From the IMG/VR virus record IMGVR_UViG_3300027503_000002: a stretch of DNA of 64,000 nt; one strand, 5' to 3'. Made by a program: the position numbers and the translations under genes. This DNA is from a virus. The notes below the pieces were generated by a model. It ran no database searches, was not told the origin of the DNA, and worked only from the letters and a program-made list of their open reading frames with translations. Shown here piece by piece: positions 1 to 64,000 of this stretch (position 1 is the stretch's first letter; each line of letters starts with the position of its first letter).

Positions 1-408
1 GAATCGTCTATATCCTACAAATCTTTACTTTATAAGGATTTTGATAATATATGGCATTCACCATTCAACGGACTGCCTAGAGAATACAACCCAAAACACA
101 TAGTAAAAGGCTGGTTTGAAGACGATGTTGTCAAACTTAAGCAAGTAGATGCGGGCTTTCTGGAAAGAGATAATTCGTTTTTTGACGGTGTCCTAATAGA
201 CGGAAGCGAGTTTACTGGTTTAAGTGAGTTTGAGTTATTGAAGAATAGGGTTAATTATCTTTTCTTGGATGATGTTTTTCACGCATTCAAGACGAGAGAG
301 GTTGCAGATATTTTGCTTAGGGATTCTGGCTGGGAATGCCTTGGATATAGCCAGAACACAAGAAATGGCTTTATGGTATTCAAGAGAAAAAATCTCATCA
401 ATGGATAA
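1..408 (+). CDS. 5'-truncated ORF, probable class I SAM-dependent methyltransferase C-terminal part
   Basis: Frame 1 is open from base 1 to TAA at 406-408 (not in the ORF track). Contains FDGVLIDG...FLDDV...RNGF, resembling small sugar/cell-surface methyltransferases. Confidence 0.55.
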   Translation, partial: ESSISYKSLLYKDFDNIWHSPFNGLPREYNPKHIVKGWFEDDVVKLKQVDAGFLERDNSFFDGVLIDGSEFTGLSEFELLKNRVNYLFLDDVFHAFKTREVADILLRDSGWECLGYSQNTRNGFMVFKRKNLING

Positions 409-1348
409 TCCAAAGGATATTTTAACAAAGTTTTATTCTTCAAAAAAATGCACTAGGCCGATATTAAAAGATCTTGATAAGATAAAAGAATCTAATGAGT
501 TAAATTTAACAACTTTAAATATTGGACTTGGAGATGCAATTATTTTATCGTCTCTTACAAAAGACACTAGAAAAAAGTTAGATATTTATTCTTTAAATAG
601 GCACTGGCAAACTTTGTGCAAATTTAATAATAAACTAAATCCATCAGTACAAGAGGCAAAGAACAGGATTAGAGTAGAGATCCTGCACTTTTTTGATTGC
701 GGAAATGGACATCTGTATCAAAAAACACAAAGGGCTCTTGGCTTAGAAGTCGATACATTGCCTAAAGGATATCTAACTCCGACAGTAAAAACCTCTATTA
801 GAAAAAATAGAATTGCTATTAATTTTTCTACTGGACCAAGCGGCCTAGATCTGTTATCTGTTGGATTTAAAAACCCAAGAAGACTAGAAGATAATGCCAA
901 ACTTGAAATTGAAAAATTTATCAAAAATTCAAATTATAGTTTTGTAGAAATAGGGACTGAAAGAATGTTCGACTTTGATAATGTTGAAGACTTCACAAAC
1001 AGATCCGTTGAAGATTCACTGAATGAACTAAGCTCATGTGAATTTTTTATAGGGCTTAATAGTGGCTTTATGAACGCAGCATCATGTTTTGATATTAAGT
1101 CAATTATCATTGTGAATGTGCCAAGAATAGAAGATCTTTATCTACCGATAATTGTTGACTTCTACGATGACGAAACAAGAGCCGCGCAAGATCTTGAATG
1201 GCTGTTTCCGCAGAATGTGCATCTGCATCAAAATGGTGAAAATGAATTGGTTCCAATCGTATCAGAAGAAAATTTAAAAAAAGCAATTAATGGCGAGGTA
1301 TATCCTTATTGGAAATTTGATTTTCTTGATCTAATATTTACAACATGA
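401..1348 (+). CDS. GT9-like (heptosyltransferase-fold) glycosyltransferase
   Basis: GLGDAI N-terminal motif and FFIGLNSGFMNAASCF C-terminal motif. Start moved to ATG 401, which overlaps the upstream stop. Confidence 0.6.
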   Translation: MDNPKDILTKFYSSKKCTRPILKDLDKIKESNELNLTTLNIGLGDAIILSSLTKDTRKKLDIYSLNRHWQTLCKFNNKLNPSVQEAKNRIRVEILHFFDCGNGHLYQKTQRALGLEVDTLPKGYLTPTVKTSIRKNRIAINFSTGPSGLDLLSVGFKNPRRLEDNAKLEIEKFIKNSNYSFVEIGTERMFDFDNVEDFTNRSVEDSLNELSSCEFFIGLNSGFMNAASCFDIKSIIIVNVPRIEDLYLPIIVDFYDDETRAAQDLEWLFPQNVHLHQNGENELVPIVSEENLKKAINGEVYPYWKFDFLDLIFTT

Positions 1349-2487
1349 ACTGGCCGCTAAATGTAGACAACTTTACATTCGTTGATAGATTAAAAATTTG
1401 CTCCTTTATTCTTAATAAGAAGAACAGGTGGACGCAAGGGAATCTTATCTATCAGTTTGAACTAGCTATGGCGGATTTTGTTGACAGTAAGTACGCAGTA
1501 TACTGTTCAAGCGGCTCAACTGCGAACACGATGATTGCGATGTATCTTGCTGACAAAGAGAAAGATAAGAATATCGTAGTTTTTCCATCTACAACTTGGG
1601 CCACATCAGTTGGACCATTTATTAGAGAAGGATTTTTACCAAAATTTATTGACGTATCCCTTGAGGATCTTTGCTTTAACTATGATCTGCTTGAGGACTT
1701 TGTATCAAAAAACAAAGATAATATTGCTGCAATCTTTCCGACAAGCCTGCTAGGATTTGTTCCAGATATCCCTAGATTAAAGAAAATAGCTCAAACTTAT
1801 GGAGTAAGGCTAATGTTTGATAATTGCGAAAATACATTTGGGACTTATGATGGCAAAAACGTATCATCTTTTGTTACCTCCACTACAAGTACTTATTTCG
1901 GCCACCATCTTCAAAGCATAGAAGGCGGATTTGTATTCACAAATGATGTAGATGAATACGAATATTTCCTTATGCTTAGAAATCACGGGATGACAAGATC
2001 CGTAACAAATAATGCACGGTACGCCAATTTAGATGTTGATCCAAGATTTGATTTTTATTGCGTAGGGAATAATTTTCGAAACTCAGAAGTCCATGCGATG
2101 ACTGGCCTTCTTGATCTCAAAAAAGCAGACAAACATATAGAAACGAGACGCAGGCTTTACTCTTTATTTGACACATATCTTTCTGATCTTTATTATCTGC
2201 CGCCATTTGATGAAAAGAAGGAACATGTGGCTTTTGCCCTGCCAATCATACCGCTTAAGCAGGAAAGCAAGCAGCTCGCAATTAATTATTGCAATTCAAA
2301 GGGCATTGAAACAAGACCTATTATTTCTGGCAATCTGCTTAGACAAACTTGTTTTAAGCAGTTTGGCAACTACGCCGATTATCCAAATAGCGAGTTCCTG
2401 CATCACAATGGGTTCTATGTTGGTCTCCATACTAAACTCAAAGACTCTGACGTAAGAAATTTAGCCAAAGATCTCAACACTATTTAA
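1345..2487 (+). CDS. DegT/DnrJ-family PLP enzyme, ColD-like GDP-4-keto-6-deoxymannose 3-dehydratase
   Basis: SSGSTAN, DNCE and STYFGHHLQSIEGG, with His at the catalytic-Lys position. GIETRPIISGNL near the C-terminus. No Fe-S Cys cluster of the RfbH/E1 type. Confidence 0.8.
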   Translation: MNWPLNVDNFTFVDRLKICSFILNKKNRWTQGNLIYQFELAMADFVDSKYAVYCSSGSTANTMIAMYLADKEKDKNIVVFPSTTWATSVGPFIREGFLPKFIDVSLEDLCFNYDLLEDFVSKNKDNIAAIFPTSLLGFVPDIPRLKKIAQTYGVRLMFDNCENTFGTYDGKNVSSFVTSTTSTYFGHHLQSIEGGFVFTNDVDEYEYFLMLRNHGMTRSVTNNARYANLDVDPRFDFYCVGNNFRNSEVHAMTGLLDLKKADKHIETRRRLYSLFDTYLSDLYYLPPFDEKKEHVAFALPIIPLKQESKQLAINYCNSKGIETRPIISGNLLRQTCFKQFGNYADYPNSEFLHHNGFYVGLHTKLKDSDVRNLAKDLNTI

Positions 2488-2488
2488 A

Positions 2489-2845
2489 ATGTCAACCGAA
2501 AGAATAAATAAAATTAGCGAGCTTCTTCTAGAGGAGATCTCGGAACGGTTTGACAAAGAGCCGATCCACTCTTCTGATATCGAGTTTAGTGAAAGCTTCG
2601 CTGAAATCATGGATCGCTTTATTGTTCTGCACATTAGAATGTGGAAGCTGGAAGATGCGATTGCCGATGCAAAGACGGACGCCGAAGTCGCAGACTTGAA
2701 AAGGAAAGTCGATTACTGTTTCAAAGATCGCCGCCCGAAGTTAACAAAGGCAATTAATTCATATCTTGACGTTTATGTTAACAAGAATAACGTCAAAAAG
2801 TTTTCAGAAGAAAACGTTAAACTTTATAAAGGATTTAAAAATTAA
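2489..2845 (+). CDS. small helical protein (DUF4254-like) in sugar cluster
   Basis: DRFIVLHIRMWKLED motif; tightly packed in the operon. Confidence 0.5.
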   Translation: MSTERINKISELLLEEISERFDKEPIHSSDIEFSESFAEIMDRFIVLHIRMWKLEDAIADAKTDAEVADLKRKVDYCFKDRRPKLTKAINSYLDVYVNKNNVKKFSEENVKLYKGFKN

Positions 2846-3873
2846 TGAAAAAAGTAATCATTACAGGAGTTACTGGTCAGGATGGTAGTCATATGGCAGA
2901 TTACCTTTTAACTAACACTGATGTTCAAATTTTTGGTGCAGTTCGTCGTCTTAGTGTTTCCAACCATAAAAATATTAGCCATATTTCCGATCCAAGATTC
3001 AAGCTTATCGACCTTGATATTGGTGACCCAGAAAGCGTAAATAACGCGATATTCAAATACAAGCCGGATTATTTTATTAATTTAGCGGCAAACTCCTTTG
3101 TAGGGACAAGTTGGGAAATGCCAGTCAACCATATGCAAACCAACTGTATGGGAGTGCTTTATCAACTTGAGGCAATTAGAAAGTTTGTTCCAAACTGTCG
3201 CTACTACAACGCAGGCTCCTCAGAGGAATTTGGAGATGTTACCTTTAGCCCCCAAACAGAATTTCATCCACTTAGACCCAGAAGTCCATACGGAGCATCA
3301 AAAGCTGCCGCAAGACAAGTTGTAAAAGTATGGAGAGACTCTTACAATCTTTATGCAGTTCAAGGCTGGCTTTTTAATCACGAAGGAACTCGCAGAGGCT
3401 CAGAGTTTGTCACTAGAAAGATCACCAAGGGAGTTGCAAAAATTAAAAAGGCAATAGACTCAAATAACTTTATTGAGGCTATAAAGCTAGGCAATCTTGA
3501 GTCAAAGCGCGATTGGAGTGATGCTGAAGACTTTGTTCATGGTATTTGGCTGATGCTTAATCAGGAAAAGCCAAAGGACTATGTGCTTTCTTCTGACGAA
3601 ACTCATACTGTTAGAGAATTTGTAGAACTGTCTTTTGCTGCGGCTGGTATCGAAGGTCAATGGCTCGGCAACCGAGGAACCATCGAAGAAGTCTTTATAA
3701 ATAAGGAAAGCAGACTTCCTATGGTAATGATCGATCCAAAGTTCTTCCGCCCAGCTGAAGTCGAACTGCTTCTTGGCGATTCTACAATGGCCAGAAGTGA
3801 GCTTGGCTGGCGACCCAAGACAAGCTTCTTCCAGCTTGTTAAAAAGATGACGCTCAACGACCTTGCTCAATGA
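2845..3873 (+). CDS. gmd: GDP-mannose 4,6-dehydratase
   Basis: ITGVTGQDGS, SSEEFG, PRSPYGASK, LFNHEG.RRG.EFVTRKIT, RDW, FRPAEV.LL.GD motifs. Confidence 0.95.
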   Translation: MKKVIITGVTGQDGSHMADYLLTNTDVQIFGAVRRLSVSNHKNISHISDPRFKLIDLDIGDPESVNNAIFKYKPDYFINLAANSFVGTSWEMPVNHMQTNCMGVLYQLEAIRKFVPNCRYYNAGSSEEFGDVTFSPQTEFHPLRPRSPYGASKAAARQVVKVWRDSYNLYAVQGWLFNHEGTRRGSEFVTRKITKGVAKIKKAIDSNNFIEAIKLGNLESKRDWSDAEDFVHGIWLMLNQEKPKDYVLSSDETHTVREFVELSFAAAGIEGQWLGNRGTIEEVFINKESRLPMVMIDPKFFRPAEVELLLGDSTMARSELGWRPKTSFFQLVKKMTLNDLAQ

Positions 3874-4820
3874 ACCATATCCTAGCTTATTGCGTACTGA
3901 ATGAATTTCATCCATCAAGATTAAATATCTCAAGAGATTTAAACAGCGTAAATCTTTTTAGAAACGAAGCTCACTGCTCCATCTCTAGGGATGGAGTTCG
4001 TGTTTTAAGAAAGTCAAATTGGATCGACGAGATACGACTTAATTTCTTTATCCAATTTACAGACGCAACCATTAGAAGCTATAATTTGTGCGATCTTGAT
4101 TTTGAAGCCATTGTAAACTTTAACGATGGTCCGCAGAACGACTCAAAGGAAACAAGGCTGTGCTTTGCGCGTCCAAGAAACAGTCCACACATCTGCATTC
4201 CAGATTCTCATTTGTCGCGAACAGCTAGCATCTGTAGCCAAATAGAGAGCGTGGATATTCCATTTGAAGAAAAAATGGATAAAGCGATTTTTTGCGGGTC
4301 AGATACTGGCGCAAAGCACAATGGTTCAGTGCAAAGAATTGATCTTTGCAGAAAGTACAGATACAGCCAACTAGTAGACGCTAAGATTACAAACTTTGTC
4401 GAATTTCCCTTTGAGGATGGCATCGCTGGAGCTTATATCAGTATTGCTGATCAATTAAAATATAAATATATTTTAAATGTCAATGGCAACACCACATCTT
4501 GGGAGAGGCTAATCTGGGCAATGAAATCAAATTCTATTTGTATTTATGTTCGCCCTCCGTCGTATCAAGATGAGATTTCTTGGTACTATCATATGTTTGA
4601 TGTCATTCAGGGCGTAATTTATGTTGATCAAGACTGTATCGAACACTTTATGGCACAGATGGGAAATGATAAAAATTACATTCAATCAATTAAAAATTGT
4701 CAAAAATATCTAGCAAATGCTCTTGACAAACCAGACGTTCATGCCGCATACTTCTCCGCAATCCTAAAAGCTTATAACAGTTATTACAATGGAGGCGGCG
4801 ATGTTCAAAAACTCAGTTAA
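3870..4820 (+). CDS. GT90/CAP10-like glycosyltransferase
   Basis: PFEEK..KAIFCGS.TG and QLKYKYILNVNGNTTSWERL.WAM.SNS motifs. Confidence 0.7.
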   Translation: MNHILAYCVLNEFHPSRLNISRDLNSVNLFRNEAHCSISRDGVRVLRKSNWIDEIRLNFFIQFTDATIRSYNLCDLDFEAIVNFNDGPQNDSKETRLCFARPRNSPHICIPDSHLSRTASICSQIESVDIPFEEKMDKAIFCGSDTGAKHNGSVQRIDLCRKYRYSQLVDAKITNFVEFPFEDGIAGAYISIADQLKYKYILNVNGNTTSWERLIWAMKSNSICIYVRPPSYQDEISWYYHMFDVIQGVIYVDQDCIEHFMAQMGNDKNYIQSIKNCQKYLANALDKPDVHAAYFSAILKAYNSYYNGGGDVQKLS

Positions 4821-5424
4821 CTTAATCGGTATCTATGGCGACGATCTTACTCACGCTTGTTCTGCTTGGACTTCAACCAGTCGTGACATCAATGAAGAAA
4901 AGAAGGGCAGAGTGGGCGATCTACTCAAGATGCTGGCTGAAAATGGACACCACACTCCCTTTGAAAAATCCTCCCTGCATTTTCTAATAAAGACAGACAT
5001 AGCCTCTCATATTCATCTAATCAAGCATAGAGTTGGCGTATCGGTAAACGGAGAATCTGCAAGATACAAGGAGATCAAAGAGGATGACTATCTTGTTCCG
5101 CAAGATTGGCCAGATACTTGGAAGGAGATCCTCTCTACCCATACCGAAAGAGGAATGGATCTGTATCACAAGTGTATCGAAGACCTAGTTAAGAACTATG
5201 GCTTCACCAGAAAGCGCGCAAAGGAGTCAGCTAGATTCTTCCGTGGGTATAATACCCAGATTACAAGCGATGTAATGTTTAATTGGCGCTCGTTTTATCA
5301 CTTCTTAAACCTTCGTAATAAGCAAGATGCACAAGTAGAGATTCGCAATATTGCATCAGAGATGCTTGAACTTGTAAAAGAAACCAACAAGTTCCCACTT
5401 ACAATACAAGCTTTTAAGCTTTAA
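4801..5424 (+). CDS. thyX: flavin-dependent thymidylate synthase ThyX
   Basis: GHHTPFE, KHR-x7-SARY, ESAR, NWRSFYHFLNLR...AQVEIR. Confidence 0.93.
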   Translation: MFKNSVNLIGIYGDDLTHACSAWTSTSRDINEEKKGRVGDLLKMLAENGHHTPFEKSSLHFLIKTDIASHIHLIKHRVGVSVNGESARYKEIKEDDYLVPQDWPDTWKEILSTHTERGMDLYHKCIEDLVKNYGFTRKRAKESARFFRGYNTQITSDVMFNWRSFYHFLNLRNKQDAQVEIRNIASEMLELVKETNKFPLTIQAFKL

Positions 5425-5430
5425 GTGTAA
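5425..5430 (+). promoter_or_regulatory. GTGTAA putative late promoter
   Basis: AGTGTAAATA, 8 nt before GTG 5439; the motif recurs before other late-type genes. Confidence 0.6.
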
Positions 5431-5438
5431 ATAGTGGT

Positions 5439-5870
5439 GTGACCACTGAACTCATAAGCCTGTTTGGCGGCGCCATAACAGGCTTTATTTTTAGAATAAT
5501 TGCATTAAAGGCAGAAGAAAGCAAGAATCGCTTTGATCGGATGATGAACGCAATTGATAAGCAGGACGAATCTGCTGACAAAGCAGCAAACAGAGACCCA
5601 GATTTTGGCAAGGTAATTAGACGAATGATAGTGATGTCGGTCATATTCTCTATCGTTATATCTCCGTTTGTGATGGCAATTCTTGGAATCCCAACTTATT
5701 TAGAAGTTAGTTATCAGGATGGCGGCGGGCTGTTTGGCTTTTTAGCCGATAAAACCAAGACCGCCTTTGTTGAAATTTCTGGCAATTTAATTACCACCGA
5801 GATAAGACAGTGCCTAATCGCCATTACTGGATTTTATTTTGGTTCTGCCGCCGCAGCAAATAAGTCCTGA
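5439..5870 (+). CDS. membrane protein, possible holin
   Basis: Two or three hydrophobic segments and a C-terminal GFYFG; GTGTAA motif upstream. Confidence 0.45.
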   Translation: MTTELISLFGGAITGFIFRIIALKAEESKNRFDRMMNAIDKQDESADKAANRDPDFGKVIRRMIVMSVIFSIVISPFVMAILGIPTYLEVSYQDGGGLFGFLADKTKTAFVEISGNLITTEIRQCLIAITGFYFGSAAAANKS

Positions 5871-5909
5871 AAGGCTTGACAAGGTTAGGGAGATCGCTGA
5901 AGCTGGGTT

Positions 5910-6239
5910 ATGAAGCAAAGGATTAATAGGCGAAATTATATTAATAATTTTGTCAACATTCCTAAGAATGCTGGCAAAGAATTCTGGATCAAGGAGATGG
6001 TATTATTCAAGAGACTTGAAGCCACTTATGGGATCGAGTTTCTTTCGCAATTTGTTCCACCAGAAAAGATTGCATCACTTGCGATGTTCTTTTCTGATTA
6101 TGGCAAGAAAAGGCTTGAAAGCTACAAGAACCAATTTTACTATCGTCCACAAGTTATCGAACGTCCGGTTATCTCCGAAAAAGTTGGAGATGACGTTCAA
6201 ATTAAAACCAAAAAAACACTTAGAGATTTTCTACAATGA
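5910..6239 (+). CDS. hypothetical protein
   Basis: TTGACA at 5876 upstream; ATGA overlap with recA. Confidence 0.7.
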   Translation: MKQRINRRNYINNFVNIPKNAGKEFWIKEMVLFKRLEATYGIEFLSQFVPPEKIASLAMFFSDYGKKRLESYKNQFYYRPQVIERPVISEKVGDDVQIKTKKTLRDFLQ

Positions 6240-7393
6240 GCAAGAAGGCAAAAGAAGAACAGAAAGAAGATGGCATTTCATCCAAGAGTATTCTTGGCGA
6301 TTTTTTAAAGTCCAACAAGGACGACCATTACAATTTCGAAGAGTCTGTAAACTACAAGGTTTCTACAGGCTCTTTGAATATGGATATGCAAACAGGCGGC
6401 GGTCTTGGACCAGGTCTACATCGCTTCGTAGGCTTTACCGAGGGCGGCAAGACCTCTGCGTCACTTGAGGTTATGCGGAACTTCCTCAATACCGTTCCAA
6501 GCTCAAAGGGCTTTTATATTAAAGCCGAGGGTCGCCTTTCCCCAGAGATGCAAAAGAGAAGCGGAGTAAAGTTCGTGTTTGACCCGTCCGAATGGGAGGC
6601 TGGCACCTGTTTTGTTTTTGAATCGAACATCTATGAGACCGTCGTAGACGCAATGCGAAAGCTGGTAATGTACAACGACGAAAAGAACAAGTATATGTTC
6701 ATCGTTGATTCTGTTGACGGACTCATTGCGAAGAACGATCTTGATAAGACTTTTGAAGAGTCTGTAAAGGTCGCTGGTGGCGCCGTTATCGCAGCAAACC
6801 TTATGAAAAAGATTTCTATCGCGCTTACCAAGCGCGGGCATATGGCGATCTTTATCTCTCAGGTCAGAAGCGATATCAAACTGGACCCTTACAGTTCAGC
6901 ACCAATCCGCCAAACATCCGCCACTGGTGGCAATGCCCTGCTTCACTTTGCTAATTTTATCTTTGAATTTGAGCCTCGCTTTGAGGGAGATATTATCCTT
7001 AAAGACCCAAGCATAAAGAAGTCAGACCCGATAAAAAACCCAATCATCGGACACAACTGTAAGATTTATATCAAAAAAAGTCCAAATGAGAAGAGCAAGA
7101 ATAGAGTTACATATCCAATCAAGTATGGACGCAGCAATGGCAGATCCGTATGGGTTGAGAAGGAGATTGTTGATATGCTGCTTACTTGGGAACTCGTAAG
7201 TCGTGCTGGAGCTTGGTATGCCGTATCGGAAGATCTTGCCAAAATTGCCAAGGATATCGGCATAGATATGCCTGAAAAATTTCAAGGGGAAAACGCGGTC
7301 TTTGAATTTATTGAAGCCAACGAAAAGCTGACTAAGACCCTGCACAAGTACTTCATTAATATTATCGCTGAGAACTCAGCAAATGAAGTTTAA
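6236..7393 (+). CDS. recA: RecA/UvsX-like recombinase
   Basis: VSTGSL..D...GGG, Walker A GFTEGGKT, IVDSV, FISQVR, TGGNAL, GAWY. Confidence 0.9.
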   Translation: MSKKAKEEQKEDGISSKSILGDFLKSNKDDHYNFEESVNYKVSTGSLNMDMQTGGGLGPGLHRFVGFTEGGKTSASLEVMRNFLNTVPSSKGFYIKAEGRLSPEMQKRSGVKFVFDPSEWEAGTCFVFESNIYETVVDAMRKLVMYNDEKNKYMFIVDSVDGLIAKNDLDKTFEESVKVAGGAVIAANLMKKISIALTKRGHMAIFISQVRSDIKLDPYSSAPIRQTSATGGNALLHFANFIFEFEPRFEGDIILKDPSIKKSDPIKNPIIGHNCKIYIKKSPNEKSKNRVTYPIKYGRSNGRSVWVEKEIVDMLLTWELVSRAGAWYAVSEDLAKIAKDIGIDMPEKFQGENAVFEFIEANEKLTKTLHKYFINIIAENSANEV

Positions 7394-7793
7394 GACCCTA
7401 AATGGCAAAGAGCGCTTTCTTAAAAATGCTAAAAAATACATAATTAATTGGGAAGCGAAATCCAAAAGCAACATCCAATGGAGGGTAAAGCAGTTTTTAT
7501 TACCCTACTGGAAGTACGACGTTGTGTTTGAGGAGATAAGGGTTGTAGGAACCCGCCTATCTCTTGACATTTATAATGCAAATAAAAAGATAGCGATAGA
7601 GGTTCAGGGCAAGCAGCATCAAACCTACAACCCTTATTTCCACGGCAATGATCGGCGTAAGTGGTTGTCCCAGCTTAAACGTGACGATTTAAAGTTGCAA
7701 TTTTGCTTGACAAACGGCATAAAGCTGGTAGAAATCTACGAGACCGATCTCATCTGCAAAGAAACGTTCGAAAAGCAAGGAATCATTTTATAA
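7383..7793 (+). CDS. PD-(D/E)XK endonuclease (DUF559/Vsr-like)
   Basis: LDIY...IAIEVQG.QH...RD..K..FC..NGI.LVEI. Confidence 0.8.
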   Translation: MKFKTLNGKERFLKNAKKYIINWEAKSKSNIQWRVKQFLLPYWKYDVVFEEIRVVGTRLSLDIYNANKKIAIEVQGKQHQTYNPYFHGNDRRKWLSQLKRDDLKLQFCLTNGIKLVEIYETDLICKETFEKQGIIL

Positions 7794-8032
7794 TGAGCCA
7801 AGAATCAAAAGATAAGGAATTTTTGTTCCCACCAGAGATGGTTGAGCAAATTTACGAACTCTCTGGAGGCGCAGAGAGTTATAAAGGCTTAATCCTATGT
7901 GTATGCACCCAGAATGGAGTGCCTCAAATCTTTACTAGATTTGATTCCGTAGTAACTTCCCTTGGTCTTAAAAAGGCGCTTGAGGAATATCTCAACTCTG
8001 AAGAGATGGATGTTAGAGACGACGAAATCTAA
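7793..8032 (+). CDS. hypothetical protein
   Basis: TAATG overlaps at both ends; start taken as ATG 7793. Confidence 0.7.
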   Translation: MSQESKDKEFLFPPEMVEQIYELSGGAESYKGLILCVCTQNGVPQIFTRFDSVVTSLGLKKALEEYLNSEEMDVRDDEI

Positions 8033-9549
8033 TGCTTTATTCCCTAGAAGTAGAGAAGCAGCTTTTGGCTGGACTTATCCAGCACCCAGATGCCTACGCA
8101 GAGATCTGCGACTTCATATCTGAAGCTGATTTTTATTCTGAAGAAACGGTCGTTCACAAGACGATCTACCACATTCTCCGAAAGTGTATGGAGAGCAATG
8201 AGAAGATTGACGAGATCATCATTGCTCAAAGAATCAAGGAAATCGGTATATCCTTTGAGGATAATATCGACATCTTCGACTATCTTCGCTCTCTCGCTCT
8301 TCGCAAGACGAACAAATCCACCGCAGTTTCTGCGGCGAAAGAGATTAAAAAATACTCTATTCGCCGCACAATCCACAGGTCAGCTTTGGACGTAGCGGAC
8401 AAGATGAAGAAAATCGCTCCCGATTCTTCTTATCAGAAGATCATCGAAGAAGCCGATTCCGCATTTAATAAGACAATCAATCTTTATGAAAACAATGATG
8501 AAAAGCCCGTTAACATCTTTGAGGAAATGGAGAATGTTATTGAAGAGCGCGGGAACAACCCTATTACTGAATTTGGCTTCATGGGGCCATTCCCAACTGT
8601 TAACAAGATTTACGGCTCTCTTCTGAGACCGGGCAACATCTCAGTTATCGTTGCTCGCTCTGGCGTAGGCAAGACCCTGCTTGCCTTAAACTATTCTACC
8701 AAGGTTTCAGCAAAGTACGATGTGCCCGTTCTTCATTTTGATAATGGAGAAATGAGTAAAGAAGAAGTGATTATGCGCCAATGCGCTGCGCTTAGTCACG
8801 TTCCAGTTCACTTGCTTGAGAGCGGACTCTGGCGCAAGGCTGGTGCAGAGACTGTCGATAAGGTCAGGGCAACTTGGAATCAAATCAAGAATCTAAAGTT
8901 CTACTACTACAACGTAGGTGGAATGACAACCGACCAGATGATCAATAATCTGAAGAGGTTTTATTACTCAAGAATTGGCCGAGGCAATCCGCTCATCTTT
9001 AGCTTTGACTACATCAAGCCTTCTGCCGATTCGGACAGCAATAAGCCGGAATGGCAAGTGATCGGAGATATGTTGAATAAGTTTAAGAAGACTATCCAGA
9101 GAGATATCGTGCAAGATCAAAAGCCCTGTATTACGATGTTCACATCTGTTCAGTCTAACCGTAGCGGTGTTACTACCAACCGTGCAGCAGACGCAATCAA
9201 TGATGACGAAAGCATTGTTTCGATGTCTGACCGAATTACTCATTATTGTTCACATATGGCAATCCTGCGCCAAAAGACTCTTGATGAGCGGGCCGAGGAA
9301 GGTCAGGACTTTGGTACGCATAAATTAATTTTTGTTAAAAATAGATTCTTGGGCTCCGATATTGCTGGCGCCGTTGAACCCGTCAGAATGCCAGATGGCA
9401 CTCTGAAGCGTAATTTTATCAATCTTCGTTTTAACAACTTTGATGTTGAAGAGCGCGGAGACCTCCGCGATATTGTCCGAGCAATGGATACTGGAATCAG
9501 TCCACTTGAGCAAAACAATGACCAGAACGATGTCCCGAACTTCAATTGA
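8032..9549 (+). CDS. dnaB: replicative DNA helicase DnaB-like
   Basis: N-terminal E..LL..L, Walker A ARSGVGKT, EMS, FDYIK, QSNR, KNR. Confidence 0.9.
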   Translation: MLYSLEVEKQLLAGLIQHPDAYAEICDFISEADFYSEETVVHKTIYHILRKCMESNEKIDEIIIAQRIKEIGISFEDNIDIFDYLRSLALRKTNKSTAVSAAKEIKKYSIRRTIHRSALDVADKMKKIAPDSSYQKIIEEADSAFNKTINLYENNDEKPVNIFEEMENVIEERGNNPITEFGFMGPFPTVNKIYGSLLRPGNISVIVARSGVGKTLLALNYSTKVSAKYDVPVLHFDNGEMSKEEVIMRQCAALSHVPVHLLESGLWRKAGAETVDKVRATWNQIKNLKFYYYNVGGMTTDQMINNLKRFYYSRIGRGNPLIFSFDYIKPSADSDSNKPEWQVIGDMLNKFKKTIQRDIVQDQKPCITMFTSVQSNRSGVTTNRAADAINDDESIVSMSDRITHYCSHMAILRQKTLDERAEEGQDFGTHKLIFVKNRFLGSDIAGAVEPVRMPDGTLKRNFINLRFNNFDVEERGDLRDIVRAMDTGISPLEQNNDQNDVPNFN

Positions 9550-10609
9550 TTCGTTTCAGCTGAAGGCTTCTCTTGAGTCTTTAGGTTATAACCTAAAAGA
9601 TTATGGAAGCTATTGGAGAACGAGAGCGCTATATCGCGGCGGGGATAATGGCACTGCTGTTAAGATATACAAGAACAGCGGCGTATGGACCGACTATGCC
9701 GCTAATGGCTCCAAGAGCTATCCCATTCAGAAGCTTATCCAGCTTACACTGAATACAAATGATCCAGAGGTGATAAATAAGTATGTAAATACTTCTGCTG
9801 AAATTATCATTCAATCAGAGCCTAAACAGAAACTAGAAATGGAAAAGATCTATCCAGAGTCTCTGCTTTCAAATCTTCTGCCCCACCTTGATTTTTATGA
9901 AAAGAAAGGGATCAGTAAAGATACTCTTAATTTTTATAAATGCGGCTATGCAACGGCTGGTCAGCTTTTTCGTAGAATTGTATTTCCGATTTATAATTCT
10001 TCTGGGCAGATCCACGGCTTTTCTGGCAGGGCGATCTTCTGGCAAAAGGATTCAGAGTTTCCAAAATGGAAACATCTGGGTAAGCGCGCTGATTGGGTTT
10101 ACCCTCTTAACGTGGAGCGTAACTCTTCGTATGAAGTTAAAGAAACTATTGAGTCCAAAGGATATGTAATTATTGTCGAGAGTATTGGCGATAGTATGGC
10201 GCTGTTTGAAAAAGGCTACAAGAACAATCTTGTGACCTTTGGTCTTGGCGTCTCTTCAAAAATCTGTTCGACATTAGTCGCCCTTTCTCCAGAAAAGATA
10301 ATCATTTCGTCAAACAATGATTCTAACGGCGACACTAATCACGGCTTAATCTCTGCGTGCAAATCTTTCCTTCAACTTTGCTCGATCTTCGATCCTTCAA
10401 AGATTGAGATTCGCCTTCCGCTTAAAAACGACTTTTTCGATATGCTTGTGGCAAGCAATGAGGGGGAGTCTAATATATTTTCTGATTGGGAAAACAAAAG
10501 CATAAATAAGGATCTTCAAATCAAGAAGATTCACGAAATTGCAGTTGCAAATAACTTTTCTCAGCTTTTAATTAGCCGAGCAAGCAAACTTCTAGATCAA
10601 ATTGAGTGA
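9530..10609 (+). CDS. DNA primase (DnaG-like TOPRIM)
   Basis: RIVFPIYN..G...GFSGR, PKWKH, IIVESIGDSMAL; follows the helicase. Confidence 0.85.
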   Translation: MSRTSIDSFQLKASLESLGYNLKDYGSYWRTRALYRGGDNGTAVKIYKNSGVWTDYAANGSKSYPIQKLIQLTLNTNDPEVINKYVNTSAEIIIQSEPKQKLEMEKIYPESLLSNLLPHLDFYEKKGISKDTLNFYKCGYATAGQLFRRIVFPIYNSSGQIHGFSGRAIFWQKDSEFPKWKHLGKRADWVYPLNVERNSSYEVKETIESKGYVIIVESIGDSMALFEKGYKNNLVTFGLGVSSKICSTLVALSPEKIIISSNNDSNGDTNHGLISACKSFLQLCSIFDPSKIEIRLPLKNDFFDMLVASNEGESNIFSDWENKSINKDLQIKKIHEIAVANNFSQLLISRASKLLDQIE

Positions 10610-11630
10610 CTCAAAACACGTAGCATTGTCTGCTAGTAGGATTAAGACGCTGGAAAAATGCAGCTGGTCTTACTGGTGCAATTATATTTTAAAGCTGCCA
10701 GACACACCAAATGATGGATCAAGCAGGGGTGACGTTGTCCACCTTGTTCTTGAAGTTTTGTCGCATCCAAGAAGAAAGAAGTATGTTGAAAAGATCTTGG
10801 AGGCTGGTGATATTTTTTGCATTAAATCAATCAAGTCCTTAACCCTAAAGAGGGCGAGAAAGAATAAGGTATCTGATCCAGAGAATATTGACTTAATCAA
10901 AGAAATGACTTTGGTTGGGCTAAGCTACGACTTTTTTGGCAGCGCCAAAAAGAAACCGGTCCAAGATTGCAGCGAAAGAGAGTTTGATATTGTTGTAGAC
11001 GAAGAGAACAAGAAATACAGGATCAAGGGATTTATCGACCGCTTCTTCGCTTATAAGGACAAAACGTCTGTAATCCGTGACTATAAGACCAGCAAAGCGG
11101 TATTTGCTGGCAAAGACGCCGAAGACAATATGCAGCATCTGATGTATACCTTAGCGTCTAAGAAGCTTGACCCCGAGCTTACGGCGCGTGTTGAATTTTT
11201 ATTCTTAAAGTTTGACGTTTCAAAAGGCGGCGATGGTCTTTTGAAAATGGAGCATTTGTCAGATGAGGACTTGGTAAGCTTTGAGTATCAGCTTACCGAA
11301 ATTCAAAAAGTTGTAGATAAGTTCTCTGAAGCTGATGCCTATTCTAATTTTGCCGCAGATAAGCCGATTCCATCAGACGGATCTTTTTCTGGCAAGCTCG
11401 CGTGCGGGTTTGCGAAAAAGAAGGGTGAATTAAAGAAGGATGGCAAGCCAAAGTGGCATTGCCCATATAAATTTAGTTTTAATTATTACGCTCTCAGAGA
11501 TAAGGATAATAAAATTATAAAAAGCTTTTTTGAGGACGATAAGGAAGAGGCTTTTAAAATGGCCAAAGATGGACACAAGGTCACAAAAGAATACTATGCT
11601 GGGTGCCCAAAACACTTGACACGGGATTGA
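10602..11630 (+). CDS. PD-(D/E)XK RecB/Cas4-like exonuclease
   Basis: LSASRIKT..C, G..VH..LE, KGFIDR, IRDYKTSK, Q..MY and C-terminal Cys residues. Confidence 0.85.
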   Translation: MSDSKHVALSASRIKTLEKCSWSYWCNYILKLPDTPNDGSSRGDVVHLVLEVLSHPRRKKYVEKILEAGDIFCIKSIKSLTLKRARKNKVSDPENIDLIKEMTLVGLSYDFFGSAKKKPVQDCSEREFDIVVDEENKKYRIKGFIDRFFAYKDKTSVIRDYKTSKAVFAGKDAEDNMQHLMYTLASKKLDPELTARVEFLFLKFDVSKGGDGLLKMEHLSDEDLVSFEYQLTEIQKVVDKFSEADAYSNFAADKPIPSDGSFSGKLACGFAKKKGELKKDGKPKWHCPYKFSFNYYALRDKDNKIIKSFFEDDKEEAFKMAKDGHKVTKEYYAGCPKHLTRD

Positions 11631-11643
11631 AAGTCTGTAAGAT
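11616..11643 (+). promoter_or_regulatory. sigma70-like promoter for the polymerase operon (near-leaderless)
   Basis: TTGACA-N16-TAAGAT, with ATG 6 nt after the -10 box. Confidence 0.7.
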
Positions 11644-11649
11644 AGTGGT

Positions 11650-12384
11650 ATGATCCCACTATTCAAGTCTAGCTTTTCTGTAGGGAAAAGCATTCTGACT
11701 CTGGCCGAGCCAGAGAAGCAGAAGAAAGACGGTCCAGACAGCATTGTCCAGATTGCACTAGAGAATAATCTGAAGACACTGCATTTGGTAGAAGATTCTC
11801 TGACAGGGTTCTTGACGGCATTCAAGACCTGTGCAAAGCACGACATTCATCTTAGATTCGGATTGAGGATGGATATTTGCAACTCTTACGAGTCTATCGA
11901 TACCTCCAAAAGCAAAGTGATTCTTTTTGCCAAGAATGATTCTGGCTTTAAAAGCGTCAGTAAGATATTCACTTATGCGAATACAGAGAAAGATGGCATC
12001 ATCTCTAATGACGACCTAGCGTCACGCTTAACTGACGACATCCTGTTGGCTATTCCATTTTACGATAGTTTCGTTTGGCAGAACTGGCAGTACTTTAGAA
12101 ACTGTATGCCTACATTTTTAAAAGATTTCGATCACGTATTCTTTACGGAAAATAATAAACTCCCTTTTGACTCTGTAATTGGAGAGGCTGTAAAATCAAT
12201 GACCGCTGCCCCAGTAATGGTGAAGTCCATCTATTATAAAAACAGAGATGACTATGAGGCTTGGTTAACTTATAAAATTGCCTGCAACAGAAGAATGGGA
12301 AAGCATCAAACGCTTTCGGCTCCAGAAGTTAATGGCTGCGCGAGTAAGGAGTTCTGTTTCCAATCTTGGAAGGAGGCATCGTGA
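11650..12384 (+). CDS. stand-alone PHP domain of DNA polymerase III alpha (metal ligands degenerate)
   Basis: Matches the DnaE N-terminus: KSSFS..KSIL, F..C....I...FG, ILFAKN..GF..., IYY...D. Confidence 0.8.
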   Translation: MIPLFKSSFSVGKSILTLAEPEKQKKDGPDSIVQIALENNLKTLHLVEDSLTGFLTAFKTCAKHDIHLRFGLRMDICNSYESIDTSKSKVILFAKNDSGFKSVSKIFTYANTEKDGIISNDDLASRLTDDILLAIPFYDSFVWQNWQYFRNCMPTFLKDFDHVFFTENNKLPFDSVIGEAVKSMTAAPVMVKSIYYKNRDDYEAWLTYKIACNRRMGKHQTLSAPEVNGCASKEFCFQSWKEAS

Positions 12385-13007
12385 ATACGCTTTTAAAACA
12401 AAATCTTAATCAGAAGTTTGTAGTATTTGATACAGAGACCGAAGGCTTGTCTCTTACCTCTTCTCGCCCTTGGCAGCTTTCTTGGATTGTTTGTCAAGGA
12501 GAAAAGATCCTTGAGTCACACGACGAATTTGTTTTATACCCTGATCTGAATGTTTCAGATGAAGCAGCGAGAATAACTGGGTTTGACAAGTCATCTTATC
12601 TTTCAAAGGCCAAGCCACCAATCGATGTGTGGCAGAAATTTGCACCGTATCTTTATGACTCCAACAACCTTCTTGTTGGTCAGAATATTTTAAATTATGA
12701 CATTTATATTCTGAACACAATGATGGGCACAATTGGAATTCAGAATAACTGGAGCTTTCTGAATCGCTGCATTGACACACGCGCGCTATCAACGGCAATG
12801 TTCAAAGGCATTCAGCCATCTGGCGACTTGCTGCCTTGGCAGATGAAGTTGATGAACTTTCACGAAAAGGGTTTAAAGACCAGTCAAGCTTTTATGCTAA
12901 AGCACTTTGCAATTGATCACGACCCCAGTAAGCTACACAATGCGCTATACGATATCACAATGAATTATAAGATTTTCCGTAAGCTTATTATGGAGGTAAA
13001 CGTATGA
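12381..13007 (+). CDS. DEDDh 3'-5' exonuclease (epsilon-like proofreading subunit)
   Basis: FDTETEGL, GQNI..YD, IDT, LHNALYD; AGGAGG SD before GTG 12381. Confidence 0.88.
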   Translation: MNTLLKQNLNQKFVVFDTETEGLSLTSSRPWQLSWIVCQGEKILESHDEFVLYPDLNVSDEAARITGFDKSSYLSKAKPPIDVWQKFAPYLYDSNNLLVGQNILNYDIYILNTMMGTIGIQNNWSFLNRCIDTRALSTAMFKGIQPSGDLLPWQMKLMNFHEKGLKTSQAFMLKHFAIDHDPSKLHNALYDITMNYKIFRKLIMEVNV

Positions 13008-15568
13008 TCGATTTTAACGCCTGCTTTCAAAAGTACGAGCATCCCGTTCCTCCGGGCGTACGTCTTCCAGAGATCAAGATAGATGCCCGCCACTATGAGA
13101 ATCTTGGCATCTCACCTTCTGTTTCAAACTATGAGTTCCTCCGTCAACTCTGCCTCAAGGCAGTCAAGGAAAAAGGCATCGACAAACTTAACAATAAAAA
13201 AGAATATTATGAACGAGCAAAATACGAGCTTTCAGTTTTTGAAGAACTGGGCTTCACTGACTATATCCTGCTTAATTGGGACATTCTTAATTACGCTCAT
13301 GAGCATAGCATTCCTACTGGCTATGGGCGTGGCTCTGCTGCTGGTTCTCTTATTCTCTTTCTTATTGGGGTTACCAATGTAGACCCGATCAAGAATGGGC
13401 TGTTCTTTGAACGCTTCGTCTCAAAGAGCCGCGCAAAGAAGATTGTGGTGGACGGAGTCACTTATCTCGATGGCTCACTGATGCCTGACGTAGATAATGA
13501 CATTGAGTTCTCTCGCCGTCAGGATGTAATCAATTACATCAAGACTAAGTATTCAGGCAAGACTTGTAAGATCTTGACTATGAATACTTTGACAGGAAAA
13601 CTTTGCATTAAAGAGTGTGGCAAGATCGTCGGAGAGATGACGGAGGATGATGTTAATGCGGTAAGCGACTCTATCCCAAAGCAATTCGGTAAAGTCTTTG
13701 CCCTGAAGGACGCTTACGATGAAAGCGAAATCTTCAGAGCATTCTGCGATAAGAATCCTAAAGTATTCAAGATCGCCAAGAAGATCGAGGGTTTAAACAA
13801 GAATACTGGCGTTCATCCATCCGGCATATCAATCTCTTATTATAATAACGAGGACATTATGCCGCTTCAGAAGACTGGAGATGGCGAGGTTGTTTCTGGA
13901 TACGATATGAATAACGTATCAGAAATCACAGTTAAGTTTGATATCCTTGGGCTTAGAACACTCTCTGTTGTGTTTGACACTTGTCAGAGACTTGGGCTTG
14001 ATTTTAAAACAGTTAATTTTGACCAGCCTTCAACTTATGGATTTCTGCAAGACCTAAAGAATCCAAAGGGCTTGTTCCAAATTGAAGCCAATACAAACTT
14101 CCACGTTTGCAAGAAAGTCAAGCCGCGAAATATGCTTGAGCTTGCCTGCGTACTATCTCTTGCGCGACCCGGAGCATTGGACTTTCTAGATCAGTACGCT
14201 AGATACGTTGAGACTGGAGATTTCCAATCCGTTCACCCGTTCTTTGACGATATCCTTAGCATTACTGGCGGCATCCCAATCTTCCAAGAGCAGCTAATGA
14301 AGATGATTGTCAAGGTTGGATTTACCCTTGACGAAGCTGAAACTGTCCGGCGCATCATTGGTAAGAAGAAGGTTAGCGAGATGCCAGCTTGGAAAGAGAA
14401 GATTGTAAACAAGGTAAGGGAGAATAATCTTGATTCGCAAATCGCAGATGTCCTTTGGAAGGTAGCCGAGGATAGTGCAAACTATTCGTTTAATCTTTCT
14501 CACGCAGCAAGTTACGCCACACTTTCTGCGCTAACGACTTATTTAAAGTTCAATTATCCCAAAGAGTTCTTCTTGGCTCTACTCAAGTCTTCTAGACACG
14601 AACCAGATCCGCACGAAGAGATCGAAACAATCTCTCAAGAACTACCATTTTTTGGAATCAGATTGCTTGCCCCAGACTTGGTTAAGTCTAAGCCTGATTT
14701 TGAAATCGAAGATAATAATATTCGCTTTGGCTTAAACGCCATCAAGGGAGTTTCAGATAAGATTCTTTCCAAGTTGCTTGAGTTTCGCCAAGGAGAGTTC
14801 TCAAATAAAATTGATTGTTTCGATGGAGCCAAGGAAGCCAGTCTGAATATCGGAGTTCTTTCCGCACTGATTCAAGCCGGAACCTTATCCAGCTTTTCGG
14901 AAAAGCGTTGCAGACTTGTGCTTGAAGCCCAGACTTATAATGTTCTTACTGATCGCGAGAAGAGAAATGTAAAACTTCTGGCGCCAAAATATGGCTACGA
15001 TGTCTTGACAACCATCTCGGAAGCGATGAAGAATAAGCAAGTTGCAGATGACGGCAAAGCTCTGATGTCCGAAAAACGCTACAATACTTTCAAAGCCAAG
15101 TACGAACCATTCAAGCGTATTTATGAGATGAATAAGAAATACGAGAAGTTTGCTAATTGGTTTTTTGAGAAGCGGCTTCTTGGATACAGCTATACTTACA
15201 AGCTGAAGGAAGTGTTCCAAGATACTGACTCTGACGCTTTGCTAACCAGCTATGAAGTTCTGCAATCAGAACCAAGGCAAGCGGTGAAGATGGTTGGTAT
15301 TGTTAAGGAAGCTCGCAAAAAAACTAGCAGAAACGGCAACAACTATTTGTTTATCAAACTATCCGATGAGTACGGCCAGATCTCTTGCCGGTTAATGGAC
15401 GGTCGCCAAGATAATATGACAAGATATTATGAAGGCGAAGGTCGCACGCCCAAGGAAGATGAGATTGTAATTGTGTATGGAAATAAATCTGACGATTCTA
15501 TATTTTTAAATACACTGTCAATCTTGAACGAGAAAATTTATACAAAGCTTTCTGATTTAGAATCTTAA
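13004..15568 (+). CDS. dnaE: DNA polymerase III alpha (DnaE) catalytic core lacking PHP
   Basis: GRGSAAGSL, FERF, PDVDND, GVHPSG, KFDILGL, FQEQ.M, YSFN.SHA, IRFGL.AIKG and a C-terminal OB fold. Confidence 0.93.
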   Translation: MIDFNACFQKYEHPVPPGVRLPEIKIDARHYENLGISPSVSNYEFLRQLCLKAVKEKGIDKLNNKKEYYERAKYELSVFEELGFTDYILLNWDILNYAHEHSIPTGYGRGSAAGSLILFLIGVTNVDPIKNGLFFERFVSKSRAKKIVVDGVTYLDGSLMPDVDNDIEFSRRQDVINYIKTKYSGKTCKILTMNTLTGKLCIKECGKIVGEMTEDDVNAVSDSIPKQFGKVFALKDAYDESEIFRAFCDKNPKVFKIAKKIEGLNKNTGVHPSGISISYYNNEDIMPLQKTGDGEVVSGYDMNNVSEITVKFDILGLRTLSVVFDTCQRLGLDFKTVNFDQPSTYGFLQDLKNPKGLFQIEANTNFHVCKKVKPRNMLELACVLSLARPGALDFLDQYARYVETGDFQSVHPFFDDILSITGGIPIFQEQLMKMIVKVGFTLDEAETVRRIIGKKKVSEMPAWKEKIVNKVRENNLDSQIADVLWKVAEDSANYSFNLSHAASYATLSALTTYLKFNYPKEFFLALLKSSRHEPDPHEEIETISQELPFFGIRLLAPDLVKSKPDFEIEDNNIRFGLNAIKGVSDKILSKLLEFRQGEFSNKIDCFDGAKEASLNIGVLSALIQAGTLSSFSEKRCRLVLEAQTYNVLTDREKRNVKLLAPKYGYDVLTTISEAMKNKQVADDGKALMSEKRYNTFKAKYEPFKRIYEMNKKYEKFANWFFEKRLLGYSYTYKLKEVFQDTDSDALLTSYEVLQSEPRQAVKMVGIVKEARKKTSRNGNNYLFIKLSDEYGQISCRLMDGRQDNMTRYYEGEGRTPKEDEIVIVYGNKSDDSIFLNTLSILNEKIYTKLSDLES

Positions 15569-15571
15569 ACA

Positions 15572-15577
15572 GTGTAA
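15572..15577 (+). promoter_or_regulatory. GTGTAA putative late promoter
   Basis: 9 nt before the in-frame GTG 15587, suggesting that is the true clpC start. Confidence 0.5.
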
Positions 15578-17998
15578 ATGAATACAGTGCAAGAAATCAA
15601 TTTCACGCCAAAGGCCAAAAGAGTCTTAGACGTTGCCAAACAAGCTTGCATAGAGAAAAAAATCGCTGAAATAAGCGATGGCTTCCTGTTTTATGCCCTG
15701 CTAAAATCGGACTCGATGATCGTAAACTCTGCCTTTAGCGGCATTAAGATTTCTCCACAAGAACTTGCGGATGTTGTATGGAAAGCGCTTCCATCAACTG
15801 TCAAAGGATCTGCAAAAGAAAACGCAGAGTTTAATCAGATTTCTAATAAGATTATCTCTGAGTCTCTTACGTATTCAAAGCAGTACAGTCAAAACTATAC
15901 CGGAGTAGAGCACATCTTCAGATCGGCGCTAACCCACTCTCCGTTTATTAAAAAATTCTTTAAAAAGAATGGCATTGATATCGGATATATTGCCGAAAGG
16001 ATTGATTCTGGGTGTAAAAATATTTCTAACCCAAAGAAAAAGGTTTCCACGCCAACTCAAGGATCTGAGCCTAATTTAAAATCCGCCGCAATCAAAAGCT
16101 ATTGCATTAATTACAATGAGAAAGCGGCTAAGGGAGATTTTGATCTTATTTGCTTTAGAGAAAAGGAAGTTGAGCAGATGTCAGAAATCCTTTGCCGCAA
16201 ACAAAAGAAGAATCCAATTATTGTTGGAGAAGCTGGCGTAGGCAAAAGCGCTATCGTAGGACTATTGGCGAAACATATTGTCGCTGGAGACTGCACCGAA
16301 TTTCTTCTTGGCAAGGTTATTTTGCAGCTTGATATGACTGCCCTTGTCGCTGGCACAAACCTTCGCGGCCAGTTTGAGGAGCGTCTCCATAAGATCCTAA
16401 ATGAAGTTAAGGCGCAAAAGAACATCATTCTGTTTATTGATGAGATTCATACAATTACTGGAATGGGCAATGACGAGGGGTCTCTTGACGCATCAAATAT
16501 CTTAAAGCCTTATCTTGCTGGTGACGAGATCAGTTGCATTGGTGCAACAACCCAGAAAGAATATGAGAAGTACTTCCAGAACGACTCGGCAATGAATCGC
16601 CGCTTTGAGCCTTTGTTCATCAAAGAACCCTCAAAGAAGGATACGTTAAAAATACTTAAAAACATAAAGAATCACTACGAGTTGTTTCACGCGGTACACT
16701 ATCCAGATAAAATCTTGGAAGGCGTCGTTGATCTTTGCGAAAAGTATATTACCAATAGAAGATTCCCAGACAAGGCGATAGACTTGATGGATCACGTAGG
16801 CTCAAAGTCAAAGATTAAAATCTATGCCAGACCAGAGCTATTCAAAGACTTGGAGAAAAAGCTTGCTGGCACAACGGAGGAGGACGAAATCTCTTTTATA
16901 GTAAAAGAGTACGAAGATAGGTATAACCAATGGTTTTCGTCGCTCAAGGACTCTAAAAAGGAAGTGAGCAAGCAGGATCTTTATGCTGCCCTCTCCGACA
17001 AGATTGGCGTATTCATAGACGCCAACGTTTCTGATTCAAAGTTTAAAAACATTTTTACAAATCTGCAAAAGCACGTATTCGGACAGGACGAGGCTTTAAG
17101 AAAGATCTCCAACTGCGTTGTCAGATCTTCGTTTGGACTCTCATCGTCTAACAGACCCCTTGGCAGTTTTATGTTTTTGGGGCCAACGGGGTCTGGCAAA
17201 ACATATCTTGCCAAGACACTAGCTATGGAAGCTTTTGGCAGTGAGTCAAGCTTAGTTAGGCTCGATATGTCAGAGTTTATGGAGCAGGCTTCGGTATCAA
17301 AGCTTATCGGCTCGCCTCCCGGTTACATTGGATTTGGCGAATCCAATATTCTTTCCGAGCAGCTTCAGAAGTTTCCATCCAGCATCTTCTTGTTTGATGA
17401 AGTCGAAAAGGCGCATCCAGATGTTATTAACATTCTATTGCAAATTATGGACAATGGCCAACTGACAACTTCAGTTGGACGCAAACTTGACTTTAAAAAT
17501 TCTATTATTATCTTGACTGGGAATGTTGGCTTTCAGTTTGCCGATAACAAGAAAATGGGATTCTTCCAAGCAGCCGCACAAGCTTTGACCAAGGACGTTG
17601 TTAAGGAAAACTTGCAAAAATTTTTCCGCCCAGAGTTCTTGGCTCGCCTTAATGATATTGTTGTATTTAACTCGTTGACAGAAGAAGCTTTACGAAAGAT
17701 TGCTGAGAAAGAAATCTCCAAGATCAAGGACAGTCTTAAAGATAAACAGATAGCATTTCGTGTCTCAGAAGAAGTTTATGCTTTCATTCTTAATGAAACA
17801 AAAAGCTCAAACGACGGCGCAAGAAAGATCATCTTCTTCGTTGAGAATGAATTAAAGACAAAGATCGTTGACGTTTTGGCGTCTGGATCATATAATGATA
17901 TTGCCGTGTCTTTGGAAAACGGGGCAATAAAAGTGGATGGAAAATCAAAAAAACTTCGTTCAGCACGTAATTCAGAGCAACGACATTCTCCCAATTGA
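15578..17998 (+). CDS. clpC: ClpC/ClpA-like Hsp100 AAA+ unfoldase
   Basis: Clp N-domain, GEAGVGKS, LFIDEIH, FPDKAIDL, GQDEA, GPTGSGKT, LIGSPPGYIG, FDEVEKAHPDV, and an MGF ClpP-docking loop. Start may be GTG 15587. Confidence 0.9.
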   Translation: MNTVQEINFTPKAKRVLDVAKQACIEKKIAEISDGFLFYALLKSDSMIVNSAFSGIKISPQELADVVWKALPSTVKGSAKENAEFNQISNKIISESLTYSKQYSQNYTGVEHIFRSALTHSPFIKKFFKKNGIDIGYIAERIDSGCKNISNPKKKVSTPTQGSEPNLKSAAIKSYCINYNEKAAKGDFDLICFREKEVEQMSEILCRKQKKNPIIVGEAGVGKSAIVGLLAKHIVAGDCTEFLLGKVILQLDMTALVAGTNLRGQFEERLHKILNEVKAQKNIILFIDEIHTITGMGNDEGSLDASNILKPYLAGDEISCIGATTQKEYEKYFQNDSAMNRRFEPLFIKEPSKKDTLKILKNIKNHYELFHAVHYPDKILEGVVDLCEKYITNRRFPDKAIDLMDHVGSKSKIKIYARPELFKDLEKKLAGTTEEDEISFIVKEYEDRYNQWFSSLKDSKKEVSKQDLYAALSDKIGVFIDANVSDSKFKNIFTNLQKHVFGQDEALRKISNCVVRSSFGLSSSNRPLGSFMFLGPTGSGKTYLAKTLAMEAFGSESSLVRLDMSEFMEQASVSKLIGSPPGYIGFGESNILSEQLQKFPSSIFLFDEVEKAHPDVINILLQIMDNGQLTTSVGRKLDFKNSIIILTGNVGFQFADNKKMGFFQAAAQALTKDVVKENLQKFFRPEFLARLNDIVVFNSLTEEALRKIAEKEISKIKDSLKDKQIAFRVSEEVYAFILNETKSSNDGARKIIFFVENELKTKIVDVLASGSYNDIAVSLENGAIKVDGKSKKLRSARNSEQRHSPN

Positions 17999-18926
17999 GG
18001 AGGAGATGGTTAATGAGATCAGGTTAGTTATTGAAGGTAAGCTTGGCGCCGAAATTACTTCAATAGAAAAAAGATCTACTGAGGTTCTTTACGACTCTTA
18101 CTTTGCAATCAGCGATAAAAAGCCGCTATTGATTAAAGTTAACCTGTCGCCAGAAATGCCCAATTTTTGGAAAGAGTTGGTCCAATATAATTTTCCTTTT
18201 CATCCAAAGATAGTTTGCGCCTCGGATGAATATTCGATCAATAAATTTATTTGTTTCGAGCTTCCAAGGGGGATTTTTCTTTCTGACATTTCGAACTATC
18301 CGTTAAGTTCAAGATTAAATTTGGTGTCAGATTTTGCGAGAGACGTTAAGAAAATGCACCAGACGAAGATAAAGGATGAGGATGATACGCTTCGCATTTT
18401 TAATGCAATGTGTCCATTTGAAGCATCGATGATTTATGACACATTTCCTTTGGCCCAGTTAGTTGGGACAATGAGGTCCGTATTCAAAGGACTTTACAAA
18501 TCAGACTTGCAAGATTGCGGGCTTGCACACTTTGACATTTGTCCAGAAAATGTTATCCAGTCAAATAAAGAATTTAAATTCTTAAATTTTGAATACGCTG
18601 GCAATGCAAACATTTACATTGATATCTGGATGATGCAGCAGACAATGAACGCTTCGGATCAAAACTTTCTGAATTTTATTGATCACTACGAACTTAACAA
18701 AACAAAGCTGCATTCATACAGGGAAGCGGCTGACTTATTCTCTTTTGCTTATTTTAATTCAAAGATTATTGCCGAGTATATGACATTTGGCGTTAGGAAT
18801 CATATTAAATTAAGATACTGGATAAACAAATCTGAAGCCTGCTATTCTCCTGTCGCGCATAAACTTTTTATCGAAAAAAAACTAGACAATAAGATACGTC
18901 AGTTCTATAATTTGTGGAAACAATAA
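17937..18926 (+). CDS. APH/choline-kinase-fold phosphotransferase-like protein
   Basis: LIKV, HFDICPENV (Brenner motif) and FLNFEYA in place of the usual DFE. Confidence 0.65.
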   Translation: MENQKNFVQHVIQSNDILPIEEEMVNEIRLVIEGKLGAEITSIEKRSTEVLYDSYFAISDKKPLLIKVNLSPEMPNFWKELVQYNFPFHPKIVCASDEYSINKFICFELPRGIFLSDISNYPLSSRLNLVSDFARDVKKMHQTKIKDEDDTLRIFNAMCPFEASMIYDTFPLAQLVGTMRSVFKGLYKSDLQDCGLAHFDICPENVIQSNKEFKFLNFEYAGNANIYIDIWMMQQTMNASDQNFLNFIDHYELNKTKLHSYREAADLFSFAYFNSKIIAEYMTFGVRNHIKLRYWINKSEACYSPVAHKLFIEKKLDNKIRQFYNLWKQ

Positions 18927-18927
18927 T

Positions 18928-19164
18928 ATGAACAATAAGAACAATCGCGCAATCACTACGATTCAAAATACCGCAGGCCGCTTTTTTGGCCTTGAGACTG
19001 CTACTGAAATTATTAACGCTCGCCTTGTCGAGTTTGGCCCCTCGCTTATCACCGTGGAGGACCGTAACTCTGGAACCAATCGACGCTTCGCTAAGAATCA
19101 AATCACAGCTGTAACTTTTAAGGGACGAAGAATCACTGCTGTTCCTAATAAGCCCCGAGCTTAA
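18928..19164 (+). CDS. small hypothetical protein
   Basis: 78-aa ORF ending just before a terminator. Confidence 0.7.
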   Translation: MNNKNNRAITTIQNTAGRFFGLETATEIINARLVEFGPSLITVEDRNSGTNRRFAKNQITAVTFKGRRITAVPNKPRA

Positions 19165-19188
19165 TTAAAATTAACCCCTAAAACCACT

Positions 19189-19217
19189 GAGCCGAATGCA
19201 AATTCGGCTCTTTTTTT
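19189..19217 (+). terminator. rho-independent terminator
   Basis: Perfect 9-bp stem GAGCCGAAT-GCAA-ATTCGGCTC followed by T7. Confidence 0.9.
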
Positions 19218-19218
19218 A

Positions 19219-19224
19219 GTGTAA
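19219..19224 (+). promoter_or_regulatory. GTGTAA putative late promoter (cassette 1)
   Basis: AGTGTAAATA immediately after the terminator, 10 nt before ATG 19235. Confidence 0.65.
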
Positions 19225-19234
19225 ATACTAAGGT

Positions 19235-19639
19235 ATGAATCTCACCTCATTAGCGCCCGCAGGATTGGTAAGCGCCCAAAGCCCACTTACAGACCCAGTT
19301 ATTATTGGGACAATAAAGGAAGACATCTACACAATCAATGACGGCGTTGGGTTTGAAGTTGATCCGGGCAACGGGTCGATTCAATTGGTTGCTCTTGCTG
19401 CCAACCGCAGTCCACAAGCTACTAACTTTCTTGCGGGCGAAAGTGTTACTTTGATGGTAGATGATGGCAGCGGCTACGCTTTGACTTGGACAGGAGCAAC
19501 TTGGGGCACGGGCTCAATTAGCGGTGTTAGCTGGGTTGGTGGCAACGCGCCAGTTTTAGCGGCGACTGGGTACACTGTATTGCAGTTTTGGAAGATCGAC
19601 ACTAGAATTTACGGCGCTTTAGTTGGTAATGTTTTATGA
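19235..19639 (+). CDS. virion fibre/adaptor-like protein
   Basis: Beta-rich with W.GG.AP.L...G..VLQFW, as seen at fibre C-termini; starts MNLTSLAPAGLV. Confidence 0.55.
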   Translation: MNLTSLAPAGLVSAQSPLTDPVIIGTIKEDIYTINDGVGFEVDPGNGSIQLVALAANRSPQATNFLAGESVTLMVDDGSGYALTWTGATWGTGSISGVSWVGGNAPVLAATGYTVLQFWKIDTRIYGALVGNVL

Positions 19640-21684
19640 GGCACCACTTCGTAAGAAGTTTAGCTGGGTCAAGAGATCCAAATTTTAAAAATGTAACCTT
19701 GTTGTTGCACGGAGATGGAACAAACGGGGGACAGAATAATACATTTTTAGACAGTAGCGCGAGCAATAACGCTATTACCAGAACTGGAAATGTAACACAG
19801 GGATCATTTAGCCCATACGGAGATAGGTGGAGTAATTATTTTGATGGAACAGGCGATTATTTAGTTACTGCCGCTAATACTGCTTTCCAGCTAGGAACTG
19901 GAGATTTTTCAGTTGATCTTTGGTTTTATCAAATTGGCAGCACAGCCAGTATTGGAACTCGCGCTATTTTTGGTATAGGGAATAATGGGCAAACTGGAGA
20001 TATTCAACTTTTTAATTGGTGGCCCTTTGGAGGTAATCCAGCAAATACACTAGCATTAAATTCATCTGCTGGTGGCACACTTGTAGTTACAAATACCGCT
20101 TATATCCCAAATACTTGGAATCATGTTGCAATTTCTAGAGCCTCTGGAGTAGTTTCTATTTATTTAAATGGTGTTCGTGTAGCTAATGCCAGTTTTACAA
20201 CCAATGCTTCGTACAATATATTAACAATTGGGCGCCCTTATACTAATTTAAGTCAGGAACATTGGCTTGGTTACATTTCAAACTTTCGTTTAGTTAAAGG
20301 AGTGGCGCTTTATTCTGGGACAAATATTAATGTTCCAACCTCTCCACTTTCTGCTATTGCGAATACATCCATATTAACTTGTCAATCCAATCGCTTTCGC
20401 GACGCTAGCTCTAACAACTTTACCATCACCCGCAATGGCGATGTTTCTGTTCAACGTTTTTCCCCACTCTCTCCAGACGCAGAATACAGAACAGATAGAA
20501 TTGCAGGCAGTGCATATTTTGATGGGAGTGATTACTTACTTGCGGCAAACAGAGCGCTAAGACTTGCATCTGGATTTTTTACAGCAGAATGCTGGGTTTA
20601 CTTAAGTAGTTCTCCAGCAAGTGATTTTTCTGGATATACAATATTTTCTGATTATTATTGGAGCGGCGGTAACACTGGAGGGTATTTTGTTACTATCGGG
20701 AATAATGGCAAAGTTAATTTATTTGCCTCTTCTGGAACTTTCAACACACAGTCCTCTAATATTTTAGCTTCAAACAATTCTATAACTCATGGACAATGGA
20801 ATCATATTGCAATTGTTAGAGGCGCGGGAGACTTAATAAATATATACATAAACGGAGTATCAACTACAACACCAATCGCTAGAACTTCCCTACAACTTTC
20901 TAGCGGTGGCGCTGGAAATCATCAAAGTATGGTAGGCGCTAGAGTACATGATACTGTTAGTATATATGGCGGATTTATTGGAATTATTTCTGATGTAAGA
21001 GTAATAAATGGCAAATGTTTATATACTGCCAATTTCACCCCGCCAACTGAACCTTTGACAGCTATTCCAGAAACAACATTCTTGGGCAGATTCGCTAACG
21101 GATCTATTGTGGATAATGCGATGATGAATAATTGGGAGACTGTAAACAGTACACAAATTAGCACAAGTATTAAAAAATACGGAACTGGATCTATATATAA
21201 TCCAGCAGGCTCATCTTTAAGAGTAAACTCAATTGCTCCAAATGCTTTTGGCACGGGCGACTTTACTGTTGAATTTTGGCTTTATCCACTTGGCACTCAA
21301 TTTGGAACTCCAATATCAAATTGGACTGGACCCGGCAACTGGGCTTTCTTATTTGAAGGCCAGCAAATAACATTTTCTGGGCCGGCTGCTGGATATCAAG
21401 TTTTTGTAAAAGATCCTACAAATATAACACTAAACCAATGGACTCATATTGCAGTTAGCAGAGCTTCTGGAACGATGAGACTTTTTAGAAATGGAATTGT
21501 TGTGGCATCTGCTGCTAACTCGACCAATTTTACTGCTGCTGGGCAATTATCTATTGGCAGTTTATATGGAGATGGTGCTTCTTGGCAATTTAACGGCTAT
21601 TTTGATGATATAAGAATAACATCTGGCATAGCCAGATACACTTCGGATTTCGCCCCACCCACAGCCCCACTTCCTGACTTTTAA
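19636..21684 (+). CDS. LamG/concanavalin-A-like triple-domain adhesin
   Basis: Three repeats of GTGDF(T/S)VE.W.Y...W.H(I/V)A..R...GYI(S/D)..RI..G.A.YT..F..PT.PL. Confidence 0.85.
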   Translation: MRHHFVRSLAGSRDPNFKNVTLLLHGDGTNGGQNNTFLDSSASNNAITRTGNVTQGSFSPYGDRWSNYFDGTGDYLVTAANTAFQLGTGDFSVDLWFYQIGSTASIGTRAIFGIGNNGQTGDIQLFNWWPFGGNPANTLALNSSAGGTLVVTNTAYIPNTWNHVAISRASGVVSIYLNGVRVANASFTTNASYNILTIGRPYTNLSQEHWLGYISNFRLVKGVALYSGTNINVPTSPLSAIANTSILTCQSNRFRDASSNNFTITRNGDVSVQRFSPLSPDAEYRTDRIAGSAYFDGSDYLLAANRALRLASGFFTAECWVYLSSSPASDFSGYTIFSDYYWSGGNTGGYFVTIGNNGKVNLFASSGTFNTQSSNILASNNSITHGQWNHIAIVRGAGDLINIYINGVSTTTPIARTSLQLSSGGAGNHQSMVGARVHDTVSIYGGFIGIISDVRVINGKCLYTANFTPPTEPLTAIPETTFLGRFANGSIVDNAMMNNWETVNSTQISTSIKKYGTGSIYNPAGSSLRVNSIAPNAFGTGDFTVEFWLYPLGTQFGTPISNWTGPGNWAFLFEGQQITFSGPAAGYQVFVKDPTNITLNQWTHIAVSRASGTMRLFRNGIVVASAANSTNFTAAGQLSIGSLYGDGASWQFNGYFDDIRITSGIARYTSDFAPPTAPLPDF

Positions 21685-21686
21685 TT

Positions 21687-22169
21687 ATGAATATCGCCAT
21701 CATCAACAATGGTCAAGTCACTCAAGTTGGTGACTACAGAGCTTTATTTCCCAACACCAGCTTTCCGCCTAGCGGCCCCAACGACCTTTTCCTTTCTGAG
21801 AATAATGCAATGAAGGTTAATCTCTGGAAGGAGTATAATCCAGCCACTGAAAAACTTGTCAGCTGTGAGCCTTACATTGAGAACGGTTGGGTTTATACAG
21901 TAACGGTTCAAGCTTTGACGCCAGAAGAGATCGCGGAGCGCGACATTGTCCCACCTTACAGAGTCACTAAGGATACCATTACTAGCAGAGTTTTGGAAGC
22001 CAATAAACTACCTGACTTGATGGCGCTGATAGCTTCGCTACCCGCAGAGCAGAAGTTTCTTTGGGAAGGTTTCTCTTGGTTTTGGAATAATAATCAAACA
22101 GTTCGCGGTATGGCGACCCAGATTGGGCTGGACCCAGAAGTTGTTTTGGCGCCAGATCCTTATCTTTAA
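21687..22169 (+). CDS. fibre-associated/chaperone-like protein
   Basis: YRALFPNTSFP motif; follows the LamG gene. Confidence 0.5.
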   Translation: MNIAIINNGQVTQVGDYRALFPNTSFPPSGPNDLFLSENNAMKVNLWKEYNPATEKLVSCEPYIENGWVYTVTVQALTPEEIAERDIVPPYRVTKDTITSRVLEANKLPDLMALIASLPAEQKFLWEGFSWFWNNNQTVRGMATQIGLDPEVVLAPDPYL

Positions 22170-22173
22170 TTCG

Positions 22174-22179
22174 GTGTAA
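22174..22179 (+). promoter_or_regulatory. GTGTAA putative late promoter (cassette 2)
   Basis: GGTGTAAATA, 9 nt before ATG 22189. Confidence 0.65.
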
Positions 22180-22188
22180 ATATAAAGT

Positions 22189-22323
22189 ATGAATCTTTCT
22201 ACTGCAATTCCTGCTGGATTAGTTGGCCCTCAAGGTGCCGCTGGCACATCAGGCACCAGTGGAACGAGCGGCACCGCACCAGACGATGACCAAAACGTCA
22301 TCGCAAACCAAGTCTTTAGCTAA
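22189..22323 (+). CDS. 44-aa mini-fibre/adaptor peptide (missed by the ORF track)
   Basis: MNLSTAIPAGLVGPQGAAGTSGTSGTSGTAPDDDQNVIANQVFS: same leader as the 19235 ORF, then G-X-X triplets. Confidence 0.75.
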   Translation: MNLSTAIPAGLVGPQGAAGTSGTSGTSGTAPDDDQNVIANQVFS

Positions 22324-22331
22324 TTTAAAAA

Positions 22332-22694
22332 ATGGCAACATTCTCAAAAGTACTCTTATCGGGCTCAACCCAAGGCAAAGCCATTAAAGTTGCAGCCACA
22401 ACATCAACCGGCACCACAATTCACGCGACTGGCACATCGTCCTCAGTTATTGATGAGGTGTGGCTGTATGCATATAATTCATCAGCTAGCGCAGTTGTAC
22501 TCACGATTCAATACGGTGGAACCACTGCGGTTGACAATGATATTAAATTAACTATTCCCGCAACTTCTGGATTGACGCTAGTTGTGCCCGGTTTAATATT
22601 AACTGGTACAGGTTCTGCCGCAAATACAGTTTATGCTTATGCTGGAACAACAAATGTTATTACAATTTCTGGTTACGTTAATAGAATTTCATAA
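22332..22694 (+). CDS. small beta-sandwich virion protein
   Basis: Thr/Ala/Ser-rich with LYAYN and ITISGYVN; sits in the fibre cassette. Confidence 0.6.
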   Translation: MATFSKVLLSGSTQGKAIKVAATTSTGTTIHATGTSSSVIDEVWLYAYNSSASAVVLTIQYGGTTAVDNDIKLTIPATSGLTLVVPGLILTGTGSAANTVYAYAGTTNVITISGYVNRIS

Positions 22695-23593
22695 TGGCTA
22701 ATCCGTTAAAAAGAGCGGTTTCTTCCAGTCAAGTGTCAGACTGGTTTTCTTCATCGAGTTCAATATCGACGCCTTCTAGAAGACAGAGTTTTCAAGTTGA
22801 GTACTTGGTTGTCTCTGGCGGCGGCGGTGGCGGCGCCGTCAATTCTTCTAATGGAAGTGCTGGTGGAGGAGGTGGAGGAGGCTTATTAATTGGAGCTTTA
22901 ACTTTAAATTTAAATCAATCTTACTCTATTACAGTTGGTGCAGGAGGGGCTGGAAATACGAAAACAGGAGATTTTAGAGGCACCAATGGAACTGACTCAA
23001 TTTTTTCATCTGTATCAACTAATGGCGGGGGAGGCGGTGGATCAGGCGACAGTGGTACTCGTCTCGGTAAATCGGGAGGCTCTGGTGGCGGAACTGGATA
23101 TAACGGAGGATCTACTGGTGGAGCAGGCAATACGCCTCCAACTACTCCAAGTCAGGGCAATAATGGCGGCGGCGGCGGGCCAGCAGGCTCACCCTATGGC
23201 GGTGGTGGTGGCGGTGGTGCGGGCGCTGTTGGAGCATCTGGTCACGGTGGAGGAGGCGGCAATGGCTCGATTTCTTCTATAACTGGCGCAGCGGTATATT
23301 ACGCTGGTGGCGGTGGTGGAGGTAACGAAGGAGCTTCTGCTGGAAGTGGCGGATTTGGTGGCGGTGGAAATGGAACAAGAAGCGGCTCTGGCATTAACGG
23401 AACGCAAAACTTAGGTGGCGGTGGTGGCGGAGCGGGCGGCGTTGCAGGCGGAAACGGAGGTAACGGCGGCTCTGGAGTAGTGATTTTAAAAAGTTCATTT
23501 CAGGCAACCTCTACCACTGGTTCCCCTAGCTTGACTACTAGTGAAGGATATTACATTTACACATTTAATTCTAGCGGGAGTATAACTTTTTAA
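22694..23593 (+). CDS. glycine-rich (polyglycine) adhesin-like protein
   Basis: VEYLVVSGGGGGG...YAGGGGG...GGSGVVI...YTFNSSG. Confidence 0.8.
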   Translation: MANPLKRAVSSSQVSDWFSSSSSISTPSRRQSFQVEYLVVSGGGGGGAVNSSNGSAGGGGGGGLLIGALTLNLNQSYSITVGAGGAGNTKTGDFRGTNGTDSIFSSVSTNGGGGGGSGDSGTRLGKSGGSGGGTGYNGGSTGGAGNTPPTTPSQGNNGGGGGPAGSPYGGGGGGGAGAVGASGHGGGGGNGSISSITGAAVYYAGGGGGGNEGASAGSGGFGGGGNGTRSGSGINGTQNLGGGGGGAGGVAGGNGGNGGSGVVILKSSFQATSTTGSPSLTTSEGYYIYTFNSSGSITF

Positions 23594-23959
23594 ATGGCTC
23601 ATTTCGCAAAAATCGACGACGATAATATTGTTCAACAAGTAATTGTTGTATCTAACAGCGATTGTCTTGATTCCAACGGGCAAGAAAGTGAAGCTATTGG
23701 CATAGCTTTTTGCCAAAATCTTTTTGGCGGCGGTCGCTGGGTCCAAACTTCTTATAACAATAATATTCGTGTGCGCTATGCTGGAATTGGTTACCGCTAC
23801 GACGAAGTTCGCGACGCTTTCATCGCCCCTCAACCTTATTTATCTTGGACTTTTAATGAAACAACATTAGACTGGCAGGCACCGATTCCATATCCAAACG
23901 ATGGCAAGGTTTATGTATGGAACGAACCAACTCTTCAATGGATAGAAGTTCCAGTGTAA
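23594..23959 (+). CDS. conserved partner of glycine-rich adhesin
   Basis: MAHFAKI..NIV.QVIVV...W.QTSYN..R..YAGIG..YD...DAFI.PQPY.SW. Confidence 0.7.
   Translation: MAHFAKIDDDNIVQQVIVVSNSDCLDSNGQESEAIGIAFCQNLFGGGRWVQTSYNNNIRVRYAGIGYRYDEVRDAFIAPQPYLSWTFNETTLDWQAPIPYPNDGKVYVWNEPTLQWIEVPV
23954..23959 (+). promoter_or_regulatory. GTGTAA putative late promoter
   Basis: 9 nt before ATG 23969; overlaps the upstream stop codon. Confidence 0.55.
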
Positions 23960-23968
23960 ATTTAATAT

Positions 23969-24181
23969 ATGCCACTACCAACTCCTAAGAAAAATCAAGA
24001 AGAAGACGATTTCATCTCGTCCTGTATGGGTTCCGAGACAATGAACAAAGAGTACCCAAATCAAAAGCAGCGCGCTGCGATTTGCTACTCCCAATACCGC
24101 CGTAAGAAGAAAAAGGCGCAAGGTTCAATGGACGAAACCAAGTGGGACGAGGGTGACGTTTCTCGCGTTATTATCGAATAA
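23969..24181 (+). CDS. small conserved phage protein
   Basis: P.P...E..DFISSCM...EYP..KQR.AICY motif. Confidence 0.7.
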   Translation: MPLPTPKKNQEEDDFISSCMGSETMNKEYPNQKQRAAICYSQYRRKKKKAQGSMDETKWDEGDVSRVIIE

Positions 24182-24200
24182 AAGTTCTTTAAATCAGAAC

Positions 24201-24240
24201 GGGCGCATTTATCATCGTTAAACTGATGATTTATGCGCCT
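24201..24240 (+). promoter_or_regulatory. RNA hairpin occluding the start codon of the 24233 gene
   Basis: GGGCGCAT-TT-ATCATC...GATGAT-TT-ATGCGCCT: 14 paired bases including the ATG. Confidence 0.65.
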
Positions 24241-24697
24241 TAATTTTTATAAACCCAACAAGTCGAATACAGGTACAGCGGTATCTTTTAACACATCTTA
24301 TAAGGACAAGGATCAGACAAAAGGCGAAGCTCCAGATCTTTACGTAAGCTTCGTCAAGCAGGCAGGATGGAACGAGCAGACCCGCAAGGGCTCATTCTCA
24401 GAAAACGCCAAAAACCCAGAGAAGACTGCGGCGCTAAAGCTTAACGAGACAGAGGCGGCATCGATTATTCGTGCAGTAAGGTGCTCGTCTAAGTTCTCTA
24501 CTGTTCACGCTTATCAGGGCTCAACAACATCAATTATGTTTGGGCCGTATCAAAAGAAGAGTGGCGAAGACGCTTTCTCATTTAGTATCAAGAAGGGTGA
24601 GCAATCCTTCCTGATCGGCTTTGAGCTTGGTGAGGCCGAGCTTATTGCTCAGTATATGGAAAACTATCTTCGCGTTTTCTTTGAGTGTTCAGTATGA
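24233..24697 (+). CDS. putative ssDNA-binding protein (PC4/Whirly-like)
   Basis: Duplicated beta-beta-beta-helix pattern (KLNETEAASII / FELGEAELI) rich in aromatic and basic residues. The fold is a guess. Confidence 0.45.
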   Translation: MRLNFYKPNKSNTGTAVSFNTSYKDKDQTKGEAPDLYVSFVKQAGWNEQTRKGSFSENAKNPEKTAALKLNETEAASIIRAVRCSSKFSTVHAYQGSTTSIMFGPYQKKSGEDAFSFSIKKGEQSFLIGFELGEAELIAQYMENYLRVFFECSV

Positions 24698-26610
24698 AAA
24701 AGACCGTAGTTCTCCACAGTAATCACAGCAGAGCTTTTACAGGTTTTGGCAAGAATATGCGAAATGTTCTTCGCTATTTGCATAAGACTGGTAAGTACAA
24801 TCTTGTTGAGTTTGCCAATGCAAAAACTAAAGACTCTGAAGAGCTAAAAACATTACCGTGGAGAGCTTACGGTACACTGCCAGAAAACAGTAAACTGCAA
24901 TCGTTTGGCGGCGATCAAACCAAGATCAGAACTGCGGCTTATGGTCTGTATGAGATTGACGGTTTAATGAAAGAGGTCAAGCCTGATTTCTATATCGGCA
25001 TTGAGGATATCTGGGCCTTGGCTCCGTTAGTCGAAAAGAAGTGGTGGAACCAAAACTGTATGATTTGGACAACCTTGGACTCCCTGCCCATTTATCCAGA
25101 TGCGCTCAAAATGATTCCCAAGGTAAATCATTATTATGCTTGGGCCTCCTTTGTTTCCAAGGAGGTCAAACGTCTTGGTTATGATGAAGGCGCAATCAAA
25201 ACACTTAGAGGAGCGGGCGAGACTTCTGCCTTTTACAGACTTAGCGACGAGAATCGCGCCGCTCTGAGAAAAGAGTTTAATCTGTCTGATGAGTTCATCA
25301 TTGGCTTCGTGTTCCGAAATCAGCTTCGCAAAAGCGTGCCAAACCTCCTGCAAGGCTTCAAGATCTTCAAGGATAAGAACCCCAAGGTAAAAGCCAAGCT
25401 TTTGCTTCACACCCACTGGTCAGAAGGCTGGGACATTCCTCGCTTGATCAAGGATGCCGGTATTGAAAACTCGGACGTTCTCACCACCTACTTCTGCAAA
25501 AGCTGCAAGCAGTTTGAAGTGAAGCCGTTTATCGGCCAAAAGATTCAGTGCAGATACTGTGGCGCCAAAGGAACTGTCGAAACCACAAATATATCAGACG
25601 GAGTATCAGAAGCACAGCTTAACGAAATATATAACTTAATGGATGTTTACTGCCATCCGTTCACTAGTGGTGGGCAGGAGATTCCAATCACAGAAGCTAA
25701 ACTAACAGAGCTTGTCACCTTAGTAACAAACTATTCTTGTGGCGAAGACTTCTCCACGGAAGAGAGCGGCGGTATCCCATTGAATTGGAAACCTTATTAC
25801 GAACCAGGTAGTAATTTTATTAAAGCTACCACTCTTCCAGAATCAATTGCCGAAAAGCTTGAGAGGGTATATAAGATGAGTCCTTCCAAGCGCGCCGAGA
25901 TGGGTAAGGTTGGACGACGATTCGTAATCGACAACTTGTCTGCCGAAATTATTGGCAAACAGTTGGAAAAAATCATCGATGAAGCTCCTCAAGTTGAGTG
26001 GGATTTTAATACTTCTTTTGTGCCCCGCGACCCAAGCTACAATGGCAAAGAAGAACTTCAGAACTTAGACTGGGTCATTGACCTGTACGCCAACATTTTA
26101 AAGGTCAAGGTGGACCCAAATGACGACGGCGTAAAAAGCTGGATGAGCCAGCTAAACAATGGAATCCCCCGCGAGCAAATTCTAAACTACTTTAAAAACG
26201 TTGGCGCGAAAGAGAATCAAGAAAACATCAAAATTGAGTTCTCTGATGTACTGGATAAGAATGATAAAGGTCGAAGAATCTTATTTGTAATGCCAGAAAG
26301 TGCGGGAGATGTATTCCTATCCACTTCTTTACTACCCTCGATCAAGAAGCTTTATCCAGATTTTAATATTTATTTTGCAACTAAACCTGAATATTTAAAT
26401 ATCCTAGAGGGTAATCCACTAATCCACAAAACCATTGTGTTTAGTCCTTTTATGGAAAACCTCTTAACAATGGAAGGTCACGGCGCTTATGAAGGCTACT
26501 TTAATCTTGCTTACCTACCTCACTTTGGCACCCAAAAGCTTTTTGACTATCAGCACAATGGTGCCGATCTTATCGAATTAAATCTCTATTCCGAAAATGC
26601 ACATTCTTGA
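24694..26610 (+). CDS. GT4-like glycosyltransferase with Zn-ribbon insert, fused to the N-terminal half of a GT9
   Basis: TGFG, RNQLRK, CKSC...CRYC, YNLMDVYCHPFTSGGQEIPITEA; C-terminal RILFVMPESAGDVFLST...GNPLI. Confidence 0.8.
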   Translation: MKKTVVLHSNHSRAFTGFGKNMRNVLRYLHKTGKYNLVEFANAKTKDSEELKTLPWRAYGTLPENSKLQSFGGDQTKIRTAAYGLYEIDGLMKEVKPDFYIGIEDIWALAPLVEKKWWNQNCMIWTTLDSLPIYPDALKMIPKVNHYYAWASFVSKEVKRLGYDEGAIKTLRGAGETSAFYRLSDENRAALRKEFNLSDEFIIGFVFRNQLRKSVPNLLQGFKIFKDKNPKVKAKLLLHTHWSEGWDIPRLIKDAGIENSDVLTTYFCKSCKQFEVKPFIGQKIQCRYCGAKGTVETTNISDGVSEAQLNEIYNLMDVYCHPFTSGGQEIPITEAKLTELVTLVTNYSCGEDFSTEESGGIPLNWKPYYEPGSNFIKATTLPESIAEKLERVYKMSPSKRAEMGKVGRRFVIDNLSAEIIGKQLEKIIDEAPQVEWDFNTSFVPRDPSYNGKEELQNLDWVIDLYANILKVKVDPNDDGVKSWMSQLNNGIPREQILNYFKNVGAKENQENIKIEFSDVLDKNDKGRRILFVMPESAGDVFLSTSLLPSIKKLYPDFNIYFATKPEYLNILEGNPLIHKTIVFSPFMENLLTMEGHGAYEGYFNLAYLPHFGTQKLFDYQHNGADLIELNLYSENAHS

Positions 26611-27772
26611 GCGTTACGCCCTTTCTTGTGGAGTTAAAATAGATAAGCCATTTATTTTGGAGCAGTATTATCCAATAGCCTTGGACAAATACATTGTTTT
26701 TCAAACTAGCGGCAAGGGTAACTCCAGACAATACGATTACTGGCTAAAGGTTTTCCAATACATCAGAGAATATACCAAAGATTATAAAATCGTTCACGTA
26801 GGGGTAGAAAGCGACCAAAGTGTTGCAGGAGTCGATCTTGATCTCAGGGGTAAGACCAGTATCAGACAGCTAGCATATCTTATTAAAAACAGTTGCTTAT
26901 ACCTTGGAATTGACAGTTTATCGACCCATTTGGCAGGACACTACGACAAGAAGATCGTCGCCCTGTATTCTTATTGCTATGCTCAGAACTGCTTTCCAAT
27001 CTGGGGCAAGCGCCATAACCGCTCATTGATTGAGGTTAATTGGGCGGAACAAGGTAAACCTTCCTTCTCCCTAACCGAAAAGAAAAAGAATATTAATACA
27101 GTTAAGCCCGAGATCATCGCTAAGGCAGCTTTGGATCATCTTGGAGTAACTAACAACCTAGATCTGGTAAAAACTCTTTTTATTGGCGCGGAGTATCACA
27201 ACCCAACCATAGAAGTTGTCCCCGACTCAACCAGCTATCCAATCTTTATCAAAGATAAAATCTGCAACGTCAGAATGGATTATCATTTTGATGAGCAGAA
27301 CCTAATGCGGCTAGCTAGTATCTGCAAAGTTAATATTGTTACTGCAAAAGAGATCAATATTAATATTTTAAATTCGATCAAAGCAAAAATTTGTGGTCTA
27401 AACGTCATCGCCAGCAATGATATCTCAGAAGAATACCTGACCAAAGTGAAGTCGTTAGGTATCAAATTGAATCTTTCGGCACCATTTAATGACGAGTGGT
27501 CCGCGCTTTGTGAAAAATTCTTTGATTTTAAATTAGATAAGGACGAGGTTATCACCAAGTCCAGAATTAAAAATGCATCAGAAATCGACGAATCTTGCAA
27601 TTTTAATTCTGAAAAAATCATCTTTTCGGAAGGAAAAGTGTATTCGTGCAAACTTTTTTGGGAAAAGAAGCAGCCAAAGCTTGACAGGTCAGCGAAAGTC
27701 GTAGATGATCAGGCATTCTGGCAGGAGTCAGATTACTTCTACATTTACAAAGATGAGCGACCAAACCTTTAA
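26597..27772 (+). CDS. GT9 C-terminal half fused to an unknown domain
   Basis: DLRGKTSIRQLAYLIKNS.LYLGIDS.STHLA...KKIVALY. Confidence 0.75.
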   Translation: MHILERYALSCGVKIDKPFILEQYYPIALDKYIVFQTSGKGNSRQYDYWLKVFQYIREYTKDYKIVHVGVESDQSVAGVDLDLRGKTSIRQLAYLIKNSCLYLGIDSLSTHLAGHYDKKIVALYSYCYAQNCFPIWGKRHNRSLIEVNWAEQGKPSFSLTEKKKNINTVKPEIIAKAALDHLGVTNNLDLVKTLFIGAEYHNPTIEVVPDSTSYPIFIKDKICNVRMDYHFDEQNLMRLASICKVNIVTAKEININILNSIKAKICGLNVIASNDISEEYLTKVKSLGIKLNLSAPFNDEWSALCEKFFDFKLDKDEVITKSRIKNASEIDESCNFNSEKIIFSEGKVYSCKLFWEKKQPKLDRSAKVVDDQAFWQESDYFYIYKDERPNL

Positions 27773-28523
27773 TAAACCAACTCTCCGCGATAGTCGCGGT
27801 TTTCTTTCCAACGTTAACTACATTCTAAATAAGGATGGCACAGTCAACTGGCGCGCAATGGTGAATCCGGCGCACCTGTATCCCAACAAGGACTGGTTTG
27901 AGCGTAGAAACCGCCCTGTGCCAGAGGCTTATACTCCAGATCTCAGAGATGAGCAGCTTCTTATCAAGCTTGGCGGCATCAAGGAAGTTGCAAAGCTTCG
28001 CGGATATAATAGAATCACCTTTGCTTTCCCAAAGCTTGAAAAAGATTATGTCGTCGCCACTTGCACAATCGATTGGATGACTAATCAAGAATCCACGAAT
28101 CCAATTGCTGGAGAAGACGCTTGGGAATCTCTAAGCACGATGGATGTAGCTAATGCTACTTACGATAATACCGATGGCTTTGGCCAGAAGTTTCTTGAGA
28201 CAATCGCCGCAAATCGCGCCTTTGTTCGCACAGTCCGCAACTTCCTTGGTATTCATATCGTTGGCGAGGATGAAATCTCTAAGAAGCCAATCACCGCCGC
28301 CGCATCTTCTAGCAACAGCGATGTTTCTCCTCAAGCTATTCTTGAAAAGAAGTTCGCCGCCAGTAATGAAGGCTCTGAGTTCTCAGACTTCAAGAATTGG
28401 CTGCGTCAGCTTTGGGTTGACGAGACTTATCGCAACGAAGACGCAAAGAACTGGAAGAGTTGGTCTGATGTTCCTGCAAAGGAAGCCCGTACCCTTATCA
28501 AGCAGCTTGCAAAGTCAGAATGA
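27753..28523 (+). CDS. putative Rad52/Sak-like single-strand annealing protein
   Basis: LETIAANRAFVRTVRNFLGI motif; TTGACA at 27681 upstream. Confidence 0.45.
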   Translation: MSDQTFNKPTLRDSRGFLSNVNYILNKDGTVNWRAMVNPAHLYPNKDWFERRNRPVPEAYTPDLRDEQLLIKLGGIKEVAKLRGYNRITFAFPKLEKDYVVATCTIDWMTNQESTNPIAGEDAWESLSTMDVANATYDNTDGFGQKFLETIAANRAFVRTVRNFLGIHIVGEDEISKKPITAAASSSNSDVSPQAILEKKFAASNEGSEFSDFKNWLRQLWVDETYRNEDAKNWKSWSDVPAKEARTLIKQLAKSE

Positions 28524-28990
28524 CCAAGAGAATAATCAACGCTAGCGAACTGCGGAAGATCCTTCTGAAAATGAAGGATAGTCAGCATTTAGAAAAGATT
28601 TTAAATAAGCAGAGTCACGTTGCTGGCAAATGGGATATTGACCATTTGATCGAGCAGCTTGTTCAGCTTGTTCTTGTCTTTAAACAGAATGCGGTTGTAG
28701 TTTGCCACTTTGATGGCGACAAGCCAACCTCTCTGTTCGCTGGCTTGATCTCAGAAGATTGGGCGTGTGGAAAATTAGGCTTGACTGAAATCATTTGGGT
28801 TTCAGTCGAGCCGTCAATGTTTGGCGGTTTTAGAATTTTACAAGAGGTCGAGAAAATTATTGTCCATCAAAAGATTGACTTCTTGTCGATGAACTATATG
28901 TGTAATGGTGGAGATCCGAGAATTCAGCAGTTTTTGATGAATAACGGATTTCGCTTGGATACACTTTCTTTCGTCAAGAACTATAAATAG
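28520..28990 (+). CDS. GNAT-fold protein
   Basis: EIIWVS...GG..IL...QFLMNNGF, matching the GNAT C-terminal pattern. Confidence 0.55.
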   Translation: MTKRIINASELRKILLKMKDSQHLEKILNKQSHVAGKWDIDHLIEQLVQLVLVFKQNAVVVCHFDGDKPTSLFAGLISEDWACGKLGLTEIIWVSVEPSMFGGFRILQEVEKIIVHQKIDFLSMNYMCNGGDPRIQQFLMNNGFRLDTLSFVKNYK

Positions 28991-29062
28991 TTCTTGACAA
29001 AGGTTTTTAGTTCCAAACCCTAATGTCTGATATGTAAAATATCTTACCTATTTTTACTTTCT

Positions 29063-31366
29063 ATGAAAAAGCAAATGACTGTTAAGAAGAGAAGCGGCGA
29101 AATGGAAAAGTTTGACGCTGACAAAATCAATAGAGTTTTAGCTTGGGCCTGTCAGGGTATTCCAGACACTTCCTTTGAGGAGGTTGGTATGAACGCCAAC
29201 CTGTCTTTTTTTGACGGAATCTCGTCGAAGGATATTCACAATACAATGATCGAGACCGCAGCTAATTTGATTTCTGAGGAAAAGCCTCAGTATCAATATG
29301 TTGCGTCGCGCCTTTTAAATTACCATCTTCGCAAGGAAGTTTGGGGCGGCAAGAATGCTCCAAAGCTCATCGACTTTGTAAAAGACAATATTAAAAATAA
29401 AGTCTACGATCCAGAGATTTTAAATTGGTACGATGAGCGTGAGTGGCATAAGCTGGATGAGGCTCTGAAGCACGACCGCGATTTTAATTTCACATATGCT
29501 GGCATCAAGCAGCTTTGTGAAAAGTATCTTGTTCAGAACAGAACCACAAAGAAACTTTATGAGACTCCGCAGTTCGCTTATATGCTGATTGCGATGACTT
29601 TGTTCAAGGATTACAAAGGCGAGCGAATTAATTATATTAAAAAGGCTTATAATTACTTCAGTCTTCACAAGATCAATCTGCCGACTCCAATTATGGCAGG
29701 CGTCAGAACCACTCTGAAGTCTTATGCTTCTTGCGCCCTGTTTACTGTAGACGATACTCTTGAGTCCATCTTCGCAAACAATAGCGCTATCGGTTTTGCG
29801 ACTGGCAACCGTTATGGCATTGGCATCAATGCAAGTCGTATTCGTGCCGTAAACTCGCCCGTCAAGGGCGGAATGGTCAGCCACACTGGCCCCATTCCTT
29901 TCTTGAAGATGTTTGAGTCTACCGTAAAGTCCTGCCATCAGAACGGCATTCGCGGAGGCTCTGCAACAGTCAATGTTGCTTGGTTCCATCACGACATCGA
30001 AGAAATTCTCGTCCTCAAGAACAATGCTGGTACAGATGATAATCGCGTTCGTAAGCTCGACTACTGCATTGGTTTTGATCGTGTTTTCTATGATCGCCTA
30101 ATCAAGAATGAACCAGTTACGCTATTCTCTTATCACGAAGTTCCCGAGCTTTGGAACTATTTCGGAATGCCAGAGTTCAAGGATATTTATGAGGCGGCAG
30201 AAAAGACGAAGAGTATTAAGTTTAAAAAGACAGTAAATGCTCGCGAGCTTTTCTATCTGTTCTCCAAAGAGAGAGTTGAGACTGGCCGTATTTATCTGAT
30301 GAATGTTGACCACGCCAACACTCACGGCTCTTGGAAGGCACAGGTCGATACTAGCAACCTTTGCCTTGAGGTAAACCATCCTCTGAAGGCGATTAAGGAT
30401 CTTAACGATCCAAACGGTGAAATTGGCGTGTGTATCCTGTCTGCCGTTAACCTCCTTGAGGTCGATAAGAACGAGATGGACTCTGTGTGCGAGATCATTG
30501 TCCGAATGCTCGACTCTTTGATTGATCACCAAAACTACTTTGTTCCCGCTGCCGCAAACTTTGCCAAGAATCGCCGTAGTCTTGGTGTTGGCGTCACTAA
30601 CCTTGCTGGTTACCTCGCTGATCTTGGCGTAAAGTATACCGACAAGGAAGCTGCTAACGAAGCCGCCAAGATTATGGAGCTTGTCAGTTTTAATCTGATT
30701 AAGGCTTCAGTAAAGATGGCAGAGGAGTTTGGCGCCTGCAAACTGTTCTCCGAAACTAAGTTCGCTGATGGAATCCTGCCAATCGATACTTACTGCAAGA
30801 ATATTGATGAGTTCGTGACCGAGAAGCTGCATTGCGATTGGGAAGGTTTGCGTAAGGACATCAAGAAGCACGGGATGCGTCACAGCACTCTGACCGCGCT
30901 GATGCCTGTCGAAAGCAGTTCTGTAATCCAGTCGTCTACCAATGGTATCGAGCCCCCTCGTTCACTGATCTCATACAAGCGGTCAAAGGCTGGTGTTATT
31001 CCGGTTGTTGTTCCTCATATGAAGAAGAACAAGGACAAGTATACCCTTGCATTTGAAATGCCCAACAACTCTGGTTACCTCAAGGTTGTTGCGGCTCTTC
31101 AGAAGTTCGTCGATATGAGCATCTCGACTAATCTTTACTACAATACCACTCGCTACACTAATAAAATTCCAAGTCAAGGCGAACTCGTTGGCGATTTAAT
31201 GCTCGCCTACAAGTATGGAATTAAAAATCTTTATTATACAAACAGCTTTGATGGCGACACTCAGACTGCATTAAATACAGTTAAACAAGAACCAAAACAA
31301 GTAAGCCAACCAGAAGAAGCTCAAGACGATACTCAGGGCTGCGCTGGCGGAGCTTGCACTCTATAA
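29063..31366 (+). CDS. nrdA: ribonucleotide reductase class Ia alpha subunit
   Basis: ATP cone, YETPQF, PTPIMAG.RT, SC, SNLCLE, MPVESSS, TNGIEP, C-terminal CAGGAC; no intein. Confidence 0.96.
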   Translation: MKKQMTVKKRSGEMEKFDADKINRVLAWACQGIPDTSFEEVGMNANLSFFDGISSKDIHNTMIETAANLISEEKPQYQYVASRLLNYHLRKEVWGGKNAPKLIDFVKDNIKNKVYDPEILNWYDEREWHKLDEALKHDRDFNFTYAGIKQLCEKYLVQNRTTKKLYETPQFAYMLIAMTLFKDYKGERINYIKKAYNYFSLHKINLPTPIMAGVRTTLKSYASCALFTVDDTLESIFANNSAIGFATGNRYGIGINASRIRAVNSPVKGGMVSHTGPIPFLKMFESTVKSCHQNGIRGGSATVNVAWFHHDIEEILVLKNNAGTDDNRVRKLDYCIGFDRVFYDRLIKNEPVTLFSYHEVPELWNYFGMPEFKDIYEAAEKTKSIKFKKTVNARELFYLFSKERVETGRIYLMNVDHANTHGSWKAQVDTSNLCLEVNHPLKAIKDLNDPNGEIGVCILSAVNLLEVDKNEMDSVCEIIVRMLDSLIDHQNYFVPAAANFAKNRRSLGVGVTNLAGYLADLGVKYTDKEAANEAAKIMELVSFNLIKASVKMAEEFGACKLFSETKFADGILPIDTYCKNIDEFVTEKLHCDWEGLRKDIKKHGMRHSTLTALMPVESSSVIQSSTNGIEPPRSLISYKRSKAGVIPVVVPHMKKNKDKYTLAFEMPNNSGYLKVVAALQKFVDMSISTNLYYNTTRYTNKIPSQGELVGDLMLAYKYGIKNLYYTNSFDGDTQTALNTVKQEPKQVSQPEEAQDDTQGCAGGACTL

Positions 31367-31370
31367 AAAT

Positions 31371-32426
31371 ATGAAAACCGTACTTAACACAGTTAATCTC
31401 GATTCACTTAAACAGCCTCTATTTCTTGGCGAAGACTTGGCAATTCAGCGGTATGATCGACTGAAGTATCCCAAGTTTTACGAACTATACGACCAGCAGA
31501 TTAACTTCTTCTGGCGTCCACAGGAAGTAAATCTAACTAAGGATGCGGCAGATTACAAGACGCTCTCTCCCGAAGAGAAGTTTGTCTTCGATAGCAATCT
31601 GCGCTTTCAGACAATGACTGACTCTATGCTGAGTCGCAGCATCAACTCTCTCTCTAAGTACGTAAGTAACCCAGAGCTTGAGATTTGTATGAATGTCTGG
31701 TCATTCTTTGAGACTGTTCATAGCAACAGCTATACATACATCCTGCAAAACGTTCACCCAGATGCCACCAAGTTCTTTGATTCTATCTTAGAGGACAAGG
31801 AGATCGTTAAACGCGCACAGGCGATCTCTAATCGCTATGACGCCCTGCTGAATACCAAGAGCGACGATCCTCGTCAGCAGATCTTTGAGGCTCTGCTGGC
31901 TACCCAAATCACAGAAGGTGTCACCTTCTATGTTTCATTTGCCTGCTCATTCTACTTTGGTTATCGCGGTAAGATGGAAGGTAACGCCAAGATCATCAAT
32001 CTTATCTCCCGAGACGAGAATCTGCACGTAGCCATTAGCCACAATATCTTGAAGATTCTGCGCGATCAACCCAAGGAAGGCTTTCAAGATATTGTCAAGA
32101 AGAATGAAGATCGTATCTACGAGGCTTACAAGATGGCAGTTGAGTCAGAAAAGGATTGGGCCGACTATCTATTCTCCAAGGGCAACCTTGTGGGCCTTAC
32201 CTCTGATTCGCTCAAGCACTATGTTGAGTGGCTGGCGGACAATAGACTGACATCGATGGGTTATAAAAGAATTTATAATACCAAGTCTAATCCACTTGCT
32301 GGCTGGCTTGACAGCTTCTATGACAGTAAGAAGATTCAGGTTGCCCCACAGGAGACCGAGATCTCTTCTTACGTCAAGGGAGTAGACAGCAAGATCGATG
32401 AGTCAGTGTTTGATATCAAGTTCTAA
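31371..32426 (+). CDS. nrdB: ribonucleotide reductase class Ia beta subunit
   Basis: FFWRPQEV, ETVHSNSY, EGVTFYVSFA, ISRDENLH, QVAPQE.EISSY. Confidence 0.96.
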   Translation: MKTVLNTVNLDSLKQPLFLGEDLAIQRYDRLKYPKFYELYDQQINFFWRPQEVNLTKDAADYKTLSPEEKFVFDSNLRFQTMTDSMLSRSINSLSKYVSNPELEICMNVWSFFETVHSNSYTYILQNVHPDATKFFDSILEDKEIVKRAQAISNRYDALLNTKSDDPRQQIFEALLATQITEGVTFYVSFACSFYFGYRGKMEGNAKIINLISRDENLHVAISHNILKILRDQPKEGFQDIVKKNEDRIYEAYKMAVESEKDWADYLFSKGNLVGLTSDSLKHYVEWLADNRLTSMGYKRIYNTKSNPLAGWLDSFYDSKKIQVAPQETEISSYVKGVDSKIDESVFDIKF

Positions 32427-35400
32427 TTACTCAACATAGAGGCTACTACCTCTTGGGTCGTACCATTCACTATCCGCCCTGATGATGTCACCTCTCTCAC
32501 CGGGGCGGATAACTGAAATTTCTTGTCCGTCTGAGTTTGTAACATAAATATCCTTATCTCCTCTATTAAGAATGGAGACAGAAGCTCCTTCCGTGATATC
32601 GGCAGGAAGGACAAATGTAGAGTCTGTTGCAGGATCTACAACAAGAACTTGGTTTAGTTGATTTTCTACGATAGGAACTGGGACTTCAACTCTTTTTACT
32701 AAACCGCCAGTGCCAGTAACAAGTACGCCATTATAATCAAATTCTACGCCTACTGCTGGATTTGTAGTTACGCCAATCGCAGTCCAGTTTATATTTCCAA
32801 CTGTAAGAATTTGATATCTAAATCCTCTAATTAATGAGGAAGATGTTGGCGCAAATTCAACTGTTTCGTTTCTTCCTCCATTTACAGAAACTGTTTGTAT
32901 TGGCCCAGAAACCCTCTCTATAGGCAAGGATTCAAGATATCCACTGACTACATCAGAGATTTCTCCCGCCCCGAAGTCATCCCAAGGTACAAATTTAAAA
33001 TAGTACCAAACTCCTGTTTGTAATCCATTTGAAAGCCTTATTTCATTGAGATAAGATCTTGTTCTATAAAGACTTGGATGCTTGTACAGATTGCTATTAC
33101 CAAGAATATCTGGCTGAAAATCAGAAGTGTCGCCAGTATAAACATCAACTGACCAAACGTCTTTATTTGAAATTGACGAGTAGCAATTAAAAATAATTTC
33201 ACCCTTTGAAATTTCTTCAGTCAGAACCGTAAAGCTTATGCCTGAAAATCCTGTTTGATTTGTCCCAGTTATTTCTGACAGATTTGAAAGACCTAGTGGA
33301 TTACCAAGTGTTCTTGGAATTTCGCGCCCTTCTCCAGATCCATATTCGACATAGTGTCCAGATCCCCAAACTTCTCTTGGGATCGATCTGTCTACATTTG
33401 CATTATAATATTTATCTAGGTCATCGTAGGCATAGACATAAGCCTTGAAGTCTTTTTCTCCAGAACCTTGATAATTAATATTAATACCGTTATATGTCGG
33501 AACGGAGGTTGTACCTGTACCATTTAAGCCAGTTGCACTTTTGAATGCCCCAGAAATATCTTGGAATAAAATCTCACGCTCTTCATCCTCGCTTCTTAGA
33601 AGCGCATTTGTTGCATAGTTTCTAAGACCAGATCCAAGAATACCTTGGGCGCCGCTTCCCCAGAAAGCTAACCCAGTGAAATTTTTGTTGCCAAAGAATC
33701 CAGACAGGATATAATACGGAGAATTCTGATAGGAATCAATAACATCTATTCTTGAATAGTGCGGCTTTACATTGTAAGCATAAAAGTTTCCTGTTTTTGA
33801 AAGATTGGTATTGTCAGTTACAACGACTCTCAGTCCCAGATTCCTATCTCCATAGATATTTTGATAATCAGTTGTTTCTCTGCTTGTCAGTCTCTTATTC
33901 TCTTCTTGTGTAATTGTGTAAGAAAATCTATCATATGCTTTGATTGGAGCAGTTAAAGCCTGACCGGCCTCATCAAGGACTTGAACTGAGATATTTGGCG
34001 GCAAATCGACAAACGGATTTGCTAGCATTTTTTCGACTGAATCTATAATCCCGCCTGTTGGATCTATGTATTTCCATCTAAAAGTTAAGTCTTTAGATGT
34101 GAAATTGCCTTTCCCCAAGCCAGCCATAACGCCGCCACCAACGTGATAAATAGAATAATCCAAGCTGCTTGTATCTGCCGTATCAATTGTAAAACCGCTT
34201 GGAATAGTCGAGGTTATTGTATAACCGCCAGCACCAGTAATGGTCGCTTGAGGCAGAACCATTACTCCGGTCGAAGCCGCGCCGTTTGACAAAAATTTAT
34301 AAATGGATGAACTTATTGAATATACGTCAACGTCAAATTGGCCCCAAGTTTCACGGATCGGGATTGTCAATGAGGTTGTGCCAGATGGGGCAAAATAAGG
34401 TTCAACTATGGCATCATTTTCTATGGAAGTAGTTGAATAGTCTGGTCTGCTAACATATATTTTATAACCACTTATTGGGCTGGCGCTAGCCTGCCAAGAT
34501 ATATTTAAACCTGTTGGCACTGAGCCACTTAGAGTAACGCCGGTTGAAGTTATTCTTGCTGGCGCTTCTGGCTTAATGACGATATCGTATGGAGACTGCA
34601 CATAAACAGAAGGAGATGTGTCAAGAATATCCCTTTCGACAAAATCCTGTTTTTCTTTTAAATACTCAATTCCAACTACTGAATATAGATTAGCCTCTTC
34701 TTCTTTTACTCCGATAGTTTTGTATAGCTTGGGCTCAACACCAGAGCCGCTTAAAACATACAGACTTCCTTCCTGAACGCTAGTAAGATTTTTAGGCAAG
34801 GTGTCCACATCAAGATCATAAAATCCTCTTGGATATCCAGTTCCGATCACTAAGCCGCTGTACCCAAGTCCGTTGCTTTCTGCAAGGTTTGCGATGTCAG
34901 ACTGACCTAATGTTCCACCTCCGACATAAACATCGATATCAAGGGCAGCAAACGCAGAAGAAATGTGAGATGAAGTTAGGGTGGTATTTAAATAAACTTT
35001 AGAAGATCCATAAAAATCTTTAGGAAAGCCAATGGTGGAATATCCTAAATTATTGCCAATTGCCCATTTCGATCTTGCTGTGCTGCCAGCGTCATAATCG
35101 CTAGTAAACAATTGGGAAGATCTTTCGTGAGATCTTGTGCAGACATATGGAACGGATACGCCTGCGTTTGTCACCTTTACTTTATTGCCGACCGAGTATG
35201 CTCTGCCCGCCTCCCATTCGGGAAACACAGACTCTTGCCTATTTCCTACGTCAGCCTGAACAATAGTATAAAACGGACGGAGTCTTGAAAATGCCAACAA
35301 ATCTCTGTAAGTAAATTTTATCTTACCAGTTTCAGAATTACCCTTCGAAGCTCTCTCAAGAATTCTGTATCCATTTTTAACAAATACTCCAGCGTAACCA

Positions 35401-38090
35401 AAGGTAGATGAGCTAGATGCAATATCGTCGCCTATTCTAAATACTTCTGTCGCAGCTGCGCCGGTAGCCCAAGTAACGCTTGGACTAAAAGTATTGCTTA
35501 ATTGATTACCTCTGGTATAAACCAGAACAACTTCATCGGCATCTGCGGCGGTATAGACAGAATTTGTCCAAAAATCATTTAAGTCACTAATAGCCCCAGA
35601 TGCTTCAACTGCACCCGCTGCGGAAATTCTGAACATTCTGATTTCATTGGAGCTTGAGGTGCCAGTTACGACTCCGTTGATTGACAAAGTACTGCTAGTC
35701 GAAGCATTAAAATTAATTTCACCAGTCCAGTTTGGAACAGCAGCTAGCCCAGAAACTAACTGACCAGTGCCACCAGATCCAGAAATTGTAATGTCTATAT
35801 TGTTTTGAGAGAATACCCCTGTCACATCTGCATAAGTCACAGTATCCCATTTTGGATTGCCGTTTAATACAGTATGATCTGGCAATGCGTAAACAACACC
35901 AGTGAGAACGGTCTCTCCAGTAATTACCCCACCGCCAGAAATTCTACCCTCTATTGGATAAACTTCAGTTTTTGCCGACTTTAAGAGAAAATCTCCCGTG
36001 ACAGTGATTGTCGCGCCATAAGAATCATCTTGAACAGTATGGATGTTAAACTTTCTTATTTGCTTCTGCCTTCTAGCGCGGATTTGCTCAAGCGTTCCAG
36101 TAAATCCGCCATCACTGCCAGTCATATAGTTTAAATCAGAAACCGCATAGTTGCCTGATGGAACGTGAATATAAATACCTGATGCCAGCCCAGTTTGAAA
36201 TTCGCCATCAATTTTAATTGTATTCGCTGAAGCATCGACATCTAGGATTCTGCCGAATGTTCTGCCAACATTTCTAACTTCATCGCTGACTGCAAAGATG
36301 TCACCAGGCTGTAAGTAAACAGCCTCCAACCCACCGATAAAAGAAACAGTATCGGCCTCAAACATTGAACTGCAAAGAATATAGCGGCCAATTCTTCTTG
36401 CTTCAGATCTTGAAGTGCAGCCTGCCGCATTTACTTTAAACGGGTTAATTCCATACTTTCTAATTCCTTCGATATCTTCAACCAACTCCATTTTAGTTTT
36501 GAAGTTATCATATTTATCATTATATACAATCTCTACACTGGTGTATCTTTTATTTCTGACAGTTTCTGTATAATTAAACAGGCCATCTTTTACATTGGCA
36601 TTGCCAAAATAAAGCACTGGCTCTTTGGGACGGTCAGCAAAGAAAGAGAATCCTTCAGTATTCCAATAGACGATTCCCTTGAAAATTGCCGCAATATCCT
36701 GAATAACTTTGTAAGCTTCGTCCTTATTAAAAAAGATTATATTACAAGTGTATCTTGGTTCTAGACCACCCTTGCCATCTGGGACACCTCTGAATTTACC
36801 ATCATCATCAACAGCGTCGCAGTATCTTGCAATGTCGTACAGCGTCCACTTGTCTACCGAGCTTGAATCGATGAAGTTGCCTAAGCCGTAATTAGGATCA
36901 GTAATAATATCATACAGCACCCAAGCAGGATTATCAGTCCACGCGATTTTAAAAGTGCCATCCCAGTCTCCATAATAGACCTTATTGCTGTCGTAAAAGT
37001 TGTTATCACAGAACTGTTGCAGCTTACTATCAGAGTCGTGCTGCATATTAAAAGCGCCACCACCACTATCATTACCAAGCTCTCTAAGTGTTCTTGTTCC
37101 AGAAAATTGTGCATCTACATAAAAATAATATAGCTGTATGCAATTTTCTCTAGCGTGATTAAGCAAGATTTGGTAAGTGGAAGGCGACATTATTTCAGGA
37201 GTAGAACCTGAGAAATAAATCACTTTTCTAACTGTATTGGACCAAACAGACTCTAATACAGAGTCTTCTGAGCTTTTACCAACTTGATCAGTGATACTGA
37301 ACTGGCTTTTTCTTAAAAAGAAATTGGCAATCGTTGTTTCTGCTGGGTCTGTGATTGGGCTATTTTGTAAATTGTCTGCCAGCGCATCGAACAGTCGCTT
37401 GTAAAGATTAGTTTGATTATTGCCAGCCGAATCTGGAACCTCTAATTCAAAAAACAAATCAGTCTGATAATATGTAAAGCCGTTGATAACATCGCCGGTT
37501 GACTCATTAATTACAGTGTTAACGCCATTTTTCGTTTGCCAGATAGAAGCCCTTACGTTAGTGTAGCCAGAAATTAATTTGCTTAAAAACTGCGCTAAAT
37601 TTCTTCTGAGTAAGCTTCTTGTCCCAGCGCCCATATTCTGGTCAACCATAAAGATGACATCAAGAGTAGTTGGGTTCGCAGGGTAATTTGGATTTGAATA
37701 GACATATCTGCGGTCTAATCCATTACCACCAAGAGGAAAGTAGTTAGAAGGCACTTTAACCTTCTTCATTTTCACATCGTACTCTCTATTTGGAATGCTA
37801 GAGAATGTTCTTGAATCAAACTTTAGACCAACGTGCGCTGTAAGTGGGTAAGAAAAATTGCGATCAATTACTTCGTAAATTCCATCGACACTGATATCCT
37901 TTTTGACCAGAGGACTTACTGTTTCAGAACTTATTTTTTCAATTGTTACATACCTGTCTTTCCCGTCAATGGATGGCGGCAAAATTATCTCAGCCTTGTT
38001 ATTTGCCATTTCTGACAGATAAACAAGATTATTTTCAAGCGTGCCATTTAGCGATTGGCCATCATCTCCATTAGTGCCTTGATCGTCCAT
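32427..38090 (-). CDS. tail tip/central fibre protein J, C-terminal portion, with VWA-like and other insertions
   Basis: SYP.TA.VG, VKVPSNY, WDGTFK.AWTDNPAW..YD, YCD..V.DG.GG.EPRYTCN, GCTSRSEARR.GR, LQPGDI, FN3. Confidence 0.9.
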   Translation of the reverse strand: MDDQGTNGDDGQSLNGTLENNLVYLSEMANNKAEIILPPSIDGKDRYVTIEKISSETVSPLVKKDISVDGIYEVIDRNFSYPLTAHVGLKFDSRTFSSIPNREYDVKMKKVKVPSNYFPLGGNGLDRRYVYSNPNYPANPTTLDVIFMVDQNMGAGTRSLLRRNLAQFLSKLISGYTNVRASIWQTKNGVNTVINESTGDVINGFTYYQTDLFFELEVPDSAGNNQTNLYKRLFDALADNLQNSPITDPAETTIANFFLRKSQFSITDQVGKSSEDSVLESVWSNTVRKVIYFSGSTPEIMSPSTYQILLNHARENCIQLYYFYVDAQFSGTRTLRELGNDSGGGAFNMQHDSDSKLQQFCDNNFYDSNKVYYGDWDGTFKIAWTDNPAWVLYDIITDPNYGLGNFIDSSSVDKWTLYDIARYCDAVDDDGKFRGVPDGKGGLEPRYTCNIIFFNKDEAYKVIQDIAAIFKGIVYWNTEGFSFFADRPKEPVLYFGNANVKDGLFNYTETVRNKRYTSVEIVYNDKYDNFKTKMELVEDIEGIRKYGINPFKVNAAGCTSRSEARRIGRYILCSSMFEADTVSFIGGLEAVYLQPGDIFAVSDEVRNVGRTFGRILDVDASANTIKIDGEFQTGLASGIYIHVPSGNYAVSDLNYMTGSDGGFTGTLEQIRARRQKQIRKFNIHTVQDDSYGATITVTGDFLLKSAKTEVYPIEGRISGGGVITGETVLTGVVYALPDHTVLNGNPKWDTVTYADVTGVFSQNNIDITISGSGGTGQLVSGLAAVPNWTGEINFNASTSSTLSINGVVTGTSSSNEIRMFRISAAGAVEASGAISDLNDFWTNSVYTAADADEVVLVYTRGNQLSNTFSPSVTWATGAAATEVFRIGDDIASSSSTFGYAGVFVKNGYRILERASKGNSETGKIKFTYRDLLAFSRLRPFYTIVQADVGNRQESVFPEWEAGRAYSVGNKVKVTNAGVSVPYVCTRSHERSSQLFTSDYDAGSTARSKWAIGNNLGYSTIGFPKDFYGSSKVYLNTTLTSSHISSAFAALDIDVYVGGGTLGQSDIANLAESNGLGYSGLVIGTGYPRGFYDLDVDTLPKNLTSVQEGSLYVLSGSGVEPKLYKTIGVKEEEANLYSVVGIEYLKEKQDFVERDILDTSPSVYVQSPYDIVIKPEAPARITSTGVTLSGSVPTGLNISWQASASPISGYKIYVSRPDYSTTSIENDAIVEPYFAPSGTTSLTIPIRETWGQFDVDVYSISSSIYKFLSNGAASTGVMVLPQATITGAGGYTITSTIPSGFTIDTADTSSLDYSIYHVGGGVMAGLGKGNFTSKDLTFRWKYIDPTGGIIDSVEKMLANPFVDLPPNISVQVLDEAGQALTAPIKAYDRFSYTITQEENKRLTSRETTDYQNIYGDRNLGLRVVVTDNTNLSKTGNFYAYNVKPHYSRIDVIDSYQNSPYYILSGFFGNKNFTGLAFWGSGAQGILGSGLRNYATNALLRSEDEEREILFQDISGAFKSATGLNGTGTTSVPTYNGININYQGSGEKDFKAYVYAYDDLDKYYNANVDRSIPREVWGSGHYVEYGSGEGREIPRTLGNPLGLSNLSEITGTNQTGFSGISFTVLTEEISKGEIIFNCYSSISNKDVWSVDVYTGDTSDFQPDILGNSNLYKHPSLYRTRSYLNEIRLSNGLQTGVWYYFKFVPWDDFGAGEISDVVSGYLESLPIERVSGPIQTVSVNGGRNETVEFAPTSSSLIRGFRYQILTVGNINWTAIGVTTNPAVGVEFDYNGVLVTGTGGLVKRVEVPVPIVENQLNQVLVVDPATDSTFVLPADITEGASVSILNRGDKDIYVTNSDGQEISVIRPGERGDIIRADSEWYDPRGSSLYVE

Positions 38091-38106
38091 TTTATTATAT
38101 TAAAAT

Positions 38107-38658
38107 TTAAGCTGTAATTGTAAAGCTTCTTCTATTATCGGTAGTTCCAGAAGCTGTTAGTCTAACAGGAGGATTATTTGGAGAATGAGCGTCTATGTGA
38201 ACGTAATGGATTCCCAATCCAAGTTTTTGAGTTATTTCTGCTGGTATAACAAAGCTAAATACTCCGCTACTATTTATTTCTGTAGCTTTACATTCTACTT
38301 GATAAGCTGGCAAGCTATCGGGCGGGCCACTGCGACCGATATCAATTTGAGCAGTAACTTTGATAGCTGGCTTCAACTCTAAAAGAGTCGCGCCATTCAT
38401 TAATTTATATGTTGCAGTTCCTGATAATGTTATTGTCGATCCCCTAGAGAAGCTAGAGCCTGATAGAGTATCAAAAACAGCAGAAGCTGAATTTTCTCCC
38501 ACAGCCAAAGATGCGTAAACTATTCTATCAAAAGCGGTTGGAACATATTCGTCATCTTGTCTTCTTTTTAATTGGTATATGATAGGAAGAATATTTGAGT
38601 AATTTCTTGGGTTTAGTTTTGAAGCTAAATCTTCTTCTCTTGTTTTTGGTAGTGGCAT
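38107..38658 (-). CDS. Ig-like protein lying between the two J halves
   Basis: RGSTITLSGT...SSGVFSFVIP...LGIHYVHI beta-sandwich pattern; TAATG-coupled to the upstream gene. Confidence 0.6.
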   Translation of the reverse strand: MPLPKTREEDLASKLNPRNYSNILPIIYQLKRRQDDEYVPTAFDRIVYASLAVGENSASAVFDTLSGSSFSRGSTITLSGTATYKLMNGATLLELKPAIKVTAQIDIGRSGPPDSLPAYQVECKATEINSSGVFSFVIPAEITQKLGLGIHYVHIDAHSPNNPPVRLTASGTTDNRRSFTITA

Positions 38659-39575
38659 TATAGAGGCTCCTGATAGACCATTCTCCTGAGAGCTTCCTCA
38701 CTGGAGACAGCGTTGAGAATTCTAGAATCTTTAGATGTGTTAATGCTAGGTATGCCAGCAGTATTAAATACTGAGCCTCCAAAAGTGCTTGGGTTGGCGT
38801 AAGGACCAGCAGCGCCATCAAGAGTGGACGCTTCTTCTCCCACCATATAAGCGCACGGGCTAAGAACTAAGCCATCAATAACGACTCTTTTGGGCGTAAA
38901 TACCTTTGATCCTTCTAGCCCATATCTTACCATAAGCTCTACTGAGCTTCTCTTATTCATTCCCATCTTACCAGCTTCTCCTGGTGCTTTGCCCTCAGAG
39001 ACCGTGTCTGACAACTGTTCAATTATAAAAGCAATTTGTATTTTTTTGACATCCTTGTTTCTGATATGATGAACATAAATAAATGGATCTTGCGGTAAGT
39101 CAGGCCAGCCATTCTGACCCTTTGCCCAGCTGGTAAAATTTTCTTTTGGTAACTCTGGTCCGGTATAGTTTCTGCCGACAGGTCTAACATCTTCTTCATT
39201 TGGGTTTATTTTACCAAGTAATTTAAAATTAGCGGGCTTATAAATATAGACCTTATTAAAATTAGCTAAAGGCTTTTGATTTTCTGTGCCAAGATTGATT
39301 TCCATCAAAATGTTTCTGAAATTATATTCTCCAGCGGAGTTCATAGCGGGAAGCTTATTTAAATAAATACCTTTCAGCATATCTAAGCCATAAACTTTTC
39401 TACCAAATTGATCCACAAGTCCATAAATCGGACCTTCGCAAAGAGCGTCTACGCTATGAGAAATAGACATAGACTTCATTAAGTTTTGGTTACGATCAGG
39501 TGGAACCAGTCTTGGCACTGGTGCCTTGTCTCCTTTGGCGCCCTTAATGAACCTATATTTATTTAATATTTTCAT
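38658..39575 (-). CDS. tail tip protein J, N-terminal portion
   Basis: I.GAKG, VDALCEGPIYGLVD, IYLN..P, NF......LGTENQ, which match the gpJ N-terminus. Confidence 0.8.
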   Translation of the reverse strand: MKILNKYRFIKGAKGDKAPVPRLVPPDRNQNLMKSMSISHSVDALCEGPIYGLVDQFGRKVYGLDMLKGIYLNKLPAMNSAGEYNFRNILMEINLGTENQKPLANFNKVYIYKPANFKLLGKINPNEEDVRPVGRNYTGPELPKENFTSWAKGQNGWPDLPQDPFIYVHHIRNKDVKKIQIAFIIEQLSDTVSEGKAPGEAGKMGMNKRSSVELMVRYGLEGSKVFTPKRVVIDGLVLSPCAYMVGEEASTLDGAAGPYANPSTFGGSVFNTAGIPSINTSKDSRILNAVSSEEALRRMVYQEPL

Positions 39576-42163
39576 TATGCACTATAGTTATTTACAGGAA
39601 TAGATGTTTCTTTTACCCCTTTAAGCGAAAGTTTTGAATCCAAGAATCTAACTTTTACTCTAACTGGCGAAGTAGTCAGTGTTACGCCATCCAAACTTAC
39701 TTTGCAATTAAACTTTGATTCATAATATGAATAGCCGTTATCGATCTCTCCGTTCTTTGAAGGTCTTTTAGCCGAAAACTGTACGACTCTGTTGCCCTCT
39801 GATGATCTTGACTCGGCATAGTTGTATACATCTTCGAACACAAGACCAGTTCCGTTAGCTGCCGTACCATTTGTTTTTGTAAAGACTGTTCCAATTCTTG
39901 GTGAGCTTGCTCCAATGCTTCCCCAATTAGTAGTGTTGCCGAGATTAAGAATTTTATACTGTCTTCCGCTTACCATCTGATCTAGCGGAACTCCCCAAGA
40001 TCTTGGCATAAATTTGCCACTTTCAGGTAGATTAATATCGGAAATTTGTCTATATTTTAATTTATCTGCTGGAATAACTTTAAAATCAGAATAGCCCCCA
40101 TCCCAATTAGTATCATACTGGTAATAAAAACTAATACCTTCTGAGCCCAGACCATCTTGGAATCTTGCGTATAAATGATGATATCCGGCAGTTAGCAAGA
40201 TTTCTCCGCTGCTGGACGGCATTGCTGCAATCGAAGCGCTGTCAGTTGGACTTGCGAAACCGTGACCGCTATACCAAACGCTAGCAGCTTGACCATCAAT
40301 GTACAGATCAGCCGCATCATCAGAGTCTATCTTGAAATTGTATTTAACAACTGGATAACAAAGACCATCACCAGTGCTTTGATAAGAATTTTTAACAAAC
40401 GTGAGCCCAAGCTTTGGAGGAATAGCGGCCCCGCCCGCGCCAGTTAAACCAATCGCCGCCCACTGCCCTGTGTCGCCAACTTTAATAATTTCATACATTA
40501 CTCCAGCAGTGGTATCTGGAACCTGCCTCTTCAAGTTGCTCACCAATGGGATATACAAGTAACCCATCATTTCCATAGCATAATTATCAACGCTGGTCGT
40601 GTTGCCGCGAACACTTTGCTCATTTGTGGCCTCAACGATTCCCTCATACACGCCTTCGTATTTGAAGGCGGGCATCCCGCTGATAAGCTGGTCAAACTCT
40701 ACCTTGCCAGTTGGTGAGGAAAGGCCAGTCCAGAATGGAGCATTGCCAGTATTTGTTCCTGTAGATGGTAGATGACCAGAAAATGTTGATAGGGCTTTAT
40801 AAATTCTTTCTTGACTTGGCTCTAAAATTTTTCTCCAGTGAGTTGTTCTTACAGTGTTTCCTGCGCCAGTTGGGATACCTCCGGTTCCGCTAAATCCACT
40901 GACAGCTTGAAAATAAGTACTCTTTTCACTCCCTGTTGGGAAGTTTACAAGCTCTCCACTATTATACAAATAAGTAGAATCCCAATCAGAAATTGATAAT
41001 TTTGCAAATTGAGTTGGGCCATACTTGACCAAATCTCCAGACACATATTCTGCAAAATAATTCGGATCTGAACTTGTTGTATTTCTGTATTCTGACAGAA
41101 GCTTGTAATCCGCTGGATGATAGGATCGGTAAACAAGTCCGCTCTGGAACGAGTATGGATACTCAATATAAATTTGATTCTTGGTTGAATCCTGATTCAG
41201 TAAAGACCACTCGTATTCGATATCTTCATCATATGTGTCTAGATCAATATTTGAGACAATCTCTCCGTTTCTTTTGACGACGACTTCTACAGGACTTGAA
41301 GTGACCTTGTAAGCGTTCTTGGATAAAATATCAATGTACGAGTTTACAATTGTCGCAGAGGCAAATGAGACAGTATCATTCATATCCACAGCTTGATTTG
41401 TGGAGAATGAATCTTGAATTACTCCATCTGTGGAATCTGGCGCTTCATTTACAAATTCAAGGCTGGTATAGTCATCAACCGGCTTATCTACTGGAGCCAT
41501 CAACTGCTTGATGTCCATATTCAAAGAATGGTGAGTGGCGCCAGCGCTGATCTGAGAGCCGCCAATTTTTAATCTACCGTAGCCAACTGGTATAGCTTGT
41601 CCCTGAGATGCATTATTGGGTTTATTACCAAAAAGATAAGATTTTCCGCCAGCTTGAACTTCTTGGTTGAAGTCTGGTTTTGGCGGTGGGAACAAAAGAC
41701 CCATCACACCTTGCAAGACTAGGCTGGCACCAAGACCTATCAAAGTTGAACCAAGAAGCGAAAGCGAGCCCCCAGCAGAAACAGCCGCACCAGTTGTTGT
41801 TAATGCGCCCGCCGTTCCAAACCAAGCCGCGCCAAAAGCTCCTGCTGCACCAGCAGTAAGAACTATTGCCAAAACTCCGACAGCAATTAAAACCCCATTT
41901 TTTCCTGCTCCCCATACAATCGGCACAATGTGAACTTCCTTTGGAGCTTTTTTAATCTCAAGCTCCTCTTTAGTTTTTATGACTTCTTCGTCAACAACGA
42001 CACGATAATGAACTCCCTTTGCAGCAAGCCTTTTAATTTCTAAGTCAAAGTTTCTTTTGTTTGCCTTGATTGCAAGAAAAGCCTCCTTTGGAGACTCAAT
42101 GTGAAAATTGAATTCGTGCCCAAACTTGTTTCGCAGTTCACCGTAAAGAAAAACTTTAGTCAT
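39575..42163 (-). CDS. tail assembly protein I-like, greatly extended (PA14, CBM-like modules)
   Basis: V.LYGEL..KFG, HIVP...GAG, hydrophobic Gly/Ala helix, SYLF...N...QG..IPVGYG...IG...ISA; PA14 DSDDA.DLYIDG...GYH. Confidence 0.85.
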   Translation of the reverse strand: MTKVFLYGELRNKFGHEFNFHIESPKEAFLAIKANKRNFDLEIKRLAAKGVHYRVVVDEEVIKTKEELEIKKAPKEVHIVPIVWGAGKNGVLIAVGVLAIVLTAGAAGAFGAAWFGTAGALTTTGAAVSAGGSLSLLGSTLIGLGASLVLQGVMGLLFPPPKPDFNQEVQAGGKSYLFGNKPNNASQGQAIPVGYGRLKIGGSQISAGATHHSLNMDIKQLMAPVDKPVDDYTSLEFVNEAPDSTDGVIQDSFSTNQAVDMNDTVSFASATIVNSYIDILSKNAYKVTSSPVEVVVKRNGEIVSNIDLDTYDEDIEYEWSLLNQDSTKNQIYIEYPYSFQSGLVYRSYHPADYKLLSEYRNTTSSDPNYFAEYVSGDLVKYGPTQFAKLSISDWDSTYLYNSGELVNFPTGSEKSTYFQAVSGFSGTGGIPTGAGNTVRTTHWRKILEPSQERIYKALSTFSGHLPSTGTNTGNAPFWTGLSSPTGKVEFDQLISGMPAFKYEGVYEGIVEATNEQSVRGNTTSVDNYAMEMMGYLYIPLVSNLKRQVPDTTAGVMYEIIKVGDTGQWAAIGLTGAGGAAIPPKLGLTFVKNSYQSTGDGLCYPVVKYNFKIDSDDAADLYIDGQAASVWYSGHGFASPTDSASIAAMPSSSGEILLTAGYHHLYARFQDGLGSEGISFYYQYDTNWDGGYSDFKVIPADKLKYRQISDINLPESGKFMPRSWGVPLDQMVSGRQYKILNLGNTTNWGSIGASSPRIGTVFTKTNGTAANGTGLVFEDVYNYAESRSSEGNRVVQFSAKRPSKNGEIDNGYSYYESKFNCKVSLDGVTLTTSPVRVKVRFLDSKLSLKGVKETSIPVNNYSA

Positions 42164-42518
42164 ATTGTTTCTTTAAAATTTGCACAAAATCCTTGTTAAC
42201 GTGAATTGATTTTGGCAAAATAAGATTAAACTTTTCGGACTTTTTACTATAGATCACAAAAGGAATGCACGAATTCTCACAATTAAATTGGTCAAACTTT
42301 GACTCAAGCTCGCCAGAATCTGGATGAGTATGATAAATTGCCGCCAATTTGCCTGTTTTAATCTTCTTTAAAATTTCGAGCGGGTGAATTTCAAATATAT
42401 CATTTTGATAAACTGCCACATTCTTGGCTGGCTCACTTACCAATTGACCGTCTTCAACCAAAACAAAGCCGCAGACTTCGGCGTCGGATGTGTTAGCGTG
42501 CTCAATGATGGATTTCAT
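42156..42518 (-). CDS. tail protein K-like, JAB/MPN domain only
   Basis: EVCGFV...YHTHP...S.FD; no NlpC/P60 domain. Start taken as ATG 42518. Confidence 0.8.
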   Translation of the reverse strand: MKSIIEHANTSDAEVCGFVLVEDGQLVSEPAKNVAVYQNDIFEIHPLEILKKIKTGKLAAIYHTHPDSGELESKFDQFNCENSCIPFVIYSKKSEKFNLILPKSIHVNKDFVQILKKQYD

Positions 42519-42519
42519 A

Positions 42520-44016
42520 TTACGACGAAATTGAATACTCCTCTGTTCCGGGGAATCCGCCAAACGGCAAGTAAGACTTGTTTCCAAATCTCATTTTGCA
42601 GCCCTCTATCGTTCTTGAGCACTGATCAGCAACCCAGTATTCTTTATTAAATAATGGGCTTTTGGCAGGAGTTGCCGTGTGGTTTTTTAAACAAAAATAA
42701 AATCTTTGCAGCGGCTCCCAATTTGGAATGGAATTAACATCGCGCTTAGTGACCTTGACATTGTGATTTTCAATGTAAACATAATCGCCAACTCGATAGT
42801 TCGTGTTGTTTTGCCAGCGGCCTGCAAAGGTTTCTCCCATCACACTATCCTTATCCAAAGAAATCGATTTGCTAATCGAAAGCGTAGTATAAAATCTTTG
42901 GCTAGATGTCAAAGATCCATACTCGGTTGGATCATAATAAAACCTAGTTGATGGGAGAGAAATGAAGGATGATGAATTTGGAACTTTGTAAGTTAAGGTT
43001 AAGTATTGGTCTCCTCCCAATCCATTAGCTTCAAAAAATCTTATCACAAGTCTATGATACCCTTCTGGTAATGTTATGCTGCCAGAGACATTTACAGTTG
43101 ACCCGTTAGAAGAATAACGAGAACAAATGAGCGTATTATTGATAAATAACTCTACACAATCATTCACTTGAACTTGAAAAGAATAAGTCCCGCCCTGCCC
43201 ATAATCAACTTTAAAGTATCCTAGAAACTCGTAATAATAATTATCTGCCACCTCTGGAGTAGTCGCAGAGACTAATGTTTCTGAACTTGCTAAATAAGAG
43301 GCGGCAGCTATGGCGCTAGTAAAAGAAGCGTTGCTTGTAGGCATTGTTGTACCATTGTACCTCCTTCTAATCAAAGATCCTTGATTTAAATCTGTTGGGA
43401 GGCTTAGTCTCAGATCGTTTTCATCTGCAACTGGTGGACCCATATATCTGCATCCATTACCTCTATAATGAAAAGAGCAGTAGCGCGCCATTACAGTTCT
43501 TCTTGGAAAAGTAACGTTTTCAATTTCCAGCGGCGAAGCTAATTCAAGTTCAATCGCTGCCCTGTTTTCGCTCGCCCTTCTGAGAACAAAAAACACTTGA
43601 TCTTCTAACCCAGCCGTAGCGTCAGCTGACCCGTAGGGATTCCGACCTTCGGCAAAGTTAGCGTTGTCAAGAAACTTTAAAAATGTTCTTTTTCTGACCA
43701 CCTTAGCGCCAACAAGGTTATTGTAACGTCTAATTAAATTAGATACGAAGAAATCTTGATTGGAAACCGCCAGCTTTGGTCTTGGTAAGCTGCCGTCACC
43801 TTTGCTTTCAAATCCAGAACTCTGAATTGGAAATGGCAGATACTCAACGCCCTGCCAGTATATCGAACCATTTATTCCATTAGTTCCGCCGTGAATGTAA
43901 AGTTTATCATCAGGAGTATTAACGTAATCATAATAAATAACGAAAAACTCCAGAAGAGCGGTTGGCTCTAATGAAAATAGTTCAGAATTTACCTTTTGAC
44001 TAGATTCCCTAGACAT
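42520..44016 (-). CDS. minor tail protein L-like with PA14 insertion
   Basis: WQG.EY..FPI...GFE....G.LPRP, LVGAKV.R.RT, ELAS, C.F.YRG.GC.Y.G, DQC......C..RF......FGGFPG. Confidence 0.9.
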   Translation of the reverse strand: MSRESSQKVNSELFSLEPTALLEFFVIYYDYVNTPDDKLYIHGGTNGINGSIYWQGVEYLPFPIQSSGFESKGDGSLPRPKLAVSNQDFFVSNLIRRYNNLVGAKVVRKRTFLKFLDNANFAEGRNPYGSADATAGLEDQVFFVLRRASENRAAIELELASPLEIENVTFPRRTVMARYCSFHYRGNGCRYMGPPVADENDLRLSLPTDLNQGSLIRRRYNGTTMPTSNASFTSAIAAASYLASSETLVSATTPEVADNYYYEFLGYFKVDYGQGGTYSFQVQVNDCVELFINNTLICSRYSSNGSTVNVSGSITLPEGYHRLVIRFFEANGLGGDQYLTLTYKVPNSSSFISLPSTRFYYDPTEYGSLTSSQRFYTTLSISKSISLDKDSVMGETFAGRWQNNTNYRVGDYVYIENHNVKVTKRDVNSIPNWEPLQRFYFCLKNHTATPAKSPLFNKEYWVADQCSRTIEGCKMRFGNKSYLPFGGFPGTEEYSISS

Positions 44017-44038
44017 TTCCTTTTACCTTTAGATTATA

Positions 44039-44044
44039 TTACAC
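44039..44044 (-). promoter_or_regulatory. GTGTAA putative late promoter of the tail-tip operon
   Basis: Minus strand reads AGTGTAATATAAT, 22 nt before the L start. Confidence 0.55.
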
Positions 44045-44046
44045 TG

Positions 44047-44526
44047 ATGGACCCTAAAAGCAAGATAAAAATAGATTCTTTTGAGGTCAGTAGGATGTAC
44101 CTGACAGACATTCCAGAGGTATTAAAAATGGCCATTGAGGCCCAATCCTCTTTCGGAGTTAACCCAATATCGTCTCCCACAGCCTTTATCCAAGAAATGA
44201 GCAGGGTATTGCAGGCGAATACTAGATTTTCGTTTGTTTTCCGTTCAAATAATAAAATATTTGCAGCTTTCATCTTTAGCGCGAAAACAACTAAAAGCGC
44301 CGATTTCCTTTATGCTTTCTCAAATCCTAGAATTATTCAAACAGAAGAAATGTACGAGGCGTTCTCAAATAAACTAAAGGAGATGCCTTTTGATGTTATT
44401 TATGCTTATGTCTTGAAGAAGAGAAAAAGATTTGAAGTTTACGTCAGATTTTTAAAATCTATTGGATTTAAAAAGATTTTTAATGAAAATGATGTTTATC
44501 TGGTGATTTCGAACGAAAAAGCTTGA
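44047..44526 (+). CDS. GNAT-fold protein
   Basis: M..TDIPEV...YAYV.K......FLKSIGF; start taken as ATG 44047. Confidence 0.55.
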   Translation: MDPKSKIKIDSFEVSRMYLTDIPEVLKMAIEAQSSFGVNPISSPTAFIQEMSRVLQANTRFSFVFRSNNKIFAAFIFSAKTTKSADFLYAFSNPRIIQTEEMYEAFSNKLKEMPFDVIYAYVLKKRKRFEVYVRFLKSIGFKKIFNENDVYLVISNEKA

Positions 44527-44551
44527 CAAAGGATCATTGGTCGCTTAAATT
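44523..44551 (+). promoter_or_regulatory. sigma70-like promoter (leaderless)
   Basis: TTGACA-N17-TAAATT, with ATG 44559 7 nt downstream. Confidence 0.7.
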
Positions 44552-44558
44552 CATAGCA

Positions 44559-44933
44559 ATGAATTTAAACAGGCTCGTAAGCCTTGCCAGAAACTTAATC
44601 ATCTACGACGACATCGAGTTGCGGTGTCGGCACTTCGCATTCATTTTAAACAAAAGCAAAATAGTTTCTATCGGGCGAAACTCCAAGAAGTCTCACCCAA
44701 TTAACCAAAAGTATGGTTATTTTGACGGAAGTGGTTTACACGCAGAGGCTTGCGCGGTAATTAAGTCTGGAAATATCGACCATTCAAGGCATACTTTAGT
44801 CACGTTTCGTATTGACAGGAACAATAAAGTTGCTATGGGTAAGCCGTGCAGACACTGCCAAAAGCTTCTCAACGACGTTAACTTTAAGGAGATTTATTAT
44901 TCTGATGAACAAGGACAATTCCAAAAAGCCTGA
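44559..44933 (+). CDS. zinc-dependent cytidine/dCMP deaminase-like protein
   Basis: H.A.I......S.G.N, HAE, KPCRHC, IYYS. Confidence 0.85.
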   Translation: MNLNRLVSLARNLIIYDDIELRCRHFAFILNKSKIVSIGRNSKKSHPINQKYGYFDGSGLHAEACAVIKSGNIDHSRHTLVTFRIDRNNKVAMGKPCRHCQKLLNDVNFKEIYYSDEQGQFQKA

Positions 44934-45216
44934 AGATATCATTTCTGATGGATTCGGCAGTAGCTGGGTAAAGTGCAAGATGGGCGAGGCGTGTGGTTTG
45001 CACGTTGTTCGCCCCGGCAAGTCTCAGTGCTGGTGCGACTCTAAAACAGCTTTCCTGTACGAGGACAGCTTTGAGTCAAAAGATAAGGCTCGGCTTGCTG
45101 GTTGGGCTGGAGATGGCTGGTATTTTTGGGGGGAAGATGATGTGTCCTGCTACGGACCCTACAAAACTGAATTGGAAACTAAGCGGGACTTTCTAAGATA
45201 CTTAAACTCAATTTAA
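44905..45216 (+). CDS. hypothetical protein (Cys/His cluster)
   Basis: C....CGLHVVRPGK.QCWC and GWYFW...GPY; TAATG overlap downstream. Confidence 0.65.
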   Translation: MNKDNSKKPEDIISDGFGSSWVKCKMGEACGLHVVRPGKSQCWCDSKTAFLYEDSFESKDKARLAGWAGDGWYFWGEDDVSCYGPYKTELETKRDFLRYLNSI

Positions 45217-46208
45217 TGAATATTTTAATTATTGAAGCTACCAGCAAGCGGAAGCCGCTGGCTGAAGATTACAGTGACACTTCCATTGTTCATTGCCGTA
45301 ATAGTCTTATTTTAAAGAAAGCTCTTGGCGCCGATCTTCTTGACGGCGAGTACTTCCTACCAGAAGTACTGAAGAAGCAGTACGACATCATCATCTGCTG
45401 CTACGCTTCGCCGTATATGCCGCACGTACCTTACCGTCAGGTTCTTGAGAAGAACCCCAAGGCAAGGTATATCTGGCTTGTAAACGATCACGATATCGAG
45501 GATAACCAGCTTCTCCGCTGGGGTATCATTAATATGGGGCTGACCTATGATATGATCTGCAACAATCCCAGAGAAGGCTATCGTCACTGGATTTTGAATA
45601 AAAACATTGCAAATAAGAAACTTAATGATTTTATTAACAAGTGGCTCACAGTTAATTTAAACTCGCTGATTATGGACGAGAACAGAACTCCTGTTGACCA
45701 CTCACAGAAGAATGGTGTCATTTATTACGGCACCTACCGCAAATGGCGCGCCGAGTCGTTCAAGAAGTTCCTAACTGAAGGAGTGTTTCTTTCTGCTTCA
45801 AATAAGAATTGGAAAAAATTCCAAGCTCTTGGCTGCAATTGCAACTATATGCCCAAGCTTGAATGGCAGAAGAACAATGAGGATCTTCGCAAGTTCAAGT
45901 ACTCCATTTATATGGAGGACGAGCACACTCATAAGAACTATGCGTTTCTTGCCAATCGCTTCTACGAGGCTTTGATGGCAGATGTGGTTATGCTGTTTGA
46001 TGCTGACTGCGCCAATACTATTCAAAAGTGCGGCTACACCATTCCCGAGCGCCTAATCATCGATAACGAAAAACTGAAGAGTGGCGTAGTTAAGTACGCA
46101 GAATCTCTTGCTTTTCAAGCAAACCTGATGTATCAACAGACATTCTTTGATCAAGCGATAGACGAAAAACGAACCGCAATTAAGCAAATAAAAGATTTTC
46201 TCGTATGA
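45216..46208 (+). CDS. GT-B glycosyltransferase resembling T4 DNA beta-glucosyltransferase / CgeB family
   Basis: VIYYGTYR..R..S..KFL and NRFYEALMADVVMLFD. Confidence 0.55.
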   Translation: MNILIIEATSKRKPLAEDYSDTSIVHCRNSLILKKALGADLLDGEYFLPEVLKKQYDIIICCYASPYMPHVPYRQVLEKNPKARYIWLVNDHDIEDNQLLRWGIINMGLTYDMICNNPREGYRHWILNKNIANKKLNDFINKWLTVNLNSLIMDENRTPVDHSQKNGVIYYGTYRKWRAESFKKFLTEGVFLSASNKNWKKFQALGCNCNYMPKLEWQKNNEDLRKFKYSIYMEDEHTHKNYAFLANRFYEALMADVVMLFDADCANTIQKCGYTIPERLIIDNEKLKSGVVKYAESLAFQANLMYQQTFFDQAIDEKRTAIKQIKDFLV

Positions 46209-46474
46209 AATACAAAGGACGAATTGAACTGACGCCAAAGTCAGCAAAGCATCTCGGAGTCGATGTCAAAAGACAATATGAGATCGATCTCCTGTCAAAG
46301 GCGAAAGTCATCTCAAATAATAATTATATTTTAATTTCAGTACCGGAAATCGGTATTGAAGGCGAAATCCAAGTCAACGAAACTAATTTCTTCACCCAAG
46401 AACTTGAAATTAAAGGATGGTTCTCTGTTAATCCAGAAGCCTACCTTTGCCAAGTCAGGTTGATTTTACAATGA
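46205..46474 (+). CDS. hypothetical protein
   Basis: ATGA-coupled ORF. Confidence 0.65.
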   Translation: MKYKGRIELTPKSAKHLGVDVKRQYEIDLLSKAKVISNNNYILISVPEIGIEGEIQVNETNFFTQELEIKGWFSVNPEAYLCQVRLILQ

Positions 46475-46698
46475 GATATAAAATAAACACCACCGTCAAC
46501 GTCTTTGGCGATCAATTAGTTTATGGCGCCTCTGGACAGCAAGTCACCCTTTACAAGGACGACTGCATTCGAATTGTTAGTCGTATGAAAGATATGTGGA
46601 GCAATGATATCGAGCATTGGCAAACTTCCTGCGGATGGCTCTTAAAAATCACACAAGATATTTTACCATATTTTGACAAGGACGAAGATCAACAATGA
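46471..46698 (+). CDS. hypothetical protein
   Basis: ATGA-coupled ORF. Confidence 0.6.
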   Translation: MRYKINTTVNVFGDQLVYGASGQQVTLYKDDCIRIVSRMKDMWSNDIEHWQTSCGWLLKITQDILPYFDKDEDQQ

Positions 46699-47339
46699 TG
46701 ACACTAAAGGAGCAGGAAGACAAAGTTTACGAAGAGTTTTTGAAAGTCAAAGGTGACTTTGAGACACTTCTTGATCGCAAGATCACGCGAAAGAACTTCA
46801 AGAAGGCGATAATCGACACGACAAGAATTGCCGCCAGCGAGATGTCAAAGCTTGAAGCGGATGATGGAGTCCGAGACAATATCGCGGAGTTCTTTAAGGT
46901 TTGCCACAGTTATCTTGGAGAAGTTGTCTGGGCCGAGATCAAGGAAAAGAATATTAAAATTTTCATCCACTACGAGGACACTCCAATGCTAGCTTGGAAC
47001 ATTCCAATCGATATGTTCTTTTCTCAGCAGGAGCAGTACGAAGTTGGGGTGAAGATGATCACCAACAGTTTACAGGAGTGCTTTATTTCGTTCTTCCTTT
47101 CTCCAGAACTTCGTCAGTCCGTGATCAAAGGGGACGAGTCAGCGATTAGAATTCTTTACAATTCGTTTAATCGCCCCTCAATGGATTCCAGCGTAGTCAA
47201 CCTCAAGATGCTGAAGGAATGCTTCCCAGACTTTTACAAGTACATCACAACAGAGCTTGACATTATGACCGTAGAGCAGATGGAAGCGTTTGTTAAAAAT
47301 AAGAACGGTAAAAAGGTGCGTGGCTCAAAGAAGGCTTAA
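46695..47339 (+). CDS. hypothetical protein
   Basis: 214-aa coupled ORF. Confidence 0.75.
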   Translation: MMTLKEQEDKVYEEFLKVKGDFETLLDRKITRKNFKKAIIDTTRIAASEMSKLEADDGVRDNIAEFFKVCHSYLGEVVWAEIKEKNIKIFIHYEDTPMLAWNIPIDMFFSQQEQYEVGVKMITNSLQECFISFFLSPELRQSVIKGDESAIRILYNSFNRPSMDSSVVNLKMLKECFPDFYKYITTELDIMTVEQMEAFVKNKNGKKVRGSKKA

Positions 47340-47340
47340 C

Positions 47341-48237
47341 GTGTACGAAAGGCCGACAGTTTGCACTGAACCGTTATGGTTTGGTTTGGGCGATACAATG
47401 CATTTCTTACCAGTTGTAAAGAAATTAAGCAAGACGCTGAACTCTAAAATCGACATCATCACCCAGCATCCTCAAGTCTTCCGAAATAATCCTTATGTTG
47501 CTGCTATCTTTAATCTGCAAGATTATAATTTCAAGATACAAGAAGGGAACCCCTACTTCTTCGCGCCGTTAAGAAACAAGAATCCGTTCTGGTTTAATAT
47601 TGATATTAAACAGTATATTGCTCACTCGCTTGGATTTGAACTGCTTGATGACGAGAGGGTTCTGGAGTTTTATCCAGAACCATTTGTGAATGTCGATTTG
47701 CCAAATAAGTATGTATTAATCACTCCAGCAAAACGCGGCGTCGACAGAGACTTTGGCAAAGATGGCTGGCAGAAAATAGTGAATGAGTTAAACGCAAATA
47801 AGATTCCTGTTGTTCTTGAAGGGGCTGGCGAGTATCACGAACTGGACGTTGAGCTAGGATTAAACCTTTGCGGGCAAATAAATTCATTGAGCCAGACTTG
47901 GCACTTGATGAACAAAGCCCACTCTTACGTCACCTTTGATACTGGGATGTACATCCTAGCAGGCTCAACAGGAACGCAAATATTCTTAATAGATTCTTAC
48001 TTTGAGAATCGCTGGCACAAGCCATTCAGAAAAGGCAGTCTCGATTATAAATTAAAAGTAATTGAGGGAGATTGCGCCGAAAAATGTTTGGGTAATTTGA
48101 AATACTATGTTCGCGAATCTGGCCTGCATCAGTTCAAGGTACAGCAGTGCCAGTTAAAGTACGATTCTTTCAAGTGTATCCCAAGCGTTGAAAAGGTCGC
48201 CAAAGAAGTTGTAAATCATTACAATGCCGTATCTTAA
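47341..48237 (+). CDS. GT9-like glycosyltransferase
   Basis: GLGD.M..LP, F.NNPYV, VTFDTG.Y.LAG.T. Confidence 0.7.
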   Translation: MYERPTVCTEPLWFGLGDTMHFLPVVKKLSKTLNSKIDIITQHPQVFRNNPYVAAIFNLQDYNFKIQEGNPYFFAPLRNKNPFWFNIDIKQYIAHSLGFELLDDERVLEFYPEPFVNVDLPNKYVLITPAKRGVDRDFGKDGWQKIVNELNANKIPVVLEGAGEYHELDVELGLNLCGQINSLSQTWHLMNKAHSYVTFDTGMYILAGSTGTQIFLIDSYFENRWHKPFRKGSLDYKLKVIEGDCAEKCLGNLKYYVRESGLHQFKVQQCQLKYDSFKCIPSVEKVAKEVVNHYNAVS

Positions 48238-48880
48238 TTCTAATATCCCGACATTCTTCGCTTACCTCAAGAGCGACTTCCTGTATAATAATACTAATAA
48301 AAATACGGAATATATCCCTTGCGAAGTGTTTGGCGTTACCTCTCTAACCAGACGGTGTTTATTGTTTCAGATTATGACCGAGTTTGGGTCAAGACACGAT
48401 AGAGTGCCAATTCATTATCTGGTCAGAGACCCAAAGCATTCCAAGCTTGATCTCGATTGGTTGCAGCTTTGGGACTGCTACTCAAATTCCCTTTCAGTTA
48501 CCAGATACGAGTACCACAAGAACGCTTCTGTTGAAGTGCAGTTGAAGAATCGTGAATGGATTGAGGGCAAATATCTATTCACAATAGACTGGCACGATAA
48601 CCCCGACGCAGCTTACGGTTATTCTGAAATGGCTGGAGGCCACAAGTGCGGACATCTTATCTGGGGATTACAGAACAAGAAAGGCGATCCGGTTAATCAG
48701 TTATTCCTACAGCCAAATAACCGACTGATTTGGAAAGATGGCGGCGCTTTTATTTCCAAAAAGCTTGACAAGAAGCCCGATTGGAAGGTATTTGAAGGAG
48801 AGTTCACTTGCGAAGGCAAAGGCAAGTGGGTCGCTGAAGACAACTACGACTACTTTTATCAATTTAAAAATAACGAATGA
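48224..48880 (+). CDS. conserved hypothetical phage protein
   Basis: LQLWDC.S, G.YLFTIDW, HKCGH, QPNNR. Confidence 0.75.
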   Translation: MPYLNSNIPTFFAYLKSDFLYNNTNKNTEYIPCEVFGVTSLTRRCLLFQIMTEFGSRHDRVPIHYLVRDPKHSKLDLDWLQLWDCYSNSLSVTRYEYHKNASVEVQLKNREWIEGKYLFTIDWHDNPDAAYGYSEMAGGHKCGHLIWGLQNKKGDPVNQLFLQPNNRLIWKDGGAFISKKLDKKPDWKVFEGEFTCEGKGKWVAEDNYDYFYQFKNNE

Positions 48881-49362
48881 TCGAAGTTCAAATAAGTAAT
48901 GATATGATTAGCGAGGCTTTGGAAAGAGCCGCGCAAGTTCCAATTTTGAACAATTCGGACACAAATAATCACGGAACCAAGATAGCTGCTCTCTCTGATC
49001 TGATGGTTCAGAAGACTTGGGGCGGGCGAATCGTATCCGATATGAGCTTCGATTTCGATTGGATCTCACCCAAGCTATTTTTATTTGAAATTAAATCCAA
49101 GGAGCGCAATGTTGTACCACAGCCTTGGCACAACTGCACAGTAAAGGAGTACAATACCAAACAGAAATGCGACTACTACCTGTTCACCAGCATCTTTGGG
49201 GACTACAGCAGAGGCTGGATTCTTGGCTACATCAAGAAAAGCGATTTCTTTGAGCAAGCTACATTCTTCAAGGGCGGCGACTTTGATCCCGATCCAAGAG
49301 GAGACCGATACAAGTTCCCGTCTAATTGTTTTAATTTGAAAATCGAGCAGTTGCACTGTTGA
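48877..49362 (+). CDS. PD-(D/E)XK-like nuclease
   Basis: D...EIKSK, CDYYLF, WILGY. Confidence 0.55.
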   Translation: MIEVQISNDMISEALERAAQVPILNNSDTNNHGTKIAALSDLMVQKTWGGRIVSDMSFDFDWISPKLFLFEIKSKERNVVPQPWHNCTVKEYNTKQKCDYYLFTSIFGDYSRGWILGYIKKSDFFEQATFFKGGDFDPDPRGDRYKFPSNCFNLKIEQLHC

Positions 49363-49393
49363 CAAGCTGCCATTGATCTGACTCGCTCACCCT

Positions 49394-50296
49394 ATGCAAC
49401 TCGCACTTTGCTGCATCTCCAACGTCCTTGCTGACCAAGGTCATAAGTTCCAGACTATGACCCTTACTCGCTTTCTCAAGCTTCCCCGCGCAGAAGCTAT
49501 CAACACCGTAAGCGAGCGTATCCTCAACAACTTCCTTGTTACCAATCGCGTCATCCAGCACTGCGCTGACTCTGGCATCGCAGGCTATCGCCTCTCCTCT
49601 GCGCTCGTTCCCGTCATCTCTCACCCCATCGTCAACTTGCGCTTGCAGGACTTGCCCAACTGGTCCGACATTCGCGCTGCGCTCGACCAGATTGCAGCCA
49701 CTATCGTTCGTACCGGCGTTCGCGTTTCCGCTCACCCCTCCGAGTACATCACGCTCACCAGTCTCGATCCTACCGCCATCCGCAACAGCGTTGACGATCT
49801 CACTCAGCACGCTGACATCTTCGACCTTATCGGCTTGCCACAAGACTACCGTTCACCTCTCAACATCCATTGCCGTCAAGACGGCGACCCTGTAGAGATT
49901 TCACAACGTTTCCTGTCCGTCTTCCGTACCCTGCCTGCCAACGTTCGCAATCGTCTTGTCATCGAGGTCAACGACAACGTTAGCGGCACTTGGTCTATCC
50001 GTAACCTTTTTCAGTACTTCTACTTGACAGCAGGCATTCCTGTCACCTACGATTCGCTCCATCGCCAGTTCTGCAATCACGGCAACGATGACTCTGCTGA
50101 TTTCCATCTCGCTCATTCTACTTGGCCTACTACCCCTCTGTTTCATTACTCCGAGGGTGTCGATGGCACGCGCAAACACGCCGATATGCCCACAGGCATT
50201 CCCAATTCCTACGGCAAACCCGTGTTCTTCGACGTAGAACTCAAGTCCAAAGATCACGCCATTTTTCACATCCTCCAACAATGCAAAGCAAAATAG
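49394..50296 (+). CDS. uvsE: UV-damage endonuclease UvsE/UVDE
   Basis: YRLSS.L.P, RVSAHP, NIH, RL.IE.ND, P.TYD.LH, FHYSE, HAD, DVELK.KD; TTGACA at 49359. Confidence 0.92.
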   Translation: MQLALCCISNVLADQGHKFQTMTLTRFLKLPRAEAINTVSERILNNFLVTNRVIQHCADSGIAGYRLSSALVPVISHPIVNLRLQDLPNWSDIRAALDQIAATIVRTGVRVSAHPSEYITLTSLDPTAIRNSVDDLTQHADIFDLIGLPQDYRSPLNIHCRQDGDPVEISQRFLSVFRTLPANVRNRLVIEVNDNVSGTWSIRNLFQYFYLTAGIPVTYDSLHRQFCNHGNDDSADFHLAHSTWPTTPLFHYSEGVDGTRKHADMPTGIPNSYGKPVFFDVELKSKDHAIFHILQQCKAK

Positions 50297-50622
50297 ACAG
50301 TACAAAAGATAAGGTCGCCGCCTTTTTAATTGATAAAAATATCCCATTTGAAATTGCGCCGATCAACCTAGAGCACGAAAGCGAGAAGAAGTCCGTCACC
50401 GGCTACAAGGTAGTGATCGCCGCGCTCTCCAGCGTAATCGCGTGGAACTTCAAGTCACGCAAGGTCGAGTTCCTTGCGCTGAACGAGAACCTCATCCAGC
50501 ACCTTGTGTCGGAGGGAATGTCCGACGAGCAGATTATGGAGCAGGGTAAGGTGTGGATTCACATCAAGACCTTCGCCTCCTACAAGAAGTTTCTGACGCT
50601 GTGCGTCGAGCCAGCGAATTAA
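50281..50622 (+). CDS. hypothetical protein
   Basis: Start ATG 50281; codon style like neighbouring genes. Confidence 0.65.
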   Translation: MQSKIDSTKDKVAAFLIDKNIPFEIAPINLEHESEKKSVTGYKVVIAALSSVIAWNFKSRKVEFLALNENLIQHLVSEGMSDEQIMEQGKVWIHIKTFASYKKFLTLCVEPAN

Positions 50623-50633
50623 AACTAATTAAA

Positions 50634-50870
50634 ATGAATCGCCCAATCATCTATTCTTCCAAGAACGTTAACGACGTATACTGGGTCTACCAGCAGGCAA
50701 ATTCTGCTTTCCTCAAGCACTTCAAGCACCAAGGAGACTTCGCGATTTCGTTCACCAGCAAAGATCCGCTCTTCTCTTTGGCGGTTGAAGACCCTTCAGA
50801 AAACGAGTTTAAGTGGCTCACTGACAAAGTTTTAGAAATTCTCTCAGAAAAAGTTAAACAAACCGCTTGA
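50634..50870 (+). CDS. hypothetical protein
   Basis: Start ATG 50634 after an AT-rich spacer. Confidence 0.65.
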   Translation: MNRPIIYSSKNVNDVYWVYQQANSAFLKHFKHQGDFAISFTSKDPLFSLAVEDPSENEFKWLTDKVLEILSEKVKQTA

Positions 50871-50895
50871 CGGCAGGCAGGGAATCAACGATACT
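50867..50895 (+). promoter_or_regulatory. sigma70-like promoter for rIIA/rIIB
   Basis: TTGACG-N17-GATACT. Confidence 0.6.
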
Positions 50896-50915
50896 CTGCT
50901 CACCAAATTGCTCCA

Positions 50916-53081
50916 ATGATTGTTCAAACCATCCAGCGCAACGTTGTTGAATCCAGCGACTTCAAGTCTGAAATCGCTACTATCGATCCGCAGGAGATGC
51001 GCTACATCTCCTCGCTCCTCCGCAACAATTACTCCGAGCCGATTTTGGCTACGGTTCGCGAGACCGTTGCCAACGCCCTTGACGCCAACTCTGGCGCGAA
51101 TCGGCCCATCGAGATCACTTGCCCGAGCTTCCAAGACCCTGTTTTCAAGGTCCGCGATTTCGGCGCTGGCTTGTCTGAGGAAGACCTCTTTGGTCTTTAC
51201 ACCAAGTACGGTCGCTCCACCAAGCGCGACGACAACACTTGCATTGGTGGATTCGGTATCGGTCGCTTTGCTCCTCTGTCCTACACCGACACTTTCAACG
51301 TCGTTTCCCGTAACAACGGCAAGGAAGTGATCATCTCCGTCTACGTTGACGAGGAGGGTAACACTCGCTTCACCAAGCTTGGCGAGCAGGCTTGCACTGG
51401 CGAGAGCGGCTTGGAGATCATCGTTGCAGTGAAGATGGACAACCTGTCCGAATTCAAGGAGGCTATTGCTTACTGCACTTGTTTCCTCGACAAGGATTTC
51501 GTTCTGCACGGTATGCAGAAGATCGTCACGAACTGGACCGTTAAGACCGATTCTTGGGGGCACTTCAGTGAAGCAGAAAATGATGCAGATGGCAATCATC
51601 CTTGCCATCACGGCGCGAATGCCTTGCTTGTTATGGGCGGCGTTCCTTACCCTGTTGACCTTGGAACCTTGATCACTGTCGGGACTCAGGGCAAGATTGC
51701 CGAGTTCATCTCCGTGATTAATAATCGCGGCTACTCTGCTCGCAATTTCGTTTTCTTCGTTCCCGTTGGCTCTGTGTCCCTGCACCACTCTCGCGAGAGT
51801 CTGGAATACAACCCGCGCACCAAGTCCTTTTTAATTAATTTTTTTAACAAGGTTCAGTCCGAGATGCTGGAGGACTTCCAGAGCAATCTCAGCAAGTTTA
51901 ACGACTTCTCAGACTTCGTTGACGCGCAATCTAAAATCTGCGCCAACCCCATCTTTCGGACGATTGCTAATCGGGAGTTCGTTTTCACTTCAGCTTCCGG
52001 TCAGACCTTCAAGTCGAACTGCTTGCAGAAGGTCAATGACATTCTGATTGCAGCCTTCTCCCAAAACATCCGCAGGCGTCGTTCTAGCTCCTCTGCTTTC
52101 AAGCGGATCAACCTTACCAAGGAGAACATTTACATCGAGGACATTTTTGACTCCAAGGCAAACAACTATCTCTTGGTAGCCGACGAGCGCAGTTATATGA
52201 ACTGCATCAATTGGATCTTTGCCGAAAAGCCTTTTGAGTTCAATAACATCTTCGTTGTCTCCAAGGAAAACGCTGAGAAGACCCTTCTCATCAACCACAC
52301 CAAGAGCAAGAATATCCTGTTCGTTTCTAAGACCTCCAAGATCGTTCGTCCCAAGGCTGGAGCGACAGATGTCTTGAGGCTTTGGAAGACTGGCGATTCT
52401 CTCTACGGCAATCATTACGTTAAAACCACAGCGCCGAGCGAGGATTTCCATTATGTTCTGATTGACAGGAACAACAGCAAGCACCCTAGCAATCACGAAA
52501 TTACTTTCGGTCGTTCCCGCCTTCATCTGAAGAGCAGCAGCCTCTATCACTTTATCATTGAAACCTCAAATAAGCTTGGCATCAAAATCGATGCTCTCTA
52601 CGGGATTTATAACGAATTAAATCTCCCGCCTAACGCCAAGAACCTCTTCACTGAGTTTTCGGATAAGTTCAAGGCTCTGGCGAAGAAGAACGAGGATATT
52701 CTCGCCAAGAAAGCTGGGGCTCTGCACTACAGGTCGCTGCTTGAGCGTTCAATGTCGAACACTAGCAACACTGTGTTCCGGCTTGACTTGTCCGCCTCGT
52801 TGGGCAAAGACCATCCCCTCTCCAAGATCGGGGCTAAGGCTTTCGACAGGGTTTCCTACAGCGATGACCTTCAAGAGAAGGAAATCGATTTGATCTCCAG
52901 TATCACCAGCAAGGGCACTTTCGAGATGGAAGACCTTCCCGTCGATCAGAAGAAGATCGAGAATGAAGTTATGTTTGTGGTCAACAAGTACCCGATGCTG
53001 AAGCATCTTGGCTGGAGTCACGGTGCAGAAGCCTCAACCGACATCATCAACTACATCAAGTTTATCGATCAGCACTCTTGA
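50916..53081 (+). CDS. rIIA: rIIA-like protein (GHKL ATPase N-terminus)
   Basis: YS.PI.A.VRE.V.NA.DA, RDFG.GL, STKR..N..IGGFGIG, SRESL; adjacent to rIIB. Confidence 0.88.
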   Translation: MIVQTIQRNVVESSDFKSEIATIDPQEMRYISSLLRNNYSEPILATVRETVANALDANSGANRPIEITCPSFQDPVFKVRDFGAGLSEEDLFGLYTKYGRSTKRDDNTCIGGFGIGRFAPLSYTDTFNVVSRNNGKEVIISVYVDEEGNTRFTKLGEQACTGESGLEIIVAVKMDNLSEFKEAIAYCTCFLDKDFVLHGMQKIVTNWTVKTDSWGHFSEAENDADGNHPCHHGANALLVMGGVPYPVDLGTLITVGTQGKIAEFISVINNRGYSARNFVFFVPVGSVSLHHSRESLEYNPRTKSFLINFFNKVQSEMLEDFQSNLSKFNDFSDFVDAQSKICANPIFRTIANREFVFTSASGQTFKSNCLQKVNDILIAAFSQNIRRRRSSSSAFKRINLTKENIYIEDIFDSKANNYLLVADERSYMNCINWIFAEKPFEFNNIFVVSKENAEKTLLINHTKSKNILFVSKTSKIVRPKAGATDVLRLWKTGDSLYGNHYVKTTAPSEDFHYVLIDRNNSKHPSNHEITFGRSRLHLKSSSLYHFIIETSNKLGIKIDALYGIYNELNLPPNAKNLFTEFSDKFKALAKKNEDILAKKAGALHYRSLLERSMSNTSNTVFRLDLSASLGKDHPLSKIGAKAFDRVSYSDDLQEKEIDLISSITSKGTFEMEDLPVDQKKIENEVMFVVNKYPMLKHLGWSHGAEASTDIINYIKFIDQHS

Positions 53082-53120
53082 TATTTTCCCATCAACCCAT
53101 AACATACAATACCTAGTATT

Positions 53121-54212
53121 ATGAATAAGCCCGCCTACATTATGCGCGACGAGTCTATCACGGTCATCGTGGAGAATCGTCCTTACACGGTCGAGAAGAC
53201 GCACCCGAACTTCCTTCCTCTCCGTAAGGCTTTGCTGAATGGAGACTACAGCGACATTCCGAACCTCGTTTCGGTGCCGCACGTTATCAAGAATATGACT
53301 CGCGGCTCGATCCGTATCGAGAACGAGAAAGTGTTCTACAAGAACCATCAGCTTCACGGCGTCGTTGTGAACAAGCTGATCGAGATGCTGAAGGCTGGCG
53401 CGACTGACGCTGACCCTCTCCTGCTCTTCATCGAGCGTCTGATGGCGAATCCTTCCGCCAACTCTGTCAACGAGCTTTACACGTTCCTGTCTTACAAGAA
53501 CTTGCCGATCACTCCCGCTGGAACTTTCTTGGCCTACAAGGGGGTTAAAAATGATTTTTATTCCCGTCAGGCCAACAAGGACACTATCGTTGTGCAGGGC
53601 AAGACGGACTCCACTGGCGCCATCTTCAATGGTGTCGGTGAGACCATCGAGGTTGCTCGCCGCTCGGTCGATGACGTTAAGGACAATCACTGCTCCTTTG
53701 GCCTGCACGTAGGCAGCTACGATTACGCGAACAACTGGGCTGGCAATGACGGTCGTCTGTTGCTGGTGGAGGTCGATCCCGCTGATGCTGTCAGCGTGCC
53801 GACTGACGCCAACTTCCAGAAGCTCCGCACCGCTCGCTACAAGGTCGTTGCCGACATCACTCCCGAGCGCAAGGAGATTCCCGATGCGGTCTACAACTAC
53901 AGCGATGACTGCGATGGCTGCGACGAGACTTGCGAAGGCTGCGAGTCTGAGACCAGCTACGACAAGATGTTCAATGAACTCAACGCCGAACACGACGAAG
54001 ACTTCATCAACCTCAAGATTCGCAACTACATCGAGAACTCCATCGAGGCTGGCACTCACCCCAGCATCAAGCAGATCCAGAGCCGGATGAAGAATTACTC
54101 TCTGTCCTGCGAAGTGATCGAGGAGATCGTCACCGAGGAACTCGGCTACCGAGTCACCAGCGATGACGGTTCCGATAGCTACAGCAGCCTGCTCGTTTAC
54201 CATAACTTCTGA
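53121..54212 (+). CDS. rIIB: rIIB-like protein
   Basis: L..NPS..SV.ELY.FL....LPIT..G.FLAYK, CS.GLH.G..DYA, V.V.P.D.VSVP.D....K.R..RY.VV. Confidence 0.9.
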   Translation: MNKPAYIMRDESITVIVENRPYTVEKTHPNFLPLRKALLNGDYSDIPNLVSVPHVIKNMTRGSIRIENEKVFYKNHQLHGVVVNKLIEMLKAGATDADPLLLFIERLMANPSANSVNELYTFLSYKNLPITPAGTFLAYKGVKNDFYSRQANKDTIVVQGKTDSTGAIFNGVGETIEVARRSVDDVKDNHCSFGLHVGSYDYANNWAGNDGRLLLVEVDPADAVSVPTDANFQKLRTARYKVVADITPERKEIPDAVYNYSDDCDGCDETCEGCESETSYDKMFNELNAEHDEDFINLKIRNYIENSIEAGTHPSIKQIQSRMKNYSLSCEVIEEIVTEELGYRVTSDDGSDSYSSLLVYHNF

Positions 54213-54217
54213 TAAAT

Positions 54218-54475
54218 ATGCTCAACAATCCACTCGTACAAAAGCTGTCTAACGCCAGCGAAACCGAACTTGATGTTGCCTTTGCGCTCCTCAAGTACAA
54301 GGAAATTGGTATCTACCGCAAAATCAAGGGGCTCTGCCTCGCATTCGGTCTGAATTTTGAGGAGGTTATCAAGATTCTTCCGCAGGAGAATGGCCGACTT
54401 CTCGACAGAGAAACACGCCATTACATCCACGACTTTATGCTGGCACGCGCAAAGGAGTTTCACACAAAGAACTAA
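54218..54475 (+). CDS. hypothetical protein
   Basis: Packed ORF, TAATG coupled. Confidence 0.7.
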   Translation: MLNNPLVQKLSNASETELDVAFALLKYKEIGIYRKIKGLCLAFGLNFEEVIKILPQENGRLLDRETRHYIHDFMLARAKEFHTKN

Positions 54476-54783
54476 TGGATACCGTAACTTATCTCACCAA
54501 GGATGTTGAGACCAACAAGAACTGGCTTGAGGTCTGGTCGATTGAAGCTGACGGCTCTCTGAAGACTTGCGTAAATTTTTACGATATGGCTTTCGAGAAC
54601 GTCGCAGCTTGGGTCGCCAACTGCTTCCGCCTAGAGTCTGACCGGACTGACGAAGACCTTGTGGTTGTTCACGCCTACAAGGACGAAAAGAACGAGATGG
54701 TCAGGGAGATCATCCCGATCAACCCTGAGACTCCGGTCTTCCAGAGCGTCAAAAAGTTCCGCGCCACCCTCATTAAGAATTAA
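54475..54783 (+). CDS. hypothetical protein
   Basis: Packed ORF. Confidence 0.7.
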   Translation: MDTVTYLTKDVETNKNWLEVWSIEADGSLKTCVNFYDMAFENVAAWVANCFRLESDRTDEDLVVVHAYKDEKNEMVREIIPINPETPVFQSVKKFRATLIKN

Positions 54784-54788
54784 TTAAA

Positions 54789-55124
54789 ATGAACCGCACC
54801 GAGCTATTCGCCCATCACGCCGAGCTTTGCAAGAAAGCGTTCAGCATAATGCAAGCGAAGAACAATGATTATGCTGGCAGTAAGGGAGACAACCCATTCG
54901 CCAACTTCCAACGCTGCGAGTCTATGGGCGTCTGCTCGGTAGAGCAGGGCTTTCTGGTGCGAATTGTGGATAAGGTCTCGCGCCTGTCCACGTTCGCAGC
55001 AGATGGCAAGCTGATGGTTCCTAATGAGAGCTATGAGGACGCGATCCTCGACATTATGAACTACTGCGTTCTGATGTCAGCTTACGTCAAGGACAAGAAG
55101 ACCAAGCTATCAAACGATAGCTGA
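54789..55124 (+). CDS. DUF1599/nucleotide-modification-associated helical protein
   Basis: KNNDYA....NPFANF, VRI.DK.SRL, ES..DAI.DI.NY. Confidence 0.7.
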   Translation: MNRTELFAHHAELCKKAFSIMQAKNNDYAGSKGDNPFANFQRCESMGVCSVEQGFLVRIVDKVSRLSTFAADGKLMVPNESYEDAILDIMNYCVLMSAYVKDKKTKLSNDS

Positions 55125-55373
55125 ACCAACGAATCGATAACCAGCATCATAAGGCTGAACTAGTAAACCTGTGGGTAGGTTCAGCTTTATGATCTTGCTG
55201 TTGTATTCCCTGATCAGGTGATCGTTGAAATCCTGATAGGTGCTAGATCCAGTTGCGTTATAGCCAGTTGCGGAGTACAAACCAGTAATTTCGGCCCGAT
55301 AAGCTACCCAAGCACCGGACGTTACGGTATAATCGTTATGAATCTCTGCTTGAAGAAGGCGCGGGCTGTCCAT
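55110..55373 (-). CDS. lone antisense late-type gene
   Basis: 87 aa; minus-strand AGTGTAATA (55382-55387) 8 nt before its ATG; TSG/TG-rich like the tail proteins. Confidence 0.7.
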   Translation of the reverse strand: MDSPRLLQAEIHNDYTVTSGAWVAYRAEITGLYSATGYNATGSSTYQDFNDHLIREYNSKIIKLNLPTGLLVQPYDAGYRFVGSAIV

Positions 55374-55390
55374 ATATTTTATTACACTTA

Positions 55391-55471
55391 ATGTCAGTTT
55401 TCAGTATTCTTTTATTTATTGTTTTTACCATATACTTGCTACAAAAACCTAATCACTTCATCAACAAATGA
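55391..55471 (+). CDS. 26-aa hydrophobic peptide
   Basis: MSVFSILLFIVFTIYLLQKPNHFINK, with ATGA overlap into 55468; not in the ORF track. Confidence 0.4.
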   Translation: MSVFSILLFIVFTIYLLQKPNHFINK

Positions 55472-55821
55472 ACACCAGAAAGATTCTCATAAATGCGGAC
55501 TACGGAGGGTTCGATCTCTCGGAGCAAGCTTGCGAGCTTTACCTTAGTAAGAAAAACCTTGCGTTTTCCAAGATTCCAAGAGAAAACCCTCTGTTTGGCA
55601 ACAAGTGTTCGTTCCAAGTTGGAGGCGACTACTGGTCTGCCTACAAAGTTCAGCGCGATGATCCAGTCCTAATCGAAGTTGTCGAAGAGCTTGGCTTGGA
55701 GAAGTCTGCTGGCGTGTTTGCCTCGCTGAAGATTGTGGAGATTCCCCTTGACGTTGAGTGGGAGATTTTTGAGTATGACGGCGTCGAGGAGATTCACGAA
55801 AAAAAGCGCAAGTGGAGCTAA
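55468..55821 (+). CDS. conserved hypothetical phage protein
   Basis: IN..YGGF.LS, RDDP.L..VVEELG, LKIVEIP....W.I.EYDG.E. Confidence 0.8.
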   Translation: MNTRKILINADYGGFDLSEQACELYLSKKNLAFSKIPRENPLFGNKCSFQVGGDYWSAYKVQRDDPVLIEVVEELGLEKSAGVFASLKIVEIPLDVEWEIFEYDGVEEIHEKKRKWS

Positions 55822-55822
55822 T

Positions 55823-56041
55823 ATGTCCGAAGACGCCCATTCAGACCAGATGACAATCGTGATTTGCCAATGCTGCGAATCACAGTTCAGTCCCCAAGTT
55901 GAGCAAGTTCGTCAAGACGTTGACTTAGGTTACGTCTGCTCGGACTGCTTCATCCAACTCAGATGGGCTGGAGCGCGCCTCAAGGTCGCGACAATGAACC
56001 GCTGCACCAAGGCTCACAACAGCAGGGGCAACAACATTTAA
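55823..56041 (+). CDS. small Zn-finger protein
   Basis: CQCC...VCSDC. Confidence 0.6.
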   Translation: MSEDAHSDQMTIVICQCCESQFSPQVEQVRQDVDLGYVCSDCFIQLRWAGARLKVATMNRCTKAHNSRGNNI

Positions 56042-56042
56042 A

Positions 56043-56345
56043 ATGAATTTTAAACCACTCCCCGAGGAACTGACCAATCACGGGTACAAGATGAAGATGG
56101 TAAAGCGCACTGATCTGGTCGCAATGTATTCCAAGTGCGGCGGCTTTGAGGTCGTTGCTGTTCAACGCCACAACGGCTATGAGATCAAGGGCGTCAAGGT
56201 CGAGCCTGCCGAATATCTCCCCAAGGACGAAGACTTTGGGACAAAGGGCTGGTTCTTCTCTGGTCCGAATGGCCGCGAAATGGCGGAAGAAAAGTTCTCC
56301 GAATTGCAAAAAAGCCTCTTGACTAAGAGCAAGCTTTCTGATTAA
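56043..56345 (+). CDS. hypothetical protein
   Basis: FEV...E.LP..EDFG..GW motif. Confidence 0.7.
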   Translation: MNFKPLPEELTNHGYKMKMVKRTDLVAMYSKCGGFEVVAVQRHNGYEIKGVKVEPAEYLPKDEDFGTKGWFFSGPNGREMAEEKFSELQKSLLTKSKLSD

Positions 56346-56383
56346 CTCTCAGCGTCAAATCAACCTAGTCTCACCTACTAACT

Positions 56384-56752
56384 ATGTTCTACACAATCGC
56401 AAACGAAGATCCGGTAGTCACGACGGTTCCAAACGACTACTTTTCCACTACGTTCTCCGCAACTCGACGGCACAAGGGTATCCACGTTTACATCTTGGAT
56501 AACAAGGATCAGAGAATCGGCGTCCTTGCCGTCACTGATGGCTACTATGACGACAAGAACGTTGTGATTGGCTGGTCTCTCTGCAACTTCACCGCAGGCG
56601 ACCGCTTCGACACTGAGCTTGGTCTGAAGATCGCCTACGAGCGTTCTGCCAAGCACTCCATCGCGCCGCTCCCGATGTCCATTCTTCCCCGCTACGAGGC
56701 TTTCCTCCATCGCGTGAAGAAGTATTACAAGAATAAAACGGTTATTTGCTAA
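56384..56752 (+). CDS. hypothetical protein
   Basis: IGWSLC...D.FD...G..IA..R; TTGACT at 56319 upstream. Confidence 0.75.
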   Translation: MFYTIANEDPVVTTVPNDYFSTTFSATRRHKGIHVYILDNKDQRIGVLAVTDGYYDDKNVVIGWSLCNFTAGDRFDTELGLKIAYERSAKHSIAPLPMSILPRYEAFLHRVKKYYKNKTVIC

Positions 56753-56770
56753 CCTAGAGCCTCACCTAAA

Positions 56771-57016
56771 ATGGACGAGAACGCGCCAATCGCCCAAGCG
56801 GCGTCTGACTCTTACGGCGACGGTTCACCTTCCGCCGCCGCAACGTCCGTCATCCAAACCTACAACTACATCTTCCAGAAGTACCGCAGGGAATTTGAGG
56901 AGTCGTTGACCTACGACGAGACCAAGGACCGTAAGTACCAGAAGGAGATGCGAAAGCTTGCGAGAGAAAGGCAACGTCAAGCTGAGATCGATCAGATTGA
57001 AAAAGATCGCGGCTAG
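56771..57016 (+). CDS. hypothetical protein
   Basis: 81-aa ORF before the tRNA. Confidence 0.6.
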   Translation: MDENAPIAQAASDSYGDGSPSAAATSVIQTYNYIFQKYRREFEESLTYDETKDRKYQKEMRKLARERQRQAEIDQIEKDRG

Positions 57017-57035
57017 TTTTTATTAATTATTTTTC

Positions 57036-57110
57036 GTCTCTATAGTTTAACGGATAAAACCGTGGATTTCTAATCCACTAATCAGGGTTCGATTCCCTGT
57101 GGAGACGCCA
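57036..57110 (+). tRNA. tRNA-Arg(TCT)
   Basis: Acceptor GTCTCTA/TGGAGAC, anticodon arm GTGGA-TTTCTAA-TCCAC, GGTTCGATTCC, encoded CCA. Confidence 0.93.
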
Positions 57111-57117
57111 AATTTCA

Positions 57118-57657
57118 GTGCAGCACATCTGTTTAAATTGCAAGACAGAGTTTGTTAACTCTGACAAACGAAGTAAGTTTTGTAAGCAATCCTGCGCTGC
57201 GGTTTACAACAACAAGCTTTTTCCAAAAAGGAAAAGGCTGCGTAAATGCAAGAATTGTGATAACCTTGTCAAATCTGGCCGAACTTATTGCGAGACCTGT
57301 GTTTCTAAAAAAATCCATTTTTGTAAAAACGGAATGATTAAAAATGGATTGATCGAGGACAGAACTCTTGAAGAAGAAGTTTTCTTAAAAAAGCACAGAG
57401 GCGCTAACAGATACGACCACATCAGACAGCACGCCCAGCGTGTAATGAAAGACGAAAAACGCGCCTGCCAGTGCGGTTACGACAAGCACGTTGAAGTTTG
57501 CCACATAAAAGCCATAAGGGACTTCGATTTAAAAACAAAAATAAAAGACATTAACTCAAAGGAGAATCTCGTTCTCCTATGCCCCAACTGCCACTGGGAG
57601 TTTGACAATGGACTTTTGACCCTAAAAAATGTTGGTAATTCGCAGAGCAACGCTTGA
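57118..57657 (+). CDS. HNH endonuclease with Zn-finger repeats
   Basis: CLNC, FCKQSC, C..C, HVEVCHIK...NL.LLCPNCHWEFD; directly after tRNA-Arg. Confidence 0.88.
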   Translation: MQHICLNCKTEFVNSDKRSKFCKQSCAAVYNNKLFPKRKRLRKCKNCDNLVKSGRTYCETCVSKKIHFCKNGMIKNGLIEDRTLEEEVFLKKHRGANRYDHIRQHAQRVMKDEKRACQCGYDKHVEVCHIKAIRDFDLKTKIKDINSKENLVLLCPNCHWEFDNGLLTLKNVGNSQSNA

Positions 57658-57807
57658 CAGACGATCCTACACTGTGATAATGTTAAGGGGCGAAGAGCCA
57701 AAGTGGATTCCAACAACTGACTACGAGCACCAACGAATTTTAGAAATCTACAAGCAAGATAGACGCTACGACGGCATCCTTAACGACTTTTCAGACTACG
57801 ACATCAA

Positions 57808-58032
57808 ATGAATATCAAAAAAGGTTTTGTAATCGAGTTCAACGTGCGGGGCGACAATGGGAAAAAGTATCCAAACTCCGTGATGACGAGCGAAGAATTT
57901 GGCACAGAAGTGTTCAATGACTTGACAGAAGGCGAGCAAGCTGGTAGTGTATCTACAGACAGAGATATTGAAGGCATCGTTGGCTTCAACACCCCTGTCA
58001 AATACGACCGCGCATTCGTTATTTTAAATTAA
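57808..58032 (+). CDS. hypothetical protein
   Basis: 74-aa ORF between the HNH gene and a tRNA. Confidence 0.55.
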   Translation: MNIKKGFVIEFNVRGDNGKKYPNSVMTSEEFGTEVFNDLTEGEQAGSVSTDRDIEGIVGFNTPVKYDRAFVILN

Positions 58033-58038
58033 TTTTAT

Positions 58039-58115
58039 CGTCCCATAGCTCAATTGGTTAGAGCAAGCTCTTTATAAGGGCTAGGTTCTGGGTTCAAGCC
58101 CCAGTGGGACCACCA
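58039..58115 (+). tRNA. tRNA-Ile(TAT)
   Basis: D arm GCTC..GAGC, anticodon arm AGCTC-TTTATAA-GGGCT, CTGGG-TTCAAGC-CCCAG, ACCA; C1:C72 mismatch. Confidence 0.88.
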
Positions 58116-58123
58116 ATTTCACA

Positions 58124-58348
58124 ATGTCTTACGTTCAATTAACTGAAGCCCAACTCTATGACCTTGGAAGTCGCGGTTTACCGTATGACGACAGGAATAT
58201 TCTGAGGCTTCATATCCTGCATCTTCGTCACGAACACGATATGAATGTTCGTGATATTGCGAAGAGGATGGGAATGAAAATGAAGACGGTACAAAAGTAT
58301 TTGAAGTCCGATTCTGTCGAATTGCAAAAGTTTAGACCTGAGTTTTAA
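58124..58348 (+). CDS. small HTH protein
   Basis: MNVRDIAKRMGM..KTVQKYL. Confidence 0.7.
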   Translation: MSYVQLTEAQLYDLGSRGLPYDDRNILRLHILHLRHEHDMNVRDIAKRMGMKMKTVQKYLKSDSVELQKFRPEF

Positions 58349-58354
58349 AATTTC

Positions 58355-58429
58355 GGTGCTATAGCTCAATGGTAGAGCAGCGTCCTTTTAAGTCGTTGGT
58401 TCTGGGTTCAAATCCCAGTGGCACCACCA
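58355..58429 (+). tRNA. tRNA-Lys(TTT)
   Basis: GGTGCTA/TGGCACC, anticodon loop CTTTTAA (one T:T mismatch in the stem), GGTTCAAATCC, ACCA. Confidence 0.9.
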
Positions 58430-58434
58430 ATTTT

Positions 58435-58545
58435 GGCGTAGGGCTAAGACGGTTCGATTCCGTCGTCATCTTGGCCGATGTTTAATAGCCGATATGGACA
58501 AGGCAATGCATCTGCCATCAAGGTTCGATTCCTTGCGCGCCATCA
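58435..58545 (+). ncRNA. tRNA-like five-armed RNA with two TTCGATT T-loops
   Basis: GGCGT/GCGCC closing stem; GGCTAAGA/TCTTGGCC arm carrying CGG-TTCGATT-CCG; TGTTTA/TGGACA; GGCA/TGCC; CAAGG-TTCGATT-CCTTG; ends A-TCA-ATT. Confidence 0.6.
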
Positions 58546-58571
58546 ATTCTCTTAATCAAGAAATAAATCAT

Positions 58572-58760
58572 ATGGAACACCCTCTATATTATGCCATTGA
58601 TTATGATCTTAATGTGATCAAGTTGGGCTATTTTGACAACTACCATCTTGCTTGTCTTTATGCTGAAAAAAAGGAGATTGAGTTTATGAAAATTTTCAAT
58701 CACGCTGAACTGGTTACTCTTTACAATAACATTGATGCTGCCACATCAGATTGGTCTTAA
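58572..58760 (+). CDS. hypothetical protein
   Basis: Start moved to ATG 58572 because the upstream part overlaps the ncRNA. Confidence 0.55.
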   Translation: MEHPLYYAIDYDLNVIKLGYFDNYHLACLYAEKKEIEFMKIFNHAELVTLYNNIDAATSDWS

Positions 58761-58815
58761 CCGTTAGATGATAGCGGCATAAAATGGAGCCTTCATTGGT
58801 TAGACAACCTTTTAC

Positions 58816-58844
58816 TTGACTTCCTTCAATCCTTCAAATACACT
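58816..58844 (+). promoter_or_regulatory. sigma70-like promoter
   Basis: TTGACT-N17-TACACT, with ATG 9 nt downstream. Confidence 0.65.
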
Positions 58845-58853
58845 GATCGCACA

Positions 58854-59051
58854 ATGAAAATCACAACCAAAAAGTCCAAGTCTGTCCGACTTGTTGCCGA
58901 AAGCTACGAAGACCGTTGCCTGCTGACCGAAATCAGCCGCAAGATGAACAACAATGCGTGCTATCACGAATACATTGACACTTCAGCATTTGACCGTCAC
59001 GAACGTGTCACTGAACTGACCCTGTGCATTACAGAGCCCGTTAACTCTTAA
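58854..59051 (+). CDS. hypothetical protein
   Basis: Has its own promoter. Confidence 0.65.
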   Translation: MKITTKKSKSVRLVAESYEDRCLLTEISRKMNNNACYHEYIDTSAFDRHERVTELTLCITEPVNS

Positions 59052-59095
59052 CGCTTTTAATGTTGACTTTCGCCGTGAATTTTTACTATTAATTA

Positions 59096-59434
59096 ATGAA
59101 GCAATGCCGCCGCTGCGGGACCATAAAAGAAATCGAACAGTTCCCATTCTTTTCTGGTCAGCAGACGGGGCGCAAAAACACCTGTACGGAATGCACGAAA
59201 GAGTTGTCTCGGTTAAGAGCAAAGCTCAAGACCGAGAATCCTCCACCAGCAGCGGGCGAATGCCCTATTTGCAGCACTCACACCGAAATCTGGATACTGG
59301 ATCACTGTCACTTCACGAATGAGTTTCGGGGCTACATCTGCAACAACTGCAATCTCGCGCTTGGCAGATTCAACGACGACGAAAAATTGTTGAGAAAAGC
59401 TATTGACTATTTGAACGGAAAAAATAGAGTGTAG
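59096..59434 (+). CDS. endonuclease VII-family (His-Me) nuclease
   Basis: C..C..C..C, CPIC, LDHCH....RG.IC..CN..LG.F.D....L..AI.YL. Confidence 0.88.
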   Translation: MKQCRRCGTIKEIEQFPFFSGQQTGRKNTCTECTKELSRLRAKLKTENPPPAAGECPICSTHTEIWILDHCHFTNEFRGYICNNCNLALGRFNDDEKLLRKAIDYLNGKNRV

Positions 59435-59440
59435 GTAAAT

Positions 59441-59517
59441 GGCCGTATAGACCAACCGGCAGAGTCAAGTCACTTAAAATGACTGTAGTGTGGGTTCGAA
59501 TCCCTCTGCGGCTACCA
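59441..59517 (+). tRNA. tRNA-Leu(TAA), short variable region
   Basis: GGCCGTA/TGCGGCT, AGTCA-CTTAAAA-TGACT, 5-nt variable region GTAGT, GGTTCGAATCC, ACCA. Confidence 0.88.
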
Positions 59518-59524
59518 ATTTAAA

Positions 59525-59701
59525 ATGATTAAAATTATTCTGATGCCTTTTCGCGCAGCTTTGGCTGCTGCTGTTGTCATCGCATTTTCTCCTGTTCTTT
59601 TGATCGCGCTGATTGTCGATCACTCGATCATCAGTTCAGAATTATGGAAAGACGTTTTTAATTTTGTTATTCACGGTTCAAACGAAGCTTACTGGGACTA
59701 A
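59525..59701 (+). CDS. 58-aa membrane protein (missed by the ORF track)
   Basis: MIKIILMPFRAALAAAVVIAFSPVLLIALIVD...; fills the gap between the tRNA and the next ATG. Confidence 0.65.
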   Translation: MIKIILMPFRAALAAAVVIAFSPVLLIALIVDHSIISSELWKDVFNFVIHGSNEAYWD

Positions 59702-59702
59702 A

Positions 59703-60041
59703 ATGAAAAACACGACTAACACCCTCATTGGGGCAATCGCCATCTTGGCGATCATTACTATCTTCTCGCTAGAGACGAGAACGAATGCGGCTAGCGAGGT
59801 CTATGACGAGCCTTCGCCGCAGATGCTGCTCTCCGAGGAGCACGCCGAAAGCATCATTTCCATCATTCAGACAGAAGGCTTTGATGCGGCGTTTACTCAT
59901 TACTCCAACTACCGCGACATCTCCGACCCGCACTTCCACTACTTGCGACAGAACTATATCGATGCTGCTGCGGAACTTATGAGTTATCTTGCAGCTTCCT
60001 CTGGAAAGACTTTCGAGCCACCGTACTATTTAAAGAAATAA
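59703..60041 (+). CDS. secreted or membrane-anchored protein
   Basis: N-terminal hydrophobic segment LIGAIAILAIITIF. Confidence 0.7.
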   Translation: MKNTTNTLIGAIAILAIITIFSLETRTNAASEVYDEPSPQMLLSEEHAESIISIIQTEGFDAAFTHYSNYRDISDPHFHYLRQNYIDAAAELMSYLAASSGKTFEPPYYLKK

Positions 60042-60042
60042 A

Positions 60043-60465
60043 ATGAGAGATACTGCCAAAATATCCTTCGCGCTATTCTTCTGCGTAGCAATTCTGTTCT
60101 CACTAATCTTTTCACAGGAGAAGCCAACGCCAACAACCGCAGCAGTAGTATCGCCGGACACTTACTCTGCTGTTGAAGGACAAGTGGTAGAAATGAGTGC
60201 GACTGCTGAAGGGGACACTCCACTGACCTTTCAGTGGTACAAGAAAGGGTTAACGGATATTTTGGTTGGCGTCGGTCCGACATACACCATCCAAAACGCC
60301 AGAGTTTCTGATACCGGCACCTACTACGTATCTGCAACAAATTCTATTGGAGTTGCCCAAAGTAACATCGTAACGCTTAACGTCTCTCCCGCCCCCACAA
60401 TCACAAACCCGCCGTCATTCATTTACATCGAAGCCCGCGACGACATTCGCCCAACATCATCGTGA
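60043..60465 (+). CDS. membrane-anchored immunoglobulin (I-set-like) domain protein
   Basis: Signal/TM segment, then G.TPLTFQWYK...YTI......DTGTYYV.ATNS.G. Confidence 0.85.
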   Translation: MRDTAKISFALFFCVAILFSLIFSQEKPTPTTAAVVSPDTYSAVEGQVVEMSATAEGDTPLTFQWYKKGLTDILVGVGPTYTIQNARVSDTGTYYVSATNSIGVAQSNIVTLNVSPAPTITNPPSFIYIEARDDIRPTSS

Positions 60466-61001
60466 AGAAATCATTTTTTATCATTTTTATTCTCGCAGTT
60501 TTTTTTTGCTTCTCCGCGCCAGCCTGCTCACGAAAATCGGATGAGCCTCCGATGTTCAATGGGCAAACCATCAACAAGTTAAGCTTGATGGTTGCTTACA
60601 ACATCCCGACAACCGGCAAAGCTTCTTATGCTGTCGTCAATCGGGACTGGGTGCTGTGGGCCTACGACGATTACCGCAAATGGTTAGGCAGCGGAGCTTA
60701 TGGAGTAACAAAGTGGGACGACCGATCCCAATGCACCCTGTTTGCAACCGCTTTTGAAGTTTACTGCCAGCTTGCGTTCTTCCGCCAAGGCTTTCACAGC
60801 GACATTCAAGCGCAGGGAATTGCAGTTGGAACTGTATGGTATTTCACGTTCACTCCTATGCAGCAAGGAATGTTGGAAGGTCACGCAGTCAATCAGATCA
60901 TCACGCAGAATGGGATGGAATACTTTGAGCCACAAACCGGCAAGTTTATCCAGTTGACAGAGGGTCAAAGACTGTCAACTTACTTCTCAAAATTCGACTA
61001 A
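60462..61001 (+). CDS. lipoprotein with papain/transglutaminase-like (MOA C-terminal type) domain
   Basis: Signal peptide ending APAC; QC..FA, GHAVN, YFEPQT triad-like motifs. Confidence 0.6.
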   Translation: MKKSFFIIFILAVFFCFSAPACSRKSDEPPMFNGQTINKLSLMVAYNIPTTGKASYAVVNRDWVLWAYDDYRKWLGSGAYGVTKWDDRSQCTLFATAFEVYCQLAFFRQGFHSDIQAQGIAVGTVWYFTFTPMQQGMLEGHAVNQIITQNGMEYFEPQTGKFIQLTEGQRLSTYFSKFD

Positions 61002-61645
61002 TGAAAATCGCTGTCCTGTCTGACACTCACGGCAAACACTTTGGCATCCAAGTGCCAGACGCCGACACGGTTATTCACTGCGGAGACTTTTGTGATTTCG
61101 GGCAAATCAAAGACGCAATGTCGTTCTTGAATTGGTTTAACTGCTTACCGCACAAGAATAAAATTTTTATTGCTGGCAATCACGACCTTGCCTTTGAGAA
61201 AGAAAGCTTCATCAAAAACTTACTAAAGCACGATTATCCGCAGTTAACTTACCTTGAAGACAGTGGGTGCGAAATCGAAGGAGTAAAGTTTTGGGGCTCG
61301 CCAGTTTCCCCACGTTTCTTCAACTGGGCGTTTAACCGGACTCGCGGCGCGGAGATCCGCCGCCATTGGGATATGATCCCTGCGGATACAGACGTTTTGA
61401 TCACGCACGGTCCACCTTATCAAATTCTTGATCGTGCTCCAAGGGGAAACTCTTACGATCACGTTGGGTGCAGAGACTTGCTCGACAAGATAGTTCTACT
61501 GAGTCCGAAACTTCATTTGTTTGGGCACATCCACGCTGATGGAGGTAAAAGCTTTGTGAGCGGAATGAACACAATTTTCTGTAACGCTTCCATCGTGAGC
61601 GAGGACTACAGCGTCACCAATCAGCCGCAAGTTTTTATTATTTAA
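61001..61645 (+). CDS. calcineurin-like metallophosphoesterase
   Basis: SDTH, HCGD, AGNHD, THGPP, FGHIH. Confidence 0.92.
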   Translation: MKIAVLSDTHGKHFGIQVPDADTVIHCGDFCDFGQIKDAMSFLNWFNCLPHKNKIFIAGNHDLAFEKESFIKNLLKHDYPQLTYLEDSGCEIEGVKFWGSPVSPRFFNWAFNRTRGAEIRRHWDMIPADTDVLITHGPPYQILDRAPRGNSYDHVGCRDLLDKIVLLSPKLHLFGHIHADGGKSFVSGMNTIFCNASIVSEDYSVTNQPQVFII

Positions 61646-61647
61646 AA

Positions 61648-61830
61648 ATGAACCAGTTCAAAGAGGCGTCGATGGAAGATGTCAACGCTGCTGCTGTTGC
61701 TGCAATTTCTTGCCTTGAACAGCTAAAAGTGCTTGACAGTAACGATCCGAAGCACGATGCTTTGTTCAACCAATTAACCGCAGTGATGGAAAAGTATTTC
61801 AATTATCCCGATTACCAAGGCTTCCAATGA
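61648..61830 (+). CDS. hypothetical protein
   Basis: ATGA-coupled ORF. Confidence 0.6.
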   Translation: MNQFKEASMEDVNAAAVAAISCLEQLKVLDSNDPKHDALFNQLTAVMEKYFNYPDYQGFQ

Positions 61831-62315
61831 AAACCAAGAAAGATATCCAACACTACAAAGACGAAGCTGAACGCTATCGTTACCTTTTTGGCTGGCGTTT
61901 CAATGGCGAATATGCAGTCGCTGCTCGCGCAGCCGCAAAGGAAGACCAGCGTTTGTATCGTAAGGTTGGCAAGAAGTTCGTCCCCGTGAATGACCCCTAT
62001 GCTTACGATGGTCTTCGCAATGGCTTCTGGCTAATCCAAGTCAAAGATGGCTCCACTTCCATCCGTCAAGAGATCTATCCCGACAAGGCTTCGCTCCACG
62101 CCGCTGCTCGTTTGATGGAGGACAAGCTGGTACAGATTATTTGTAAGGCTTGTGAAGCTCGCCCTAACCAGACAGAGCTTTCTCCCCAAGAAAAGAAAGA
62201 TTGGGAGGCTTTTATGAAGAAGCACGGGCAGTCTTTCAACACTCTATCTTATCCTTCGATACAAGAAAGTGCCGAAAAGATTGTGAAGACTCTGATTGGG
62301 GAGGAACAGCCGTGA
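61827..62315 (+). CDS. hypothetical protein ending in the array linker (EEQP)
   Basis: LYRKVGKKFVPV motif; GTGA overlap downstream. Confidence 0.75.
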   Translation: MKTKKDIQHYKDEAERYRYLFGWRFNGEYAVAARAAAKEDQRLYRKVGKKFVPVNDPYAYDGLRNGFWLIQVKDGSTSIRQEIYPDKASLHAAARLMEDKLVQIICKACEARPNQTELSPQEKKDWEAFMKKHGQSFNTLSYPSIQESAEKIVKTLIGEEQP

Positions 62316-62590
62316 GCGATACACCGAGAACGGATGCTGCGGTTGCCCTAACTAGTCAGCACCGTTATGACGATAGTTTCGGTGATCCAATCTTCGGTTG
62401 GGTTACTGCCAATTTTGCTCGCCAACTCGAGCGCGAGATCGCTAGACTGCGAGCCGACCAACTGCGCATTGATTGGCTGGAGCTCTCTCCCGATAAAAGG
62501 CTAAACGCCGTGCACGACCTGTGGTGCAATAACGGAGACATCAGTAATGTTCGCCAAGCCATCGACGCCGCACGAAAGGAGCAGCCGTGA
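62312..62590 (+). CDS. MSDTP-family short protein
   Basis: GTG start; MSDTPRTDA...FARQLERE...DWL...RQAIDAARKEQP. Confidence 0.75.
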   Translation: MSDTPRTDAAVALTSQHRYDDSFGDPIFGWVTANFARQLEREIARLRADQLRIDWLELSPDKRLNAVHDLWCNNGDISNVRQAIDAARKEQP

Positions 62591-62618
62591 GCGACACACC
62601 TAAAACTGACGCTAAAGC
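62558..62618 (+). repeat. 61-nt gene-junction repeat A, copy 1
   Basis: One mismatch against 63868-63928. Confidence 0.9.
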
Positions 62619-62850
62619 CATCTTCTTTGGCTGGAATCCAGAAGAGGGAGAAGAGTTCGTGCAGGCTGATTTTGCCCGCGAGTTGGAGCGCGAGAACGCC
62701 GCCCTACGGGAAAGACTTCAAATGATTGCCGATGCTTATGCGTTAGACGCAAATGAATTGCGTGATATCGCACGCGCCGTTACGAGTAAGCAAACAGGAG
62801 ACGACGCTATTATGCGTCAGCACCTAACTGAAGGAGGAACACCGACATGA
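62587..62850 (+). CDS. MSDTP-family short protein
   Basis: MSDTPKTDA...FARELERENAALRE...GDDAIMRQHL..GGTPT. Confidence 0.75.
   Translation: MSDTPKTDAKAIFFGWNPEEGEEFVQADFARELERENAALRERLQMIADAYALDANELRDIARAVTSKQTGDDAIMRQHLTEGGTPT
62797..62822 (+). repeat. 26-nt repeat B, copy 1
   Basis: GGAGACGACGCTATTATGCGTCAGCA, identical to 63470-63495. Confidence 0.9.
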
Positions 62851-63110
62851 ATACGACTGATACACCACACACTCAAAAAGTACAAGTAGTTAATCTTGGC
62901 AAGCCTTGGCATCACGCTTATAAAGAGTTATATTCTCACGCTTGTGAGCAGGAAAAGGAAATCGCCAAACTGCGTGAAGCATTGAAAGAAATCAGCACCG
63001 AAGCTCATTGTATTGCCAAAGCAGGTCCATTGAATACACCAACATTACAAGATGCTTGGGGTAAGTTTATGGCAATAGATGCTATGGCAACTAAAGCATT
63101 ATCAAAATGA
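62847..63110 (+). CDS. array short protein
   Basis: TDTPHT...EKEIAKLREAL; ATGA coupled. Confidence 0.7.
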   Translation: MNTTDTPHTQKVQVVNLGKPWHHAYKELYSHACEQEKEIAKLREALKEISTEAHCIAKAGPLNTPTLQDAWGKFMAIDAMATKALSK

Positions 63111-63523
63111 ACTACGACGAAATGATACAGCAACATTATAACGATCTTTTGGCTGGAGCCGAAGATTGGGCAATCCATCAAGTTATTGATAAAGTGTTGG
63201 AAATGGAGAATGAAAACGCAAAACTGCATGAAGAAAAGCAGTGGTTACGAGAAACTTTATCCGATGAGGCTAAAAATTATTTCGATATGGCACAAGTTAG
63301 ATTGCCAGAACTATTGCGAGAAAATGCCGCGTTGCGGGAGGCTGCACTGTTTCTTCTAAACGAGATTGATGGTGAAGCGTTCCATCAAGTAGGTCAAGCA
63401 AATGGAGAGATGCTTTACGAGGGTGTTAGCAAACTACGAGATGTCATTAACGCGACAAAAAAAGAATCGGGAGACGACGCTATTATGCGTCAGCATCTCA
63501 ACCAAGGAGGAACGCCAACGTGA
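63107..63523 (+). CDS. array short protein
   Basis: RENAALRE...GDDAIMRQHLNQGGTPT. Confidence 0.7.
   Translation: MNYDEMIQQHYNDLLAGAEDWAIHQVIDKVLEMENENAKLHEEKQWLRETLSDEAKNYFDMAQVRLPELLRENAALREAALFLLNEIDGEAFHQVGQANGEMLYEGVSKLRDVINATKKESGDDAIMRQHLNQGGTPT
63470..63495 (+). repeat. 26-nt repeat B, copy 2
   Basis: Identical to 62797-62822. Confidence 0.9.
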
Positions 63524-63900
63524 GCGACCACCTGATCGCCGAGGCTAATCGACACGCCAAAGCATTACATCAAATGACACCCCCAACGACAAAACCAAAC
63601 CAGCGCGACATCGACTGGTATATCGCAGAGTGCATCGATCTCAGAAGGCAACTGGAGTACGAGATTGAGGCAAAACGCAATCACCTGCGGATTGCGTGCG
63701 AGGAAATCAATGACCTCAAAGTTAAGACCGGTTTTTACGAGAGGGAAATTGCTCGGCTGCGGGCGGATAAGGAGCGGCTGGATTGGCTCGCGCAATTGCC
63801 AGACAAACGCTTGTCTAGGGTTCACGATCTTTGGGTCAACGATGGAGACATTGCAGACGTGCGCGCCGCCATCGACGCCGCACGAAAGGAGCAGCCGTGA
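63520..63900 (+). CDS. array short protein
   Basis: EREIARLRAD..RLDWL...RAAIDAARKEQP. Confidence 0.75.
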   Translation: MSDHLIAEANRHAKALHQMTPPTTKPNQRDIDWYIAECIDLRRQLEYEIEAKRNHLRIACEEINDLKVKTGFYEREIARLRADKERLDWLAQLPDKRLSRVHDLWVNDGDIADVRAAIDAARKEQP

Positions 63901-63928
63901 GCGACACACCTAAAACCGACGCTAAAGC
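63868..63928 (+). repeat. 61-nt gene-junction repeat A, copy 2
   Basis: Matches 62558-62618. Confidence 0.9.
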
Positions 63929-64000
63929 ACAATTTTTCGGATTCAATCCAGACGAGGGCGAAGAATTCGTGCAGGCTGATTTTGCCCGCGAACTGGAGCG
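63897..64000 (+). CDS. MSDTP-family protein, 3'-truncated paralogue of 62587-62850
   Basis: MSDTPKTDAKAQFFGFNPDEGEEFVQADFARELE. Confidence 0.75.
   Translation, partial: MSDTPKTDAKAQFFGFNPDEGEEFVQADFARELE

Follow-up and report, generated by a model that had tools for sequence, protein, structure and literature searches.

A two-T-arm element in a freshwater phage tRNA cluster: a candidate gene for a non-decoding tRNA-like RNA

A 111-nt element (58435–58545, + strand), which begins 5 nt past tRNA-Lys(UUU) and is followed by AUU, is moderately likely to be a functional, discrete and selected gene for a processed non-decoding tRNA-like small RNA. In sequence comparisons no other unit of its tRNA cluster is as well conserved. 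The sequence features that an earlier note had listed for the element, read from the letters of the window only, are all present.

Locus and layout of the element

The window, the whole 64,000-nt stretch analysed, is taken from the minus strand of a 67,240-nt IMG/VR virus record that was estimated to be 46% complete and that holds a single copy of the element. The phage is an uncultured freshwater phage from riverine metagenomes and encodes rIIA and rIIB just upstream. No DNA-level relative was found in the cultured-phage collection, and the closest rIIA of a cultured phage is at most 32% identical to that of the window phage. The upstream neighbour of the element, tRNA-Lys(UUU) (58355–58429, + strand), was called by ARAGORN and by Rfam (RF00005, 72.3 bits). 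The spacer AUUUU (58430–58434, + strand) forms the 3' trailer of this tRNA and the 5' leader of the element, and a U-run stands directly 5' of G1 of the element in all five variants described below. Each of the four real tRNAs in the window has the end CCA-A(A)UUU, and the A-UCA-AUU end of the element echoes them, as the earlier note had observed.

Three ORFs lie among the tRNA genes: an HNH endonuclease-like ORF (57118–57657), a 74-aa HTH ORF (58124–58348) and an EndoVII-like ORF (59096–59434) that adjoins the element. The HNH and EndoVII-like ORFs are probably homing endonucleases. The tRNA alleles are strongly mosaic across relatives (tRNA-Arg of the window is 58–62% identical to those of the relatives), as would be expected from homing-driven cassette exchange. 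No tRNA-metabolism domain was found in the ORFs neighbouring the element, and TROVE, RtcB and a CCA-adding enzyme were not found in the 67-kb contig (46% complete). No candidate for a partner protein was found among the neighbouring ORFs and contig genes examined, and a scan for promoters and terminators returned background level only.

Several further features of the cluster were recorded. The tRNA-Leu(UAA) of the window (59441–59517) comprises only 77 nt, lacks the long variable arm and has a U·U mismatch in the T-stem; those of relatives have 85–88 nt and a long variable arm (L121, 15603–15690; L171, 8641–8726), and a short one like that of the window is found in L131 (8027–8102). It is either a leucine tRNA of class I shape or a decaying one. 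A tRNA-Ile(UAU) of 94 nt with a long extra arm is present in L175 (1955–2048, − strand), L179 (5360–5453) and L120 (10582–10675), where the window and L121 carry an allele of 77 nt; L120 has this different allele even though its rIIB is 100% identical to that of the window. Just 3' of the cluster, an ORF of 140 aa (60043–60465) contains an immunoglobulin-like domain (Pfam Ig_3, E 6e-10).

The element itself (all parts on the + strand) is closed by an acceptor-like stem, the 5' strand of which, GGCGU(A)G (58435–58441), pairs with the 3' strand CGCGCC (58536–58541) and leaves A6 bulged. A D-arm with G18 G19 is missing; its place is taken by arm 2 (58442–58476), a 35-nt arm composed of T-arm 1 (GACGG-UUCGAUU-CCGUC, 58448–58464), a GUCAUC segment and an outer stem GGCUAA/UUGGCC. 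Arm 3 (58479–58500) is a UGUUUA/UGGACA hairpin with a 10-nt loop that contains a conserved AGCCGA, and it is here that most of the variation is found. Arm 4 (58502–58516) is a GGCA/UGCC hairpin with a 7-nt loop that reads AUGCAUC in the window and GGGCA(U/A)C in relatives; this loop has no conserved U33 and is therefore no anticodon loop. As in a tRNA, T-arm 2 (CAAGG-UUCGAUU-CCUUG, 58519–58535) directly adjoins the closing stem at its 3' strand, and the stack formed by the two measures 11 bp with a bulged A, compared with a canonical 12 bp. The discriminator A, UCA and the AUU trailer (58542–58548) complete the element, and conservation stops at this point.

The presence of two T-arms is not a product of chance. 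A strict T-arm pattern matched five times in the 64-kb window, always on the + strand and within 1.5 kb; tRNAs account for three of the matches and the element for two. In dinucleotide-shuffled copies of the window the pattern was matched 0.4 times per 64 kb, and none of 300 copies had two matches within 120 nt. Since the shuffles do not give paired T-arms, the double T-arm of the element is taken to be real.

Homologues, substitution pattern and conservation

With rIIB as an anchor, 32 related viral loci were searched for the element. Copies identical to one another and 92% identical to that of the window were located right after tRNA-Lys in the L121, L123 and L150 contigs; more copies came from a pattern scan of metagenomes and were confirmed with covariance model R1. 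The resulting alignment (A6) holds five distinct variants, namely those of the window, of L175/L178/L179, of the L121 type, of L169 and of L171, and in all five the element lies between tRNA-Lys(UUU) and tRNA-Leu(UAA). No more distant member was found in further viral scans, in a genome-collection scan or in R1 searches of all fetched loci. Three other viral-contig patterns returned the same three contigs or chance T-arm matches only, the two matches of the genome-collection scan, in a Planctomycete and in a Streptomyces, were due to chance, and a broad two-T-loop pattern matched at more than 118 loci; among the matches listed, most were adjacent tRNAs and none was homologous. The known range of the element is one narrow clade of freshwater phages.

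Pairwise identity of the element among the five variants is 92–98%. In the same lineages it is 68–96% for tRNA-Lys, 65–100% for tRNA-Leu, 57–99% for tRNA-Ile and 58–97% for tRNA-Arg; between the window and L121, protein-coding DNA is 68–74% identical and the EndoVII-like ORF and tRNA-Leu that adjoin the element are about 70% identical. The conserved stretch runs from G1 to just past the AUU trailer, and both flanks may differ around it. In L175, where the element is 98% identical to that of the window, another tRNA-Lys allele (69%) abuts it and the alignment of the downstream DNA breaks off after 5 nt. A distance of 235 nt separates the element from tRNA-Lys in L171, and a different 85-nt stretch precedes the element in L169. 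L131, L126 and L128 have tRNA-Lys without the element. In L131, tRNA-Lys and the downstream EndoVII-like gene are kept and exactly the element unit is missing, the junction reading CCAAUU|GAAAU against CCAAUU-UU-[element]-CC(A/G)AUU|GAAAU elsewhere. The sharp edges, the exchanged flanks and the clean absence from L131 together show that it is the element, with bounds like those of a tRNA gene, that is conserved, gained and lost as a unit.

Two observations were made on L169 itself. Within 2909–3070 (− strand), its tRNA-Lys(UUU) is atypical, scoring 40.8 bits with Rfam, being missed by ARAGORN and having the T-loop AGCGUUA. The 85-nt stretch that follows this tRNA, also uncalled, ends in ACCA-AUUUU directly before the element and is possibly another tRNA-like unit.

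Taken as a single sequence, the element has an unremarkable fold stability (z = −1.3). The minimum-energy fold of the window sequence departs in the middle from the layout of the earlier note, which is costlier by ∼4 kcal/mol; the L121 homologue gives the five-arm layout unaided as its minimum-energy fold. Two pairings were compared. Model A is that of the earlier note, and model B pairs 8–10 with 31–33 and 37–48 with 57–67, resulting in a GGC/GUC pairing in arm 2 and in the inclusion of arm 3 in a longer hairpin (58471–58501). Across the five variants, standard pairs occupy 98% of the pair cells in model A and 100% in model B, at similar energy. The RNAalifold consensus pairs arms 2 and 3 differently from model A; its 3' half was rejected, since T-arm 2 is disrupted in it and three substitutions are at odds with it. 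The closing stem, T-arms 1 and 2 and the GGCA/UGCC hairpin are the only parts of the predicted fold that are robust, arms 2 and 3 fitting two pairings equally.

The 108-nt body contains 11 variable columns among the five variants, of which eight are unpaired in model A; the unpaired sites lie in the loops of arms 3 and 4, at R57 of T-loop 2 and at the discriminator. Changes in stems are limited to U5·G103 to U-A (in L171), U49·G62 to C-G, one U·G to A·G and the loss of one base in a GGCC run. This last, a one-base deletion at 58473–58476 in L171, is the sole departure from invariance in arm 2 (58442–58476), and that of T-arm 2 is R57, G to A, in L121. The earlier note had proposed that homologues be checked for covariation. 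In the five-variant alignment none was detected above shuffles, and no significant compensatory change was found; the lone double change, at 51:59, converts A-U to G-C, and the same pair is A·C in two variants. Nucleotides 1–40 are 100% invariant, while the real tRNAs carry compensatory stem changes at equal divergence. Such invariance goes beyond structural need, and it suggests that a sequence-specific constraint acts on nucleotides 1–40 in addition to structure.

The main rival to a functional gene, improbable in our estimate but the strongest of those considered, is a pseudo-tRNA of chimeric origin, in which the 3' third of one tRNA would have come to lie inside the D-arm region of another; the functionless cassette would have spread recently, for instance within tracts co-converted with the homing-endonuclease-like genes. 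Arm 2 does resemble a variable loop, a T-arm and a 7-nt acceptor strand, and deletion of nucleotides 8–42 leaves 76 nt, the length of a tRNA. The HNH and EndoVII-like ORFs of the cluster, the mosaic tRNA alleles and the lack of covariation (five variants) fit such an origin too, and recent exchange could explain part of the high identity in a narrow clade with a mosaic tRNA cluster. When the element was compared by BLAST with 1,500 tRNAs of the fetched loci, only matches of T-arm length were returned, so that no parent tRNA can be named. The adjacent EndoVII-like ORF, at ∼70% identity against 92% for the element, argues against recent co-conversion of the two. The variants differ by up to 8%, and their changes spare stems or keep pairs; both flanks are replaceable with the unit intact, and two lineages retain an intact CCA. 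The case of two decayed tRNA fragments, which the earlier note had named as fatal to its reading, is opposed by the standing of the element as the best-conserved cluster unit, by its sharp edges and by changes that are confined to loops or keep pairs.

A role in cis is less probable still. The element might be a 3' structure that directs or protects the processing of the tRNA-Lys precursor, or a site in the DNA, for instance one targeted by a homing endonuclease or a hotspot of recombination; homing inside a tRNA cluster has a precedent in T4 SegB (PMC2330249). Full invariance of nucleotides 1–40, more than structure demands, would be accounted for in this way, as would the distance of 5 nt from tRNA-Lys in most variants and the proximity of endonuclease-like ORFs. 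It is contradicted by the separation of 235 nt in L171 and the intervening 85-nt stretch in L169, by the lineages in which tRNA-Lys stands without the element, and by two canonical T-arms, a closing stem and a CCA end that would be superfluous for a DNA site. A gene for a tRNA-like small RNA remains the preferred reading, and its product is considered next.

Decoding capacity, maturation and mode of action

No established family was recognized, in agreement with the earlier note. On the window, ARAGORN called four tRNAs only, leaving the element uncalled and finding no tmRNA, and Rfam at gathering thresholds returned the same four tRNAs and nothing on the element; no tRNA, tmRNA or other family call was thus obtained from either program. 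RF00005 did not match the element at the gathering score or at E values up to 10, and a permissive Rfam scan of 58300–58700 (E up to 10) gave no tRNA-clan match on the element and chance-level matches only. A tmRNA identity was rejected, the tmRNA mode of ARAGORN being empty at relaxed thresholds and a G3:U70 pair being missing; the tmRNA_permuted model reached 13 bits (E 1.4) with a match mostly over the end of tRNA-Lys. A circularly permuted tRNA, defined as a T-arm, a loop-closed acceptor helix and D and anticodon arms, in which the two acceptor strands complement each other across the loop, was likewise rejected: after T-arm 1 just a 4-bp CAUC/GAUG helix is possible, and CGCGCC pairs with the 5' end of the element.

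Judged from its sequence, the element is non-decoding, as had been proposed in the earlier note. No loop has a canonical anticodon layout or a conserved U33-NNN-R37: the candidate anticodon loops read A(U/C)AGCCGA(U/C)A and (AU/GG)GCA(U/A)C, and U33 is absent or not conserved. The D-loop GG is missing and the discriminator varies (A in three variants, G in two). Of the three types of 3' end, two have a mutated CCA; the triplet is CCA in two variants (L169 and L171), UCA in two (the window and L175) and CCG in one (L121), the ends of the homologues reading A-CCG-AUU in L121 and G-CCA-AUU in L169 and L171.

These same features bear on whether the element could be a chargeable, decoding tRNA of extreme shape, class II-like or allo-tRNA-like with a rebuilt D-arm, which we regard as very improbable. 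Its top half and CCA end are those of a tRNA, arm 4 is placed like the long variable arm of class II, and the clade has other odd tRNAs (the 94-nt tRNA-Ile(UAU) and the 77-nt tRNA-Leu(UAA)); irregular tRNAs that are overlooked by finders, the allo-tRNAs, do exist. The candidate anticodon loop would be the 7-nt YAGCCGA, which requires the 51:59 pair. Against this, that pair is A·C in two variants and no loop has U33; the discriminator alternates between A and G, CCA is mutated in two of three types of 3' end and the D-loop GG is missing. ARAGORN produced a call only at heavily relaxed thresholds (-ps60/-ps70), and the 'tRNA-Ile(aat) with a 15-nt intron' that it then reported is nonsensical, with RF00005 silent up to E 10.

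A non-decoding RNA could nevertheless be matured like a tRNA. The top half of the element is tRNA-like: an acceptor-like stem stacks on a canonical T-arm, the discriminator is a purine and the 3' end reads CCA or nearly so. The U-rich leader and AUU trailer of the element are the same punctuation as that of the adjacent tRNAs. The top half of a tRNA is the unit recognized by RNase P, the 3'-end and CCA machinery, TrmA and TruB, and the latter two enzymes act on bare T-arm hairpins. The tRNA-like top half and the shared leader and trailer make tRNA-like maturation from a Lys-element precursor the most economical inference. The element would be co-transcribed with tRNA-Lys, cut by RNase P at G1 and given its 3' end by the tRNA 3'-end machinery; the CCA-adding enzyme of the host would mend ends that read UCA or CCG, TrmA and TruB would probably modify both T-loops and the matured element would build up as a stable RNA. 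The true CCA end in two homologues fits such maturation. That the element and tRNA-Lys(UUU) share one transcript is probable. One metatranscriptome contig (depth about 4) spans tRNA-Ile, the HTH ORF, tRNA-Lys and the first 40 nt of the element; contigs from RNA libraries are low-depth assemblies with possible DNA carry-over, cover ends at 58474 and the gap at 58475–58651 is uninterpretable.

If the element is functional, its most likely mode of action, which we advance tentatively, is the sequence-specific binding of a tRNA-binding protein through the invariant 5' half, the RNA serving as a mimic or sponge and not in translation. An unlikely reading, of which the earlier note had raised a form, is that of a tRNA-shaped decoy, the invariant T-arm-capped arm of which would trap a host tRNA-directed factor during infection. 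Such a decoy might be aimed at an anti-phage system, by way of its anticodon or T-loop nuclease, or at an enzyme that modifies or processes tRNAs.

Comparison with known RNAs and significance

The closest known kind, overlooked in the earlier note, is that of the stable RNAs C and D of phage T4. Species 1 RNA (rnaC, 139 nt) and species 2 RNA (rnaD, 119 nt) still have no assigned roles (PMC3014915, PMC9697503). Like the element, both lie within a phage tRNA cluster just after a tRNA and behind a short spacer; rnaD and rnaC come directly after tRNA-Arg, spaced by 1 and 6 nt, respectively. In rnaC an acceptor-like closing stem abuts a perfect CCGGG-UUCGAAU-CCCGG T-arm and two non-tRNA hairpins are present besides, so that it resembles the element in having a closing stem and T-arm together with non-tRNA hairpins for the D and anticodon arms. 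It differs in being longer and in having one T-arm instead of two. In the T4 region model R1 matched neither rnaC nor rnaD, its matches there overlapping tRNA genes only, and T4 and the phage of the element are unrelated (the rIIA of the latter shares no more than 32% identity with that of any cultured phage). The element is therefore best described as an analogue, not a homologue, of T4 rnaC.

Other known systems are less close. Class II tRNAs (RF00005) share with the element the closing stem and T-arm, a discriminator, a CCA or near-CCA end, the leader and trailer and an extra hairpin at the site of the long variable arm; the element differs in lacking a D-arm and a 7-nt U33 loop and in having an acceptor stem of 6 bp plus a bulge. 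YrlA and similar bacterial Y RNA-like mimics are also non-decoding, contain a tRNA-like module with a T-arm and are in some cases phage-encoded (PMC4201824). In YrlA, however, the RNA ends form the stem that binds Ro60/Rsr and the acceptor-like stem is loop-closed (PMC4201824), whereas in the element the ends close the acceptor-like stem. Membership of the YrlA/Y RNA group found no support in a TROVE/Rsr or RtcB gene in the contig (46% complete) or in an Rfam match up to E 10.

The earlier note had also drawn an analogy to paired T-loops that recognize tRNA elbows. In T-box stem I, RNase P and the L1 stalk, two T-loop motifs of 5 nt interlock at one helix end (PMC4919913). The element likewise has two T-loop motifs, but they are predicted to belong to full T-arm hairpins on separate arms, and the analogy is weak. 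That the element is an RNA that binds tRNA elbows, its two T-loops docking as in T-box stem I or RNase P, is the least likely of the explanations considered: the loops are identical (UUCGAUU) and double T-loop modules do recognize elbows (PMC4919913), but the known motifs interdigitate at one helix end, those of the element cap arms ∼55 nt apart and no specifier or catalytic part is present. Kissing of the two T-loops through UCGA/UCGA was also examined and found to be unsupported, the change of G57 to A in L121 affecting one loop only.

The element has in common with defence-countering phage tRNAs its position in a phage tRNA cluster and in the neighbourhood of tRNA-Lys(UUU); the tRNA-Lys of phage T5, for example, counters the tRNA-cleaving defence PARIS (PMC11464382). 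This case illustrates why the surroundings of tRNA-Lys genes are of interest, but it does not speak for a decoy role of the element. Those tRNAs are working replacements for the cleaved host tRNA, whereas the element has no anticodon loop like that of tRNA-Lys. An element of tRNA shape could plausibly engage tRNA-directed host factors.

Further units with two orphan T-arms were noticed in unrelated phage contigs. In L003 (at ∼3609), L028 and L042, on the minus strand, a tRNA (Ser or Phe) is followed by units of ∼85 nt that are uncalled by ARAGORN and have no sequence kinship to the element. Double-T-arm units may recur in phage tRNA clusters.

Since T4, phage tRNA clusters have been known to encode stable non-decoding tRNA-like RNAs, none of which has an assigned function. 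By analogy, the element adds a two-T-arm form to the kind represented by T4 RNA C, and it does so as a compact and sharp-edged case, with two full T-arms, a tRNA-type end and an invariant 5' portion of 40 nt. That this portion is so constrained where the real tRNAs were exchanged or diverged suggests a sequence-specific partner, and this would make the RNA a tractable bait for pull-down. Should the element be just a processed by-product, it would still mark a class that is overlooked by tRNA finders and Rfam. A partner that acted in defence or in tRNA maturation would show that phage tRNA islands hold RNA mimics beside spare tRNAs. If the decoy reading is true, the element would be the first RNA-only counter-measure to tRNA-targeting immunity and would offer a handle on the 50-year-old question of the role of T4 RNAs C and D.
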